Below are positions 1-64,000 of a stretch of 64,000 bases of DNA, piece after piece. The stretch is from Podarcis gaigeae (Eukaryota). Location: NCBI GenBank assembly GCA_964106915.2, contig OZ066919.1; one strand, 5' to 3'. How positions within the stretch are numbered: the stretch's first letter is position 1; the number at the start of each line of letters is the position of its first letter. A program made the translations under genes and the position numbers. The notes beneath the pieces were generated by a model. That model ran no database searches and was not told the origin of the DNA. It worked only from the letters and a program-made list of their open reading frames with translations.

Positions 1-59
1 TTGAATCTTTTGTGGAAAGTTCTGTCTTGTTTAAACAAGACTGTTAGACAACAACAGTG

Positions 60-410
60 TGGATGGATTGCTGAAGGAGGATAGGAAGGTTGCAGAATTA
101 TTACAATCTGTCTTTACCATGGAAGATGTTGAACAGATACTCCGCCTGAACAAGTATTTTGATGGAGAGCATTTGAAGCACCAAGTTGAAAAGAGGTGAC
201 AAGGAATGGAATTCTAACGCTAATTGACAGATTACAAATCTATGTCATTGGATCTGGATGGCATACACCCAAGAGTTCTTAAATCAAGTGTGAAATTGCT
301 GATCTTCTTAAAAAAATATTTTTAGCTTGTCGCTAATATCAGATTCCGTACCTATGGATAAAAAGGTTCACTGACATAATGTCAATTTTTAGAAAAAGAT
401 CCAAATGTGG
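60..410 (+). mobile_element. Degenerate CR1 LINE ORF2 fragment
   Basis: 'tctgtctttacc', 'ggatctggatggcatacacccaagagttctt' (G.DGIHPRVL) and 'aatgtcaatttttagaaaaagatcc' (ANV.PIFKKG-like) are typical of the CR1 pre-RT region. Ends approximate. Confidence 0.7.
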
Positions 411-447
411 CAGGCAGGCCCCAGGTAAATGGCTAGAAAGGATTAGT

Positions 448-725
448 TGTTGGCATCTATCTTGGAAGAAAATAGAAGAGTGCATTATCTGGGGGCACAG
501 TCAAACAGTTGGAGAGTTACAGCACCTGCTGTGACTGTAAAGACTGATAGGGGAGAGACATGTTTTGTTGCAGCTAGGGCAGATGACGGCATCTGTTTGG
601 GTTGATGTATGTGTACCATGGTGTTTCTTTTTTCTGTGCTCCTCACGGCTATCATTCCTCCTTTGGTCACATGGCCTGACTGAAGTCTGACCCACAGAAC
701 AGGCAAAGTTGGAGTGATGGTAAGA
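448..725 (-). mobile_element. RTE-clade LINE 3' end
   Basis: Minus-strand ORF 501-731 ends ICPSCNKTCLSPISLYSHSRCC, the C-terminal CCHC motif of RTE ORF2, followed by an RTE-type tail. Homologous to 35047-35300. Confidence 0.8.
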
Positions 726-1503
726 GAGCAATAGCTGTGAATAACCTAGCTCCCTTTAAGCATCCAGGTATTAAATCTACATAATTAAATCTCTCTGTGT
801 AAACAGCTGGTTGCATGCTTAGTTAGTAAAGTATTAACATGCCTGTTTTGTATATTCTGTGTGGTTTTTCTCAGTTTTCTTTCTGTGTGGTTTTTCTCAG
901 TTTTAGAATAATTCTCTTTTAGGTTAGGTTGCATTTGCTTTGCCTTTTGGAATTCCAAAGACTGCACCCGAAGACTTCTAAAAGATCCAAGCCTTGTAAA
1001 GACCCAAAACTTCTAAAAAGATCAGAGAGTAACTGCCCTACAATGTAACTTTGCTTGCTGCACAAGTTTACTATCTAAAATTGTTACAGTTTGGAGGGTT
1101 TATGTTTAGAAGCATATACTGTATGGAATACAATCTGTAAGGGATTCTTATGAATTTAAGAAGTCTATGATCAAGTCCTCTCCCCGCATGGTTCAAGAGC
1201 TAAGGCTTTTTGAAACTAACACTTCTGCACCCTCCTTTAATAACTGACCTTTTGTTACCTAATAGAGTTGTTGAATCCCCCCTTTAGACCTATTTGGCAG
1301 TGTTAATTCAACTCTGCTTTGTCGTTAGCTTTATCTCTTTCCTGCAGCTGTGTCTTATGCTCTCAGTTCTCTTTTGTCTTTTGCTGGTCTCCATTTCCAG
1401 ACCAGCTATTTTTTGTTCTCCCGTAGCATTCTAAGAAGCAACCCTGGTATGCCCTCATGCTCTTGTGTTCATGCATTGCAGCACAGTGGGCTCATTGTAC
1501 CTT

Positions 1504-1997
1504 CATAGAATCACAGACTCTTAGAGTTGAAAGGGACCCAAAAGTCATCTAGTCCTTCCCCTCAGTTTCTTCATCCAAGTAATTTATGAAGGCATTGAGC
1601 AACAACAGGCCCAGGACAGAACCCTGTGGCACCCCACTAGTCACATTTTTCTAGGATGATGTGGAGCCATTAATGAGTACTCTTTGGGTTTGGTCAGCCA
1701 ATCAGATACAAATCCACCTAACAGTTACCTCGTTCAACCCACATTTTACCTGCTTTCTCGTGGGAATATTGTGGGGGACTTTGTCAAAAGCCTTACGGAA
1801 ATCAAGATACAGTATGTCCACAGCATTTCCCTGATCCACCAAGTTTGTAATTTCATCAAAAAAAGAAATCAGATTGGTCTGGCATGACTTTGTTTTGAGA
1901 AATCCATGCTGGGTCTTAGCTATCACAGCATCCTTTTCTAAATGCTCACAGACTGACGGTTGAATTATCTGTTCTAGGACTTTCCCTGGTATTGATT
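1504..1997 (-). mobile_element. CR1 LINE fragment (RT domain joined to 3' tail, internally deleted)
   Basis: ORF 1702-1926 QHGFLKTKSCQTNLISFFDEIT...VDILYLDFRKAFDKVPH is canonical CR1 RT. 1504-1556 'catagaatc...gagttgaaagggacc...gtcatctagtcc' is the reverse-complemented CR1 3' end. Confidence 0.9.
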
Positions 1998-2283
1998 ATA
2001 GCTTAATATTTACAGCACCTGGCATGTTCAGGTAGGCAAGAGAAAGAAAAAAGATTTCTCCCTTAAGCTGTTGGAGAGCTGCTGCTCGCCAATATCAACA
2101 GTACTGAGCTACATGTACCCAATGGTCTTAAGTCAGTATTAAGTAGCTTTCTATGTTTTTGTACATTCTTCCCATACCTGTAACTGCCAGGAACAGCAGT
2201 GACATATCTAGTCTCAAATGGAAGGAAGATAAGAGGTAACAAAGCAAGACATATTCAGAGAGAGATTCAGCAGAGCTCTAAGG

Positions 2284-2543
2284 CAGGGGTCAGCAAACTT
2301 TTTCAACAGGGGGCTGGTCCACTGTCCCTCAGACCTTGTGGGGGGCTGGACTATATATTTTTTTTTGGGGGGGGGAGAAATGAACAAATTCCTATGCCCC
2401 ACAAATAACCCAGAGATGCATTTTAAATAAAAGGACACATTCTACTCATATAAAAACATGCTAACTCCCAGATTGTCTGTGGGCCGGATTTAGAAGGTGA
2501 TTGGGCCAGATCTGGCCCCCGGGCCTTAGTTTGCCTACCCATA
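2284..2543. mobile_element. hAT-type MITE
   Basis: Imperfect TIRs caggggtcagcaaact / agtttgcctacccata; 8-bp TSD ctctaagg (2276-2283) / ctctatgg (2544-2551). Confidence 0.85.
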
Positions 2544-5087
2544 CTCTATGGCATCAGGTGAGGATTAGTGCTAGAATGTGCAGAATAATGTGACCCTCTC
2601 TAATTTCCCTTTCTGCTCAGTAATGCCAGTGGCGTTTGCTCTTTTATTTAGGCATCATAATGGGTAATAATAGATCTCTCTTAAAATCATTTCCCCTCAT
2701 CATTTCGCATTACAGCAGCAAATATAGGCTTCGAAGGGCCTTTTTATGTGCTTCCATTTCTTATTCAGTGACACTAATGTAATGGGGTCCTCCCAGAGTA
2801 CTGCTGAAGTAGCCTAGAGATTATTAGACTCTGAATTTAAATTCAGAAAATAATTTGTTAAAACCCTTAAGCACATTCCTACAGAAACCCACATAAGCAT
2901 TTGGGTTGTTCTCAGTGCAACATCAAAAGGCATAGGGCACATGCCTCACTCTTCTTCTTCCCCCAAAACAGCCAGTTTGCCACAAAAAGACAGGGTCCTC
3001 TGGAATTTTTAGGACTGGCTTGGTTTGGTTGTGATATGAGCTTTCTAAGCAAGAGTTGGTTTAACTGGATATGTGAGGCCCATAAGATGATGAGCTTCAG
3101 ATGTGCTTAAGAGGTAGGCTGTTGCATAACTATCTCATGCCTCAATGCATTGGCTAGTTGTTAAGGGGCCAAAGAAATGTATGAATTTTCCTCTCCCCAC
3201 TTTTCAGCAATCTCAACTGGTCATTCCGAAAAAGAAGCATTCTGGTCAACTTATGCTGTGAAGCATCGCATCTACTTTATGATGTGATTTATGTAACAAA
3301 TGCAAGGTGGTTGAGATTTGAAACTGACAAGACATTAACACCTGAGAAGAGGAACAAAAGAAGCTTTGTTATCAGGTTACGATAGTGATCAAAAATGCCT
3401 TATGACAGTGGTATGTGCAGTAGCAGAGCAACTGCCAGAAGCTAGGTGGAGTGCTAGTGACATTCTGAACTGTGCAATTAGGAATTTTTAAAAAGCAGCT
3501 TTCTAAAACACAGAACAGTAAATATGCAGTCATTCTGCTTGAATCAGTTTATAATGGCCTAATAAGTGATGGTATGTAATGAAAATGCAGCAAGAGCACC
3601 AGAATGCAAGCTTCGATGGGAGTGAAAGAAGCATTCATCTTAAAACAAATTCAAAACAGCACTGAGATTAAAAAACAAAACAAGCTTTTAAAATGCCAAG
3701 TTTGATGTAGCCTAGGTAGAGAATAAGTGGTGGTAGTTTTCAGCTGCAGAAATAAAGGATAATAGCTTCATTGTAAAAATAACTCTTTTATCTCTCTCAA
3801 ATCCAGAGGCATATATGGAGGCATTCAGTACTAATACAGTACACACGTGGAAGCATTCAGACACTTCCTTGGATTTGTGGCGTGGCAACAAGTGTTATCT
3901 TAGTAGATGTTAATCTGCAATTCTGCTCCTCAGAAAGGGTTCCTCTCAAGACACAGTGTCATTTACAGAAATCAGCAGCTTTGTTCAGTTAGCTATAGAC
4001 ATAAATATATTTCTTTAATAGGAAAGGCAGAAGCATCTTGGCCAAAACTTCTGCTGCTCCCTGGAGGGGGTGGGGATGTTCTCATGTTCTTCTAGCCACT
4101 CTGGGCAGTTTCTTGCTTGGAACTAATGCTGTCTGTTCCCCATTTCTTTTGAGGAGCTATGTGATAATTCACCTTTGAGCTGCATACATCTTATTTTTTT
4201 ATCCATAAAAGAGGAGTAATATACATAGAATTGTAGAGTTGGAAAGGACCACTATTCCAACCCCCTGCATCATACAAGAGGGGTAGCCAACATGGTACAT
4301 TGCAGATGTCCCATTAGCTCAAGTCAGCATGGGACAGACATGCTGGGAGTTGCACAACAACACCTGGAGAGCACCACATTGGCTACCCCCACCCAACAAC
4401 GTAATAGTTCAGAAGCTGATGAATTTCACAAGCATCTAATTATGCAGCATAGGTAGTAAAAGGCCCATATAATTATGCCTTGATGGGGGGGATCTCCCTT
4501 CTAGGTGTAACATTATTGACATTGTTGCATTCTACGTTATAGAAATGCCTTGTCATCTCTACTCAAGTGGTAGAGCACTTTATAATTCCTTTAGTTCCTA
4601 TAATTCCTATAAATTCCTGCTAGATAATGTTTCTCTCTATTTTAACTGGTATGCAGATGGTATTGGAAATGCTTTTATAATTTTTTTGTGACTCAAGTCT
4701 GGAAAATATGCTATAATCTTACCCTTACACAATTGAGAGGAGAATTACTGGGCTGCCGCCGAATAGTAATATAGGTATCTCCTTGGTGTGCTTGAAAGCC
4801 TGGGATTTGGGTCCAGCCCTCTTTCATCGGCCTTGTCTGGACCAGGTTTCCTTCACACTGGCAGCTTTGTGGTCAGGCCTTTTGAGCCCACCCAGATCTG
4901 ATATCTGCACCTGTAGGTGATGTAGTCAAATGTATTCTAGTTCTCAAGAGGACAGAAACTTAAAACAACCTTCCCCAACTTGGTATCCTCATGTTTTAGA
5001 ATACAGCTCTCATCAAGTCCAGCCAGTATGACAGCAAACCCAAGGAGTTGCAAAATCCTGAAAAGGAAAGATTTGGTTGATTTAGAT

Positions 5088-5224
5088 CAGGAATGGGGAA
5101 CCTATGACTATCCAAGATGCTTTTGGACTACATCTTCCATGAGCCAGTCAGCACAGACAGTGGTCAGGGATGGTGGGAGTTGTAGTCCAACCATATCTTG
5201 AGAGCTGTAGGTTCCCCAACCATG
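5088..5224. mobile_element. Short hAT-derived MITE
   Basis: TIRs caggaatggggaacct / aggttccccaaccatg with internal 'gggagttgtagtcc'. Related copies at about 4277-4390, 7100-7220 and 59240-59330. Confidence 0.65.
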
Positions 5225-6459
5225 GCATAGACTCTCAAGGCTTTTTGTCATATTTTTGAGGAGTGTTTTTAATAGAGGAATGAAGGTAAACATACTTGTT
5301 CATGTGTTTTAATTGAGAATTTTCCAAATTATTCTACTAAATATGCGCTCCAGGCTAGAAAAAAAGCTCACTCCATTGCAATACCTAGTCTCCACAGCTA
5401 ATGAGTAAGCAGAGATGTAAGCTGTAATTGTTTTAATAAAGTGCATAGATGTGGTTGGGTGCACACAGGGAATAGAGCTAGTGAATTTAAAAAAACCCAA
5501 TTTTTATGTAGTCACTTTTCTTCCCTTAGACGTTCTTTAAAAAGACAAAGGATTATTTATAGATCACTGAGAAATGTTAAATGAGTTCATTGAATATTCT
5601 GTTAATATGTAGAGATGGAAAAACAAAAGATGCCATCCTAAGAATTCTTTTGTTTCTTCTCTTTCTCATCAGAGTATCAAAGATAAATAACAAACTTGAA
5701 AGACTGCTTGCAGGTTTGGCTAAGAAGGAAACCAGGCTCTTGTTCAATGGGGAGCAAAGACGGTTTAGTGGAGACAGGAGAACAGTCTGTTCATACAGAA
5801 AGGGACATGGATCAACTATTCTCTTCAGGCAGTGAAGACAAAAAAAGCAAGACTGGCTGAATGGCAATAGACAGAATACCAGTTTAAGAATAAAAGTGAA
5901 AAATCTTTGTAAACACTTATGGGTTATGAAACAGCAGAACAAGTGGAACAGAATGGAGTATGGTAAGGTTGGGGGTGGGGAAAAATAATACAGATTTCCC
6001 CAACAAGAGAGATGGATATTATGTGTAGTGGAGTAAGGGGGGTTTAGCAGTGCCGCCTTATCTGCTCCAGATCAAGTGTTGAAAGAACCAACACATTGGA
6101 AAACAAGCCCTCAGAATGGCTCACAGATTCTCACTGCCTAAGATTATTCTTTTCAATTCCTGCCATGTATCAGAATTTATTTTCTTCCTGATCAACTTTA
6201 AAGGTGTGTAATCATGCGAAATGTAGTCTCTGACAGCACAATTTTAATTCTTGCCAACCACTCGACAAGCAATTGGTACAGCAGGAGCAGAGTGCAAGTT
6301 CCTACTGTCTCCTTAGCTTAATAGATTCATTGCTATCACCATTCCATGAATTACTTCATTTATAAACACAATATTAAAATGTTATCAATTTCTTGGCTGA
6401 AACACAATTGAAAGAACTGGACCTGAAGTTACATCACCCAGTTACTGTGTGTACTTAAT

Positions 6460-6637
6460 AACATAGGAAGTTGCCTTAATCAGATCAGTGGTCCATCTAG
6501 CACAATATTGTTTTCTGTGCTGACTGGCAGACGCTCTCCATGGTTTCAGACAGGGGCATTCCCAGTCCTACCTGGAGATACTGGGGATTGAACGTTAGGA
6601 CTTCTGCATGTGTTCTACCACTGAACTATGGCCCATC
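6460..6637 (-). mobile_element. tRNA-derived squamate SINE
   Basis: 'acataggaag...ggtccatctagc...ggggattgaac...accactgaactatggccc' contains reverse-complemented pol III B and A boxes. Related tail fragment at about 2050-2155 on +. Confidence 0.65.
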
Positions 6638-6727
6638 CCAACAATGTGTAAACCTTTTCTTGGCCATGCAGTCTCCATCTGATCCCTCATATACTAATCC
6701 TTGTGGGCAATTGGATTTTGTAATCTA

Positions 6728-6966
6728 CAGTGGTACCTCGGGTTAAGAACTTAATTCGTCCTGGAGGTCCGTTCTTTACCTGAAACTGTTCTTAACCTGA
6801 GATACCACTTTAGCTAATGGGGCCTCTCGCCGCTGCGCCGCAGCCACACAATTTCTGTTCTCATCCTGAAGCAAAGTTCTTAACCCAAAGTACTATTTCT
6901 GGGTTAGTGGAGTCTGTAACCTGAAGCGTCTGTAACCTGAAGCACCTGTAGCCCGAGGTACCACTG
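6728..6966. mobile_element. Tc1/Mariner (Tigger/pogo-like) MITE, 239 bp
   Basis: TIR cagtggtacctcggg ... cccgaggtaccactg, TA target duplications at 6726-6727 and 6967-6968, internal tctgtaacctgaagc subrepeats. Confidence 0.92.
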
Positions 6967-7954
6967 TATTCCTTTCTTTATATCCTACTTCTGTGCTACA
7001 TCTGAGGAAGATTTCAGTTTGGATTCTTATAAGCTTAGTGTTCAGCGCCATTTCTAGTTATAAATGTTGTGAATTGTTTTCTTGCACAAATGTGCAAGGA
7101 CTGGGGAGCCTGTGGCTCTCCAGATAGCGAATTACTATCATTCCTGATCATTGGCCATAGTGGCTGGGGCTGAGTGGAGTCCCAACAATATTTGAAGGGC
7201 CACTGTTTCTCCCCCCTTGGATGTAGAACCAATCCATAGAGCCAAGTCATAGTCAGAAGTAATACTTACATTGTTTGGGTGTTTCCCTTTTTTGCATTTT
7301 TGTTTGTTTGTTCTAAGGCTTATCTGTGATTGAAGTCTTCTCTTTACTGAACCAGTAAAATCCATCACACTAGTCTCCCTTTTTGAAATTTGCTTTTGCA
7401 AATTAATATACTTACTATATCTACTGAAAGAAATAATCAAATTGATATTAACAGGATATACAGTAATCTGTGATTAGGTTTAGAAGTGTGAAAGTGGTTT
7501 GTTGTCCAACATTTGTTTTTGTTTTTTAAACTGTCGTGATGACCGCATGGTTTATCTGACATGAGAAAAAGCAGTACATTCCCTCCATAAGTAGAGGCCA
7601 TTCAAGGGTATTGGTGAAGAAGGAATTTCTGAGAGGCTCTGCCATTCTGGTTACTGGTAGAAAGCTCAGTCAAGCACAAGCACTGTTGTGAGCTGGCTGG
7701 GAGCACCATACTGATCAGAAGATGGGATAGGATCTCAGCAGCTCATTAGACAGACCTTAAGATGTTTTAGAGTTAACAATTCTAGCTTTTCAATCCCAAA
7801 GCACTTGCACACATTGCATATATTGTTTTCTGGGCTTCAAGTATATTTGCTATGCCCTAAAGAAAGCTTTCTCTAAGGTTTATCTGTTCAGCTCTGTACA
7901 TATTTTTTTTTGTCTAAAAGGGGAATTCTGTCGGTAAATGAATTAAGTGCTGCT

Positions 7955-8375
7955 AGCAATAGTGAAATTGTTCTCCAGCATTGAGGGAGGCTCACCTGGC
8001 ACCATTTGTTACATATCTTTAGGTGCCAGGCAAAAACATTCCTTTTCTCCCATGCCTTTGGCTAATTATACAATCTATGCCCTTTTCCATACGCTGCTCT
8101 GGTTCACCAGAAGCGGCTTAGTCATGCTGGCCACATGACCCAGAAGCTGTACGCCGGCTCCCTCGGCCAGTAAAGCGAGATGAGCACCACAACCCCAGAG
8201 TCATCCGCAACTGGACCTAACAGTCAGGGGTCCCTTTACCTTTACCCTTTAAAACTTTGTGTGTGTGGAATTGTTTTGGTTTGTTATTGTGCCATATATT
8301 GTTGTGTTTTTATATAGTAAACCACCCTGTAATCTTTGGATGAAGGGCGGTATAGAAAATTAATAAATAAATAAA
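7955..8375 (+). mobile_element. L2 LINE 3' tail interrupted by a Sauria SINE
   Basis: 'ggtgccaggcaaaaacattcct' and 'gtaaaccaccctg...gatgaagggcggtatagaaaattaataaataaataaa' are L2-type 3' end motifs on either side of the SINE. Confidence 0.6.
8093..8250 (+). mobile_element. Sauria SINE (5'-truncated)
   Basis: 'gtcatgctggccacatgacc...ggctccctcggcc...gagatgagcacc...ccccagagtc...caggggtccctttacctttacc' with the characteristic (ACCTTT)n tail. CpGs retained, so relatively young. Confidence 0.9.
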
Positions 8376-9099
8376 TTAGCACTGAACAGTAAGTTGCAGC
8401 CGTAAAAGTCAATGTGTAGAAACGTAGCAATCAGTTGCAGGTTCAAAGTAGTGAGTATTTGACATCATGGATGTAGGGGCTGCTTCTTCATAGAGGATTG
8501 CTAAGTTTGAAGTGCAAAACACTTTAACGGGTTACCCTTATTTCCATAAATCATCATTGAAATATGTTGATCATCAGTATTTAAAAGGGCTCAATTAAAA
8601 GTTCAAACATATTACGATGCACAGCTAATAAAGGGCCTGATATGAAATGCAATAGCACTTGGGTGACATTGTGCCAGCCCCATTGCTAATGACCAAAATA
8701 TTAAAAGACTTATTGAAGTTCAGTCATCAATCAAGGTAAATAGATTCTTGCGGCAAAGAATGTAAATGTGCTTCTTTGATATGGTGTGAATACAAACTAT
8801 CCAGACCGCCTCTTTGTGCTTGTATCTACTGTTATCAATATATGAACAGCTGGACTAATATGGCAATGGGGAAGAGGGGTGATAATTAACGTTTCATTTC
8901 CTAATTGCTGGATAGAGCTATCATGACAATCCTGATTACTGAATTGGTCTTCTAATTGCACCTTCTTTTTTCTTTTCAAGTTGCATCCCAACATGGTGTT
9001 TCATGCACATTCATGCAGCCAAAGAATAAAATTAAGTAATGATTAAGTAAAATTAAGTAAAATATAAAGCATGTGCAAATATAAAGTGGTTTAACTGTC

Positions 9100-10330
9100 C
9101 TTGCTTCTACTCCCACATGCTCTTCAACATCTACATGAAGCTATTGGGATTGGTCATCAGAGGATTTGGAGCTCAGTGTCACCAATGTGTGTATGACATC
9201 GAGCTCTACTTTTTCATACCATCTGAAACGGATGAAACTGTGCAGTGCTGAACAAGTGCCTGGAGGCAGCAATGGTTTGGATGAGTGCTAACAAACTGAA
9301 GCTTAATTCTGACAAGATGGAGGCACTTTTGTTAGTGATTCCTATGTTCAGAAATCTGATGAACAGCCTGTTTTAAATGGAGTTGCACTCCTCCTGAAAT
9401 AGCAGGTTTATAGCCGGAGGATACTCCTAGATATAGTATTGTTATGAGGCCCAGGAAACACCAGTGGTAAGGAATCAGCTATGCAGGTCCCTCTTCACCC
9501 GGGGGCACCAAATGTTTACCCACTGCATACGGGTCCCTCCTCCATTGCTCTGTTACTCCATAGCATCAAACAAAAGCAGTTGGTTTGGGGTTGTTGTTTT
9601 TTTGTTTGTTTGTTTGTTTTTGCTGCATCGTTGTTACAGGCGAGTGGGGGGGGCACTAGGCAGATCTTTGCACCCCAGCAACGCATATGCTAAAGACAGC
9701 CCTGCAGCTATGGCTGATTTACCAGCTTTGACTGTTCCTGAACCATGATAGTCTTATTATGGTAATCCATTTTCTAGTTACCTCATGGTTAGGCTACTGT
9801 ATGTTGGGCTTCAATTGGAAGATAATTTGGAAACTTCACAAAGACTGCTGACAGGTACATTTGTGCAGAGTCATGTAACAGCAATTCTTCAGGATCAGCA
9901 CTGGCTGCCTATGAAGCCAGGTTTAAGGTGTTAATGATGATATATGAAGCCCTAACTTACTTGGAATCTAAATATTTGACAGAGTCTCTCTCCTCTTGTA
10001 ATACAACCCAGGGGCTGAGACCAGTAGCAAGTTTAACTCACTGTGTGATGACCACAGGCTATCACCCCAACTCCAGAATTCAGTGTAGACGGCTTCAATG
10101 TTAGGCTGTTGGCACCAGGTTAAGAGGCACGTGTTCAGCCCAAGTGTTCAGAGGAGTTTGATCTGATTATTCAAGATTTTAGACCTGCTGTTGTGCACTT
10201 AGAGTATAAAATGTTTATCTTTAGAAAACTTTTGGTTGCTATTTTAGTGTCTTCTATAATAACTGTTATGTTTTATTGTTGTGAGATGTTAACTTATTAT
10301 ACTATTTACTTTATTTTGTAATCTTATTTT
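9100..10330 (+). mobile_element. Degenerate L2 LINE RT/3' fragment with an internal insertion (about 9463-9705)
   Basis: 'ctcttcaacatctacatgaag...gtcatcagaggatttgga...tgtcaccaatgtgtgtatgacatcgagctctac' (LFNIYMK...CHQYADDTQLY-like), 'aacaaactgaagcttaat..gacaag' (NKLKLN.DK) and 'cactggctgcct' (HWLP). Ends approximate. Confidence 0.8.
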
Positions 10331-12936
10331 ATATAGTGGCCTGGTTCACAAATAATGCTAAATCATAAGTTAACATTAATAACCGTAGTTAATGTTAACC
10401 ATAATTATAAAAATGCCAGTTCAAGCTGAGGCATCAGGTAGACCATCATTTATTAGCATACAGGCAATCCTCGTTTTGTGCGGAGGTTACTTCCAGGTTC
10501 GACACCATTTGTGCGTGGACAATTGTGTGTCCATCAGACCTGCCTAAATCAGTTGTTGCCCGAGCTAAAAGTATCAGAGAGAGCAACCTTGAGAGCAGCT
10601 TGATTTTTATTTTTTATTGCCACTCTTCACTCTCTGCTGTGGACTATGACAGCTCCATAACCATAAAGTAATGGCAGAGATTTGAGTTTGCATGTGCCTT
10701 GCCGCCCACCCAGCAAATGAAGACACATGACAAAGAAGCACTTACAGCAGCTCCCATGGTGCTCCAGGTACCCGTGCACACACACTTCTTGCCTTTAGGC
10801 AGCTGCCCCCAGATTTGTGCCCTGTGGAGCTGTTGCAGTAACAAGGGGACTATGTCCCCCACCAGCTTATGTACCCTCATCTGATGGTGGCATGCACAAC
10901 CTGAGGCTCCACCTACACAGAAGCCATTATTGCTCTTCAAGCTCCTCCTGGTTCTAGGAGACAGCAGGGTGGCAGCGAGAGGGGTGGCAGCAGACAGAGG
11001 GGTGGCAGCGAGTCAGCCTGAAAAATCCCTTCCTCCTCTTTTCTCAGATCCTGCCTTGCAGGCAGCATCAAACCCCAATAGATTGCTGGCCCCCTTTTCT
11101 GGGTCCCTCTCTTGGCCCCCTGCCTCTGCTGCACACTCTTCAGAGTTCTGATAGTTCATGACAGCATGTAATGCTAATCTATGGTTAATGTTAACAAAGG
11201 TTAACATTACAAGCAACCTTTAGCCATAATAAACAAACCATAAACCACTGGCTGGTATCACACATTAAAGTTGTGGTTTAATAAACCATGGTTTAGTGTT
11301 ATATGCAAGCCAAGCCAATGCATTGTAAACCATCCTGGGCTCTTTATTTGATAATGAGTAGTTTAAAAGTCAAACAAACAAACAAACCTTGCAGACTGAA
11401 GTTCTATGACAGCTACAGATGCTTACTTGATGGAAACCAAGTAAATGGAATATAGATTCCTTTTTATTTGAACCCATCATTAATATTTGTCTCTCATCAA
11501 ATCAAACTGGTCCTCCACTGGTTAATTGACTTAAAATGTTTAATTTATCTACTGATTAAAAAATGCCAGCCTGTTAATGTATAAAATATGTCATGTGAAG
11601 TGTATGATTTCTGCACTCATAACTGGAATGCTGGGCAAAAAAAATGTGGGTGAGGTGAGATTCACTGTTATTTTTTTTATCCTTTTGATGATACATATGA
11701 TATTGATAGTTCAAAACTGAGTCCAAAAGCAGTGATGTTATTTCATTATAATCTGGTATCAGTGCAATTGTTTGTTACTTGGATAAATAGGAGCTCCACT
11801 TTCACCTTCTATAGATTTAGAATGGGCAGTCAGTTTCAAGATATGCTGATCCAAATTCTATATTGTTGTAAGCTTACATGTTGCTTAGGAAGTCACGCTT
11901 ATTATCAGGCACCAGCTTGTGTTGCTTTGGGAGGTATAATCCCCACAGGGTTGAGATTTCTCATTCTTAAATTATAAAATAACTCAAAAGTGGTTCTGAT
12001 TTATCTAGAAATGCACAAACTATGCATGCTGTGTAGCCCTCTTAACAACACAGCAGTGCTTGGTAAATACTGCTTCTCTAAACAGCGCCACAATAAGAGT
12101 GGGATGTTGGGGGGTAACTGTGGCTAAACCCCAACTCCACTAAAGTCAACAGCATAATTCCTTTGAAGCTTAAGAGAGCTGGAATTGTGCCCCTGTGCAC
12201 GCACACCTGACACTGTAATGTGCCTTGTTAGAACACAGTGTTAGCGACAAGAACTTGTTGGAGACATCATTGCTCACTGCAGCTTCATCTTTAGAAGGCC
12301 TGGTGTCATCAATGGTTTGTCCCAGGCACAAAGATAGTAAAGGAGATTCTCCAGGGATCCTGGAGCGCAGTCTCAAGCCAGGGATTGCCTCTCCCTCTGG
12401 CTGGATAGGCAGGGTCCAGTTTAATAATTCTCCCGGGGGGGGGGTGTCATCCCAGTCTCCCCAGACCAGCCTTGCCTTGGTCCAGAGTGGCTGGGTCTGC
12501 TGGAGCTCCACTTTCACCTTCATTTTGGGGGGGGGGGTGTGTGTTCCTTTTCCTTCTTTCCTTCCTTCTCCTTCCGGAACTTCTTACCTTCCTCTCCTCT
12601 ATTCCCGTTCTCTCACCTGATCCATAATGTATGGGGGGGGGGGGCAATTGATACAGTTTCATCCAGATCTTTGTCCTAACGTTCCGTGCTGTCAAGAGAA
12701 AAGTTTGTTTGCACTCCCTGGCTGAAGCAACCAGACACAGGCAAGATGCATTTGGTTAAGATAGAATACGCAGCAGTAACTGTTAATTTAAGGAAACCAA
12801 TGAAGGATAGATGGGAAGTCAATCAATTATATATATATATTTCTTTTTCTGTATGTTTTTGTTTCTTTATTTGTCATGTTTGTATTTTACTTATCTCCAC
12901 TGCTATCTCCACCCCACTACTTATCTTTACAAACAT

Positions 12937-12937
<1 letters not shown>

Positions 12938-12980
<43 letters not shown>
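12938..12980. repeat. (GT)n microsatellite
   Basis: Perfect GT run of about 21 units. Confidence 0.97.
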
Positions 12981-12981
<1 letters not shown>

Positions 12982-13029
12982 AGATAAGTGCTGCTGTGGA
13001 TCTCAAAAGACTGCACTAAAGGGTGACAT

Positions 13030-13450
13030 ACATTAAATTCAGAATGGAGACTCTCAAATCAACCACAGAAATTGTTGAGTGGAACTACTGGTTCATTTTG
13101 ATAGATTTGTCGAAAGCATATCTCAGTGTTACAAAACACAGGAAAGTATCACAGATTCTGCTATGCAAACAGGCATTTCCAGTACCCGTCACTCTCCTTT
13201 GCATTAAAATCACCCCCAGGGGTCTGTCTTTACCAAGATCCTGGTCATGGTACATGCGGACTCAGTGAATCGATATCTGAACAGTGTTTTGATCAGAGCA
13301 CCCTCACGGGAGCAATGTAAGAAGGACATTCAGATCACCCTGTTGTGCCTGCAACACCATGGCTTTGTAGTGAACATGAAAAAGAGTGATTTGATCCTGA
13401 TGCAGAACATTGTGCTTTTGGGGGTTTAGATCAGTTCTTACCAATTCCAG
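13030..13450 (+). mobile_element. DIRS-type retrotransposon reverse transcriptase fragment, frameshifted
   Basis: Three overlapping ORFs give KFRMETL...WFILIDLSKAYLSV, RFCYANRHFQYPSLSFALKSPP and LQHHGFVVNMKKSDL...IVLLG, matching DIRS RT motifs (F.METL, DL.DAY, FQY..LPFGL..AP, G..VN..KS.L.P). Confidence 0.8.
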
Positions 13451-16400
13451 TTGCATCTGACCTCGGAATGGGTAAATCCCAGTGTCATAACTGCCCTCCA
13501 GGATTCCTAGGGGAAAACAAATTCTTATCTTGAATTTCTGTTTCCTGGGTTCCTTAAAGGTAGTCATGAGGCTGAGATTGCCCCTTCCTCTGGCTGGGCA
13601 GGCAAGGTCCACTTTAATGATGCTCCTCAGGAGAGGGGCCACACTAGTCTCCCCAGACCAGCTGGAAGAACCAGGATGACCCCTCTGCCCCAAAGGCCAT
13701 ATCTCATAGCTGCATTCCAGCCTCTACAAGTAATTGTCAAAATACTAGCTGCCAGGAACAAACAGAAGGCCAAGAAGACACAGAGCAGTGAATAACAGAC
13801 AAAGAACAGTGATCAATAGAGTATCCGCCGGAATTCCCACGGGATACCCTAATCTAACTCCCATCCTCAAAATGCAGGACCTATAGCGGGCATGAGCATT
13901 CTCTGGCCCATGAGGCGGATACTGCCCTCCAGAAACCCCGGGAAAAGAAATTCACGGCAAGACTTTTTGTGAGGAGACTTAAAGCACGTTCCTTGCTATC
14001 TGAATGCATGGTTGAGGGAGGTGGGTACATGTTGCAGGGATAGTGCTTGATTATCCTGTTGTGCCCCAAGGCTAGTGCAATTTATTTCCATGAAATATTA
14101 AATAATCAGAGAGATGGGTAGAAGATTAAAGACAAAGGTAGTATAATTTATCAGTTTATTCTAAGTGTGAGACTTATCCTGCTGCTTGCCTTTGGCTACA
14201 TGCCTATTTTTGCACTTATTTTCTCTGTCTCTCTGCATCTAAAAACTAGACTCTGCTGCTCCCAGTGTCAGTCCTAAAGCTATGTTGGAGCACTATTATG
14301 AGTGACGAGCTGATGTATTTTTTGTAAGGATGTGTTTAAACAATTCTAGCTGGAAGCAAAACTTCATGTAACTAGGAATTATAAATGCTCCTGTTGACCA
14401 ACCAAGCAATAATATAGAATTTGGGAACTGATGATCATGTTTGAACTGGCCAGCTAGGAACCCCTCCTCCAAAAAACAACAACCCTGAAACCAATGACTG
14501 TCTAGTGCTCTTTTATTTCATGCATAGAGTCTTTGCCAGATAGAGAGAATATTCTTGCCAGATACATGTGCGCCTTGGGTCTGAACTGATGCATAAAGTT
14601 GTTAAGCCTTTTCACTTGACTTTTCACTATGAATAAACATTCAGAAATCCTCTTTTCTTCTTCCATTTTCCTTTTTTGCCTGATTGTTTTTGATAATATA
14701 TATTTTAACAGTTTTGATTCTAGTATGTTTCGTGTTTTGAAAGTGTTTTCTTAAATTCCTTATTATTTTATATGTGTTCCTTTATTTAGATATGTATATT
14801 CATTTTGTCTTTGTTGCAAATGTTGTTCACATGGGGTGGTAGTCAACTAAATGTTACTCAGAGCAGGCCCATTGAAATTAATGGCACCTCACTAAGTTAG
14901 CCTACTCTTGAGTAAAACTTAGCAGTCTACCACCCGTTGTCTATATTATTTTATATTTGCTGTTTGTGTGTCTTGGGGGAAAACAGTTCGGTAAAAATAT
15001 TTTATTTGTTAGCTTTTTAAAAACAACAACAAGTGGCCTGAATGTTCTGGCCACCACAGTAATTGGCAGCCAGCTGGTGAATCCTCACCTCTACCACAAT
15101 GTTTAGTATAATTTGCTTTCTGAATTTGGGGTGGGCAGTTGTTTATTTATTTATTAGAATTATTGTTTTCCACACAAAAAACAAAGAAGAGCTCAGGGCA
15201 GCTGACAACATTCAGGAAAAAAGTATAAGTAAACTGATCCAGCTAGGGGCCCTACACAACCAGAAGAAGGCTGCTGGGCATGTTTCTCTGTCTGGATGAG
15301 GATTCAGAGGGAATTTTTGAAAAAGTCTTGTTCACACATAACATTAAGTTAATGCTTAGTATCAAGATGTGCACTCCCAGGGAAGAGGTTACAGCCACTT
15401 TGATCCTTCCTGGTCCTTTTAGTATAGTGTGACAGCTAAGCCAAGGTTTGGCTCAGTGTGACATCTGCACCCAGAATTGTTCCTAAGCTTAGTTCTCTTT
15501 AACTGAGCTTTGTCTTGGGTGCAAACTGTGGTTTAGGAAGAGAGAACTTGACTACGATACCAGGTTCAGATGATATGCTGAGCCAAACCTAGCTGTGCTA
15601 AAAGGACCAAGGAGGAGCAAAGCTGCTGCAACCTCTTCCCTGGAAGCCAACATGTTTTCAAGGTTTGACTTAGTGTTAAATGCAAATGTGGCCAAGTGCA
15701 TGTGGCCCCAGTTCATGTGTAAAGCAACCTAAAGAACTGAAAGATGAAAACTCTTCATAAAGATAAGGATTATTTCAGCAACGCTATCTTGCAGTTGTGG
15801 TCTGACAAAACCTTACTGGCACTATCCCATCCTTTTCTTGGTTCTTTCTCTGCCGCTGATTTATAGTATTGGCATTGGGGTTAGCTTCACCATTCATCCC
15901 CTCTTCCCCTTACATCTTTGTATTTTTTTTGGCATACAGCCCAATCCTGGTTCCCCAGACATTTAGATGCTTTTGCACAAACCTCTCTTTATGAAGCCCA
16001 CAAGTGCTAGCATGTGTCAGTGAAAGCCAGGCTAAGTTAGCAACATCCTCTTGGGCTCCCAGAGCATTGTTTTGCCTGCCTGTTTAATTGGTAAGCTGCT
16101 AAGAGCTAGGCCTTCTCTTTTATTTGTGCTGTGTATGGCAATGTGAACAGTTTCAGCATTTAATAATCTCACCCTCTTTGGAGAGTACAAGCACTTTCTA
16201 ATCCTATCGAATGGTTTGAGAGGAGAGAGGCTTTCAACAGTAAATACAGTATTTCGCATGGGGCTCCCCCTCGCAGGAAAGTTCTCTATAAGCGTCATTG
16301 TGCTCAGTCCTCCTGGTAGTGCAATTGAGCTGGCGCATGTCTGAGCACCACTGCCTGTGTGTCTTCATTCTTCCTGTAGGAGGGCAACCTTTGGAGACAT

Positions 16401-19400
16401 AATCTGCTCTGGCCTCGTGTGCTTCTTTCCTGTACGTTATTATTATAAATGGATTCAAGCCAACTATTCGCTCCCAAATTCCTCTGATCTGTGCCCCAGG
16501 AGCAGTTCTGGCAACATCCGAGAGCTGTGGAAATCTAATGGCCACTAATAATAACTACTGATTGCCTCTTACGCTGCCTGTACAAATGTCACATTAGGCT
16601 TTAATAATGGAAAGAAAGAACAAACCATTCTTTACCTCAAGGGCTGAGAGCTGGCAATGCGGACTGTCTGGCTAGTTCCTGCTTAGAAAGTACATGGTAA
16701 AGAGTACTTAGATTGAATGGGAAAACCTCTATAGTTTATTCTTTTTTTCTGAAAAGACAGAGTTTTTAGGGCCGAACTATGTATAATGCTTATTATGATC
16801 ATTGATTTATTAATTGCTTTTTAAGCAACCAACTCTACATGATGTTGTACACTAAATACAGCAATTTCCCCTTTTAGTGCAACCTTTCCTCCCCCACAAA
16901 CTGACAGCACCAGAGGCCCAATCCAGATTGGGACCCCAGCATGAAACGTTGGGAGGGCTTTGACCCTGTCTTTGGATGCGGGGAGCTGTGCCTTTAGTTT
17001 GCACAGAAAATAAAATATTCCACTAGTGCAAGTGTTTCTTTCCACCCAAATTTCAAGTACAAGGGGCCTGTTCTGGATTGGGAACATAGCAAGGAGGAGC
17101 AAATGGTTAAAGCTTCCACATTCCCTTTGTCAGGGTCTCAGTTTAGATCAGGCCTCACACTGGCAATTTGTGGAATAAAACACAAGGGCAAACTATATGA
17201 TTTATATGCCATATGTAGACATGAGCTGCCTTGTGATATAAGTTGTAATCCGGGATGTAGGATGTAGGTAGCTAACTGTGAAGAAGGTGCTTGGTAAAGT
17301 GCACTGGGTATGTAGGGCCACTGCCACCCTGTAGTATGTTTCCACAAAGTAGAAATTGATGGAGCCCCTGCCCTTCTTTTCAGTGTCATTCAATTATTCT
17401 ATAGCGATAGAACAATTTTAAAAATAAAACAAAATCCTACCACATTGCTCACTAGTGAAAGAGGCTGCATCTGTAGTGTTTGCTGGGCTGAAACATACAC
17501 AGGTGAATAAATGTTGCCTTGGGTAAAGAGGAAGCTTCAAGAAATGTTTTGGTGGGCCAGGCAAGCAACTTAATCTGAAGCCCTGTAGCATTGGTTTGCC
17601 TTCTGTTCTTGATGATAAAACGCAAGAAGATATTGCTCTCCTGTGTTAAAACTCTGGGACAATGTGCTGCACCTGTAAGCCAAGCTCTGCTGATTAACAA
17701 CAATATCTGCATAGGATGACAGACCTGTACAACATCCCGTTGCCAAAATGTGTATGTTTTTAAGGGAGTCAGAAAGAAATTGGCAGGCCTAACAGCAAAA
17801 ATGACTGTGGCTGGTGCACCTGCTGACAGAAAGTGTTGTCACTTTTCCATAGTTGTCAAGTGGAGAAGAAAATAGAGCACCAAACTGCCAGCACATCTGG
17901 CACAAACTAAAGGTAAGCATCTGTCCTCCAAACTGTCTGGCTTCACCTTAGCCAAGAACAGACTTCAGAGAAGAACTGACAGGTACCAGATGGTGTGAAT
18001 GAGCCCATAGCTTAGTTGCAGTGGTGACACTGTCAGTCAAATACCCTTAGTTCAGAAACTATGTAAGAAGCTGGTTGAGACTGAACCGTATTCTGTATAA
18101 TGCAGTTACATCTTCAAGTGCAGGGATGGGCAGACAGTAGATTGGGATCTGCTGGTAGATCTCTGGGTGATTAAAAATAAATTGGCAAGGGATTTTGACT
18201 CCCAACTGCTAAATAACAGCAGTGACAAAATGACTCACATGCCCTAAATTATACTGCTGAAATTATGAAAGATTTTGGGGCAGGGGGTAAGCAGGAGTGG
18301 ACTTTGTCTAGAAGGACTGTGAGCTCAATTCAGTTCTAGTACTCAAATTCTAAGTGTATGCCATTTGCACCAGACTGGTAGATTTTGGGGTTCTGGTAAA
18401 ATATCATGAAGTCACAAACCTGAAATCTGTTCTCCCTTTGCCCGAGATCATCCCATGGTGATAGTGCAGCTGGTTGAACATTCACAGAAGATTGACTAAC
18501 ATTGGATCTCCCTGTGCATAACACAATGCTGGCCTGGGACAGATTCATCTATTCTAGAATCAGTTCTCTATCTTTAGTACACATTGAGGAGACTCAATAA
18601 GCCTGGAGCAAGCCCTTCAGAAAAATATTGAATTGGCAGTTGTATTTGAATATATACATTTCACTCTTCCAAATTCACAATATTTTAAAGCACTATTGGG
18701 CCAACCACACACAAACACACACCCCATGTAATTTTTTTGAAAGAGAAGGTGAAGTAGTATTCTATACTCTGTGCAGATCTGTCCATGCAGTTGTTCGGTA
18801 CACTGGTCTCTTTATGAGGTTGTTTCATTGAGCTGAGGGATAGGTTGTGTTGTTATCCAAAGACTGAGAATGTCGCATAGAGAGAACGCATCAAGGAACC
18901 GCTGGGAAGGAGCACAGGCAGCACCTTTATTGGCAAATCTCTAGCCTGTGGAATTTGTTAGATGTTTTGTGTGTCAGGAACATTTTTATTACTCTAATCT
19001 ACAGTGTTTAATGATCTCTGTGGACACCCTGGACATGACACTTCCTCTTCTCTTGTGCCATAAACTATATAAACTTTGTGTTCTGTAGGGTAGATGTCTT
19101 TGGGATTCCAGATCCAGATGCACAAGGGTTTCGGACGAGGTATGTCCAGCCATTTCACTTTTGCAATCTGTCTTCCCAAAGATTTGCACAAGAGAGGTTG
19201 GAACTGTCCATGTTTATCTCAAATGCCTTCCAACTTACGACCTCACCCTTTCCCACTTCTCTGCTTTGACCTTTTCCCTCTTTCTTTCCTGTGGAATATA
19301 GGTCCCCCAAGTTGCAAATATGTGGAAACATTTTCCCCTTCACTTTCACAAGCATCAAAGGAAACATTTCTCCCCTCAGGATCATTGCATAACTATTTGT

Positions 19401-22400
19401 ATTGAGCTTTATGATCCCTTGACAATTAAAACTGTCAAAGACTTTATATATAAATGTGGGTATAAGAAATTATGTGCATGATGGTGAGAAAAGAATTCTT
19501 TCAAATTAGAAAAGATTTATTATCCGAAGAGCTACCAAAGTAAACCCCCGTTTGATGCTTAGAACATAACGCTAAAGATAGAATTGCCACAATGTAATGT
19601 AAGGTGTACAATGGAGCAAATGTTAACAATGGATTTTTAACGACCCTTCTGATGATTACCAAGCAAATCGTGCAGAAGCTAGCAAGAGGAGTGCCTCTAC
19701 AGTGCAATAAATGGAATTGTAAAGCCTTAAGATTATGGTTTCATATAAAGACATGGCATGCCTTCCTCTGCATTATGCATTTTCCCCTCCTGTGTGCATC
19801 TCTCTTGCTGGGTTTTAGGTATAGAAAAGATGGGCAATTACGCTAGCAGAGATCATTGCTTGCAATCAGATGCCATTCCAAAGAAGGAAAGTCTTCATAA
19901 TTAGATGAAAGAGCACAATACTTAAAGCTTTCTGTAGTGAATGTCCAGGATTGAAAACGTACTTTAGGATGAATTCCTCTGGGACAATCACACTAAAGCA
20001 TCTGTCATACAGGGTTGTCAGTTCTTTTTCTCCCCCTTCTATTCGCCAGAGTCCAGTTTACACATCTGGCTATGTAATTGGGAGTGCTCATTACAAACAG
20101 CAAATGCCAACTGCAGCTTACATGGATGTTCTATGTAGCTGTTAGCACGCGCATTCCACCCTACTGGTGCACTTCTGCAAGATCCTCAGAGTCTTAGCAG
20201 CTGCTGTGCTAAACAGCCACACAAGCTGCTCACTATGGTTGTTGTTGCTATTTAACATTTGTTTAGCTCGAACAGAAGGGTAAGCATTTACAGGACCCAA
20301 ATTAACATGGTCCCTGCCCAAAAGGCTTATGTGCCAGGTCAGAGTCAGACAAACAGGATAAAATGAAGGAAGGGGACAGGGCTTTGAGGTCACAGAAATA
20401 AGGTAGAGTTGGCTGTGACATCTGCTGAACCAAGAGTATCCAGAATTAATTTTGATTTGGAAGCCCTTAGCCTCCAGGAGAGTGTAAGAGGTGCATTAAT
20501 TGTGGTATCAGTCTGAAGGATACTAATGTTGGAACATTTTGCCTTTATTGTGTTAATTGCATAAAGCAAAGGATGAGCTCTGAGTGTTTCCCATAGAGAG
20601 TTCTTGCTTCATCAATGATGAAGTAGGCCTGATAGCATGGATATGTTTTTCTTTAATTCTTCAGTATCTGTACTGTGCACCAAGCACCAGAAAGAAAGTG
20701 TTGTACCAGTACACTCAGAAATTCCACAATGTTATAGACTCAGTCCTTTGGAGAACGTTGGTGATATTGCCCTGGGCTGAAGGAGAGAGGAGCGGGTGCG
20801 GTATTAACTATATATGCAACCCTGACTTAAAATCCAGCCAGACTTGCTTGTAAAATAAGATTTGGAATCACTACTCACTGCTTAATTTGCTTTCATTAAA
20901 AATAGAGGAAGCAACAACATAGTGTATTCTTTGTCAGGAATGCCCATAAAACACATGATGTGGTTGTTACTGCATATTAGATTAAAAAGCTTTAACATAT
21001 TTATAGATGTTGACCACAAAACAGCTTATAGTGGAGAAAGCATAGCAGAATAGGAGTACTGAGTGGACTGAAGTTGAGGTGGGGTGCAGAGAGCGGGGGG
21101 AGAAAACCCATGTGTAGCATAGCACAGGATGGAAGTGTATACCTTGGGGTAGAAGTGACTGGCTGGCTAAGGAATTCTGGTTTTGTTTGGGTGTACAGCT
21201 GCAGTGACCACAATGAATGCATCATTTCCATGAGTACATAATAATTGATGTCATATTTTCATTGTTTGCTGAATTCCTGCCATTTAGAGTTATCACTTTT
21301 GGCCTAGCATTCCTGTTTCCCATCTTAATTTAGAGTTAGCTTTGCTTATTCAGCAGCTTCTGTTTTATTCTTGGATTTAAAATCTGGGGTATTTTATTTT
21401 AGGATCTTTGAAGAACTAGTGTGAGAGCTGCAGCATAAAGATTGATTCCTCTGAAAAGAGTTACATTTAAAATTAATCACGAGCACATTTGTAAATTGCT
21501 TGTTATGTGTGGTGCTTAAGACTTGAATTTGCTTTTAATGGTTGGGCTGATGCAAGCTCTAGGGGTAGAAAAGGAGTACGACGGGCGCTGCCAAGTTTCA
21601 CTCAAATGTTCACTTGGCAATTCATGCCTAGAGCAGAGTGGAGCAGTGTGAATCCTCTCTCACATACACACAACTGCATCTCGAGGCAGCTTGAAGATGC
21701 AGCCCCTACATTCAAGAAGTGCTTTCTGTAAACTCCCAGCACTCCTTACGGAATTGTATAAAAGACATTGCTGCACCAAGTTCCAGCAGGGGTGGTTTTA
21801 TTATTCAAGACACATACAGGCTTTTGCCTTCTGCTTTGGCTCTCCTTAGCTGACATGGACACCAGAACAATGTGGTACATTTACTCTGGGGCTTATCTAT
21901 ACACTGTTCAACTTATAATTTGTTTTCACCATTGCACTAGAAGCTATGCCAGTCATTTCACAAGCAGAATCTGCATCAAAATGTTGCAGTTTTGCAAAAT
22001 GATGCAGTAATTTGTTGTTGTTGTTGTTATTGTTGTTATGTAACATGTTCTTGTTCAGTGTTCCAGCCTGCCATGCCTTCTTTAAGGGTACTTTACTCCA
22101 TTGCCCCCCCCCCCTCCTGGCTTTTCATCCCCTTTCTCCAAACAGAAATTCAGGCCATTAAGCATGCTCAGTCTTCAGTAGTTTAAAAAATAAATAAATA
22201 GGGGAGGGTTTGCTCCCTTAGTATTCCTGCTCTAATCCCTCCCACACACCCTTCTGCAAACCTTGGAATTTTATGAAACCTACTGATGGTGCTGTATTCC
22301 CACCCCAAGCTCTGTTTTGCCTATATAGCCATTATAACTCAGCCCCTCAGTTTGCAATTGGTATATGTGATTTTTAGATCTTTGGCATCCTATTGCAATC

Positions 22401-25400
22401 CATCATGCAAGCTCCCTAATTCTTATCTTTCCTTATCTTGTGTGCTCAGGGAATGTTTCAGCAGTTTTATCAGGACTTGCATCCCTCTTTTCAAAGTGCT
22501 TCCTATACAATTGTTTAAAACAGTTTGCAGAAGCAAAAGAAGGCAGAAAAAGTGAGAATTAAAGCACAGAACTTCCCAGTTAAAGGTGATTTATAACATG
22601 GTTGCTTTAAAACTATTGCTAGGAGACCATTTCTTTCCTTCTTTTTACTTCTCTAGTAGATAAATGGCTTTCCTATTAATTATATTGGATAGACAGAGTG
22701 AAGTTACTCCTTGGCACATTTAGACACAGCTAGTAATGTGGAAATGGGAGGGTGTCACATGTCTTACTCATGGACAAGTGAATGGAGACAGCTTTTAAAT
22801 ATCCATAAATGGGATCTACAACAAATTGTTGCAGTGTGGTAGGAGCCTGTTCAGGGAGTAGGCTGCTTAACCATGCCCTTTCAAGGATACTGTTCTTTCT
22901 GCGTCTCCATCCCCTTCTGCTTGGTTTTCCATCCCATCTTCCACTACAGTCCCAAGTCGAATCAGCCCCCCAGCATACCCACTCTTTTCAGTGGGAGCTT
23001 TCCTCCATTTGCAAAAATCCGTCACTGAGGGGATATGCCAATCAGGACAGTGGCAGGAAGCGGTTAAAGCTTCCCTCCCCACATGCCACGATCTATCCCA
23101 CCCACACCTGCTATTAATGCCAGGGCAAAGTACGTGAAAATTGCCTCATATTATTTGGCCTTTGAGTCTTAATAAACTTTTTCTTCACTTTGGTTTTTCT
23201 TTGGAGCTAAATCAGTATGGGTGCAAATTTGCATAGTACTTGAGGGACTGTGTTCTCCACATCTAATTTTATTTCTGTAACTTCAAAGCCATGATCCTTA
23301 CGTTTCACCTTTATCCTATAATTACTCTTGCTGGAATTAATGTCCATTTGCACTAGCTTCTCTCTTCCCATGCTTTGTGCTGAGTGTGGCTATTCAAAAC
23401 CGCCGTACAATAAGCAAGGAGGTATGGAGGCAGTAAAACACAGAAGGCAATCTGGCCCCTTCCTCTGAACTGGCCTTTTAATGTTAGTTCCCGTGGATAC
23501 TCTGAACCACTGTTGATTTAGCTACAGACTGAATTTTATACAAAACTCACCACGGAAGAACTGAATAATCTAGCAGTAGAGGGTCTGCTGGTAAAAATGA
23601 GCTTGATGCGGCTTTAGCACTAGAAATGACTGAATGTTCGGTGAGACTGTTGAAATGCAGCCTACTATACAAGTGAAGTGATGTGTTGTTGTGCTTGAGA
23701 GAGAGGAGCAGAGAGAAAACACATGCTCATCCCCACCCCCACACAAGTGCTAACCCTCATGCGTTTGTTCTGCTGGAAGAGCTGGCAAGGGTAATTTCCC
23801 CCCTCCCTTACTTTCTCCTTCCCTTTTCCTCTCAGTGTTATGAATTGTGCTTTGCTGACTTTCACCGCTTCGTAGCAAGAAAGGTCAGGAACCTCATAAA
23901 CAAGGTGAGGAGAGAGTTGTGGGAATGCAGAGCAGCAGTCCGGGCCACTGATGCTTTCTGACATTAGAGCACTAATGAATGTTCTTGTCATGGTCCCGTG
24001 AATATTTCAGGAAACATTCTCCTCCCATCTTTGCTGGGCCTCCTGGTTGCCAAGGTTACCTGACAGGACTTTCCTCAGAGAGAGGTAGCTGCAGGTTGGC
24101 TGTTCTCAGCATGCCAGTGAGTGAATTTGCCTGTGAGAATAGCTCAGGGAGAATTTTCACCTGCATTTCTCCCCCCCCCCCACCCCCAGTGCTGCTTTGT
24201 CCTTTCCCTTCCCAAGGGAGGGGTGTGTTTTTTTATTTTTAATCTTCATTTTACTGTTGGAGTTGGGATCATATTAATTTTGTTTTGCTTGCATAACCCG
24301 GACTGTTATCGTGTGACTAATTACTTGCACATTTTCCTTCAGACAGCAAATGGGAGAGATAAAGCTTCAGCAGGTTTATGTGATTTCTGCTTATCAAATT
24401 ACAGTAATTATTTGAAGAATGGTTTAAAATGGTAGGGAGTAATGAATTTAATGATTTGCTTGCAGCAAAGCCTTCGTGCTGCGTGGAGCTGACAAACAGC
24501 CTATGCAGAAACTGACATCAAGCAGACATGATAGCAAGATGCTAGTAACACAGGGAGACCCCAAATGGCCACACTCAAGGCTAAGAGCAAAGGGAGGGGT
24601 GTATTTTGCAGGACTGTTTAATTGTCATTATCACAAGTCAATTTGTTCTGTCTTTTTCCTTACATAAATCACCATTGGGGCAGCATAGAGGACCTTTACC
24701 CTCTGTTTACTTTTATTTTGCGCATGGGTACTGCACACACAAACACCAAATATTATGAGGTAAATCACTCATCTGATCAGACAGTAGTTTCCCCTGTTTT
24801 TTCCATAGTTAAAATTGCTCACAGAAATTTATGGGGGAGTAACACATTGCCAGGGGCAGGTCAGGGAATTCTGTAATGTCTGCATCGACCAAGCATTGCC
24901 ACCTTGTCATGACTGATAGCACACCCTCATTTTTCCTTAAAAGCACACCCTCATTTTTTTGGTTGTTATTTGCTTTTTTACTTTTGTTGTTGTTTGGTTG
25001 AGAGGGGGTTGCATGTTGAGTGGTTTTAACTATATTTCTCTGGTTTTTTGCCTGTTTGAGTGGCGGTGAGGAATATTGCCAGTTTAGTTTCTGTGAAATG
25101 GTATTTTATGGTGCTCATAAGAGTTTCTTAGATTTCCAAATATTCACCTGGGCTGAAAAGGTTGGGGATCCCAAGTGCCAATGTAAGACTCGACCTATAG
25201 CCCTGCTCAGTTCCTTGAGGGATCTGCTCTGTATGTTTTTTGAGGTCTTCACCATGGAGCTACTCATTATCCTTAGGGTAGACTATGTTCCCCATCTGTA
25301 AATGGATAAACATTTCCTAGGCTACTAAATGTTTAATTCCTTAATAATCTACTGCATATAAGTATGTTATACCTGCTTCAGTGACCAGTTGTGTGTGCAT

Positions 25401-27596
25401 TTTTAATTATTGTTTCCTGGCAAATGACTCAGAGCCACTTTTCTCCCTGGGAATTCATGAGCTGGACTAAAAGCTCTGTGACTCCCCACCAAGAAATGAC
25501 AATTTCCTTGGGAAAGAGAGATAGAGTAGCAGCCAATGGAGGGCTTAAATTTGTTCACTTTAAACATTAGGTCACATACTTGAAGGGCACCCCTGAGTCT
25601 TTACCAGTGTTGCTTGTCCATCTCCAATTCTGACCCTCATGCTAACCATTTTCTTAAGCATGTGGCTACTGCTTCCTTTTCCTGTCTGCTCAACTTCTCC
25701 TGAAGTAGAATTTGCATGTAACATATAGCTGGACCTTGAGGAGTGTGACTTGCTTTCAAAACACTCTTCTTAGCTCCTGTCTGAAGCCTCAGAGTTAGCT
25801 TGCTGTCATTACTCGTCTCTTCCTTGCAGAAACCTAATGTGTAAAACTGTAACCATGGGTCGTTGCCTGCCAAGCTCCAGGGAGCTGTCGGCTTCTAGGC
25901 TATTCGGCATTTTAAAATGATAGCTCCCATAAAAGTTTATTGGGCAGCCAGCTTCTGGAAGCTATAGCCCCCTCAACTTCGTACTTAAAAGCAGCAGGAT
26001 CTTATTGGGAGAATCTGTGGGCAGCAAGAAGTCCTCATATGCTGTGCAAGTTGCCAGATTGGCTAAATGGCATTCAGTGCCCTGCCAATTCTTTTCAGGT
26101 GATAGGAGAAGATTATAAAGTGAGGTGCCCAACGTGGGCTTTCTTGGTATCACAGTTGACATGCAATAGGAAAAAAGCAAGCCACTTTGTGGGTGTGCAC
26201 AGGAGGTATGAGACATGGAAATTGCAGCATGGCCAAAGAGCAAGAAGAAGCAAAAGCCCAAGCCCCTCAGTTGCAGTATTGGAACAGATGTCCTTCAAGA
26301 TAGATGGATTGTACAAATGTAACTGAACCCCATTGTTTTGGGGCTTTGGAGGAAGAGTAGACTCCTGTTTCCTTAACTGTCATTGGCTAGCTGCTCATAT
26401 CTGTATGTGGGATGGGAATAGGAAAATTGCTTATGCCCTGCAGCATATGATTTCATTACTCTTATTGTTTTTAGCTTTTATAGCTGCAAATGTTATTAGA
26501 TGTCATAAAATTGTCCAGTCCTTTTAAGTCCAGCCACAGTATTTGTCTCAATTTGCCAGCACATAAAGAAAAAAACAAAGCCCATCTCAGAAGAAATATG
26601 AACTTTTTTATATAAAAAAAACCAACTCCAAATTTTGAAACTCGCCCTGAAAATAATGAATAAGTTGATCTGTAATAATTTGAAAATGCAGTTTGCTTTA
26701 GTAAGATACAGCATTAGACTACCCTTTTTCACGTAGTCACAATGAAATCTTGTTTATCAAAGCTTACTGATATATTTAAATTTTAATACACCTTATATTG
26801 TTCTCTTCTTTTGAGAAAGTTGCTTAGTTTTGATAATTTTCTCAACTTGCAAGTATTATCTGAGACCTAATCTCTTTGTCCCACTTCCCATTTGTCATTT
26901 GGTCATTTTGCATCAGAGAAGGATGCAGTATGGCCCCTTGCTGTTACCAGGACAAGAGCGTAGCTGAGATTGTATAGTTGCAAAGCTAAAGAGGGAGGGT
27001 GAAAAAGGAGGCCTTAGCCCTTCATATTGGTGATTTTGTTTTGTTCTGCTTTTATTGATCATGTATGTATTCTTTTGAGTTTACAAAATTATTCAGCTCT
27101 GCAAATAGTAACTTTTCTAAGACAACTTACTGAGCTTTACTACACTTCACCCCAAGGTGGCTACACGTCCATCACTTCCAGGCTGTTTGGCAGGACTACT
27201 TGGGGGGGTGAAATTGATGGAGACTTATTCATTACAAGCTGCTCAGCAGATCACTGATCCATGTGCTGTTGGGCTGTGCCTCTATTTTCTGGGTGGACAC
27301 ATTTCTAATGAACACCTCATGCTTTTCTATTTTGCTTCTGCATAAGGCAACTGTGGTCAAGCTCAATACAAGAGACTCATTATTCAAACTCATTCTCCCT
27401 GGTGTTCATAAACCACCAGGGATTGCTTCAGTAAGCTTGTGATACAAATTTCAGTGCCAGTTCTGGGATACAGGTGGCCATGTCATTCCCTTCAATACCA
27501 GGGAACTTCCATGGGCATCAGTAATGCACAAAATTGGCTCATGTGATAGGTGTTATGAATCTTCTGGGTTGTCCACATCTGCTATAAATCCAACTT

Positions 27597-27730
27597 GATA
27601 GCACAGGTGGTAGAGCATAAGACGTTTAATCTCTGGGTCATGGGTTCAAACCCCAAGTTGGGGAAAAGATTTCTGCAAAAGCTGGGCTAGATGACCCTTG
27701 TGGACTCTACAATTCTATGATTCTATGAAA
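27597..27730 (+). mobile_element. tRNA-derived SINE with CR1-type tail (Squam3-like)
   Basis: A box 'tagcacaggtggtagagc', B box 'ggttcaaaccc', tail 'ctacaattctatgattctatga'. Confidence 0.8.
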
Positions 27731-28820
27731 TAATGGAAGTGTGGCCTTCTGCCTTCCCAATTCCAAAGGAAAGTGGCATGCTGTCATGGTCTAGAGTTCT
27801 TAGGCTGCTTGAGGAACAGCCCTTGGTGAGCTGTTACTCCATTAATAGAAAATATAATGCAAATATATGACAAGATGGTATAAGTCTACAAAAGCAATGC
27901 ATTCTTCTTCTTCTTACCTCAGGGTTCAGAATCCTCTCAGGACGTTAACTTTAGAATTGGAAGTCTTAGATTTAGGGTATGGCTGCCCACAGCCTTGATC
28001 AAGATAGTAGGTAGACCATGGTCTTACAAGACAATGGAGATATTTAAGCTTAAATGTTTTTCTCTGTGTATTCTAAGGTTAAAGGTTTAAGAATAGGATT
28101 CTCAGTCCCTCTTGGTTTGTTCTTTTTCTTTTTCTTCATTCAAATGGGCATTCAGATATTGGTGACTGCTCAGTTACCAGAAATTTGAATCTATCTAAAA
28201 ACCAATAAAACTATGAGATGTGTTATAATATAGACTAATATTGGGCATCTTAATATCATACACAGGTATTCTACCTTGTAAGTTTTACTCAGAAGTTACT
28301 ATGCATAAATTCCATTATGTTAATATTTCACTTAATCAGTATTTCCCCAGAAATAGCTATTGAAAGAAAAAAATTGACACAGCTATTAACTAGAAACACA
28401 TAACTATTTTTGCACTTTTCTCTGTACACTAGATTTCCTTGTAAAATACTTTTTTTCCATTCACTTACTGAGGGCGTTCACTTGCTGTGGTACCACTGGG
28501 ATAAATCTTTTCAGTGTCTGGCTCTTATGTATGTCAGCGAGCTAGTTCAGGCACAGTTCTGTTTGAACTTTTGTATATCAAATAGTCAATGAACTTCACT
28601 CAAAGTGCTTGCTAACGAAACCACCCTGATTATCTGTGTTCCACCACGCTGTACATCAAACAAGGATCTGAAAGGGAAGGGTGGAACTGTTTCATGCCTT
28701 TAAAGACTAGAGAGTAAAGGCTGTGTGACAACCTCCTCTCTAATCTAGGATCTGGATGTGGTTAAAAATCTGATTGCTTACACTTCGGTTTTGATTCGGA
28801 AATTTATTAACTCTTCTTCA

Positions 28821-29000
28821 TGTGCATCAAAGTTTACAATGCACCTTAAATGGCTGTGTATCTAAAAGATTAAACTGAATCAAGGACAGAACTATTAAGG
28901 TGTGTAGAAATTGTGCATCAAAGTTTAGAATGCACCTTAAATGACTGTTTGCATGAAATATGAAGTTAAATCAAGGGCAAAGCAATTAAGTTGTATAATA
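28821..29000. repeat. Diverged two-copy tandem duplication, period 91 bp
   Basis: tgtgcatcaaagttta(c/g)aatgcaccttaaatg starts at 28821 and at 28912. Confidence 0.85.
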
Positions 29001-31649
29001 ATTGAAAGAGGAAATTAATTGTCTTTAATCTGGCATAAATCCCAAGGACTTCTATTAAGAATTCTGGACCTATTTATAATTAGCTAGGCCTCATAATATG
29101 CTGGTTTCCAGAGGTTGGGGGTATGTGCTTCTGATATGAATGATGCTACCATGTACAGATATAAGCCTTCTCTGCCTAAAGTCTTACTGGGTTGAGTGTT
29201 TCTAGACACCAGTACACCTCATAATAAATGACATAACATCACTTTGTCATAATTCATAGACACAATCATTTTGTAGCAAATCAGCCTGCTTGGAGGTGGT
29301 GATGGCAGCCATTATTTTTGTATGGATTAATGTGGGACTTTCTGCTTGTAGGCCAATTCTTTTTCCATTAAACTTCATTTGAGTGTGCTGAATGTAAGCA
29401 TGGTTGTTGGGCAAGTGTGTTGACAATAGCCTAGTTTATGTTAGATAGGGCAGAACAAGCCAGGCATTATGTGTTGTGGATTCTGTATTCTGACTGTCAC
29501 ATGGGAGGAACAGGTTAAGTCCTTGTGATTTTCAGAAAAGAATTAACCCAAACATTACAACATGGAAAAGAATGTAGTGTGTATTACAGTGCTCATTCAT
29601 CAGCCCTTACATGTAGGTGCAGAATGATAGGCAATGGTTTCTGTGTAGCAGTGCTAGTTAATAAGCAGTATTAGGAGAGACAGGAAAATGAAAATCCCTT
29701 CTTGGAAACTAGCAGTGTGCCATCATGTGATGTTGGATCAGGAAACAGGGATTTTGGGGTATCTCTGCTCTGAGTATTTAGTGAAATCCACTAGATTTTA
29801 AGGCTTTTTCTCTCCATGTGCCTAGAAAGTAAAAGTCTGCCCTATTTTTATTATCTAGAGCAGGGTGAGGAGAGCTGCAGGACTAAATTCGTAGCATTAA
29901 TGCATTTGCATGCACCTTCTCAAGGGACCAAGTGCTGCCTAATTAGAAGAGTTTTGCCTATTGCCCAGGTCAGTGACTACATAGGCTACTCAGAGGAAAT
30001 CTCCAGCACATATTCTTACATGGCTGTCCATTTTTGAGCAGCAGAATATTAGCCTGCAAAATTAATGTTGTGCAGCTGACATGATAGAACACCAATGTAA
30101 ATAATATCAGAAGTTGCACTTATTTGTGACTGTGTGAGAAGGTACAATATGATAGTGGATTTCCTTGTGCTTCAAGTATACAAAGTCCATTGTTTCACCT
30201 TATATTGACCCTCATCTTGTTTGCAAGTTGCCAGCAGGAGGTGGAAGCATTCATGCAGGGCCAGTCCAGGAGCTTTTGCTGCTTCAGAGAAAACAAAAAA
30301 TGTTTCCATCTTTCCATCTGCCATGGTTGACTCCTCCATGCTCATTTGCCACAGCTGCCTCTTACCATGCCTGCCTGCCACAGCTGTCTTCTCCACTGCC
30401 ACCTCCTCTGCAGCGTGCTGCTGCCACCACCTCTTCCTGCACAACCCTCTGTTGCTGACAAGGAGGAGGTGTCAGTGAGCAGGCCTGGAGGAGACTGTAG
30501 TGGTGGCAGATGGGCATGGTAGTAGGGAGTATTGGGTGGGTACAGAGGAGACCGGATCTGCTGGCTGAGGCAAGTGCCAGCTCTGTTTTCATGTGTTCAA
30601 TAGTCCTGAAGAGTTGTATAGGTGATGGACTGAAGATGCAGTAGTAGTCTAATTCGTTTAGTGTTGCATGCTACACTTGAATTGCTGGGCTGTGAAAAGT
30701 ATACACTTCATGCGTTGCTTTCATTATTTTGCCAGATAGAGAAGCAGACATTCAAACCCTCAAGAATCTAGAATTGATCTGAGACTGCTTTCTCTCAATA
30801 ATAATTCCAGTGCCAAAGACATATACTGACTTTAAAATCTGAGGGAGAAGCAATTATATTCTGTAAGAAAAATGAATCCCCTTAACTCTCTTATTTGACT
30901 GAATACCGCATACAGTGTCTCTGAGACTCCCACAGTGTGTTGATTGAATTTAGGGACCATTTCATCATTGAAAAGTTAAAGAGAAGCACCCTTCTGTCTG
31001 TGCCCTAAAATGAGAAATACCTGTCCTGCCGAATGGTTTGATGTTTTGTTGATGAAAACACTGGCAGCCTTTGGATGGGTGGAGGAGCATTTTTCACTTC
31101 TATGAACATCGGCATGTGCAGCATCAGCAGAAATACAGGAAATACAATTTTGAAGTGTTGTGTTGGAATTTTTGTTGATCTGCTGTATTGGGTTTGTATT
31201 GATGCACACAAAGGAGGGGAATAAATACCCTGATCCCAAGATTCTGGCATGATTCCTCTGTCAACCTGCTGCTTGTTTGAAATGTTATTTTTAATTCATG
31301 AGGTGTTTGTTTTAAAGCCCTGTCTGAAATTACTAACCACAGATTTTTACAGTGCATGTTTCAAAAAACTGGATGGTGTTTCAGTGCTGTGGATAAAGAC
31401 TGAGATCCTAGTACCTAATATTTTGGTTAACAAACTCCTCCCAGTAAACTCTGATCAGTTACATCAAGCCAATATTATAAAGCATTACTTGTTAAGATTA
31501 TTACTTTATTTATGCTTGTATCCAGATCACTGGCTTCCTATATGCATATCTCTCTGCCATGACTATGTAGCCTTTGCAAGGTGATTAATATGACCAAATA
31601 CCAGTGCCTACATTTCAGCAGGAGTCGCAAGATCATCATTACATGTTAT

Positions 31650-31799
31650 CAGTGCTTTTTTCTAAAAAAAAAAATTGTTTAGGGGTCCTCTCATTTTCCT
31701 ACTCATATTGAAATACTGCCCCTTAATGAGGCAAAACTTAGATTCACAAAATGTTTAGGGGGCATGCACACCCTCGCGTACCCCCAGAAAAAAGCACTG
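31650..31799. mobile_element. hAT-type MITE, 150 bp
   Basis: TIR cagtgcttttttct / agaaaaaagcactg; 8-bp TSD catgttat (31642-31649) / catattat (31800-31807). Confidence 0.9.
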
Positions 31800-34700
31800 C
31801 ATATTATAGATGTTTCTCTTACAGTTAAGAGAGAAAACAATTTATAGACTTGGTTCTTTAAAAAATAGTTTGTATTTGATTTCACATCTATTTTTTTTAA
31901 CAGCAAAATAATGGTAGTTTTCTCTGACTTACGCCCCTTACCCAGTATCAAAAACATTGCAATAGCAGAACCAGAATCCTAATATTTTATATTTTGCTAA
32001 ACTGGCTAACTAAGACAGCAATCCTAACCTCACTTAACTGAGAGTAGATCTTACTGAATTCAATAGCATATGATTAGAGCTGTGTTGAAAGTTTGCTCCA
32101 ACCCAGTAAATTATTCTGCTGTGATTCTTATTCATAGATTCAGCTTATGCTAGGTGGTGTACTTAAAAGCTCTGGGTTTGTGGAAGTTTTGCTAGACCCA
32201 GATTTGATCCTGGATACCCAGATTACATTCTATTGCTGGAGAGAGTAGATCAGGCCATGATGGCATATGGTATATCTAAGTTACAAGGGGCTGCCTTTGA
32301 AAAGTTTCTGGGAAATTCACATTGTAAAAAATGTAGCACCCAGATTGATGGCTACAGCTGAGTTTTGAGAACATGTCAGCTCACTATTCAAACGGCATTG
32401 GTTCCCGAAATTTCTCTTGTAGTGTAAGAAGCAAACATCGTAAGGCTACTCAATGAATTCATGTCCAAACTGAAAATTTGAACTGAGGGCTTCAAATCAT
32501 TATTATTTACTACCCCCCCCCCCACCATATCATGCTGCCTTGTGGGAGAAGCGACACTGCTGCTATGTTATTATCTGCTGAAGGTACAGTACAGGGAATG
32601 GCTGTGTTATAGATATTATAGAAAGGCATGATCAGAAAACATTAGCACTTTAAAGGTGAGCACTATCAGCCTTCACAGCCTAAATTCCATTTGAATGGCA
32701 AATATGCCCATAGATTATTTAGTTAATTGGATAATCAGCCTGGTTTACATAATTCTGCTGAAGGTGAAGCTATCATAAGATGAACATTAATTCCTGAAAA
32801 TAAACCCAAACTGATCATGTCCCAAACCTATCAGAGGCAGCTAGTGACCCAAAATCTTCTCTCTATCCTTTCCTGTAGCTCAAAGTAGAAACAGTTAGAC
32901 TTTAAATCCACTTGAGTGACAACAGGAATGCTTAATGTTAATATGGGGCCAAACTTTTAGATATTCAGAAGATTGATGCTGTCAGATTAATGTATTTCCT
33001 ACATCATTTTTCATGTGTTAAGCATAAACTAGACTCAAATGGATCAAAATCAATGATCCATTAATTTTAATAGCAGGTTACATTAATGTTATATGGAAAT
33101 GCTTTATTGATTATGTTGCTAAAAATGAAAATCTCTATACTAATAGTATATCACACCAGTGCAGATGAACAAGTCAGAAAATCCATGATAAATTAGCAGA
33201 GAAGTTAGAAAATATAATTTAGAAGTAGCCAAAGCAATTCCTTTTCCACAAACATTGGCTATTTTACTTTTATGAATAGGTTTTTTAAATGCTCTGATGG
33301 TTTTGTCACAATGATAGTCACATACAAACTGAATTAAAATTGCTTCAAGTGTTGGGGCTTCTCATGTCAAATATATTACTTTAAATTCTTGCTTTGTGTG
33401 ATGTGTTCTGGGCATTATTTTGAGCTGGTTATAACATAATTTAGTTCTCACAGTTACATATGGAAATCAGATGAGTCCTAAAGAACTTGGAAACTTGCCA
33501 CTATTTTTTGGCATTTCTGTTGGTCCCAATAAATGTATTGCTCAACTAGATTTTTTAAAGGGTTTTGATTTTCTCACGTACCAACATGACTACTTTTTGT
33601 TTTTATGTACCTTGGAGAATACCAAATCTAGCTCTTCAGGGCAGCATCTACAACTAGAGTAAGATAATTTGCTACCAACTGAAAATGGACTTTGGATTGG
33701 ACAGCTTTATCCCTGCTAACCATTTGACACTATGTTTTTTGATAGTGTATATTTTGTTTTTGTCCAGTACACCTTCAAAACTAATCTCTAGTTTTGATAA
33801 TGCTGCTATATTTGTCTTTTATTCTGCTAATTAGGAACCTATGTGTTTCATTTAAGGTGTTGGACAGATCTAGGTAACACCTGGAGTTTTGTTTTCAAAA
33901 ATAGGAAGTAGTTATTGCTTTTTGTAAATCACAGAATCCTAGTGTGTAACCTCATATCTTCAGTCCTTATCAGAGACTTATTCAGCCTGCAATCTATTAT
34001 CTTGGAAATGAGTTTACAAACTGACCTTATGACTACAATATCCAGCCTAATTTTGGTTCTTATTTTTTCCTTCCCCATACCTACATTATGTATCGTATTT
34101 CCTAATGAATAGTTCTGCTACTATTATATGACATTTTTTATTAGTCCTGTGATAAATATATTGCCTAGTTGTGGATTTTGGATTTTTTACCAAAACCACT
34201 ACATTTTCTTTTTATGGGTTATCTCTGTTCAAAAGATAAGCCTATAAATGGAACCTTAGATTGGGTTAATATAGACAGTCATCTAGGTGAGTAAGAATCA
34301 CCTTCAAGCACCAGTCAAGAAAGCTTCCAGCTGATGTTGTGCTACAAATCACTTCCTAGGGCACTGAAGATCTGGAGAAGTTTGTGGATTTATTTCCAGG
34401 CATTCTAGATCACTGTTGTATTCTGCCTATGATCATCTGTGGAAAGTTAAATGGATAATCCATTCCAGTGCAGTTTTGCTATATATGTGTACTCTTTCAC
34501 TACCAAATGTCACATGAATGCAAAATTTTGCAACTAGTTCAGAATTGGTACAACTGCATACTTTTATTTTAAGAAGTTCACCTTTGAGTACATCCCACGT
34601 ATATTACAAAAACTGCCCTCTCAAGTTTAAGAGAAGTAGCAAAGCTGTCCTGATGGATTTTGCTTTCACTTTCACTGTCTCACATATAAGCATATGCATA

Positions 34701-35046
34701 TCCTAATTTTTTGTAACTTGTCTATTGCTGGATGATTTGCAGGAAAGCAGAAATTTAGGATGTGATCAAGTGGATCCTGAAAAGGTAGCATGAGTAATTC
34801 TGATATAATACTTCCATGTGTATTCTTTCCATGGGATCATGATTTCTTTTAACCATGGTTTGTTCAAACAAGCAGACAAGCAAACGAGCCATGGCTGGTT
34901 TCTCCAAAGCTTGGTTTGTTTTCCAGCTGTTCTTGCCTCATGCCCCTGTAGCTTGGCAGGTATCTACAGTAGGGTGGTCAAACAATGCATGGTTAAGCAA
35001 GACTGTTGTGTTAGGACATAACACCAAACCATAGTAAAAATAAGTG

Positions 35047-35300
35047 TGGTTGGTGTCTGTCTGTCTTGGGAGACAATGGAAGAGTGCACCTTCGGGAACA
35101 AAGTCAAACTGTTGGATAGTTACAGTGCCTGCTGGAACGACATGGGAAAGTCATGCTTTGTTGCAGCTGGGGCAGATGAATGCAGCAGATGCAGGTGTAC
35201 CATGGCATTTCTTCTTGCTGCACTGCTCCCAGCAGTTACTCCTCCTCTGGTCACTTCTGTTCATAAATAAGCAGCACAGAACCACAGTTTCACATTGTGA
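35047..35300 (-). mobile_element. RTE-clade LINE 3' end
   Basis: Homologous to 448-725; minus ORF ends AAFICPSCNKA (CCHC motif, truncated by a stop). Confidence 0.8.
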
Positions 35301-36814
35301 TTTGTTACCAGAAAACAAACCATGGTCTGCTGGGCTGGGTTCAGACACTGGAACAAACCACACTGTAGCTGAACAAGCCATGAATTAGTCTAATGTATAA
35401 ACCAGGCCATTGTCAACTTTAGAAACCAAATTTATGCATAATATTGTATCTAAAGGAGATTTCTGCATTAAAGTATATAAAAGCATGAATAGCTCCCAAT
35501 CATTTCCTTTTCAGGACAGTCATAAGTAATGTTAAAAATTTCTCTAACTTCTGTTTTCCTTGTGGATTCATCCAACCAGTCATTTTAATGAAACAGTGTG
35601 ATTTCAGATATTTTCTTTTTAAAATATTTTTAATTAAAACCACAAGAACAGAAGTTGGCCTTTCTGAAAATCAATTACTACATAAATACTTCATTCAGTT
35701 GCCTAATATTAAACTAATATTAAACAAACCTAAACTGTATGTTTGTCTTTTGGTGTGTAGAAAAGCTGGGGGTCTGAAATGGTGTAAGTCTGTGTTGTGC
35801 TGCATAATTCTGTTGACATGTTTGTAACAATGGGAAAGAGGAAAGCCTCTTCCTTGCCTGATGGCAAAAAAGGTGAAACAGGAGAGCTGAAATTAGTACC
35901 GACATACTTGCTTGCTGTCCCTAGAGCTTCTGCTGCCTCTTAGAATAGCAACTATATCAGATAATGAAAAATAGAGGCTCACCAGCCAGTCTAGCTCCAC
36001 GGTTGAAAAGGTATCAGAGGTTTGTAAATTTTAGATAATTAATAATCCAGTATTATCCACTGCTGGATAATTAATATTCAGTAGTTAATGCTGCTAATTA
36101 ATATCCAGTAGTTAATACTACTAAGAAGGTTAAATAGTAGTTTCCTGGCAGTGAAGATAACACTCTCCTTTTGCTAGATTTTGATGACGATTTCCTTGGC
36201 TAGATCATAGCTCTACTGCTTTGTAGAGGGGAGGGGCAGATGAAATACAAATCTGGTAAAATAAAAATAGTATTCCTAACCTCAAGAGAGTGAACAGCCA
36301 CAGGTGATTTGTCTAGTATTTCTCTTGACAGTTTGCCAAAAGGCTATTACCCTCTTGTTGCATATGGGGGTCTTAGAAAATACTGCAATAAATATTTGAT
36401 ACACAGAGCATAGAGCTGGAAGAAATTTGTTGAGAGAGAGGATTAGCAGATGTCGTTCATTTTCACGCTTATAACTTGATACTACACAGTGATTTGTAAT
36501 TAGAGGGTTAAAATGGATTAGCTTGAATGAAAATGAAATTCAAACTGCAGAAAGTCTATATGAGCAAGCAGGAATGAAGATGCAGCCTCATAGTGCAATA
36601 GCACAAGATTTGAACTTGATATGCTATAGTGGAGGGCTATATTATTCAGTTAAATAATGTGATATATATTTATTATTTCATTTATCTACCACTCTTCATA
36701 ACAATATGACAGCATGGTTTACAAATATAACCAAATACAGAACCACATCAGTCAATAAGAACAATATTAAAATCTGCTCCAAACAACAGTGGGATAATAT
36801 TTTGATTTATTATA

Positions 36815-37020
36815 TTTATATACCACCTTTATATTCAAAGGATATCAAGGTGGTGTACATGGTTCTCCTCCTCCCCATTTCATCCTCACAACAACCCTGT
36901 GAGGTAGGCTAGGCTAAGAGATGGTGGCTGACCCAAGGTCACGTAGCGAACTTCATGGCTAACGGGGGATTCAAACCTTGCTCTCTTTCTCCCAGGTCCT
37001 AGTCCAACATTCTAACCCAT
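36815..37020 (-). mobile_element. MIR/CORE-like SINE
   Basis: 'catcctcacaacaaccctgtgaggtaggc...acccaaggtcac...gggggattcaaacc' core and B box in reverse orientation. Confidence 0.75.
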
Positions 37021-37021
37021 T

Positions 37022-37312
37022 CCCTCATTGCGAGAAGCAAAGCTACAGGGAACCAGGCAGAGGGCCTTCTCGGTAGTGGCGCCCGCCCTGTGGAACGCCC
37101 TTCCATCAGATGTCAAAGAGATAAACAACTACCTGACATTCAGAAGACACTTGAAGGCAGCCCTGTTCAGGGAAGTTTTTAATGTGTGACATCTTAGTGT
37201 ATTTTTGGTCTTTATGGAAGCCGCCCAGAGTGGCTGGGGAAACCCAGCCAGATGGGCGGGGTACAAATAATGTATTGTTATTGTTGTTATTATTATTATT
37301 ATTATTATTATT
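37022..37312 (+). mobile_element. Young L2 LINE 3' end with (TTA)n tail
   Basis: 'agggccttctcggtagtggcgcccgccctgtggaacgcccttcc' (RAFSVVAPALWNALP), 'gaagccgcccagag...gatgggcggggtacaaat' and a TTA repeat tail. Confidence 0.88.
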
Positions 37313-39287
37313 CCACACTGGCTCTCTTAATATGACTAATCAACCATTCAGTAAATCAAAGGTCTCAGGGACCAGTGTGAAACAACTTAAAAAGTCCCAC
37401 TTGAATAAGTGCATCTTAAGTAACAAGTGAAACTGAAATAAAAATGATACCTGACACACCTACAGAGATAGGGAATTCCATAAAGAGGGTGCCACAGCAG
37501 AGAAGGCCCTAGCTTGGGACACTGCTCCTCAGACTTAGCCTGTAGGCAGCAACACAAGAAGCCCTTGGCCAGTGATCTGAATTGTCAAGCTGGCACATAC
37601 CAGGAGATGTAGTCGGTCAGGTACTTGAGCCCCAAGCCATTATTGTCAGCATCAATACTTTGAAGTCAGCTCAGTACCTAAAAGGCACACAGTGCAGATT
37701 CTGGGGAATATGACTTATTTAGCATGCCATTGAACTGAGCAGTGGTGTTGTTATTACCCTCTGGCCCCATTTAATACAGGGAAGGCCCAAAAGTTGTCCA
37801 TGAGGGAATATAACCATTGGGCGGAAAATTATTTCCCACTCCTGTCTTATGGCTTCCCATTTTTCATCTAGGAACATTAAAATTGCCTCCTTGTTGAGTC
37901 AACCTGTCCATTATATTTTTGTCCAGAATATGACCAGAATTGAATGCTGCAGTAGAAAAGCACGAGACAATTATAGTGCGAGCCATTTCCTACCATCTAG
38001 AGAATTAGTTTAGGGGCACTTAAAAGACTAAGGGTGTATTTCCTATTAACAACCTCGTCTTCTTTTGATTTGCCAATTTGTTCTTTATTGGTGTTGGATT
38101 TTTTATATATTTTTAAAAATGCAATAAGCCTTTAGAAGTTTGGGCTGACTCAGATGATTTCTGTGTGTGCGAACAGTTATTCTTTAGTTATTTTTCAGGT
38201 ACCAAATATTTGTTTATGTTCTGCTCTTGTCTTTTGTTTCATGTGGTTAAATTCCCTAGAGATGATCCTCTTAAAAGCTTCTTATTTCCCTGAGAATGGA
38301 GCATTTTGAAAATGTACCTTCGGTGTGTCCCTTCGGAGTGCCACATCACAGTCTGTTGGCGGGGTTGTCATTAGAAGCTGCTATGTATTTCTGTTGCTAG
38401 GAGTAACCTGAATTATTTGCCTTCCTCATGGTTGATGCTAAGTTGTTTTTGAACTCCTTGTTTTATGGACCTCTCCTTTTGTTTCTTGGGTACTCTTGAG
38501 GTGTGCTTGGCTTTGGCAGGAACAGACCCTCACTTGTTCCCTCAAGTCCATAGTATATCACCTACGCATGCATTGCTTGCTTTACTACACTTCCCTGCCA
38601 ACATGTGCTAATATTATTATTTTTTAAGAGTCACTGTTCTCACCCCTACAAATTGTTCATAGAAATCTCTTAGTTCAGTTGTAGTCATGCCTGACCAGCA
38701 TTGGACCTCTTGCCACATAACCTGTAGTCATTCCTCTGGCCCTTGATCTGCTCTACTGCTCTTGACTGCCTGGCCTTAATTGAGCAACAGCACCATGTCA
38801 CCAACTTAAGGCTATATATTCAGCAAACAGAAGGAGTGAAGTGTAATGTGCGTTGGCATCTTAGAAGCTTGAACCTCCCATTAACAAATGTTTTAGTTTC
38901 TCAAAATGTTATAAATTATCTCATTTATCTAGAGCATAATAACTTATTTTCTGTTAAAACATTCAGAGTGGTATACAAACGATCAAAACAAAACAAATGG
39001 TATGTATAAAAAGCAACAGTAATAACATACCATTCTAATTAAACTAAAAATGCTCCGTAACAAAATATTCAGAAGCTTGTGGGAAAACAGAAAGGCACTT
39101 AAGCTTGGCTGCAATCCTCAGAAGGTTGTTCTAAATCTTAGTGTGAGCACATGTAGATCTTCACTAAGTACCGTAGATTTTATCTAGAGAATAACTTCCC
39201 TAACTTGATATACAGGAATATGAAGCTGAATATGGAGGGAAAGCATGTCATAAGGTGTTCATTCATTCGTTCATTCATTCATTCACC

Positions 39288-39655
39288 TGGAAAGTTAGCC
39301 CATCTAGGAGAAGGAAAACTCTGATCCTAAAGCCTTGCGGAGTATCTTTGGGAGAAGAAAAGATGGAGTAAACCCTTCACAAATCTAGAGTGGAGTCCCT
39401 AAGACGGTTGGATGGTGCCTTGTATGCCTCCTTCTGGCAACTCGTGTAGCCAAGCTGGTGTCAAATGTATTGCTCTGCTTTCCTTTGGATCACATCAGTG
39501 AGGCCAAAAGGGAAATTGTATTGTTTGGGCAGCAGCCTCCATAAACCCTGCTCAGACTTGTGCCCTGGGAAGGTCACTTTTGTGCTGCTAATGCAGCCGT
39601 TTGTCATCATCCCCAGAGGAGCTCTCTCTCGACAGATGGATACCAATAACAGCAA
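39288..39655 (+). mobile_element. Short RTE-related non-autonomous element
   Basis: 5' part 'ggagaaggaaaactctgatcctaaa' resembles RTE 5' regions. The 3' end 'tctcgacagatggataccaataac' resembles the reverse complement of the RTE tails at 448 and 35047. Preceded by (TTCA)n at 39257-39285. Confidence 0.6.
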
Positions 39656-41273
39656 TATATTTTGAGTGAATATGTTGATAATGATAAATATTCTGTGCAA
39701 TTTCTTTAAAAATATTCTGCACAAGTATGGAATCAATATGGTATATAGCACAAAACTTGGAAGCCTGCAAATGTGTAGGCAGTGTTTGAGGGGAGAATTT
39801 TGACAGTTGTGTGACAAGCAGAAAGGAAACAGTACAGCTTTTCCTGACGTGGTGTGAAGAGATAGGGAAATGGCACCTGGCAAATGCCTCTTATGCTGCT
39901 TTTAAATGCCTAGTTTTATCGCACTCCTATCTCCCCTAACTCTCAGTCTGTTATCCACACCCTATTGTCCTCTGTCACGGCAAAGTGGCACTATCCATTG
40001 TCATTTATCAACCCTTTCCATATTAGGCCTTCTCAGGTCCGTAGTACCCTCACTTATCTTTTTGGAGTAATTAAAAATGAATGCAAGTGGAACTTAAAGG
40101 CCAAAAATTACTTTTTTTTTTTTAAGTCCTACTAAGCATGTGACGACTACAGCACAGATCCTTTTAGAAAGGTAAGTGGTCTTCGCACAAACTGATAAAT
40201 GTAGTTTTTTTCCAGACTAATGAGGAAAACCACCCAGGGGAAGAATACGTGGCTAAAAAATTTCAGACATGAAAGTTATTTGTTTACATTTTTGAGATAG
40301 TCAGGCATTTTCTTGAGTCTACCTCCTACCTTCCTCCTTGGGTTTTTAGTTCTTAATTTATTTCTCTTGCATCTTGATAGCTTAAATACTCAAAATAATG
40401 ACCATTTTCCTTATTCTGATTTGCATCATTCCTGCCAATATAAAGATGAGCTGATTGCTATGGTATGATTGACCCGTTATTTGTGAGAGCCTGAAGTATA
40501 TTCACAGTGTGCCTACTGGTCTGTCATTGTTTTTTCATGTAATTACTTTGGGTTGTGTCTAGTGCTAGCCCTACTAATGAACTAATGAACACTAGGTTCA
40601 TTCATTTCAATGAGTCTGCACTCAAGTAGGACTAGTTCTGACTACAACTTTTTGTCTTTCATCTAAATGCATTCAAAGGATTAACCCAGATTTTCTAATG
40701 TTGATGCATAATATCTGAGTAGCAGTATTAAAGAGTCTCCAAATTATTATGCATATTGCGATTTTTCATACCATATGTCCATAAACAGTTTCTACACTAT
40801 AGTATTATAGGTATTTTGGAACTACATAAATGTGGGATTGTTTATTAATCAAGCATCCTATAGGACAGAATATATAACTAACCTTCAGAGTCCAGAATGA
40901 ACCTGGACCTTGTATAATATTACCAGCTATGAATATTCAGAAATTTTCTCTTATTCCTAATCAGAAAAATGTCCAAAGAGCTCATTTGGGATTGCATTAT
41001 TTATCTTGGGGAATCTGAAACTGATTTTTGAAATCTGAATAAATTTGCTGCATAGTACTAAAATTACTATTACTAGATACTAACACCCATGAGGAATAAT
41101 GAGGAGCTTGTGGGGGGGGAGGGTAAAAAAATCCCCTCCCACTTCATGGTGCTTAAGTTTTCATGTTCAGAACACCCTTGAGTTAGCCACAAACCTCCCC
41201 TTCTTTTTGAACTTCTTGTTTAAAACGAAGTCTAGAGATGTGTACCTCACCCTATTTCTTTCCCCATCCAGTT

Positions 41274-41506
41274 ACAGATAGGTAGCCGTGTTGGTCTGCC
41301 ATAGTCAAAACAAACAAACAAAAAATCCTTCCAGTAGCACCTTAAAGACCAACTAAGTCAGTTCTTGGTATGAGCTTTCGTGTGCATGCACACTTCTTCA
41401 GATTCAGATTCTGTGTATCTGAAGAAGTGTGCATGCACACAAAAACTCATGCCAAGAACTGACTTAGTTGGTCTTTAAGGTGCTACTGGAAGGAATTTTT
41501 TTTGTT
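41274..41506. mobile_element. Penelope-like element remnant (inverted pseudo-LTR) with 15-bp TSD and hammerhead ribozyme motifs
   Basis: TSD tttccccatccagtt at 41259-41273 and 41507-41521. Inverted arms 41326-41403 / 41417-41494. 'ggtagccgtgttggtctg' and 'ctgaagaagtgtgcatgcacacgaaagctcat' are typical squamate Penelope LTR motifs. Confidence 0.88.
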
Positions 41507-44294
41507 TTTCCCCATCCAGTTCACCCAATTCTAATTAAACCTCCAATGCATGCTCGTGCACGCACCCATTCACAAACCAGTTTGTGCTACAAAAGGGGCT
41601 ACGAAACCCTAACAATTTAAAGCAGCATTGTGGAACATCTTGGGTGTGCCTGCAGAATAGGTCCACTGGCCTTTCCTCAGGCCCGCTCTCCCCCCCCCCA
41701 ACCCCCTGTCAGCTGGACAGTACAGCACATAGCATGGAAGAAAAGCAAGCTGCCCATGGAGGAAAAGATCACACTCCATGGGCAATTGGCAGCATTTCTG
41801 CACTGCATGTTGAGAAATTTTTAAACCCCTGAAGATGTATCCAATGTGTAAGGAAGGGTTATGGGCTGTCGGTCCACGTTTTCTTAGATGTGTGGAGTCT
41901 TTATTGGTTAAGCAGAGAACTCTTTTCCTCTTAGCACAAAAAGAAACTGAAAAAGTGTGAAAAATGTCCATAAATATGTTTGCAGTTTTCTTTAACATTT
42001 TTGAAAGAGGATTGTGATAAATGTGCTTACATAAATGGGATTTTTGTGGAGGAGGGAATTCACAGGTACCCATTTGTAATGACCTGCAAGGCTTTTGTAC
42101 CTGGGTCAAAACAGTCTAACAGGCATCTGTCACATCATGGTGCTTGCTCTTGACTAATGTTCTCTATTAATGAAAATGAAGAAACACAATTGGCAGATCA
42201 TTCAGGTATGGGTAAGAACTGTCACTCAGATTGAAAATAATTGCATCCACAGTAGAGATCGCAATAATAGTTTCCAGAAGTCTTTGTTTAAAAACATAAA
42301 TGTGTTTCTTTCCTTACTGCCAAAGAACAACGCCACCAAGAGCAAGAGTTCTCTGGCCTCCTCCTAATTTCACCTTTCAGAATCCAGGTTCAGATGTACG
42401 GATGCAATAGCAAATTAATTTAAAGAGAATATGATTCCATCCCAGTCTTTTGATTTCCAATTGAACCATACAACTGTTTATGTGGCAGCAATATGGTAAG
42501 CCCATTACCACTTGATAAATTTTGTTCTGCAACTAGTCTTGTGGGTGCTTTGGCACATGGGTGTAGAATTGAATCCAGTTTGTGGGCCTGACCTTTACCT
42601 CCCCTTCCATTCCAGATCAAGTTTAAGAGGTGGGTGTGGCTCACGTCTCCTATCTTCTTGTAATGACTTCACTAAGCTAGCCAGGACAATTTGTATGCCT
42701 GTCCCACACCAGATGTCCTATCTGACGTCAAGTGTACAGCAGATGGGCATAGCTTGGCTAAATCAACCTAGCAGGTCAAATGGAGAGGCCTGGTGGGCCT
42801 ATTGAAGCCTGTGGACTGGAGGTTCCCCCACTGCTGCTTTAGTAGGTCCTCATTACATGTTGAGTTCCTTATGTTCCAGCTCAACTCTTCTTCTTACTGA
42901 GCTTTCCAACAGGTGGTATGAGAGATGTCAGTGAACTCACAAAGCTAATCACTGCCAGAAATTAGGAAAGACCACTTGAGGCAGTTTCACTTCATCTCCA
43001 ACATCTTGTTTAAAATGTTCACATGAAACATCCCTTAGTCATGAACAGCAGTATTGTAGAAAGAGCTTAATTTGGTGGGGCGGAAGGGCTATGTGTAATG
43101 CTTATTTTGCATCGCTTTGTCCTGTTTAGCTGTCACTGCCATGAGTAAGTCCTGATAACATGTATTTTCTCTACTGCAGCTTGAAATGGCAACATTGGAC
43201 TACGTTAATTCACTGGGTCTTTGCTTCGTGTATTCTCACATACAAACTGGGAAAGACTGCAAAAGGCTTAGAGATTAAATTTGATCACTTGGAGGGTTTG
43301 GCCTCCCTGGATTAACCACCTATTTTATATTGCAGGCAGCAAAGGTGCAGCTGTAATTCAGGCACACTTGGCTAGTTCCAAAAGACTGTTTTTGTTTGCT
43401 ATTCTTTGTGTATGCCTTTGCAAGCTAAGCTGTGTCTCGTGATACTCTTCTATATCCCTGCTTTTGTTTAATTTTGTACTGTAGAGGAGTGTGTGTTGTG
43501 GTTGTATTGGTGCTGCTGTTTCTTGTTTTTGAATGCTAGCTCTGGTGTCTTTCCAGTTAAGCTCTGTGTACCTTTTGTCTTTGAAAATCAATGGAGAGCA
43601 AATAAAAAAGAACTAGTTTTCAGTGGTACCTTTTGCACAAAAACCCTTTTATGTTTGCTAGTGAAGAGGCGGTTTCTCGGGATGCCAGACTTTGCATACA
43701 AAAAATGGCTTGGGCTCTTATTAAGCTTCAGTTGCTTTTTTTTTTGGTATTTCTTTTGAAAATTATAGATACCCACCATAGCCCCTTAACTCTGCGAAGT
43801 CAGAAACCAGATTCATTTCAATGTTCTCTCATGCTATAGAATATGGAAAAAGTAGTGTCTGCAAAGTGGATTTTTGACAGGATAGCAGACAAGGACGCCT
43901 GATAAAATGTGAATATTTTATTTGCACAATTTTGCATTGCCCTGTAAATAAATAGGTTGACCATTCAGAGATAAGCAGAATAGAGGAGAAGGCTGGAGGG
44001 ACTAAAATGTTATGCAAATCATGAATATGCAGATTGGACATAGGAAGTTAACATGAAGGACAGAAGTATAAAACACTTAGACTTTGTTCATACAACACTT
44101 TAAACCGTACTTCAACTAAATGTTGCTTTAAATGTGAACACACAGCATGTGCTGGTGCATGCTGCTAAAATCACAGACCATTTGCTCTTCTTCTACCCAC
44201 CATGTGGGAAGGAAGAGTAGAATGCTTGACTGTGTAGTCTATAAAAGCACAGGTTTGTCTTAATCCAGTAGGATGGAATGATTTCTGTAGCTCA

Positions 44295-44996
44295 CAAAAT
44301 TTGAGCCCCATTTCTAAATACAGAGGCCTGCTCGGAAGAAAAATGGACATTATTGGGATAGAGCTTCTTCGAGAGTCGGTGCTGGAAATAAAGGACTACC
44401 AAATAAAGGATTATCAAAAAGACTGGCAGAGAGAAATTGAAAGAGGTTTAAAAGCCTCTGGTGTTTGGGATCCAGGCTGAGAAATGGACGTATTTATGGA
44501 TACTGGTTTGGGGATCCAAACCGGGAAAGGGAGGGTGAGATTTGGGAATCCGAAAGGTGATATAATCTGTTAGATTTTGTTTTTATGTTTATTTCTTTTT
44601 TGTAACTTTTATGGAATGTGGAAAATCGAGGAAGAGGAATTTGGGCCGACTTTAGGAAAAAGGTTTAAGATTAAGTTAGAATTGGGTGTCTGTTAAATTA
44701 AATTGTTATAAGGTTTTAAAGATAAACCGGGGAATGAAAGACAGAAGAAAAAGGAAATAAATAGTATGGTTTAACAAAATTATTAAGTTAAGGTTGTGAA
44801 ATAAGATAAGAACTTGCTGAATAGATAGTAAAGAAAATATAATACAGAAGGGGGAGGGGGAGGAGGTCGAGGAAATAAGGTTCAGGAGAATTTTTTTTGA
44901 AATTATACATGTTTGTATGTTTTGGTTTGTTTATGTATGTATGTTGTTTTGTCTTTAACTTGTGTTGGAAAATCAATAAAAAATTATTAAAAAAAT
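44295..44996 (+). mobile_element. 5'-truncated L1/Tx1-type LINE insertion
   Basis: 19-bp TSD gaatgatttctgtagctca (44276-44294 and 44997-45015); AATAAA at 44975-44980 then an A-rich tail; purine-rich 3' UTR with a G-tract. Confidence 0.85.
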
Positions 44997-45973
44997 GAAT
45001 GATTTCTGTAGCTCAAATATCCAGATAAGAACGCCAGCTGATGTGGGACTGGCTGGTAAGAAGAGATATAACACTCTAGTTTTGCTTAAGTATCTGCAAA
45101 CAAAAGGATGACATGAGAATAAATGAGGTTCTAGTATTTTAAGAAGCTTTTAAATGGTGTTCTGACTTTTCTCATATATTTGTCTGTCTTGCTTGCAACT
45201 CATGTTTAGCAGAGAACAGTACATCTTGCCTAAGATGTGAGGAAATGTGCTGAGCTTAGGAGATATTTGCTGAAGTGCTGCTCTGGAGCATTTGGGGGTT
45301 TTCTGTACAGGCCTCATAATGGCCTCAGCTACACTTACCTGTAAGGGTAGTACAGCTACTGCAGATAGAATTACCTTTTTCTCTCACTGCTGAATTTTCT
45401 TTTTTCAAACTGTTCATCATAGTGATACTTTCATCTTATAATAGAGCAGTAAGCCACGGCAGGGTGTACATTGCTCATTTTCTGCACGCCTCAGGTATCT
45501 TCAATTGCCTGGGAGAGTTTCTGGCAGCTTCTTAATGTGCACCCTGGCATGGATTGGTGCAATTGCTTTGGCTTGTTAATTTTACATTCATTTGTTCATC
45601 ATAGTCATTTAATAATCATATGTGCCTTTGGAAGATCAGGACAACATGGGGGAAATTCAGTGAAAACTGAAATGAAAAATACTTGTCAGAGATTTGAGCT
45701 GCCTCTTCACTATTTTTGCTATGCTTATTGTTTGAGAGTCATATATACAGATATATTGTTTGAATGGGTGAGCTACTGTGGAATCATGGACTCACGCCAA
45801 TCTACATATATGTACAATTGCATGATCAAGCTTAGGAAAATAGGTTTGCCAGAGGAGTCACCTGTGCACAGCCCTGATTGGCTGGTGCTTGCAATATTGC
45901 AAACCAATTTCCTGTTTTGGAATTTTGTCCCATTGCTACCTGGTAACATGATTCTCTTTCTATTGTGTTTCAG

Positions 45974-46162
45974 AGAACCAGATCCCATCTGGCTTTCCAA
46001 CCATAGACATGGGTCCACAGCTCAAAGTAGTAGAGAAGGCCCGCACTGCTACAATGCTCTGTGCTGCCAGCGGTAACCCTGACCCTGAAATATCCTGGTT
46101 CAAAGACTTTCTTCCTGTGGACACAGCCACTAGCAATGGCAGAATCAAACAGCTCCGTTCAG
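45974..46162 (+). CDS. PTPRF: PTPRF (LAR) coding exon, first half of Ig domain 2 (189 nt, phase 1-1)
   Basis: Acceptor ttgtgtttcag, donor gtaaaa. Translates (E)[62 protein letters not shown](G), the LAR-RPTP Ig2 sequence. VEKART, EISWF and ATSNG match PTPRF rather than PTPRD (VERTRT, EITWF, SNNNG). Confidence 0.95.
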
Positions 46163-48394
46163 GTAAAACAATAAAGTCTTCTCATTTCCTGACCCGACTC
46201 CACCCCAAATCTTTCTCTACAGGAAGCAACTGTGGTATTTTGTACCTAGATTGTGGGGTTCACTTTTTCACCCAACTTCTGCTACGTTTGAAACATTGTG
46301 TGATACGAAGAAAGATTTGGGTGAGAGAGTAGATTTTAATAGTTAGGATATTTGTCCTTGTTAACTGAAGAAGCAGAGCCTTTTGAACATGCTTTCTTGT
46401 GTCCCATGAGCAAATGAGATTTCTTATCCATGACCCGGTAGCATATTGGATCAGAAATATATCACTCCAATTCCAATATAGGTTCCTGCTTTCAGGATAG
46501 TAAAACACATGTCACTAGTTGTTCCACTTAGACCAACAGTCTGACAAAAGACATTTTGATTCATGAATAGTTACTCAGTTGGGCCAAAGACAGAAGCTCT
46601 TAGCCAGTTTCCAAAATGTGGAAAATCTGGATTTCTAAAATGCACAGGACATTCATGAACAGAAATCTTCCCTGCTGCAGAAATTTTCCCCATTAAATGA
46701 GAAAATTATAAGAATGAAGGTTGGGGAATGATGGGAGGTAGCCTACTCACCCAGCTGCCTCCCTCATGAATTTATGTTAACCTAATGGCAACTCTGAAGA
46801 GGGCTGCTTAAAACATTTCAGTGGCTTCATACGTTCTATAATTCTGCCTCTTTTGGTAACAGGGAAACTCTTCATATAGCCATGGTGCCAGAGCACAGTG
46901 TGGATAGGAAGTTAGGATAGTCCTTTTGAGGGAGAGAGAGAGAGATTGTGATTGGGATATCTGCCCCATTCTAATGAGCATACATGCCCATTAGCTGGCC
47001 TCTGATAACTACTTGTATGCAAAACTACTACCCCCTGCAAGCAATGTAACTCATATGTGGTAGTGGTCGTGGCTCTTAAATTGATATATATCAGATTCTG
47101 CAGAAATGAGTTTATAATTAGCTCCTTGCTGACACCTGTGAGACCTCAGTCTTGCAGTAGGCTCCCCCGCATATAGAGCAGTGAGCACTAATTACACTGA
47201 TAAATTTACAGTTTATATAATTTCACAGTGACCTTTAGCGTAATCTCAATATGTTTGTGCTGAAAGAAAATATCACCCTCGTTAATTTAACTTGAAAGGC
47301 ACTAAGCAGGCAGCATTAGGGAAGTGCATCCATGGATACTTGCTCTTCATACTTACTAAATCAGCATCCTCATCTAGGAGGATTGCAGATGAGCTGGGCA
47401 ACCCTTAGGCACATGCTGGGCTCTCAACAACATTCACATCATGTGCACTCGCCTGCTGCTGAGCAAGCTTCAGGGAGGAAAAACCTGAGTTTAAAAACAA
47501 AACGTGTTCAGCACTACCGTCACGTCCAAAGTTTATTTTGTTTTTCTTCATTGTAAGCAGTGTCTCAACTGAATTTCACCAGGGATTCGGAGTCCCCAGT
47601 TGTAGAAGACATTTGAATTTCCGGGAGGAGGGTAGAAATCAATGAGTAGCATATCTGCAGGCCTGAGAGAAAATTGATTAAGCTGTATGGAAGTAAATGA
47701 GGTTTATAGACTTGCATATAGTGAGCTCAAAAAAGAGGTTTAAGGTCTTTATTGGTAGGAACATTGGAAGAGCTCACAAAGCAACATTAGTATATGCCGC
47801 TGATCCAAATTGCCTCTACTCAATGAAGCTTCCTTTCCAGCAAGTGTGTAGAGGACTATTGTAACAAAGTATTTCATTTTCATAATCAAAAGAGGGAACT
47901 TTATAAGTCTGCAGTTCATAGGGTTCTGAAACTGCATAGAACAGATAATGACCCAGTTCACATGTAGCACTAAGCCAAACAGAAGCTTAGCATGGAGGAG
48001 TCAAATCTCAAACTTATGTACAGATGTAATGCCAAGCTAAATCGTGGTTAATGCCTGGGCCATTTAGCAGCACCAGGGGAGGAATGCTGCATCGCAGTCT
48101 TCATTCTGGGAACCTGCATGTTTGCTTTCTCATGCCAAGTTATGGTTTGGCTTTGCACGGCATGTGAACTTGGCCGTTCTATTGGTCAGCTGCTGAAGAC
48201 TTGGGCCCTTCCAAACACTCTCTATTTCTGTGTAATATTTTCCCAGTATTCAGACTGCAGTATATCTCTGAACAAATGCAGCTGTTTTCCCACCAGAATC
48301 TATGATGTACTGTGCCATGTCGAATGGGATTGTCTGAGTGTCATGACCACCAGTTGGATAGGCCCTGTGACACCACTGGTCTGAGAAGCTGAGG

Positions 48395-49690
48395 CAAATA
48401 GTGTTGAAAGGAGTTGGATTTCTAGGCCCTATTGACGAATTAAAAAATGACAAGTCCCTGGGTCTGGGTGGCATCCACATGAGAGTTCTTAAATAATTCA
48501 AAATATCTCACTTCTCCCTAAGATTAGACTGCATATCTGAGAAATTGAAAGCGGCCAATGTAACACCAATTTTTAAACAGCGATTGGGGCGGGAGGAGAA
48601 ATCCAGGAAGTTAAAAGCCCAGTAGTTTGTTCTGGGAAAGCATTCTTAAAAAATAGAATTAGCAAGCATATTGAAGAGCAAGTATTGCTGAAGAACCACC
48701 ACCATAGCTTTTCCAAGAGTAAGTCCTGTCTCGGTGTCTCAATAACCTTTTAGCATGTAAATAGAGGTGATCCAGTAGACATTGTGTACTCCAGCTTTCA
48801 AAAAGCCTTTGACAGAGTACCAGACCAAAGACTCCCGAGTAAGCTCAGCAGGCATGGAATAAGAGCAAAGGTCTCTTATGGATCAGGAACTGTTTCAGAA
48901 ACAGGGAACAGAAAGTTAGAATGGAGATCCCTTTCAATGGAGGAATGTTGGAAGTAGAATTTCTCAAGGATTCGTGTTGGGGCCTTCTCCCTTTGACTTG
49001 CACAGAGTTAAGAGGGTGAGTTGTGAGGTGGCAAAGTTTGTTAATGATACCAAATCGTTCAGTGTGTTTAAAACAAAAAAAGGATCGTAAGGTGCTCCAG
49101 AAGGATCTCTCCAAATTGGGTGAGTGTGCATAAAATGGCAAATAGAATTCAATGTAAGGAAGTGTTAAGTGATGCACACTGAGGCAAAAAAAAATCGTGA
49201 ATTGGTGGTGACTCACTAGAAATGAGATTTTGGGGTCACAGCGGATAACTTGATGAAGCTGTTGACCCAGTGAGCAGCAACTGTGAAAAGTGCAGATTCC
49301 ATGCTAGGGATCATTAGGAAAGGAATTTAAAATAGAACTGCTGATATCATAATGCTGTTATACAAATCTATGGTGCAACTGCATTTGGAATACTGTGTAC
49401 ACTTGTGGTTGACTCTCCTCAAAAAGGATATTGTGGAGTTCAAAAAGGTTCAGAAAGGGAAAGCCAAAATGATCAAGAGGTTTCAGCAACTCCCCCGTGA
49501 GAAGTTTACAATACAAATTGAGTGACAGGGACATGGTAGAGGTGTGTAAGATTATTCATAGTGTGGAGAAATTGGATAGGGAGACATTCTTCTCCCACTT
49601 TCATAATAATTTGGGCCCATCCAATGAAGCTAAATGTTGGAAGATTCAGGACAGACATATAAAAGAAAGTACTTCTTCACACAGGTATAT
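48395..49690 (+). mobile_element. Degenerate CR1 LINE ORF2 (RT) fragment
   Basis: KS.G..GIH.RVL, ANVTPIFK, VDIVY..FQKAFDRVP, KF..DTK, LYKSMV..HLEYCV and 'aagtacttcttcacac' motifs with many frameshifts. The CR1 tail appears to resume at about 50145-50390. Confidence 0.88.
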
Positions 49691-52600
49691 AATCAGCTGA
49701 AATAAAATTAACTAATTTATTATTAACTATGGCTATTTGCAGTTTAGTAGCACTGCAGAGAGCTTGCTGGGGAGACCATGCATTAAAAAGGGACTCAAAA
49801 ATAACTTAAACAAGGTTTTAATAACAAAAACTCCTTATACACTAAATACATCAACAACAAACCAGACCCAACCACCAACCCATCCCCCAGGGTAATGAGG
49901 GAGCTAGGTGCTGCTCCTTATATACTATGCCCAAATGCTGACACAGCTTAATTAACACAACCTAGTAGCACCTGCTATGTTTCACAGCTGTAAGACTGGG
50001 TCTCGTTATTTGCCTTGGCTCTGGCCCTTAAAGACATACACAACTTGTGAAGCAATAATGAACCTTCACATTTTAAAGTGACCATTCAACAATCTTATAA
50101 AAAATTTAATAAATATTTATATATATAAAAAAAACAATCTACACCACCAAAATGTAGTTGTAGTTACCACTGTGGGTGGCTTTAAAAAGAGGATTAGGAA
50201 TAAATTTATCAGTGGCTACTAGTGCCTTGATGTCTATGTACTATCTCTGCTGTCAGAGGCAGTATTGAGGTTACTGGGAATCATCAGTGGAAAGGGTGCT
50301 GTTGCTCTCAGGTCTTGCTTCTGAACTTCCAATAGGCATCTGTTTGGCCACTGTAGACAGTTTCTGAGCCAGCAGGGTTCTTCTAATGTATGCCACTTAC
50401 CCCTATAAGCATGCCTTAAAGCGACTCACAGCAAAACAGCAAAAACATATGAATACGTCACTACACTAAATAGTCCAAAACCAATTCATTACAAAATATA
50501 ACAAAATTTGAATGAACAATTCATTTCAATAAAACAAACTTTATAATGTTTATATAAGTCATTAAATCTTATCAGTTGATATTATTTATATTAAATAGGT
50601 AAGCCAAAGCCAGATATGAGAAAGCCTTCCAGTATAATCATGCATTAACAAATAATATAACCAGTGCTATGTGCAATAAATGGCAAGCATATTTTATAGA
50701 ACCTGCAGCAGATAATCTCTCACATGCCCCACTCTCATATTCTGATTAACTTTCTTACTTATGAAAAAAGAAAACAAGTATTTAAAGGTTATAGTCATAT
50801 TTCCTACATTTACTGTGGAAGAAAACTAATGCCAAGTCTAGACAGTGGCTTGCAGCTCCTCCTCGCTATTGATTGTACCGAGGCTGGACAGGGCAATTTG
50901 TGGGCTTTTCCTCCAGGTGCAACTAAAAGTGGCATCCCAAAATGAAGTAAATAGTAATAAATGTTTGATCATAAAAACTAAACTGTGCCTTTACATGATA
51001 CAATCTAAGAGAGGCAGCTGAACTTACTTGTGTAAGATTCAGGCTGTGACATTCAATCTGAGTTTGTTTAAAGATGAACAAGATTAAAAAGCAGTCAAAA
51101 TGTGTTAGGTTTTTACCTCAAGTGTTTAGGACATTGCTTTCAAAATGGAACATAGCCATAGAATGATTATGTCAGAGGCCTAGTTTCCCACTTCATCACT
51201 TGCTCCCCAAGCAAAGGAAGACAGATCTGCAACATACGAGGTTTGGCAACACAGTTCCTCTAATGCTCCTGGCTGATGAGTGATGTAAAGATTTGCTGTT
51301 GTTAATTGTTTTTCTTTCTATCACACCCCTCCTGCACTTGCTGCTCAAGGTACTATTAAATAAAATAATGTTGTAAAATAAAGTAAGGGCATATTAAACA
51401 TTGACTTATGTAGAGTGGAGGAAGGCATGGCAGTGAAGATGTAGGCTAAGGAGACGCATTTACACTTTGCTGAAAAATTTGTGTAAAAATGAGAGGAAGT
51501 ACACAAGCCAAAGCTGAAATGGGAGGCGAGATTGCATCATTGGCAAGGTTATGATTAAAAGATACTCCTACAGTACCAGATCAAGAAAGTGGCCAGCAAA
51601 GTTGCTCTTGCTGCTTGGGCCAGGCATTAATAGAAAATGTGGCTGGTCATAAATTAAAAGTAGGAATGAAATGGATTTAGTGTGGGCATAGTCATTCATT
51701 CATTAAATGTATTTATGCGACTGCCATTCTGCCAAGGCACCCAAAATGGTTTATAATTTTGAAATACTAAAGCAACCAAATACTACAAAATTTTGAACAA
51801 CAGAATTCTCTCAGTAAAGCCAACCCTGGGAATGTTACTAGGAGGCATTGTAGGATGGAAGGCATTTTATACACATTGGTGGGATCTGCATTACTTAACA
51901 CCCAGAGCATCCAGTATAAGGAACAGCAAAAATGTGGAAAGGTTTTAGAATTAGGGTGGCTTGGGCTGCAGTCCTAACTAACTTTCCTGGAAGAAAGCCC
52001 CATTGACTCTAGTCAGACTTACTTTTGAGTAGACATGGTTAGGATTGAGCTTTTACTCAGAGTAGCACTCGCATACCAACATTCTTTTCAAATATTATTG
52101 GCCTAGTTACCTCATTGGGAAAGTCAGATCCTCAGGTCTGCTATATCTGTAGTTCTGCATTCAAGGCTATGCAAAGTGCCATATACCTCAAATTGGTTTG
52201 GATTTGGTTTAAATGGTCATTCAGACCTGAATGTTTCTAATGTAGATTATCAACGATATGGACAAGCCTTTTGGTCACATTCAAAACTCCTTTGTGCTAG
52301 AAAGTGAGCAAATGAAGATCATAGACTCATAGAGTTGGAAGAGACCACAAGGGCCAGATGTCATTCCTTAACTATAATTTCCTATTTTCATCCAAACCAG
52401 GAAATTTTGGTTAACATCTTCAGAACAAACCAAGATATTAAACAGTTTTTCAAAGTTTAATTAACTGGTAACCATGGTTTCCTAGTTCAGATGAAATGGG
52501 AAACTATCGTTAATGGAAGACATCGTGGTTTGTTTTGCTTGAAGTGAGGAATGAAAGGACTGTATGCACAGCCAAATTCCTGCTCTTGTCTCTGCTTACT

Positions 52601-54543
52601 AAGACAGAAGTTTATTGTGGAATTGCTGCTGAACCATGCATTTTTTTCTTGCAGTCTCCACATGAAGTTGTTGTCACCAAAATGCCAAGCAATATATGTA
52701 TATATTTTAAATTTAATTTCCATACCCCTTACTGCGAAAAATAGATAAATAAAAATAACTTGTTATAAACCTAAAGTCACTGCGGGAGTGGAAGCCAGTT
52801 AGTGCATTAGCACTTTTTTGTGTGGTGATGGTAGCAGTTTGTCACATGTGGTGACATTTCAGTGGGTGGCCCCTAATGCGACAGTCTGCACACAGTTACA
52901 GAAATACCTGCATACATGCACAGAGCAGAAGGCAATGGAGGGGGGTGGTGGAGTGTTGGACAGGAGGGACAACAAAACCATCTTCATATACACTCTGTTG
53001 AGGTCCTCTAATGTGGACAGCAACTGCAGAATAGCAATGATATCCACGACTGGGAGAGAGGTGGGGAACAGAAATATGTGGAAGCTAACATGCCAAATGT
53101 ACACACTGAAATATCTGATCTGAGCATTATGTTTGCAATATAAGCCCCATCCTGGAAGCACCCTAAGGCAGCACAATAATAAGTGTCATTAATTATTTAG
53201 GTTGGGCAGATGTCTTATAAGAACACTGGAAGCTGCATGCAGAGTCAGTCCATTGGTGCATCCAGCTGAATATAGTCTAAAATGACTATTAGTTGGTCTC
53301 CAGGTTTCAAGCAGGAGTCTGGAGATGCCAAGAATTGGATAAACCGGCAGCTTCTGCATTCTTGTTCATGCTGAAAACGTACTCCATTAGAATTAAAACT
53401 TAGGATGTTGTCCAAATTTTTATTTTGTAGCATATGACTTGCATCTTCATTTGGTGATCCTGACCACTATCATGGGAGTTCTGAATAATTTTTATTTTAT
53501 GTCTTTTATTGCCATATTCTCTAACATATATTAGTGCATACTAAACCTCCAAAGAGATCTTGTTTCATTGCTTCAGAGCCACTATACAGCTCTGGCAAGG
53601 GCTATCTTACACTAAGATCTGGAGACTGGGTTTTAATAACATACCAGCTAAACTTTAGGGAATCTATTTTGAGTGTGTGTTGGGATTCCATACAGAATTT
53701 TCAGTGACTAGGTGGATACAGAACAGCTCCAGATGATCTGTTTGGCAGCAACATAAAACAGAAGCTGCTTCAGTTAGCCAGGAATCATTTCTGGACTCTG
53801 TTGTAAGAGATGCTTCTTGTCTCTTAGAGTGGGGGAAGGGGATGTAGACTCTTTATTTACAGTGATAATTTGGAGATGGTTCGGGGGCAAGTAAGCACTC
53901 AGCAAATTTTTCTTTGGGGCATGAACCAATAACCCTCTTCTTCCTGTCAGTACAGCTTGTGAGCCATACAAGCTTCCGTGATGAGAATGGTTCTGTTAAG
54001 GGGGATGGAATGGTAGAAAAGCAGATAAATAGGCAGCAGATTTATTATGGTAGAGATTACCCGCAACTTCAGCAAACGGCATTAGCCTTCCTGATGCTTC
54101 ACTCATCTGTGGACAAAAGCATCAGCAAGTATAAACCAGCCATAAAGCGAAAATGGAGTAATGTCATCTCGGCTGTGGAGAATGCTAAACGAAGCAGCTG
54201 GAACTGCTTCCTCTGATTAAAAGCTAGGGCTACTGCCTGAAGGAACATACACTAGGAGAGTGGGAGGGAAAGCGATAACAAGTGTAAATATTTTAATTAC
54301 TCTTTAAGAGGCAAGTTAAACATGCTTAAAATCTGCCTTCTTTGTATTTACAGAAATCTTTGAGTGTCTTTCTTTGTTTCCCATTGGGTGATCAGTGCTG
54401 TGGATAATGGAATGTGGGGAGCGGTTAATCTCAGATACACAGCACTCATATGCTTACTGGTATTTATTGATCAATACACGGAACATGATTTGACGCTCTG
54501 TGTCCTGTTTAACCCTCTCTTTCTATCTGTTTAAACTCCCCAG

Positions 54544-54552
54544 TTTTCTTTG
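54544..54552 (+). CDS. PTPRF: Candidate 9-nt PTPRF microexon (V-F-F), positional equivalent of the 3-aa meA segment of PTPRD
   Basis: ctctctttctatctgtttaaactccccag|TTTTCTTTG|gtaagt: long pyrimidine tract, consensus donor, frame-preserving, ends in G (phase 1), about 1 kb upstream of the 18-nt meA. TGCATG at 54628-54633. Confidence 0.6.
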
Positions 54553-55565
54553 GTAAGTGCTTGGTGTTCAGATGTGCAAAATCTGCATCAAACCAACACA
54601 TACCATGAACTGCCTACAAATTAGATCTGCATGAATCTCCCTCACCTTACTAACAGCCTTCATTTGCACAAATTAAGACCAAGGGGACAAAACTGGGGAT
54701 CAGTTTCTGTCAGTTTACATACACGGGTCTCCCTCTGCACATCTGGACCATGCTAACAATAAAGCCCATGACTGAGCAAACGGCACTTTTGCTTGAAGTT
54801 TTGGAGCAGTTAACTTTGTAACCAAGCCTTCCTTATAAGATGCACTCATAGCATGTGAACTTATTTTCTGCTCCCTTATAAGGAGGGTTGGAATCCCTTT
54901 CCTCTGCCTACTGTATAAATTATGCAGAGCGAGTCTGGTGCTCCATTGGTCCAAATAAAAACTAGAAGAAAGTGCTTTAGATTTTTATTTGAAAAATCTG
55001 TTGTGTAGAATACCAATTTCTGGCCAGGGGGAACCTGGTGTAGGTTTTATTAAAGTTACCCCTGAATTCATCACTCAGTTTTTAAGTTTCAATTACATAA
55101 TCAGATTTTGTCCCCAACGGTCAATGTAATCTTAAACCAAGAATGTGTGTCTCACCAACACCATATGCTTAATTTTTCTCCCCACACACACTCTCTCACA
55201 ACACTCACTCTGGTACTCCCACAGCCCCACCTTCTGGCAGAATAAAAGGGCGCAGCACCCATATCCCAGTGGCTTCTCCATCTCAGTTGTGACAATGAAT
55301 GCTAGTGGTTTTGCTTAGGAGTCAGAGCCCTCCTTTGTGTAGGACCAGCAATATATTAATTGGGTAAAATGGGGCCAGACTCTGTGTTCTTGGTAGCAGA
55401 GAGCTTTACTAACCACCTGAGGGCATCACTCTGACTTGTTACTGCACATCCTTTATTTATTTATTTATTTTATTTATTTTTGTTTGTTCCTGTTGCGCTA
55501 ATACAGATTCTAGCTTTGAAAAACTTTCTACTTTTTTAGTTATAATTTTCTTCCTTTCCTCTTTG

Positions 55566-55613
55566 TACTAACGCTTCTCTCTAATCTTATTTGCATTCAA
55601 ATTACCTCACCAG
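55566..55613 (+). promoter_or_regulatory. Branch point, polypyrimidine tract and UGC (SRRM3/4-type) element of the meA 3' splice site
   Basis: TACTAAC 55566-55572, second CTAAT at about 55581, TGC 55592-55594, acceptor CAG 55611-55613. Confidence 0.75.
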
Positions 55614-55631
55614 GTGGTACACCAATCAGAG
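55614..55631 (+). CDS. PTPRF: PTPRF alternative microexon meA (18 nt, GGTPIR)
   Basis: cag|GTGGTACACCAATCAGAG|gtaaga, phase 1-1, encoding G-G-T-P-I-R (known LAR-RPTP mini-exon A peptide: GGSPIR in human LAR, GGTPIR in PTPRD). Perfect TACTAAC branch point at 55566-55572, no AG from 55540 to 55611, TGC about 20 nt upstream of the acceptor. Confidence 0.93.
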
Positions 55632-56178
55632 GTAAGAATGCTGAACTGTGCCTCTAATTGTCATGTCACTCCATATCCTTTCTGCCATGCCCGTCTCCAA
55701 CAGTATATCATCTCCAGCTATTCTTTCACTCCAAACTCTTGTCAGCTCACTTGCGCATCTGCCGTTCCTTCCTGTGTGTGCTTGTTTTTGTTTATTTTTA
55801 GTGTGGCGCCTTGTAGAATCATCCATCGCAGGTGTGCACAGGTCAAAGGGGGTTATTCAACGGGAGGTTTTCAGAGGGAGAACGCTATCCCCATTCATGC
55901 CACAGAGGGTTCTGAGGTCTTGAATCTTTCAGATTCAGTCACCCTCTGGGGCACCACGTCCTGGCAGGTCTGAAATAGCTGCTGTGGCATGTTTTGAAGG
56001 ATGTAACACTTTCACAAGAGAACAGTGAAGCCCTTCCTTCTGCATTATTGCTGACAGGAATTGAACTAATACAAAGGAAATAAATTCTTAAAATGCCAGG
56101 CAAATCTAACTTGAGGAATAAGACTGGAGGACTTTCTCTGAGAGCTGAAGGTGACCTTTTCATAAATTTAATAAATAA

Positions 56179-56179
<1 letters not shown>

Positions 56180-56230
<51 letters not shown>
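56180..56230. repeat. (ATT)n microsatellite
   Basis: About 17 perfect ATT units. Confidence 0.97.
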
Positions 56231-59200
56231 TTGCTGGCCCTTCTCTGATATGAAGGTGAAGGGAGGAGATCTAAGATGCCAGCTCCACCCCTTCTGAAGC
56301 CTGACAAGAATTCATGGTGCACTGTAGCATAAAGATTTGTTGTGAGTAAATGAATCAGACACACATCTGGCTGCATTAAGTCTTCAGTTGTTCAATCCAC
56401 CTCCAGTCTGACAGCTCTGCATTCCCAGACCTTGCTAGTTTCACTGCCTATATGTGCTAGTAACATTTCTAGCCTATACACTCAAAGTAGTCCCTTGAAT
56501 TAATTTTAAGGTTGTAATCAGTACTATATAGTATGACTCTGATCTCTTGTGATTTCAGTTACTGCTGTTGACTGACCCCTGCATTTCCTGATAAACTTTT
56601 TAGCACCACTAAATTACACTATCTCATTTGTCCAATGCTCCCCTTCTTTCCTCCCCCTTCTCTCTCCACTGAATCACTGCTGGAAGTTAATAATCCAAGT
56701 CTTTGGAACTGATTCTGTTGCTGGGAGTTAATGTTTTCAGTTCTTGTTAAGTGATTTTGGAGCAAATGGGGGTTGCTGTTTCAAGTGTATTTGCATCAAG
56801 TTGCTTCTGTGAAAAATCTGGGTCAGGGGAAAAACTGTAAACCTCATTTTGATATGAATGGGTTTCTCTGTCATCTTCTCTTTGGAATGCTGCAAGATTG
56901 ACAGCTGTGATGCCACACATTTTTAAAACCTTTTCTCTGCTTCTATCACAACTCTGAAAGCAAAATGACAGACTGAATGCTAAGTAACCAAACAGGCCCT
57001 ATCGTTGCCCATATCAGGTTGGGCCTTTCCCAGCACACAACTGCTATGTATTTCCTCTGTATCAACAAGCGAGGGCATTAATGACTCAGCACCAGAACCG
57101 TCTGGATGTTCCGTACATCCTTTTTGAGGAAAGTGGACATATCTTTATAATGAGAATCATCCATCTCATAAAACATAAATCTCCCTATCTGAGTCCTAAT
57201 GAGGTATTTTAAGAATGTGTCTGACATTATTTAAAATGTATGTGTCCCGTTTGAATGTCAAAGATGACATTTCTGTACGTGCCAAAAAGCCACCTCTTAG
57301 CATCTCATACAGGATTTGTGTCAGACTTACACCTTTTGTTAAACACACAGGCTATTGAGTCTCTAAAGATTACCAGATGTGGTAGGTGAAAGGGAGGTTA
57401 TACTCACATAGTGGTCTGTACTGTGGTTCTCACTAAGGTAAGTTTGTTGCACTTCTGGGATCAATTTGATGTGGAAATAAAATTAAATTATTTTTTTGTT
57501 TGCACAGCTAGTTGGATGTAAAATTTTTGGTTCATGTTGAGAGGTGGATTCTATGTGAATGCATTGAAGGGCCAATCATACTTTCTGCCTATTGAATGGA
57601 AGTGTTATGGAAGTCAGGCCGGAGAAGCAGGATAAAATTTTATTTCTGAAACTAACCTTTCCTTTGGGCCCTGCAGCCGCAGTTCTACTCTTGCTGTCCA
57701 GAGGTGCTGTCATTTTTCTAACTGAGAGCTCTGTGTTCACAAGGCATGTTGTCACTTTTAACATTCCCCCTTTGCCTTTCAGGTGAGACCCAGGCTGAAA
57801 GGTCAGGGTGAGTTTTGATAGACTGTTCAGAGATGCATGGGTCTAGTTGGTGACTGGCAGGTTAGACAAGAGGATGGATGATTGGATGTGTATTTTGAAG
57901 GATGGCTAGTAAGCAAAAATAAAAGCTGCTTTAGGGGAAGTGACTTGACACATGTCCCCTTTCTCAAAGTTCAAATCAAGTTTTCTATGTTGTTATAGAA
58001 TGCAATTAAATATTATGAGAAATATTTCTCCTGGAAGCAGAAAATGCTGGCATGTCATGGACCTCTGATGCTTCAGATTTTGCCATTGCAGGCACATGAG
58101 AAGCAGTGGAAGTGTTAAAGGGAAGACAGCATTTTAAATGGTCCTTTTCTTCACAAAATAAATTGGAATCAATTGGAAAGCGTTCGTACCCGTTGACTGG
58201 ATAGACTTTCCTCCAGTGTGAGTTTCACCACTGCAAAGCAGAAGGACAATTACTTTGAAACAGAAAGATCTGATAATTGGCAGAGAAGGGCTGAGAAACT
58301 TTTTATCTAATACTTTTATTATTGCCCAAATTTCACGCTGTTTTGCCCTTAGCACCCTCTTTGGCAGTCTTGTAGTGCTGCTTCTCTTGGGATCTGCATA
58401 TATCAATCTCTCTTTTTCTGTATCTGGAGTACAAGAGGAAAGTGCATGAATGCCAGATGCATGATACACAAAAGGAAGGGGAATCAGTGATTGAGCTGTA
58501 TTCCTGCATTTGCCCTTGTGTGCCGCTCAGTTTCATAGCTCTCCGTCAGTGACTGCCTCACTTGTATATATCACAGAAACCCAGCTTCATTCCAGGTCCC
58601 AGCCATGCCAATCATCATGCTCAGGAAGAAGAGGCACAGCTGAACAGGAACATAATGAGCATCAGTAATAACATCACTGTGGTAGTTTTGTTTTTATTTA
58701 TTTAGCTTATTTGGCCGTAAAAAATAAATAAATTTGAGATGGGGGCATTTGGCTGCCATTCCAGGTAGCACCTAGGATTATTAGAGCTGAAAATCTAAGC
58801 GGCATGTTAAGTAGAGTATTGATATATAAATCATGATCCAGAAAATTTTGTGCACCATTTTACTCTACTGACAACTGCAGAGCTGCAAGAATCCAGTGTG
58901 AGATTGTGAAAGTAGACTTTTGCCTTCCTCGTCAAATCCTCAAATTTATATAAACATAAATTTAACTGAACACAAGTGAAGCTTCTGAGTAAACATTCAT
59001 AGGATTGCTCTGTTAATGAGACAGTCAACATTTTTCATTAACTTTGCTGGCAAAGCAAGGCAGATCCTGCCAAAACCAGAACACTTCTATGTTCCATAGA
59101 TTAGACCTACCTGCAGAAATGTAAGGTGAGAAGGTATCTGTGGATTTATTTATTTTAGCCATCTCTGCCCATGCTTATCAAGCCCACCAACCCCCACTAC

Positions 59201-59559
59201 CTATTTTCACTTGCAATTACAAGTCAGTAGAGAGTAGCCTTCCCCAATTCCCATCAGCCCCAGCAAGCATAGCCAATGGTGAGGAATGATGAGAATTCTA
59301 GTACAAAACATTTTGGGGTTGGGGAAGGCGATATAAAGCATATGCATGTGCCTCACAAGTAGAGAGGAGCAATGTAAGGAAATGCACATAAATAATGTTT
59401 GGAAATATCCAGGGTCAAGGAACAGGAGGCTAGGAGTTTGAATCCCCTTTCTTGGAGGTTCCCTCTGCCTCCTGTCAGTCATGAAGCAGGTCATCATTGC
59501 TTGCTGTTACTATATTTAAAACTTGCTTTTGTTATATTTGAAAGCAGTGATGGACTGGA

Positions 59560-60295
59560 TGTGGGCCAACAAATTAAAAATGAATCCTGAAAATCCAGGA
59601 GCTGGGAGGGCAGCCTCTTCTGAGCAGGGTTGCAATCCCCTGGAAGAAGCAGGTTCATAGCTTGAGGGTGTTGTCCAGCATTGTCACTTGAGGTGGCTAA
59701 TTTCCTGCTATGGCTTGGTTTGCCAGCTACAACCCCTTGTGGACAGAGGTGACTTCGTCACAGTCCTGCATGCTCTGGTAACTTCCATATTGGACTACTC
59801 TTCATGAAGATGACTTGGAAACTTCAACTGGTTCAAAATTCAATGGTCAGATCGCTTGCTGGGTTTGCCTTTAGCACTTATGCAACTCATGTTCTAAAAC
59901 AGCTATATTTTCCTGCCAATTCAAGGTGCTCATGCTAGTTTTTAAAGCTCTAAATTATTTAAGCCCCAAATATCTGAGACACTGCTGCCTTCTCTACAGA
60001 CCCTCTCAGATATTAAGATCAGCACCCTTTGGGTGGCTCTGCCGCCCTCAGAAATTCAAGGTGATGGCTCAGGAGAGGACATTCTTTGTAGCAGCTTATG
60101 AATAGTGGCACCTTTGCTATATAGCCTTTGTCAGTTGCTGAAGACACACCTTTTTATCCTGGTGTTTTTGGTGTTTTCAGATGTGTGTTTTCAGGACCCA
60201 CCTGAAATTAGTTTTAACTGTTTTTAATACTGAATTTAAATCATAGTAACCAGCCCTGGCACCTGCTGATGAAGGGTGGGTAATAAATTTAACAA
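59560..60295 (+). mobile_element. Degenerate L2 LINE 3' fragment
   Basis: 'catgctctggtaacttcc..attggactac' (HALVTS.LDY), 'ggaaacttcaactggttcaaaat' (KLQLVQN), 'tttaaagctctaaat' (FKALN) and a 'gaagggtgggtaataaat' tail. Confidence 0.8.
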
Positions 60296-61769
60296 CAGCA
60301 GCAACGTAGCAGCAGCAGTAATAGTATTGGTAGTAGTAGATGTTTTCCTGGTCTGGGTTACAAAACATTAAAAACAAACCTGACAATGCTGCTGCTGCTG
60401 TATAAAGAACAGTCAACTTATTAGTATTATATGTGAAAGCACCTTAAGAGTGGCAGAAGGAAGGCTTTTCTGGCTGGCGTCCCCTGCACTGCCCCCTGCC
60501 AGCCCCAGCGTAGCAATAGGAAGGGCTCCCTACATCATTTTTATTACATAGCAAAGCTCAGTGAGGTTCATTTTTTCTCTCCCTGACATATAGACTTAGG
60601 CTACAGTCTCAATTTATCCTTCTAAATAATGTAGGTGGCGGCAGTTGATTCACATTAGTTTTCCTTCTGTTGCAATGATATGAAAACTGAATTTGACCTC
60701 CGTTCCTTGAAGTGGGAAGAGCGGAGACAGCAATTTTGGCTTCTGTTCACAGTGCTGTTTTCTCTGGCAAATGGAAATGGGTTCAGACTCTGACAAGCAG
60801 ACAGGTTAATGTTTTTTCTCTTGGTTCAGGTGTGTATGTGTTTCTGAGCAAATGCCCTCTTCTGCCATCTCTGGAATCTCAACTTCTGGAAGAACCAAGA
60901 AAGTCTTTGCTACTCAGGAAGTATGGAGGTTCTGATCTGGCAATGTGACATCAAGGCTACTTCTACATTCACCCTTTGCTTATTTTCCCCTTCACCATTG
61001 TCATCCTTACTTCCTCCACAAACTAGATGCAGCCCATTTTAAATGATTTCCAGAGGAAACAACTGGACAGGGTTCAGCACTCATCTATGATGGACGAGAT
61101 AAGCAACAAGAATGCAATTCAAGCCGTATTTGTCCCTAATGTGGGTTGGGCTGATTTCAGGTTTAAATTGGATTTAACACAAGTTGTACCATTTTCTGAT
61201 GCTGACTTATTAATTGTATTGATGGTTGTATTGAGGTCTTTATCATAAATGAAAGGAGTAGTCTTCAGAAGCAGAGATGCAAAGGACTTCTCAGGGTACA
61301 ATCTTGTAATCCTTTTGGTTTGTAGGTTTCTAAGGTTCTGTTATTTGTACTTTATGGGGAAGTGAAGGTTTAATTTTAGAGAATTGAATTGATAATTAAA
61401 GGAAAGAGAGTAGTGCACCAAGATGCAAATTGGTTGTGTGAAGATGGTATTTGTTGTGATATTTCAACGAATAAACCTGAATTCTTTTGAAAGTTTCTGT
61501 GCTTGGTAGAAATGGATGTATTCCGTAAGAAGTGAATTGAAAAGGTGTCAGTAACTGTTTGCCTGTGCAGCTATAAAAACTGGACACAGCAGGTGCTTTT
61601 TAGCAACAACCAAGTGGAAGTGGTGTTTGGTGGACCCTCTGAGAAGTGCCATGCCACACATTTACCAGAAACCCTTTGTGTCCTAAGTTAGGGACACAGA
61701 GCAAAAATTTACATGTTTTGTAAATATATTATTGTAACCAATATTGTCTGTGTTCTATTTTCCACATAG

Positions 61770-61880
61770 GAGCTCTACAGATTGAGAACAGTGAAGAGTC
61801 AGACCAAGGCAAATATGAATGTGTCGCCACGAACAGTGCTGGGACCCGTTACTCTGCTCCAGCCAACCTTTATGTGCGAG
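61770..61880 (+). CDS. PTPRF: PTPRF coding exon, second half of Ig domain 2 (111 nt, phase 1-1)
   Basis: Acceptor tttccacatag, donor gtaaag. Translates (G)[36 protein letters not shown], in frame with 45974-46162. Not in the ORF track because it is short. Confidence 0.95.
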
Positions 61881-63199
61881 GTAAAGTTGGAGAAGGCAAA
61901 CTTCCATCCCTTTCTACCTTCTCTTCCGTGTCTACACCTTCTCTAATGACCCATGAGACGTTGCAGCGAGAGGTTACCTTTATGATGTATTGTAAATGAT
62001 GAAACCAGTCATTGAGTTCAAGCCTTGGAAAGTCAATTCTTGCCACAATTTTTTTTCTTTATTTCATTTTTTTTTTTTTTGCCAGAGCTTCTTTAATGGT
62101 CAGACTGGTTAAACCACTGTCATAAAGGGGGCAGAAGTTCATGTTTAATTATTTGTATATTTTGTTAAACAAAAGCGTGTTGGGGGGATTTGTGAAATTA
62201 GTGGGTCTCTCTTTTTCTCACTGCCACCCTTTTTGGGGAGGGTTTATTTATTTTAATGAGATAAAGTTTTGAGCATTCATTTCATAAGCTTGACTTGTTC
62301 TCTTGCAGGTGAGTTGGTGCATCATGTTGACTCTGGAATAGCATGTTAGTTTCCATAAGCTCTCTTGGTCAACACCTTGTCAGCAACGGGGATTATTGCA
62401 GAAGCTATTAAAATAGCTTCCATTCCTGCTGAGAATCAGCTTCAGTTTGTTACATGAAGCCACTTTGCCAGACTGTTTTCTTAACTTGTTATTATTCCCA
62501 GATCTCAAAGTCTTTTCACTCACTACGTTAAATTTGATACAGAATTTTGTGTTTGGAGAGCAAAGAGTTTGGTACTTTATTAAAAGCTGATGAGTTTTCT
62601 GTTCTGTTTTACATGGGGACAATGTGTGTTCTCCTTGGCCAGACCTTGTATTAGCCAGGGATATTAATGTAAGACACCCCTTGGAGGTGTGTTTTGGTAC
62701 TTACATAACAGTGGGAAAGAAGAAGAGTGTCAGTTTGGTGCCTTTGACTGGTTGGCAGTTAAACTCATATTTTATTCCTTCTTAGGTCCTGGATCTCAAT
62801 AACTACCCATTTAGAAATACTGTTTCCATCTTCATTCCTTCCTCTGTCTTTTCTCTTTTCTCTCTTTCTCTGTCTCCCCACTTGACCGTTGCTTCCTAAT
62901 ACTCATGCACACGCCTTTTATTTGTGGGGTGGAGGGGAGCTGCCTTAACCAAGCTAAGGAAGAGTTATTCCCAGGAGAAGCCAAAATGACTTACTGTGTG
63001 ATTGCTTCTAGGTCTCTCGGTTACTCTCATTGTGTTCAGCACTCATTTTCTACAGGTGCCGTTTCATCTTGCAGAACAATTTCAACATACAAATCTGTAC
63101 GATGCTGAAATTTCAGATAGTCTCAGAACTCTTTATCTGTGCAGCAGAAATGCCCATTTCTCAAGCATAATGTGCTTATTATTGACCTTATATACCCTG

Positions 63200-63202
<3 letters not shown>

Positions 63203-63235
<33 letters not shown>
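63203..63235. repeat. (TG)n microsatellite
   Basis: About 16 TG units. Confidence 0.97.
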
Positions 63236-63237
<2 letters not shown>

Positions 63238-64000
63238 TCAGCTCTAGTAAAAATAATGTTATATCTCCCCAGAGTAAAGGGAGGGTGTTTGTTTGAACAT
63301 ATTTCATGTTTACATTGTTGTGTAAATTTTTGGACATTCTTAATCACTTTCGCTTTTTTCCCCCAAGTATCTTTCTCTGTGTCAAGCCTTTCCGAAAAAG
63401 CTTGGGAAGGCTAATGTTTCACCTGAACACACAGCTTGCCAAGGCAAAGAAACCTCACCTTTAAACCTGGCTGATTCCCTGTTTGTTGAGACTTTCTTTA
63501 TTTAGCTAGAGAACTCCCCTTAGATTCTAAGGAGTGCAGTAAACTGTGACCCCAGGTTTGATGCGAAGAGCAGGTTGTTCAGCTAGCTGGCTGGCTCTCT
63601 CTGGAGATAAGGTGACACAAGCCAAGCTTCTAGTAAGGTTCTGTTTCTAGCCCTGTGTGTGAGGCTCATTTTCTATTAACTGTTGTATTTCTCAGGCATA
63701 AATTTCGAAACAAGCCTCTTTTTATTGCGTATAATCTTTACAAGGTTGGACTCCAAGCTGCAGGATTGAGATAAAGCCCCATAGTATATAAAATACAGGT
63801 TACTCCATAAATTGTCCCCTGTGGAGGTTTGCCATATGTACTGTTTCTCGGACTATATTTGTGCCGGCGGCTTCGTTTTATAGAACAAAATAGACACCCT
63901 AACCAGCCCAGTGAAAGACTTTCACCATTCCTTTGGCTCCCAATCCATTGCTAAAGCAGGAGGCTACTTCCCTTGTTTGAGAAAACAGACCAGGATGTAT

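Follow-up and report, generated by a model that had tools for sequence, protein, structure and literature searches.

A putative meA1 microexon in PTPRF of the lizard Podarcis gaigeae, corresponding to that of PTPRD and PTPRS

The window analysed here, a stretch of 64,000 nucleotides from Podarcis gaigeae (contig OZ066919.1), carries exons of PTPRF (LAR). The best protein matches, among those listed, bear the PTPRF name, the rest of the PTPRF exon set lies within the next 120 kb downstream, and a PTPRF exon of 193 residues is 100% identical to PTPRF of Podarcis raffonei and 99% identical to that of Lacerta agilis. Two paralogs of PTPRF, with 88% identity, are found on other contigs of the same genome (C30 and C31), and their exons read as PTPRD and PTPRS. 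PTPRD was assigned by identity to named PTPRD proteins, and PTPRS by residues characteristic of it. The identification of the gene as PTPRF, made in an earlier sequence-only reading of the window, therefore holds. The lacertid exons for Ig2 and most of those for the phosphatase region are 93-100% identical to tegu and gecko, and those for Ig3 and the fibronectin domains are mostly 77-94% identical.

The features of the intron that divides Ig2, and of its flanking exons, are collected in Table 1. Two further stretches of the same intron, 49006-49015 and 57783-57807, look like small exons and have good splice signals, but their lengths (10 and 25 nt) would shift the frame, and there is an (ATT)n microsatellite at about 56175-56230. 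Two open reading frame pieces, at 1702-1995 and 48845-49303 (minus strand), resemble fragments of a LINE reverse transcriptase. A 27-nt meC-type exon site of PTPRF (G000:C15:49943917-49943943) reads LRFKDAIDH; the 27-nt exon of mouse differs, and a skink model has a similar peptide. In five Hemicordylus PTPRF models the 18-nt exon is longer by 39 residues, and the likely cause is either a donor that is skipped or an additional exon.

Table 1. Positions of PTPRF exons and of the candidate microexon with its signals (window coordinates)
Feature	Position	Strand	Basis
PTPRF constitutive exon, first part of Ig2, ends QLRS + G (phase 1)	45974..46162	+	sequence; matches named PTPRF
AG-free zone, 99 nt, with pyrimidine tract	54443..54541	+	sequence
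AG acceptor of candidate microexon	54542..54543	+	sequence
Candidate meA1-type microexon site, would add V-F-F	54544..54552	+	sequence, sister-gene comparison
Donor GTAAGTGCTT (10/10 identical to PTPRD meA1 donor) and further flank aligning to PTPRD meA1	54553..54578	+	alignment
TGCATG, starts 76 nt past candidate exon end	54628..54633	+	sequence
18-nt meA2 microexon (GGTPIR), the known LAR meA, phase 1-1	55614..55631	+	sequence; GG-starting insert in 163/446 PTPRF proteins
PTPRF constitutive exon, second part of Ig2 (GALQIE...ANLYVR)	61770..61880	+	sequence

The candidate site reads cag/TTTTCTTTG/gtaagtgctt, where slashes mark the borders of the putative exon at 54544-54552. It is in phase 1-1, preserves the frame and is free of stop codons, and the predicted product is QLRS-VFF-(GGTPIR)-GALQ; the gap to the 18-nt meA exon downstream is 1061 nt. 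The pyrimidine fraction before the site is 0.76 over positions -25 to -5 and 0.79 over -40 to -3, and an AG-free zone as long as 99 nt is found at 3 of the 229 AG-N9-GT sites of the window, for which the median is 8. The sequence TTAAC at 54509-54513, at -35 from the exon, is branch-point-like. With an approximate matrix the donor scores 5.3, the same as the meA1 donors of PTPRD and PTPRS. The TGCATG downstream, an RBFOX-type motif, lends weak support, because there are 28 copies in the window and one would fall within 100 nt by chance with a probability of about 0.04. The 601 nt from 54300 to 54900 have a single match in the genome, in a search that skips simple repeats. The sequence-only reading had described an in-frame 9-nt site with a strong pyrimidine tract and a gtaagt donor, about 1 kb before the 18-nt meA exon, with TGCATG 76 nt downstream and in a region without obvious repeats, and all of this was confirmed, with the weight of the TGCATG motif as just given. 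A 13-mer at 54582-54594 has an exact copy 28-32 nt before the meB exons of PTPRD and PTPRS, once per fetched region, and may be a regulatory word in common or a chance recurrence.

The matching introns of PTPRD and PTPRS from the same genome were scanned for exons of 9 or 18 nt. Exactly two matches were obtained in each, ESI (9 nt) and then GGTPIR (18 nt) in PTPRD, and DTF (9 nt) and then EGTPIR (18 nt) in PTPRS on contig C31, for which the human peptides are ETF and ESTPIR. The PTPRF intron gave four matches, namely the candidate, the 18-nt exon and two 9-nt sites 3′ of the latter, one with a stop codon and the other with a weak donor. A strict splice filter applied to the intron missed the known 18-nt PTPRF exon, and such filters are therefore only a guide.

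The candidate and PTPRD meA1 have TTG/GTAAGTGCTT in common and are identical over 13 nt across the donor. The pattern AG-N6-TTGGTAAGTGCTT, which is AG-N6-TTG/GTAAGTGCTT, has 8 matches in the 1.51-Gb genome (1 for the reversed control), and two of the 8 are PTPRD meA1 and the candidate. With the other six taken as background, the expectation for the 9451-nt interval is 1.9e-5 matches; since the pattern was picked after the match had been seen, this value is optimistic. When AG, GTAAGT and the final G of the exon were kept fixed and the rest shuffled, 6 of 5000 shuffles reached the alignment score against PTPRD meA1; against PTPRS meA1 570 of 5000 did so, which is not significant. In comparisons with PTPRD meA1 the candidate ranked first among 228 AG-N9-GT sites, first of 58 AG-N9-GTRAG sites (51 versus 27) and first of 8174 tiles (51 versus 40). 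Scores to PTPRD for the flanks alone were 25 upstream and 27 downstream, compared with 20 and 25 for PTPRF meB, 58 and 28 for meA2, and 14 and 14 for the flanks of constitutive exons. Within the 9-nt exon the candidate is identical to PTPRD at 4/9 positions and to PTPRS at 5/9, and PTPRD is identical to PTPRS at 5/9.

The candidate thus has the Ig2 intron position, the 9-nt length in phase 1-1, the AG and GT borders and, with respect to PTPRD, similarity beyond the splice consensus. Given the pattern, shuffle, rank and flank-score results, it is almost certainly the PTPRF counterpart of meA1. Since PTPRD and PTPRS of the same genome have meA1 as well (ESI and DTF), the two-part meA layout, as judged from these alignments, is common to all three genes. 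The sequence-only reading, which had proposed a bipartite meA like that of PTPRD, was right about the counterpart of meA1 in position and sequence and too narrow in its comparison, as PTPRS also has this layout. The meA2 regions of PTPRF and PTPRD are 84.5% identical over 97 nt, and the meB regions of PTPRD and PTPRS are similarly close; microexon flanks are evidently under very strong constraint between the paralogs.

With PTPRD meA1/meA3 (ESI) the candidate shares the intron, the order before the 18-nt exon, the length, the phase, the junction at the donor and alignable flanks. It differs in its peptide, in the absence of a TGC near the acceptor and in its distance from the 18-nt exon, 1061 nt against 773 nt for PTPRD meA1. 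Like PTPRS meA1, it ends in TTTG/GTAAGTG after 9 nt, has F as third residue and has no TGC within 90 nt upstream, and it belongs with a peptide that is variable in PTPRS as well (ESF in mouse, DTF in this genome and, in the available text of a review, ETF in human; PMC6078854). Its flank similarity to PTPRS meA1 alone is not significant, its first residue is not acidic, and PTPRS meA1 is RNA-supported in mouse. The first residue is acidic in all other meA1 peptides seen and V in the candidate, so that VFF keeps the third position alone of the ESI-type pattern (acidic, S/T, hydrophobic). The LAR meA insert (A6) is GGSPIR in mammals and GGTPIR in other vertebrates; it is present here as the 18-nt exon, which the candidate precedes in frame.

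Searches and clusters for PTPRF yielded 466 proteins from fish, amphibians, turtles, birds, squamates, monotremes and mammals, sampled as the best 120 matches per search and up to 15 members of each cluster, which for the lacertid cluster means 15 of 96. The junction was readable in 446; 20 proteins that were partial or from other genes were dropped, as was a sturgeon model with a duplicated exon. The counts are of isoforms from a limited set of species and are not independent. Among the matches listed, 282 of the 446 junctions have no insert, 163 have an insert starting with GG, and one reads ETT-GGSPIR. A search of vertebrate PTPRF proteins for the VFF insert (QLRSVFFG), as the sequence-only reading had suggested, gave 0 of 446 readable junctions among the matches listed, including 0 of 15 from lacertids and 0 of 112 from squamates. 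The 18-nt exon is found in 8 of the 15 lacertid proteins listed from the 96 cluster members, and VFF in none. ESI is present in 36 of the 119 PTPRD proteins among the matches listed, and in corn snake it is found in 8 of 9 PTPRD proteins versus 0 of 5 PTPRF proteins. PTPRD meA1 is thus widely annotated and has been detected in mouse, and the PTPRF candidate is neither.

An intact 12-nt meB of PTPRF, reading DPRE instead of the usual DQRE, lies 4.8 kb past the end of the window (G000:C15:49916837-49916848) and is identical to that of PTPRD at 10 of 12 nucleotides. It was located by alignment to the PTPRD flanks, which rules out loss of meB from lizard PTPRF. Yet meB is found in 0 of 113 squamate and 0 of 15 lacertid PTPRF proteins listed (the squamate ids were picked out manually). 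Intact small exons of squamate PTPRF thus escape annotation, and for squamates the failure to find VFF is weak evidence. In the whole set of PTPRF proteins listed, meB is present in 25 of 444, so that meA1 of PTPRF is annotated less often than meB.

A search by coordinate prefix and transcript id of the MicroExonator table for mouse in supplementary file 2 of PMC7821500 gave no 9-nt exon in the matching Ptprf intron. The table contains four Ptprf microexons, of 12, 27, 12 and 18 nt, and its coverage values are 524 for Ptprf meA2, 269 for Ptprf meB, 562 for Ptprd meA1 and 48 for Ptprs meA1. The available text of a targeted RNA-seq study of mouse brain (PMC10883964) describes a single new Ptprf exon, close to the membrane, and handles Ptprf meA as one unit; it reports hardly any expression of Ptprs meA in bulk brain, with meA1-containing forms in some projection neurons. 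For rodent LAR, the six-residue insert alone is given in the accessible portions of a report of rat cDNA cloning (PMC4578660) and of a review (PMC6078854), in agreement with the sequence-only reading on this point; compared with LAR as presented in such reviews and cloning papers, the candidate would add the three-residue half. The accessible part of a zebrafish table, which covers only chosen exons with mouse matches, gives 18-nt exons for ptprfa and ptprfb (PMC12626420). A PTPRF meA1 or VFF insert is not mentioned in the literature searched, which consisted mostly of non-subscription texts, so earlier annotation in some species is possible.

One PTPRF protein does have a 9-residue meA. The Condylura cristata model XP_012577674.1, a predicted protein that is 97% identical to another mole PTPRF and 73% identical to PTPRD, contains the three residues ETT, not VFF, before GGSPIR (1 of 446). 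ETT may come from a live meA1 resembling the ETF of PTPRS, or from the use of another acceptor that lies 9 nt before the 18-nt exon, which is possible because a Thr codon followed by G can end in CAG.

Taking these results together, we lean towards reading the site as a PTPRF counterpart of meA1 with intact splice signals, probably included only rarely, which would serve as a three-residue spacer that turns LAR A6 into A9. A sequence scan found no TGC closer than -93 upstream of the candidate acceptor. The nearest upstream TGC is at -35 for PTPRD meA1 and at -22 for meA2 of both PTPRF and PTPRD, and PTPRS meA1 of this genome also has none within 100 nt. The candidate exon itself is pyrimidine at 8 of 9 positions, with two CU-type motifs. 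A UGC upstream of the acceptor is an enhancer for SRRM3/4, and a CU-rich exon and tract would favour PTBP-type repression. With a CU-rich exon and an acceptor that has no UGC close by, inclusion may well be low or confined to few neurons; low inclusion is what has been reported for Ptprs meA, and its restriction to particular projection neurons would be a plausible model for the use of PTPRF meA1. SRRM3/4-dependent neural microexons typically have a UGC near the acceptor, a long AG-free pyrimidine region and a consensus donor. The last two are seen here, the nearest TGC is at -93, and we did not class the candidate as an SRRM3/4 target.

The effect on the protein would probably be exerted through the length of the loop and not through the side chains of V-F-F. 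In PTPdelta, according to the available text of a structural study (PMC4423211), meA9 is a loop between two strands that bind Ig1 of IL1RAPL1, and Glu188, the first meA residue, contacts IL1RAPL1 through its main-chain N. Table 2 of that paper gives Kd values for IL1RAPL1 of 0.15 uM for A9/B+, 0.81 uM for A6/B+ and 0.80 uM for A9/B-, and binding of A6/B- and A3 was undetectable. According to the same text, the contact residues are largely the same in the family members, and it is meA and meB on which specificity for IL1RAPL1 rests. L153, L185, S187, R196 and A198, which are PTPdelta contacts, are identical in a lacertid PTPRF in an alignment read by eye. As the meA1 peptides in use differ (ESI, ETF, ESF) and the contact is made by the main chain, length is likelier to matter than side chains, and A9 LAR would then bind IL1RAPL1 better than A6, as is the case for PTPdelta. 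A length effect would also explain why the meA1 peptide has drifted (ESI, ETF, ESF, DTF, VFF) while the length and the splice sites stay. The proposal of the sequence-only reading that a hydrophobic VFF loop changes the adhesion code finds no support here, given this variation and the main-chain contact of the first residue (PMC4423211, available text). The accessible portion of a review places E181 among extensive contacts with IL1RAPL1 (PMC6078854), however, and loss of the acidic residue, replaced by V in VFF, could still cost affinity.

Three other readings were weighed. The 15.6-kb intron contains 1760 AG-N(3-30)-GT pairs, two other 9-nt sites in it pass a relaxed filter, and much of the match to PTPRD consists of splice consensus and pyrimidine tract, all of which would be expected if the site were a chance splice-like sequence unrelated to meA1. 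We regard this as very improbable, since the pattern occurs 8 times genome-wide with two occurrences at sister-gene positions, only 6 of 5000 consensus-fixed shuffles score as well, and the candidate is in the right order relative to the 18-nt exon, whereas of the other 9-nt sites, both located 3′ of that exon, one contains a stop and the other has a weak donor. At the opposite extreme, a major and regularly used lizard microexon, with abundant A3 and A9 forms and a new hydrophobic binding surface, would fit the donor score of 5.3, equal to those of PTPRD and PTPRS meA1 on the approximate matrix, the long AG-free zone with TGCATG downstream, and the diverged sequence of the lacertid PTPRF ectodomain and meB (DPRE). 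It is unlikely, as VFF is missing from all 15 lacertid proteins listed, of 96 in the cluster, while 8 of them have the 18-nt exon. In addition, the first meA residue has a main-chain role and A3 alone binds IL1RAPL1 undetectably (PMC4423211, available text).

The site could instead be a silent remnant of meA1 that is never spliced into mRNA, either decaying since a recent loss of function or kept only because it affects the 18-nt exon, as a decoy or regulatory splice site. This we consider possible, though less probable than rare inclusion. It would account for the failure to find VFF in any of the 446 PTPRF proteins listed and for the absence of the exon from a mouse table that picks up low-level Ptprs meA1, and it fits the CU-type motifs in an exon that has lost the acidic residue and the lack of TGC within 90 nt upstream, compared with -22 and -35 in the exons named above. 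However, PTPRS meA1 of this genome also lacks a TGC within 100 nt, and its mouse ortholog is spliced. The AG, the 9-nt spacing, the open frame, the 13-nt identity to PTPRD across the donor and the 99-nt AG-free zone are moreover all intact. PTPRF, PTPRD and PTPRS split early in vertebrate history. Fifteen unconstrained positions would stay unchanged with a probability of only 0.05 at 0.2 substitutions per site and 0.0006 at 0.5, and with so early a split this low survival indicates that constraint lasted until recently and that any loss is recent. In the reading favoured here, selection would have kept the splice signals of the candidate in the lizard lineage, and the two-part meA would be older than the duplications that made the three genes. 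A 22-nt stretch spanning the site was also searched for in metagenomes and gave 3 matches, none with flank similarity, which we attribute to chance.

In the LAR-family 'splice code' as described, LAR is without the three-residue half of meA, and the different IL1RAPL1 specificity of the family members is attributed to meA and meB alone in the available text of PMC4423211. The PTPRF meA1 site is a modest addition to this well-known system. An intact meA1 site in lizard PTPRF suggests that the two-part cassette is ancestral to the three genes and that the short insert of LAR is likely to reflect loss or silencing. A wider and doubtful extension is that the two-part meA was inherited by all three LAR-type phosphatases and that lizards, perhaps with other non-rodent vertebrates, still make LAR A9 plus meB. 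If this is true, A9 LAR would be a working IL1RAPL1 receptor in lizards, and the PTPdelta monopoly on IL1RAPL1 would be a later state that arose from the silencing of one 9-nt exon in Ptprf. If it is spliced, the VFF exon of PTPRF would provide a natural test of whether meA1 acts by length or by sequence.

What the first reader, a model, noticed from the sequence alone, without database searches (positions are those of the whole stretch)
57756..57839. Candidate recursive-splicing / poison 25-nt microexon between meA and the next Ig2 exon
Seen: branch-like TTTTAAC (57756-57762), pyrimidine tract with TGC about 10 nt before the AG (attccccctttgcctttcag), then an exon whose first bases are a donor (GTGAGA, 57783), a second consensus donor AGG|GTGAGT after 57807, and TGCATG at 57834-57839. 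Known: vertebrate recursive sites are 3'ss-GT junctions followed by an RS-exon; UGC near the acceptor marks SRRM3/4 microexons; downstream TGCATG is the RBFOX enhancer. Inference: joining to the Ig2 exon (..CAG) or meA (..GAG) recreates a strong 5'ss, allowing silent recursive removal. Inclusion of all 25 nt would frameshift to a TGA at 61783-61785 (GETQAERSGSSTD*), a possible NMD switch tied to LAR meA choice.
Basis: partly seen in the sequence, partly recalled or inferred. Interest (0 to 1): 0.7.

Follow-up and report, generated by a model that had tools for sequence, protein, structure and literature searches.

The report
Frame-gated exon pair in lizard LAR
The flagged 25-base stretch is a lizard-conserved mini-exon of the synapse-adhesion gene LAR (PTPRF) that gene models of two other lizards join to a second, 92-base exon found here 2.9 kb downstream: either exon alone breaks the reading frame and would likely send the mRNA to decay, while in this species both together would add 39 residues next to the ligand-selecting meA insert.

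Summary
All motifs are at the stated coordinates, in the PTPRF intron after meA. The 25-nt exon (A, 57783-57807) is very likely real. Its peptide follows meA in six RefSeq isoforms of Hemicordylus capensis and one Phrynosoma platyrhinos model (7 of 173 proteins held). A alone stops at 61783; B alone stops in the next exon; A+B (117 nt) is in frame and 37 of 39 residues match Hemicordylus. In Phrynosoma the pair is 119 nt and out of frame, so the sequence is kept better than the frame. Best reading: a rarely used, frame-gated cassette that likely trims normal meA+ LAR, by NMD or by a bulky Ig2 loop. Recursive splicing fits the sequence, but nothing showed it. Four RNA runs of relatives gave no listed A or B junction, at low depth and in unknown tissue. 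No paper on it turned up in eight searches. New variant of a known kind; interest 0.55.

The parts
45974..46162 (+). PTPRF constitutive exon, first part of Ig2 (phase-1 donor)
   Evidence: (100% to lacertid PTPRF)
55614..55631 (+). meA microexon, 18 nt, in frame (known)
   Evidence: same 18 nt as the zebrafish ptprfa microexon in supplement file 12 of PMC12626420; in 67 of 173 proteins as the only insert
57756..57782 (+). acceptor of exon A: branch-like TTTTAAC, pyrimidine tract with UGC, CAG
   Evidence: scores above 21 of 25 real PTPRF acceptors
57783..57807 (+). exon A, 25 nt, frame-shifting alone; begins GTGAGA (putative recursive donor once joined)
   Evidence: peptide GETQAERS after meA in P0066, P0156-P0159, P0161 (Hemicordylus) and P0160 (Phrynosoma)
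57808..57839 (+). donor GTGAGT of exon A and downstream TGCATG (RBFOX-type motif)
   Evidence: the donor 9-mer equals a constitutive PTPRF donor and scores above 10 of 25
57667..58063 (+). block around exon A with fewer differences than the rest of the intron in two close relatives
   Evidence: 0 of 213 against 21 of 934 (X18); 1 of 261 against 43 of 1532 (X15)
60713..60804 (+). exon B, 92 nt, AAG acceptor, weak CAG|GTTAAT donor; frame-shifting alone, restores the frame with A
   Evidence: 28 of 30 residues match the Hemicordylus insert; next best place in the intron 8 of 30; acceptor above 15 of 25, donor above 2 of 25; single copy in G000
61770..61880 (+). PTPRF constitutive exon, second part of Ig2; holds the TGA (61783-61785) met when A alone is included

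Best explanation
The 25-nt segment is exon A of a lizard-conserved two-exon cassette (A 25 nt, B 92 nt) after meA in LAR Ig2, where either exon alone shifts the frame and the two together keep it, and it likely works as a rarely used, probably neuronal, switch that takes transcripts out of the normal meA+ LAR pool. Shown by sequence: A alone gives a stop at 61783, B alone a stop in the following exon, A+B a 39-residue in-frame insert with three cysteines. Shown by gene models: meA, A and B are joined in a cordylid and an iguanian. Inferred: single inclusion is cleared by NMD; joint inclusion puts a bulky loop at the meA site and would disturb meA-dependent ligand binding; inclusion would be driven by SRRM3/4 (UGC) and RBFOX (TGCATG). 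Both outcomes lower ordinary meA+ LAR, which would explain why the sequence is conserved while the frame was lost in Phrynosoma. Recursive removal of A through the rebuilt donor is a possible way the exon is usually left out, untested.
For: Peptide of A+B 37 of 39 identical to Hemicordylus, as high as the flanking exons (59 of 62, 36 of 36). Against Phrynosoma 6 differences in 40 codons, while 12 of 37 third positions differ in the next constitutive exon, visible because that model reads it out of frame (Fisher p 0.0015). Phrynosoma's pair is 119 nt and its model is truncated. Both Hemicordylus differences are first-position changes in the joined frame (Gly/Ser, Trp/Gly), not what a constrained peptide favours. 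7 of 7 models with A carry meA. The insert is absent from the 163 proteins held that show only the skipped or meA form, among them the longest (X1) isoforms of Lacerta agilis, Pogona, Sceloporus, Varanus and Anolis sagrei, so inclusion is likely rare. Strong acceptor and an ordinary donor.
Against: No A or B junction was listed in 4 of 4 RNA runs of relatives, and the main contigs enter 61770 from a partner ending AG, which is not A; depth was low (about 17 reads on the exon in X23, none in X21) and tissues unknown. Evidence of splicing rests on two automatic annotations whose read support I could not see. An open, stop-free joined frame has only about a 5% chance if the peptide is incidental, and 4 substitutions plus the indel fall on the Phrynosoma branch against 2 on the other two (p 0.05-0.10); both favour a coding role later lost in iguanians. 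NMD sensitivity, tissue and regulators are untested.
Confidence: 0.5

Rival explanations
1. A+B is selected as a protein-coding composite mini-exon: a squamate LAR isoform with a 39-residue cysteine-rich loop and its own binding properties; NMD only clears half-spliced products, and the iguanian copy has decayed or is mis-assembled.
For: 117 nt, no stop, 37 of 39 identical between a lacertid-type genome and a cordylid; about 5% by chance (though the pair was found through a full-length model, which selects for this); six full-length RefSeq isoforms; changes crowd on the Phrynosoma branch.
Against: Frame broken in Phrynosoma; both cordylid differences are radical first-position changes; a stable in-frame isoform is missing from the lacertid RefSeq proteins seen; an N-glycosylation sequon in the Hemicordylus insert is absent here.
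Confidence: 0.28
2. A is mainly a recursive-splicing site: it is defined as an exon, joined to meA or the upstream exon, and removed through the rebuilt donor; A+B products are leakage.
For: Rebuilt donors CAG|GTGAGA and GAG|GTGAGA score 9.6 and 8.6 against 8.5 for A's own donor; layout matches the RS-exon definition in PMC6224609 (passages) and the binary-switch model as reviewed in PMC5126111 (passages).
Against: Intron of 15.6 kb; GT starts are common (5 of 25 PTPRF exons); it does not explain conservation of the whole of A or of B; third codon positions, hence the donor letters, cannot be read from the peptides; no intermediate seen.
Confidence: 0.1
3. A and B lie in intronic elements conserved for another reason (meA regulation, an enhancer) and are spliced only as noise that two annotations picked up.
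For: Conservation extends into the intron around A; no junctions in the runs laid; only 2 species among the proteins searched.
Against: Two annotations of lineages split at the base of Unidentata use the same two exons with the same ends, in different frames, so neither is a copy of the other; a strong acceptor with UGC and Fox motifs.
Confidence: 0.1
4. Chance motif cluster with no function.
For: No match in the PTPRD or PTPRS introns; rules of the background scan were post hoc.
Against: Same peptide after meA in two distant lizards; divergence far below third-position divergence.
Confidence: 0.02

Closest known systems
LAR-RPTP mini-exons meA (meA1/meA2) and meB
   Same: Same gene and same Ig2 insertion point, directly after meA; microexon size; UGC upstream.
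   Different: Known mini-exons are single in-frame exons of 3-9 residues with counterparts in PTPRD and PTPRS. A and B each shift the frame, have no paralog match and are seen only in lizards so far. Targeted mouse brain RNA-seq reports one new Ptprf exon, near the membrane, not in Ig2 (PMC10883964, passages).
Conserved poison exons (AS-NMD, unproductive splicing)
   Same: Conserved beyond neutral expectation; inclusion alone creates a stop well upstream of later junctions.
   Different: Two exons whose lengths cancel: joint inclusion escapes the stop in this species and in Hemicordylus, but not in Phrynosoma.
Vertebrate RS-exons (Sibley 2015, known here only through a review passage; Blazquez 2018, PMC6224609, passages)
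   Same: Acceptor followed at once by a donor-like start, with a second donor downstream; inclusion brings a premature stop.
   Different: Short intron (15.6 kb); the exon is retained in gene models together with a partner; no recursive intermediate shown.
SRRM3/4-dependent neural microexons
   Same: 25 nt, UGC about 10 nt before the AG, conserved, in a neuronal adhesion gene that has other such exons.
   Different: Not a multiple of three; neural inclusion and SRRM4 dependence untested.
Mutually inclusive exon pairs that keep the frame only together
   Same: 25 + 92 = 117; all 7 models hold both exons.
   Different: Here the pair is an optional insertion inside an Ig domain, chained to a third optional microexon; obligatory coupling is not shown. 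One paper held both search terms (listing only).

Membership tests
RS-exon (recursive splicing) | Exon start rebuilds a donor with the upstream exon | tested here: met
   Own matrix from 25 PTPRF donors: 9.6 and 8.6, above 15 and 10 of 25. MaxEntScan and its 5.52 cut-off (PMC6224609) could not be computed.
RS-exon (recursive splicing) | Downstream donor that defines the RS-exon | tested here: met
   AGG|GTGAGT after 57807
RS-exon (recursive splicing) | Lies in a very long intron (cryptic RS sites; size limit recalled, review passage) | tested here: not met
   15,607 nt from exon to exon; not required for annotated RS-exons
RS-exon (recursive splicing) | Part-spliced intermediate, lariat from the rebuilt donor, or saw-tooth coverage | not testable with these tools
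   No raw-read depth over A in X23 or X21; the upstream exons were not in the stretch laid
Poison exon (AS-NMD) | Inclusion creates a stop more than 50-55 nt before a later junction | tested here: met
   A alone: TGA 95 nt before the 61880 junction; B alone: stop in the next exon. Not met for A+B here.
Poison exon (AS-NMD) | Conserved above neutral rate | tested here: met
   2 of about 78 and 6 of about 80 visible sites against 12 of 37 third positions
Poison exon (AS-NMD) | Isoform rises when NMD is blocked | not testable with these tools
   needs experiment
SRRM3/4 neural microexon | At most about 27-30 nt with UGC near the acceptor | tested here: met
   25 nt, TGC in the tract
SRRM3/4 neural microexon | Neural-specific, SRRM3/4-dependent inclusion | not testable with these tools
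   tissues of the runs and of the annotations are unknown
LAR-RPTP mini-exon (meA/meB type) | Single in-frame exon with a counterpart in paralogs or across vertebrates | tested here: not met
   25 and 92 nt; alignment scores to PTPRD and PTPRS introns at shuffle level; peptide found only in two lizards
Frame-restoring exon pair | Summed length a multiple of three, no stop | tested here: inconclusive
   Met here and in Hemicordylus (117 nt); not met in Phrynosoma (119 nt)
Frame-restoring exon pair | Exons included together | tested here: inconclusive
   7 of 7 models hold both, but protein collections under-represent single-exon products that end in a premature stop

The most novel reading that the evidence does not exclude
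Lizards have evolved a three-step AND gate in LAR Ig2: meA, then A, then B must all be included to make a new surface isoform with a 45-residue, cysteine-rich loop at the ligand-selecting site; half-way products are destroyed by NMD, and the donor rebuilt at the meA-A junction lets the spliceosome reset the choice by recursive removal.
Probability: 0.2. Interest if true: 0.75.

Novelty: new variant of a known kind. Interest (0 to 1): 0.55.

Why it matters
meA and meB are treated as the splice code that selects LAR-RPTP synaptic partners (start of the abstract of PMC12598525, seen in the listing, for PTPRD). A further cassette at the same site, conserved across a cordylid, a lacertid-type genome and an iguanian, adds either a dosage control on meA+ LAR or a lineage-specific binding surface. 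It is also a natural test case for how a new protein insert can arise from two frame-breaking exons: in frame in two lineages, out of frame in a third. Its reach is limited so far: no sign outside lizards and no direct read evidence in this species.

Tried and rejected
Paralog comparison: A region and B region against the PTPRD and PTPRS exon-to-exon introns scored at shuffle level; the meA region, as positive control, matched PTPRD at 122 against a shuffled maximum of 32. Own-genome DNA searches: A and B regions each match only themselves; no sign of a repeat origin, though the search skips common words. Metagenome pattern scan: 31 hits, none homologous to the flanks (best score 30). Run search: no RNA holder on record was listed; this is no evidence either way. 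Read laying covered 57250-61950 only, so junctions from meA or the upstream exon were not examined; 176 loose ends and 300 contig pieces were not shown. phmmer of exon B's 30 residues against 1.84 billion cluster representatives: 0 hits, uninformative for so short a query. AlphaFold2 of the Hemicordylus Ig2 with the insert on a 4-row alignment: pLDDT 30.5, unusable. Inverted repeats between A and B: 40 short imperfect pairs, none that convincingly links the exons. Internal alternatives in A (19-, 14- and 6-nt forms) have no support in any protein held. Read-through of A's donor as the source of the Hemicordylus insert was rejected: it stops at once here and the rest of the insert maps to 60713-60804. 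The pheasant 12-residue insert (P0085) is unrelated. Supplements of the mouse microexon catalogue PMC7821500 held no 'Ptprf' string in 8 files, uninformative. Earlier findings of this scan: nothing in 3 look-ups.

Full report
Setting. The window lies in PTPRF (LAR): the exon at 45974-46162 is 100% identical in protein to PTPRF of Lacerta agilis, Podarcis raffonei and Salvator merianae, and the PTPRD and PTPRS paralogs lie on other contigs of G000. The organism is therefore likely a lacertid-type lizard (inference). meA is the 18-nt exon ending at 55631; the second Ig2 exon is 61770-61880.

Observation. In 414 kb of the locus it is the only site on either strand that combines an acceptor-like tract, a branch-like motif, UGC, a near donor and a Fox motif (9 of 334 sense and 1 of 233 antisense acceptor-like sites have the near donor). 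I set those rules after seeing the site and they miss meA, so this is weak. With a matrix built from 25 PTPRF junctions mapped in this genome, the acceptor scores above 21 of 25 real acceptors and the donor above 10 of 25 (one of the 25 junctions may be mis-called).

The exon is used in other lizards. Of the 120 best hits listed (7,988 passed) for the upstream exon, one, isoform X5 of Hemicordylus capensis, has GETQAERS straight after meA. Searches with that insert found 5 of 6 candidates among long proteins, all Hemicordylus isoforms, and 1 of 7 among short ones, a truncated model from Phrynosoma platyrhinos; isoform X1 came from a cluster look-up. In all, 7 of the 173 proteins held carry the peptide, from 2 species, always after meA; 96 show the skipped form, 67 meA only, 3 something else. 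Only cluster representatives are indexed, so other species may be hidden. The three lineages span the base of Unidentata. That these models rest on transcripts is my inference: both contain 18- and 25-nt exons, and they read the downstream exon in different frames, so neither is a projection of the other.

A partner exon. The Hemicordylus insert is 39 residues, not 8. Its last 30 residues match window 60714-60803 at 28 of 30 (next best place 8 of 30), bounded by an AAG acceptor and a CAG|GTTAAT donor: exon B, 60713-60804, 92 nt. A plus B is 117 nt, in frame, without a stop, 37 of 39 identical to Hemicordylus; the flanking exons are 59 of 62 and 36 of 36. A alone stops at 61783; B alone runs on in a shifted frame and stops in the next exon. 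In Phrynosoma the pair spans 119 nt: the peptide follows the joined frame for 21 residues, then B's other frame, and the downstream exon is read out of frame.

How conserved. The out-of-frame reading exposes third codon positions of the constitutive exon: 12 of 37 differ between this genome and Phrynosoma. A+B shows 6 differences in 40 codons against Phrynosoma (about 80 visible sites, Fisher p 0.0015) and 2 in 39 against Hemicordylus. For A alone the figures are 0 and 1 change (binomial p 0.002 and 0.012). Close relatives agree: contigs over A show 0 differences in 213 nt against 21 in 934 elsewhere in the intron (X18) and 1 in 261 against 43 in 1,532 (X15); Fisher p 0.013 and 0.008. I left out the repeat and exon pieces (records 8, 12, 13, 16); only 16 pieces were shown, and the two organisms share differences, so they are not independent. 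Neither A nor B has a match in the paralog introns, whereas the meA region does.

Direct RNA evidence is negative and weak. In four runs of relatives laid on 57250-61950, no joint from A or B to 61770 or from A to B was listed; the deepest contigs enter the exon from a partner ending AG, which excludes A; contigs over A are unspliced. Depth on the exon was about 17 in X23 and zero in X21, tissues are unknown, a joint needs 3 reads, and a 25-nt side is hard to place. The longest RefSeq isoforms seen for Lacerta agilis, Pogona, Sceloporus, Varanus and Anolis sagrei lack the insert. Inclusion is likely rare or confined to few cells.

Mechanism. Shown: three optional exons in a row, with the frame kept only by none or both of A and B. 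Inferred from general knowledge of NMD: single inclusion is degraded (stop 95 nt before the next junction, many junctions after). Inferred: joint inclusion puts 39 more residues, three of them cysteines, at the meA site. I favour a role in lowering ordinary meA+ LAR (0.5), because the sequence is kept where the frame is not, and both cordylid differences are radical first-position changes. A coding isoform lost in iguanians is close behind (0.28): an open frame has about a 5% chance otherwise (inflated by how the pair was found) and changes crowd on the Phrynosoma branch (p 0.05-0.10). The structure prediction failed. Recursive splicing: the rebuilt donors score 9.6 and 8.6 against 8.5 for A's own, so A is a putative RS-exon in the sense of PMC6224609 (passages), but 5 of 25 PTPRF exons begin with GT, the intron is 15.6 kb and no intermediate could be examined (0.1 as main role). 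SRRM3/4 and RBFOX control rest on motifs only; the motif labels are recalled.

Literature. Seen: PMC10883964 (passages; supplement hits, one scanned file unreadable), which reports one new mouse Ptprf exon near the membrane and none in Ig2 in the passages shown; PMC12868881, PMC6224609, PMC5126111 (passages); PMC12626420 (supplement rows, file 13 not searched); PMC7821500 (supplement search, no hit); others as listings only. Eight searches gave no paper on a frame-shifting exon or exon pair after PTPRF meA; subscription journals, VastDB and unseen supplements may hold one. The isoform itself already stands as an unremarked RefSeq prediction for Hemicordylus.

Verdict. Real feature, larger than reported: a lizard-conserved, frame-gated exon pair chained to meA. 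New variant of known kinds (poison microexon, frame-restoring pair). Interest 0.55.

Noticed in passing
window, meA region against G000:C30 about 20,962,000 (L006): The intron flanks of meA align between PTPRF and its paralog PTPRD over about 95 nt (score 122, shuffled maximum 32), while PTPRS matches only the exon itself: flank conservation between ancient paralogs.
   Followed up: partly
window 29826-29864: Acceptor-like site with UGC, a 39-nt stop-free in-frame segment, donor G|GTGAG and a downstream TGCATG in the intron between Ig1 and Ig2; no insert at that place in any protein held.
   Followed up: partly
window 59244-59306 and about 59800-60300: High-copy repeats: hundreds of partly fitting reads and contigs pile up here; the 21-nt pseudo-exon scored at 59258 lies in the first.
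   Followed up: no
window 46163-55613: No counterpart of the PTPRD 9-nt meA1 exon and its flanks was found in the PTPRF intron (score 29, shuffled maximum 30).
   Followed up: partly
G000:C15 between window 61881 and 12.8 kb past the window end: A simple pattern search did not locate meB, although 11 of 173 proteins held carry a 4-residue meB.
   Followed up: no
window 48500-49700: Degenerate reverse-transcriptase-like frames, probably an old CR1-type retroelement (label recalled).
   Followed up: no
P0160 (Phrynosoma platyrhinos model): The codon at the A-B junction is Asp instead of Gly, which implies a change at the last base of A or shifted exon ends; cannot be resolved without the DNA.
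   Followed up: no
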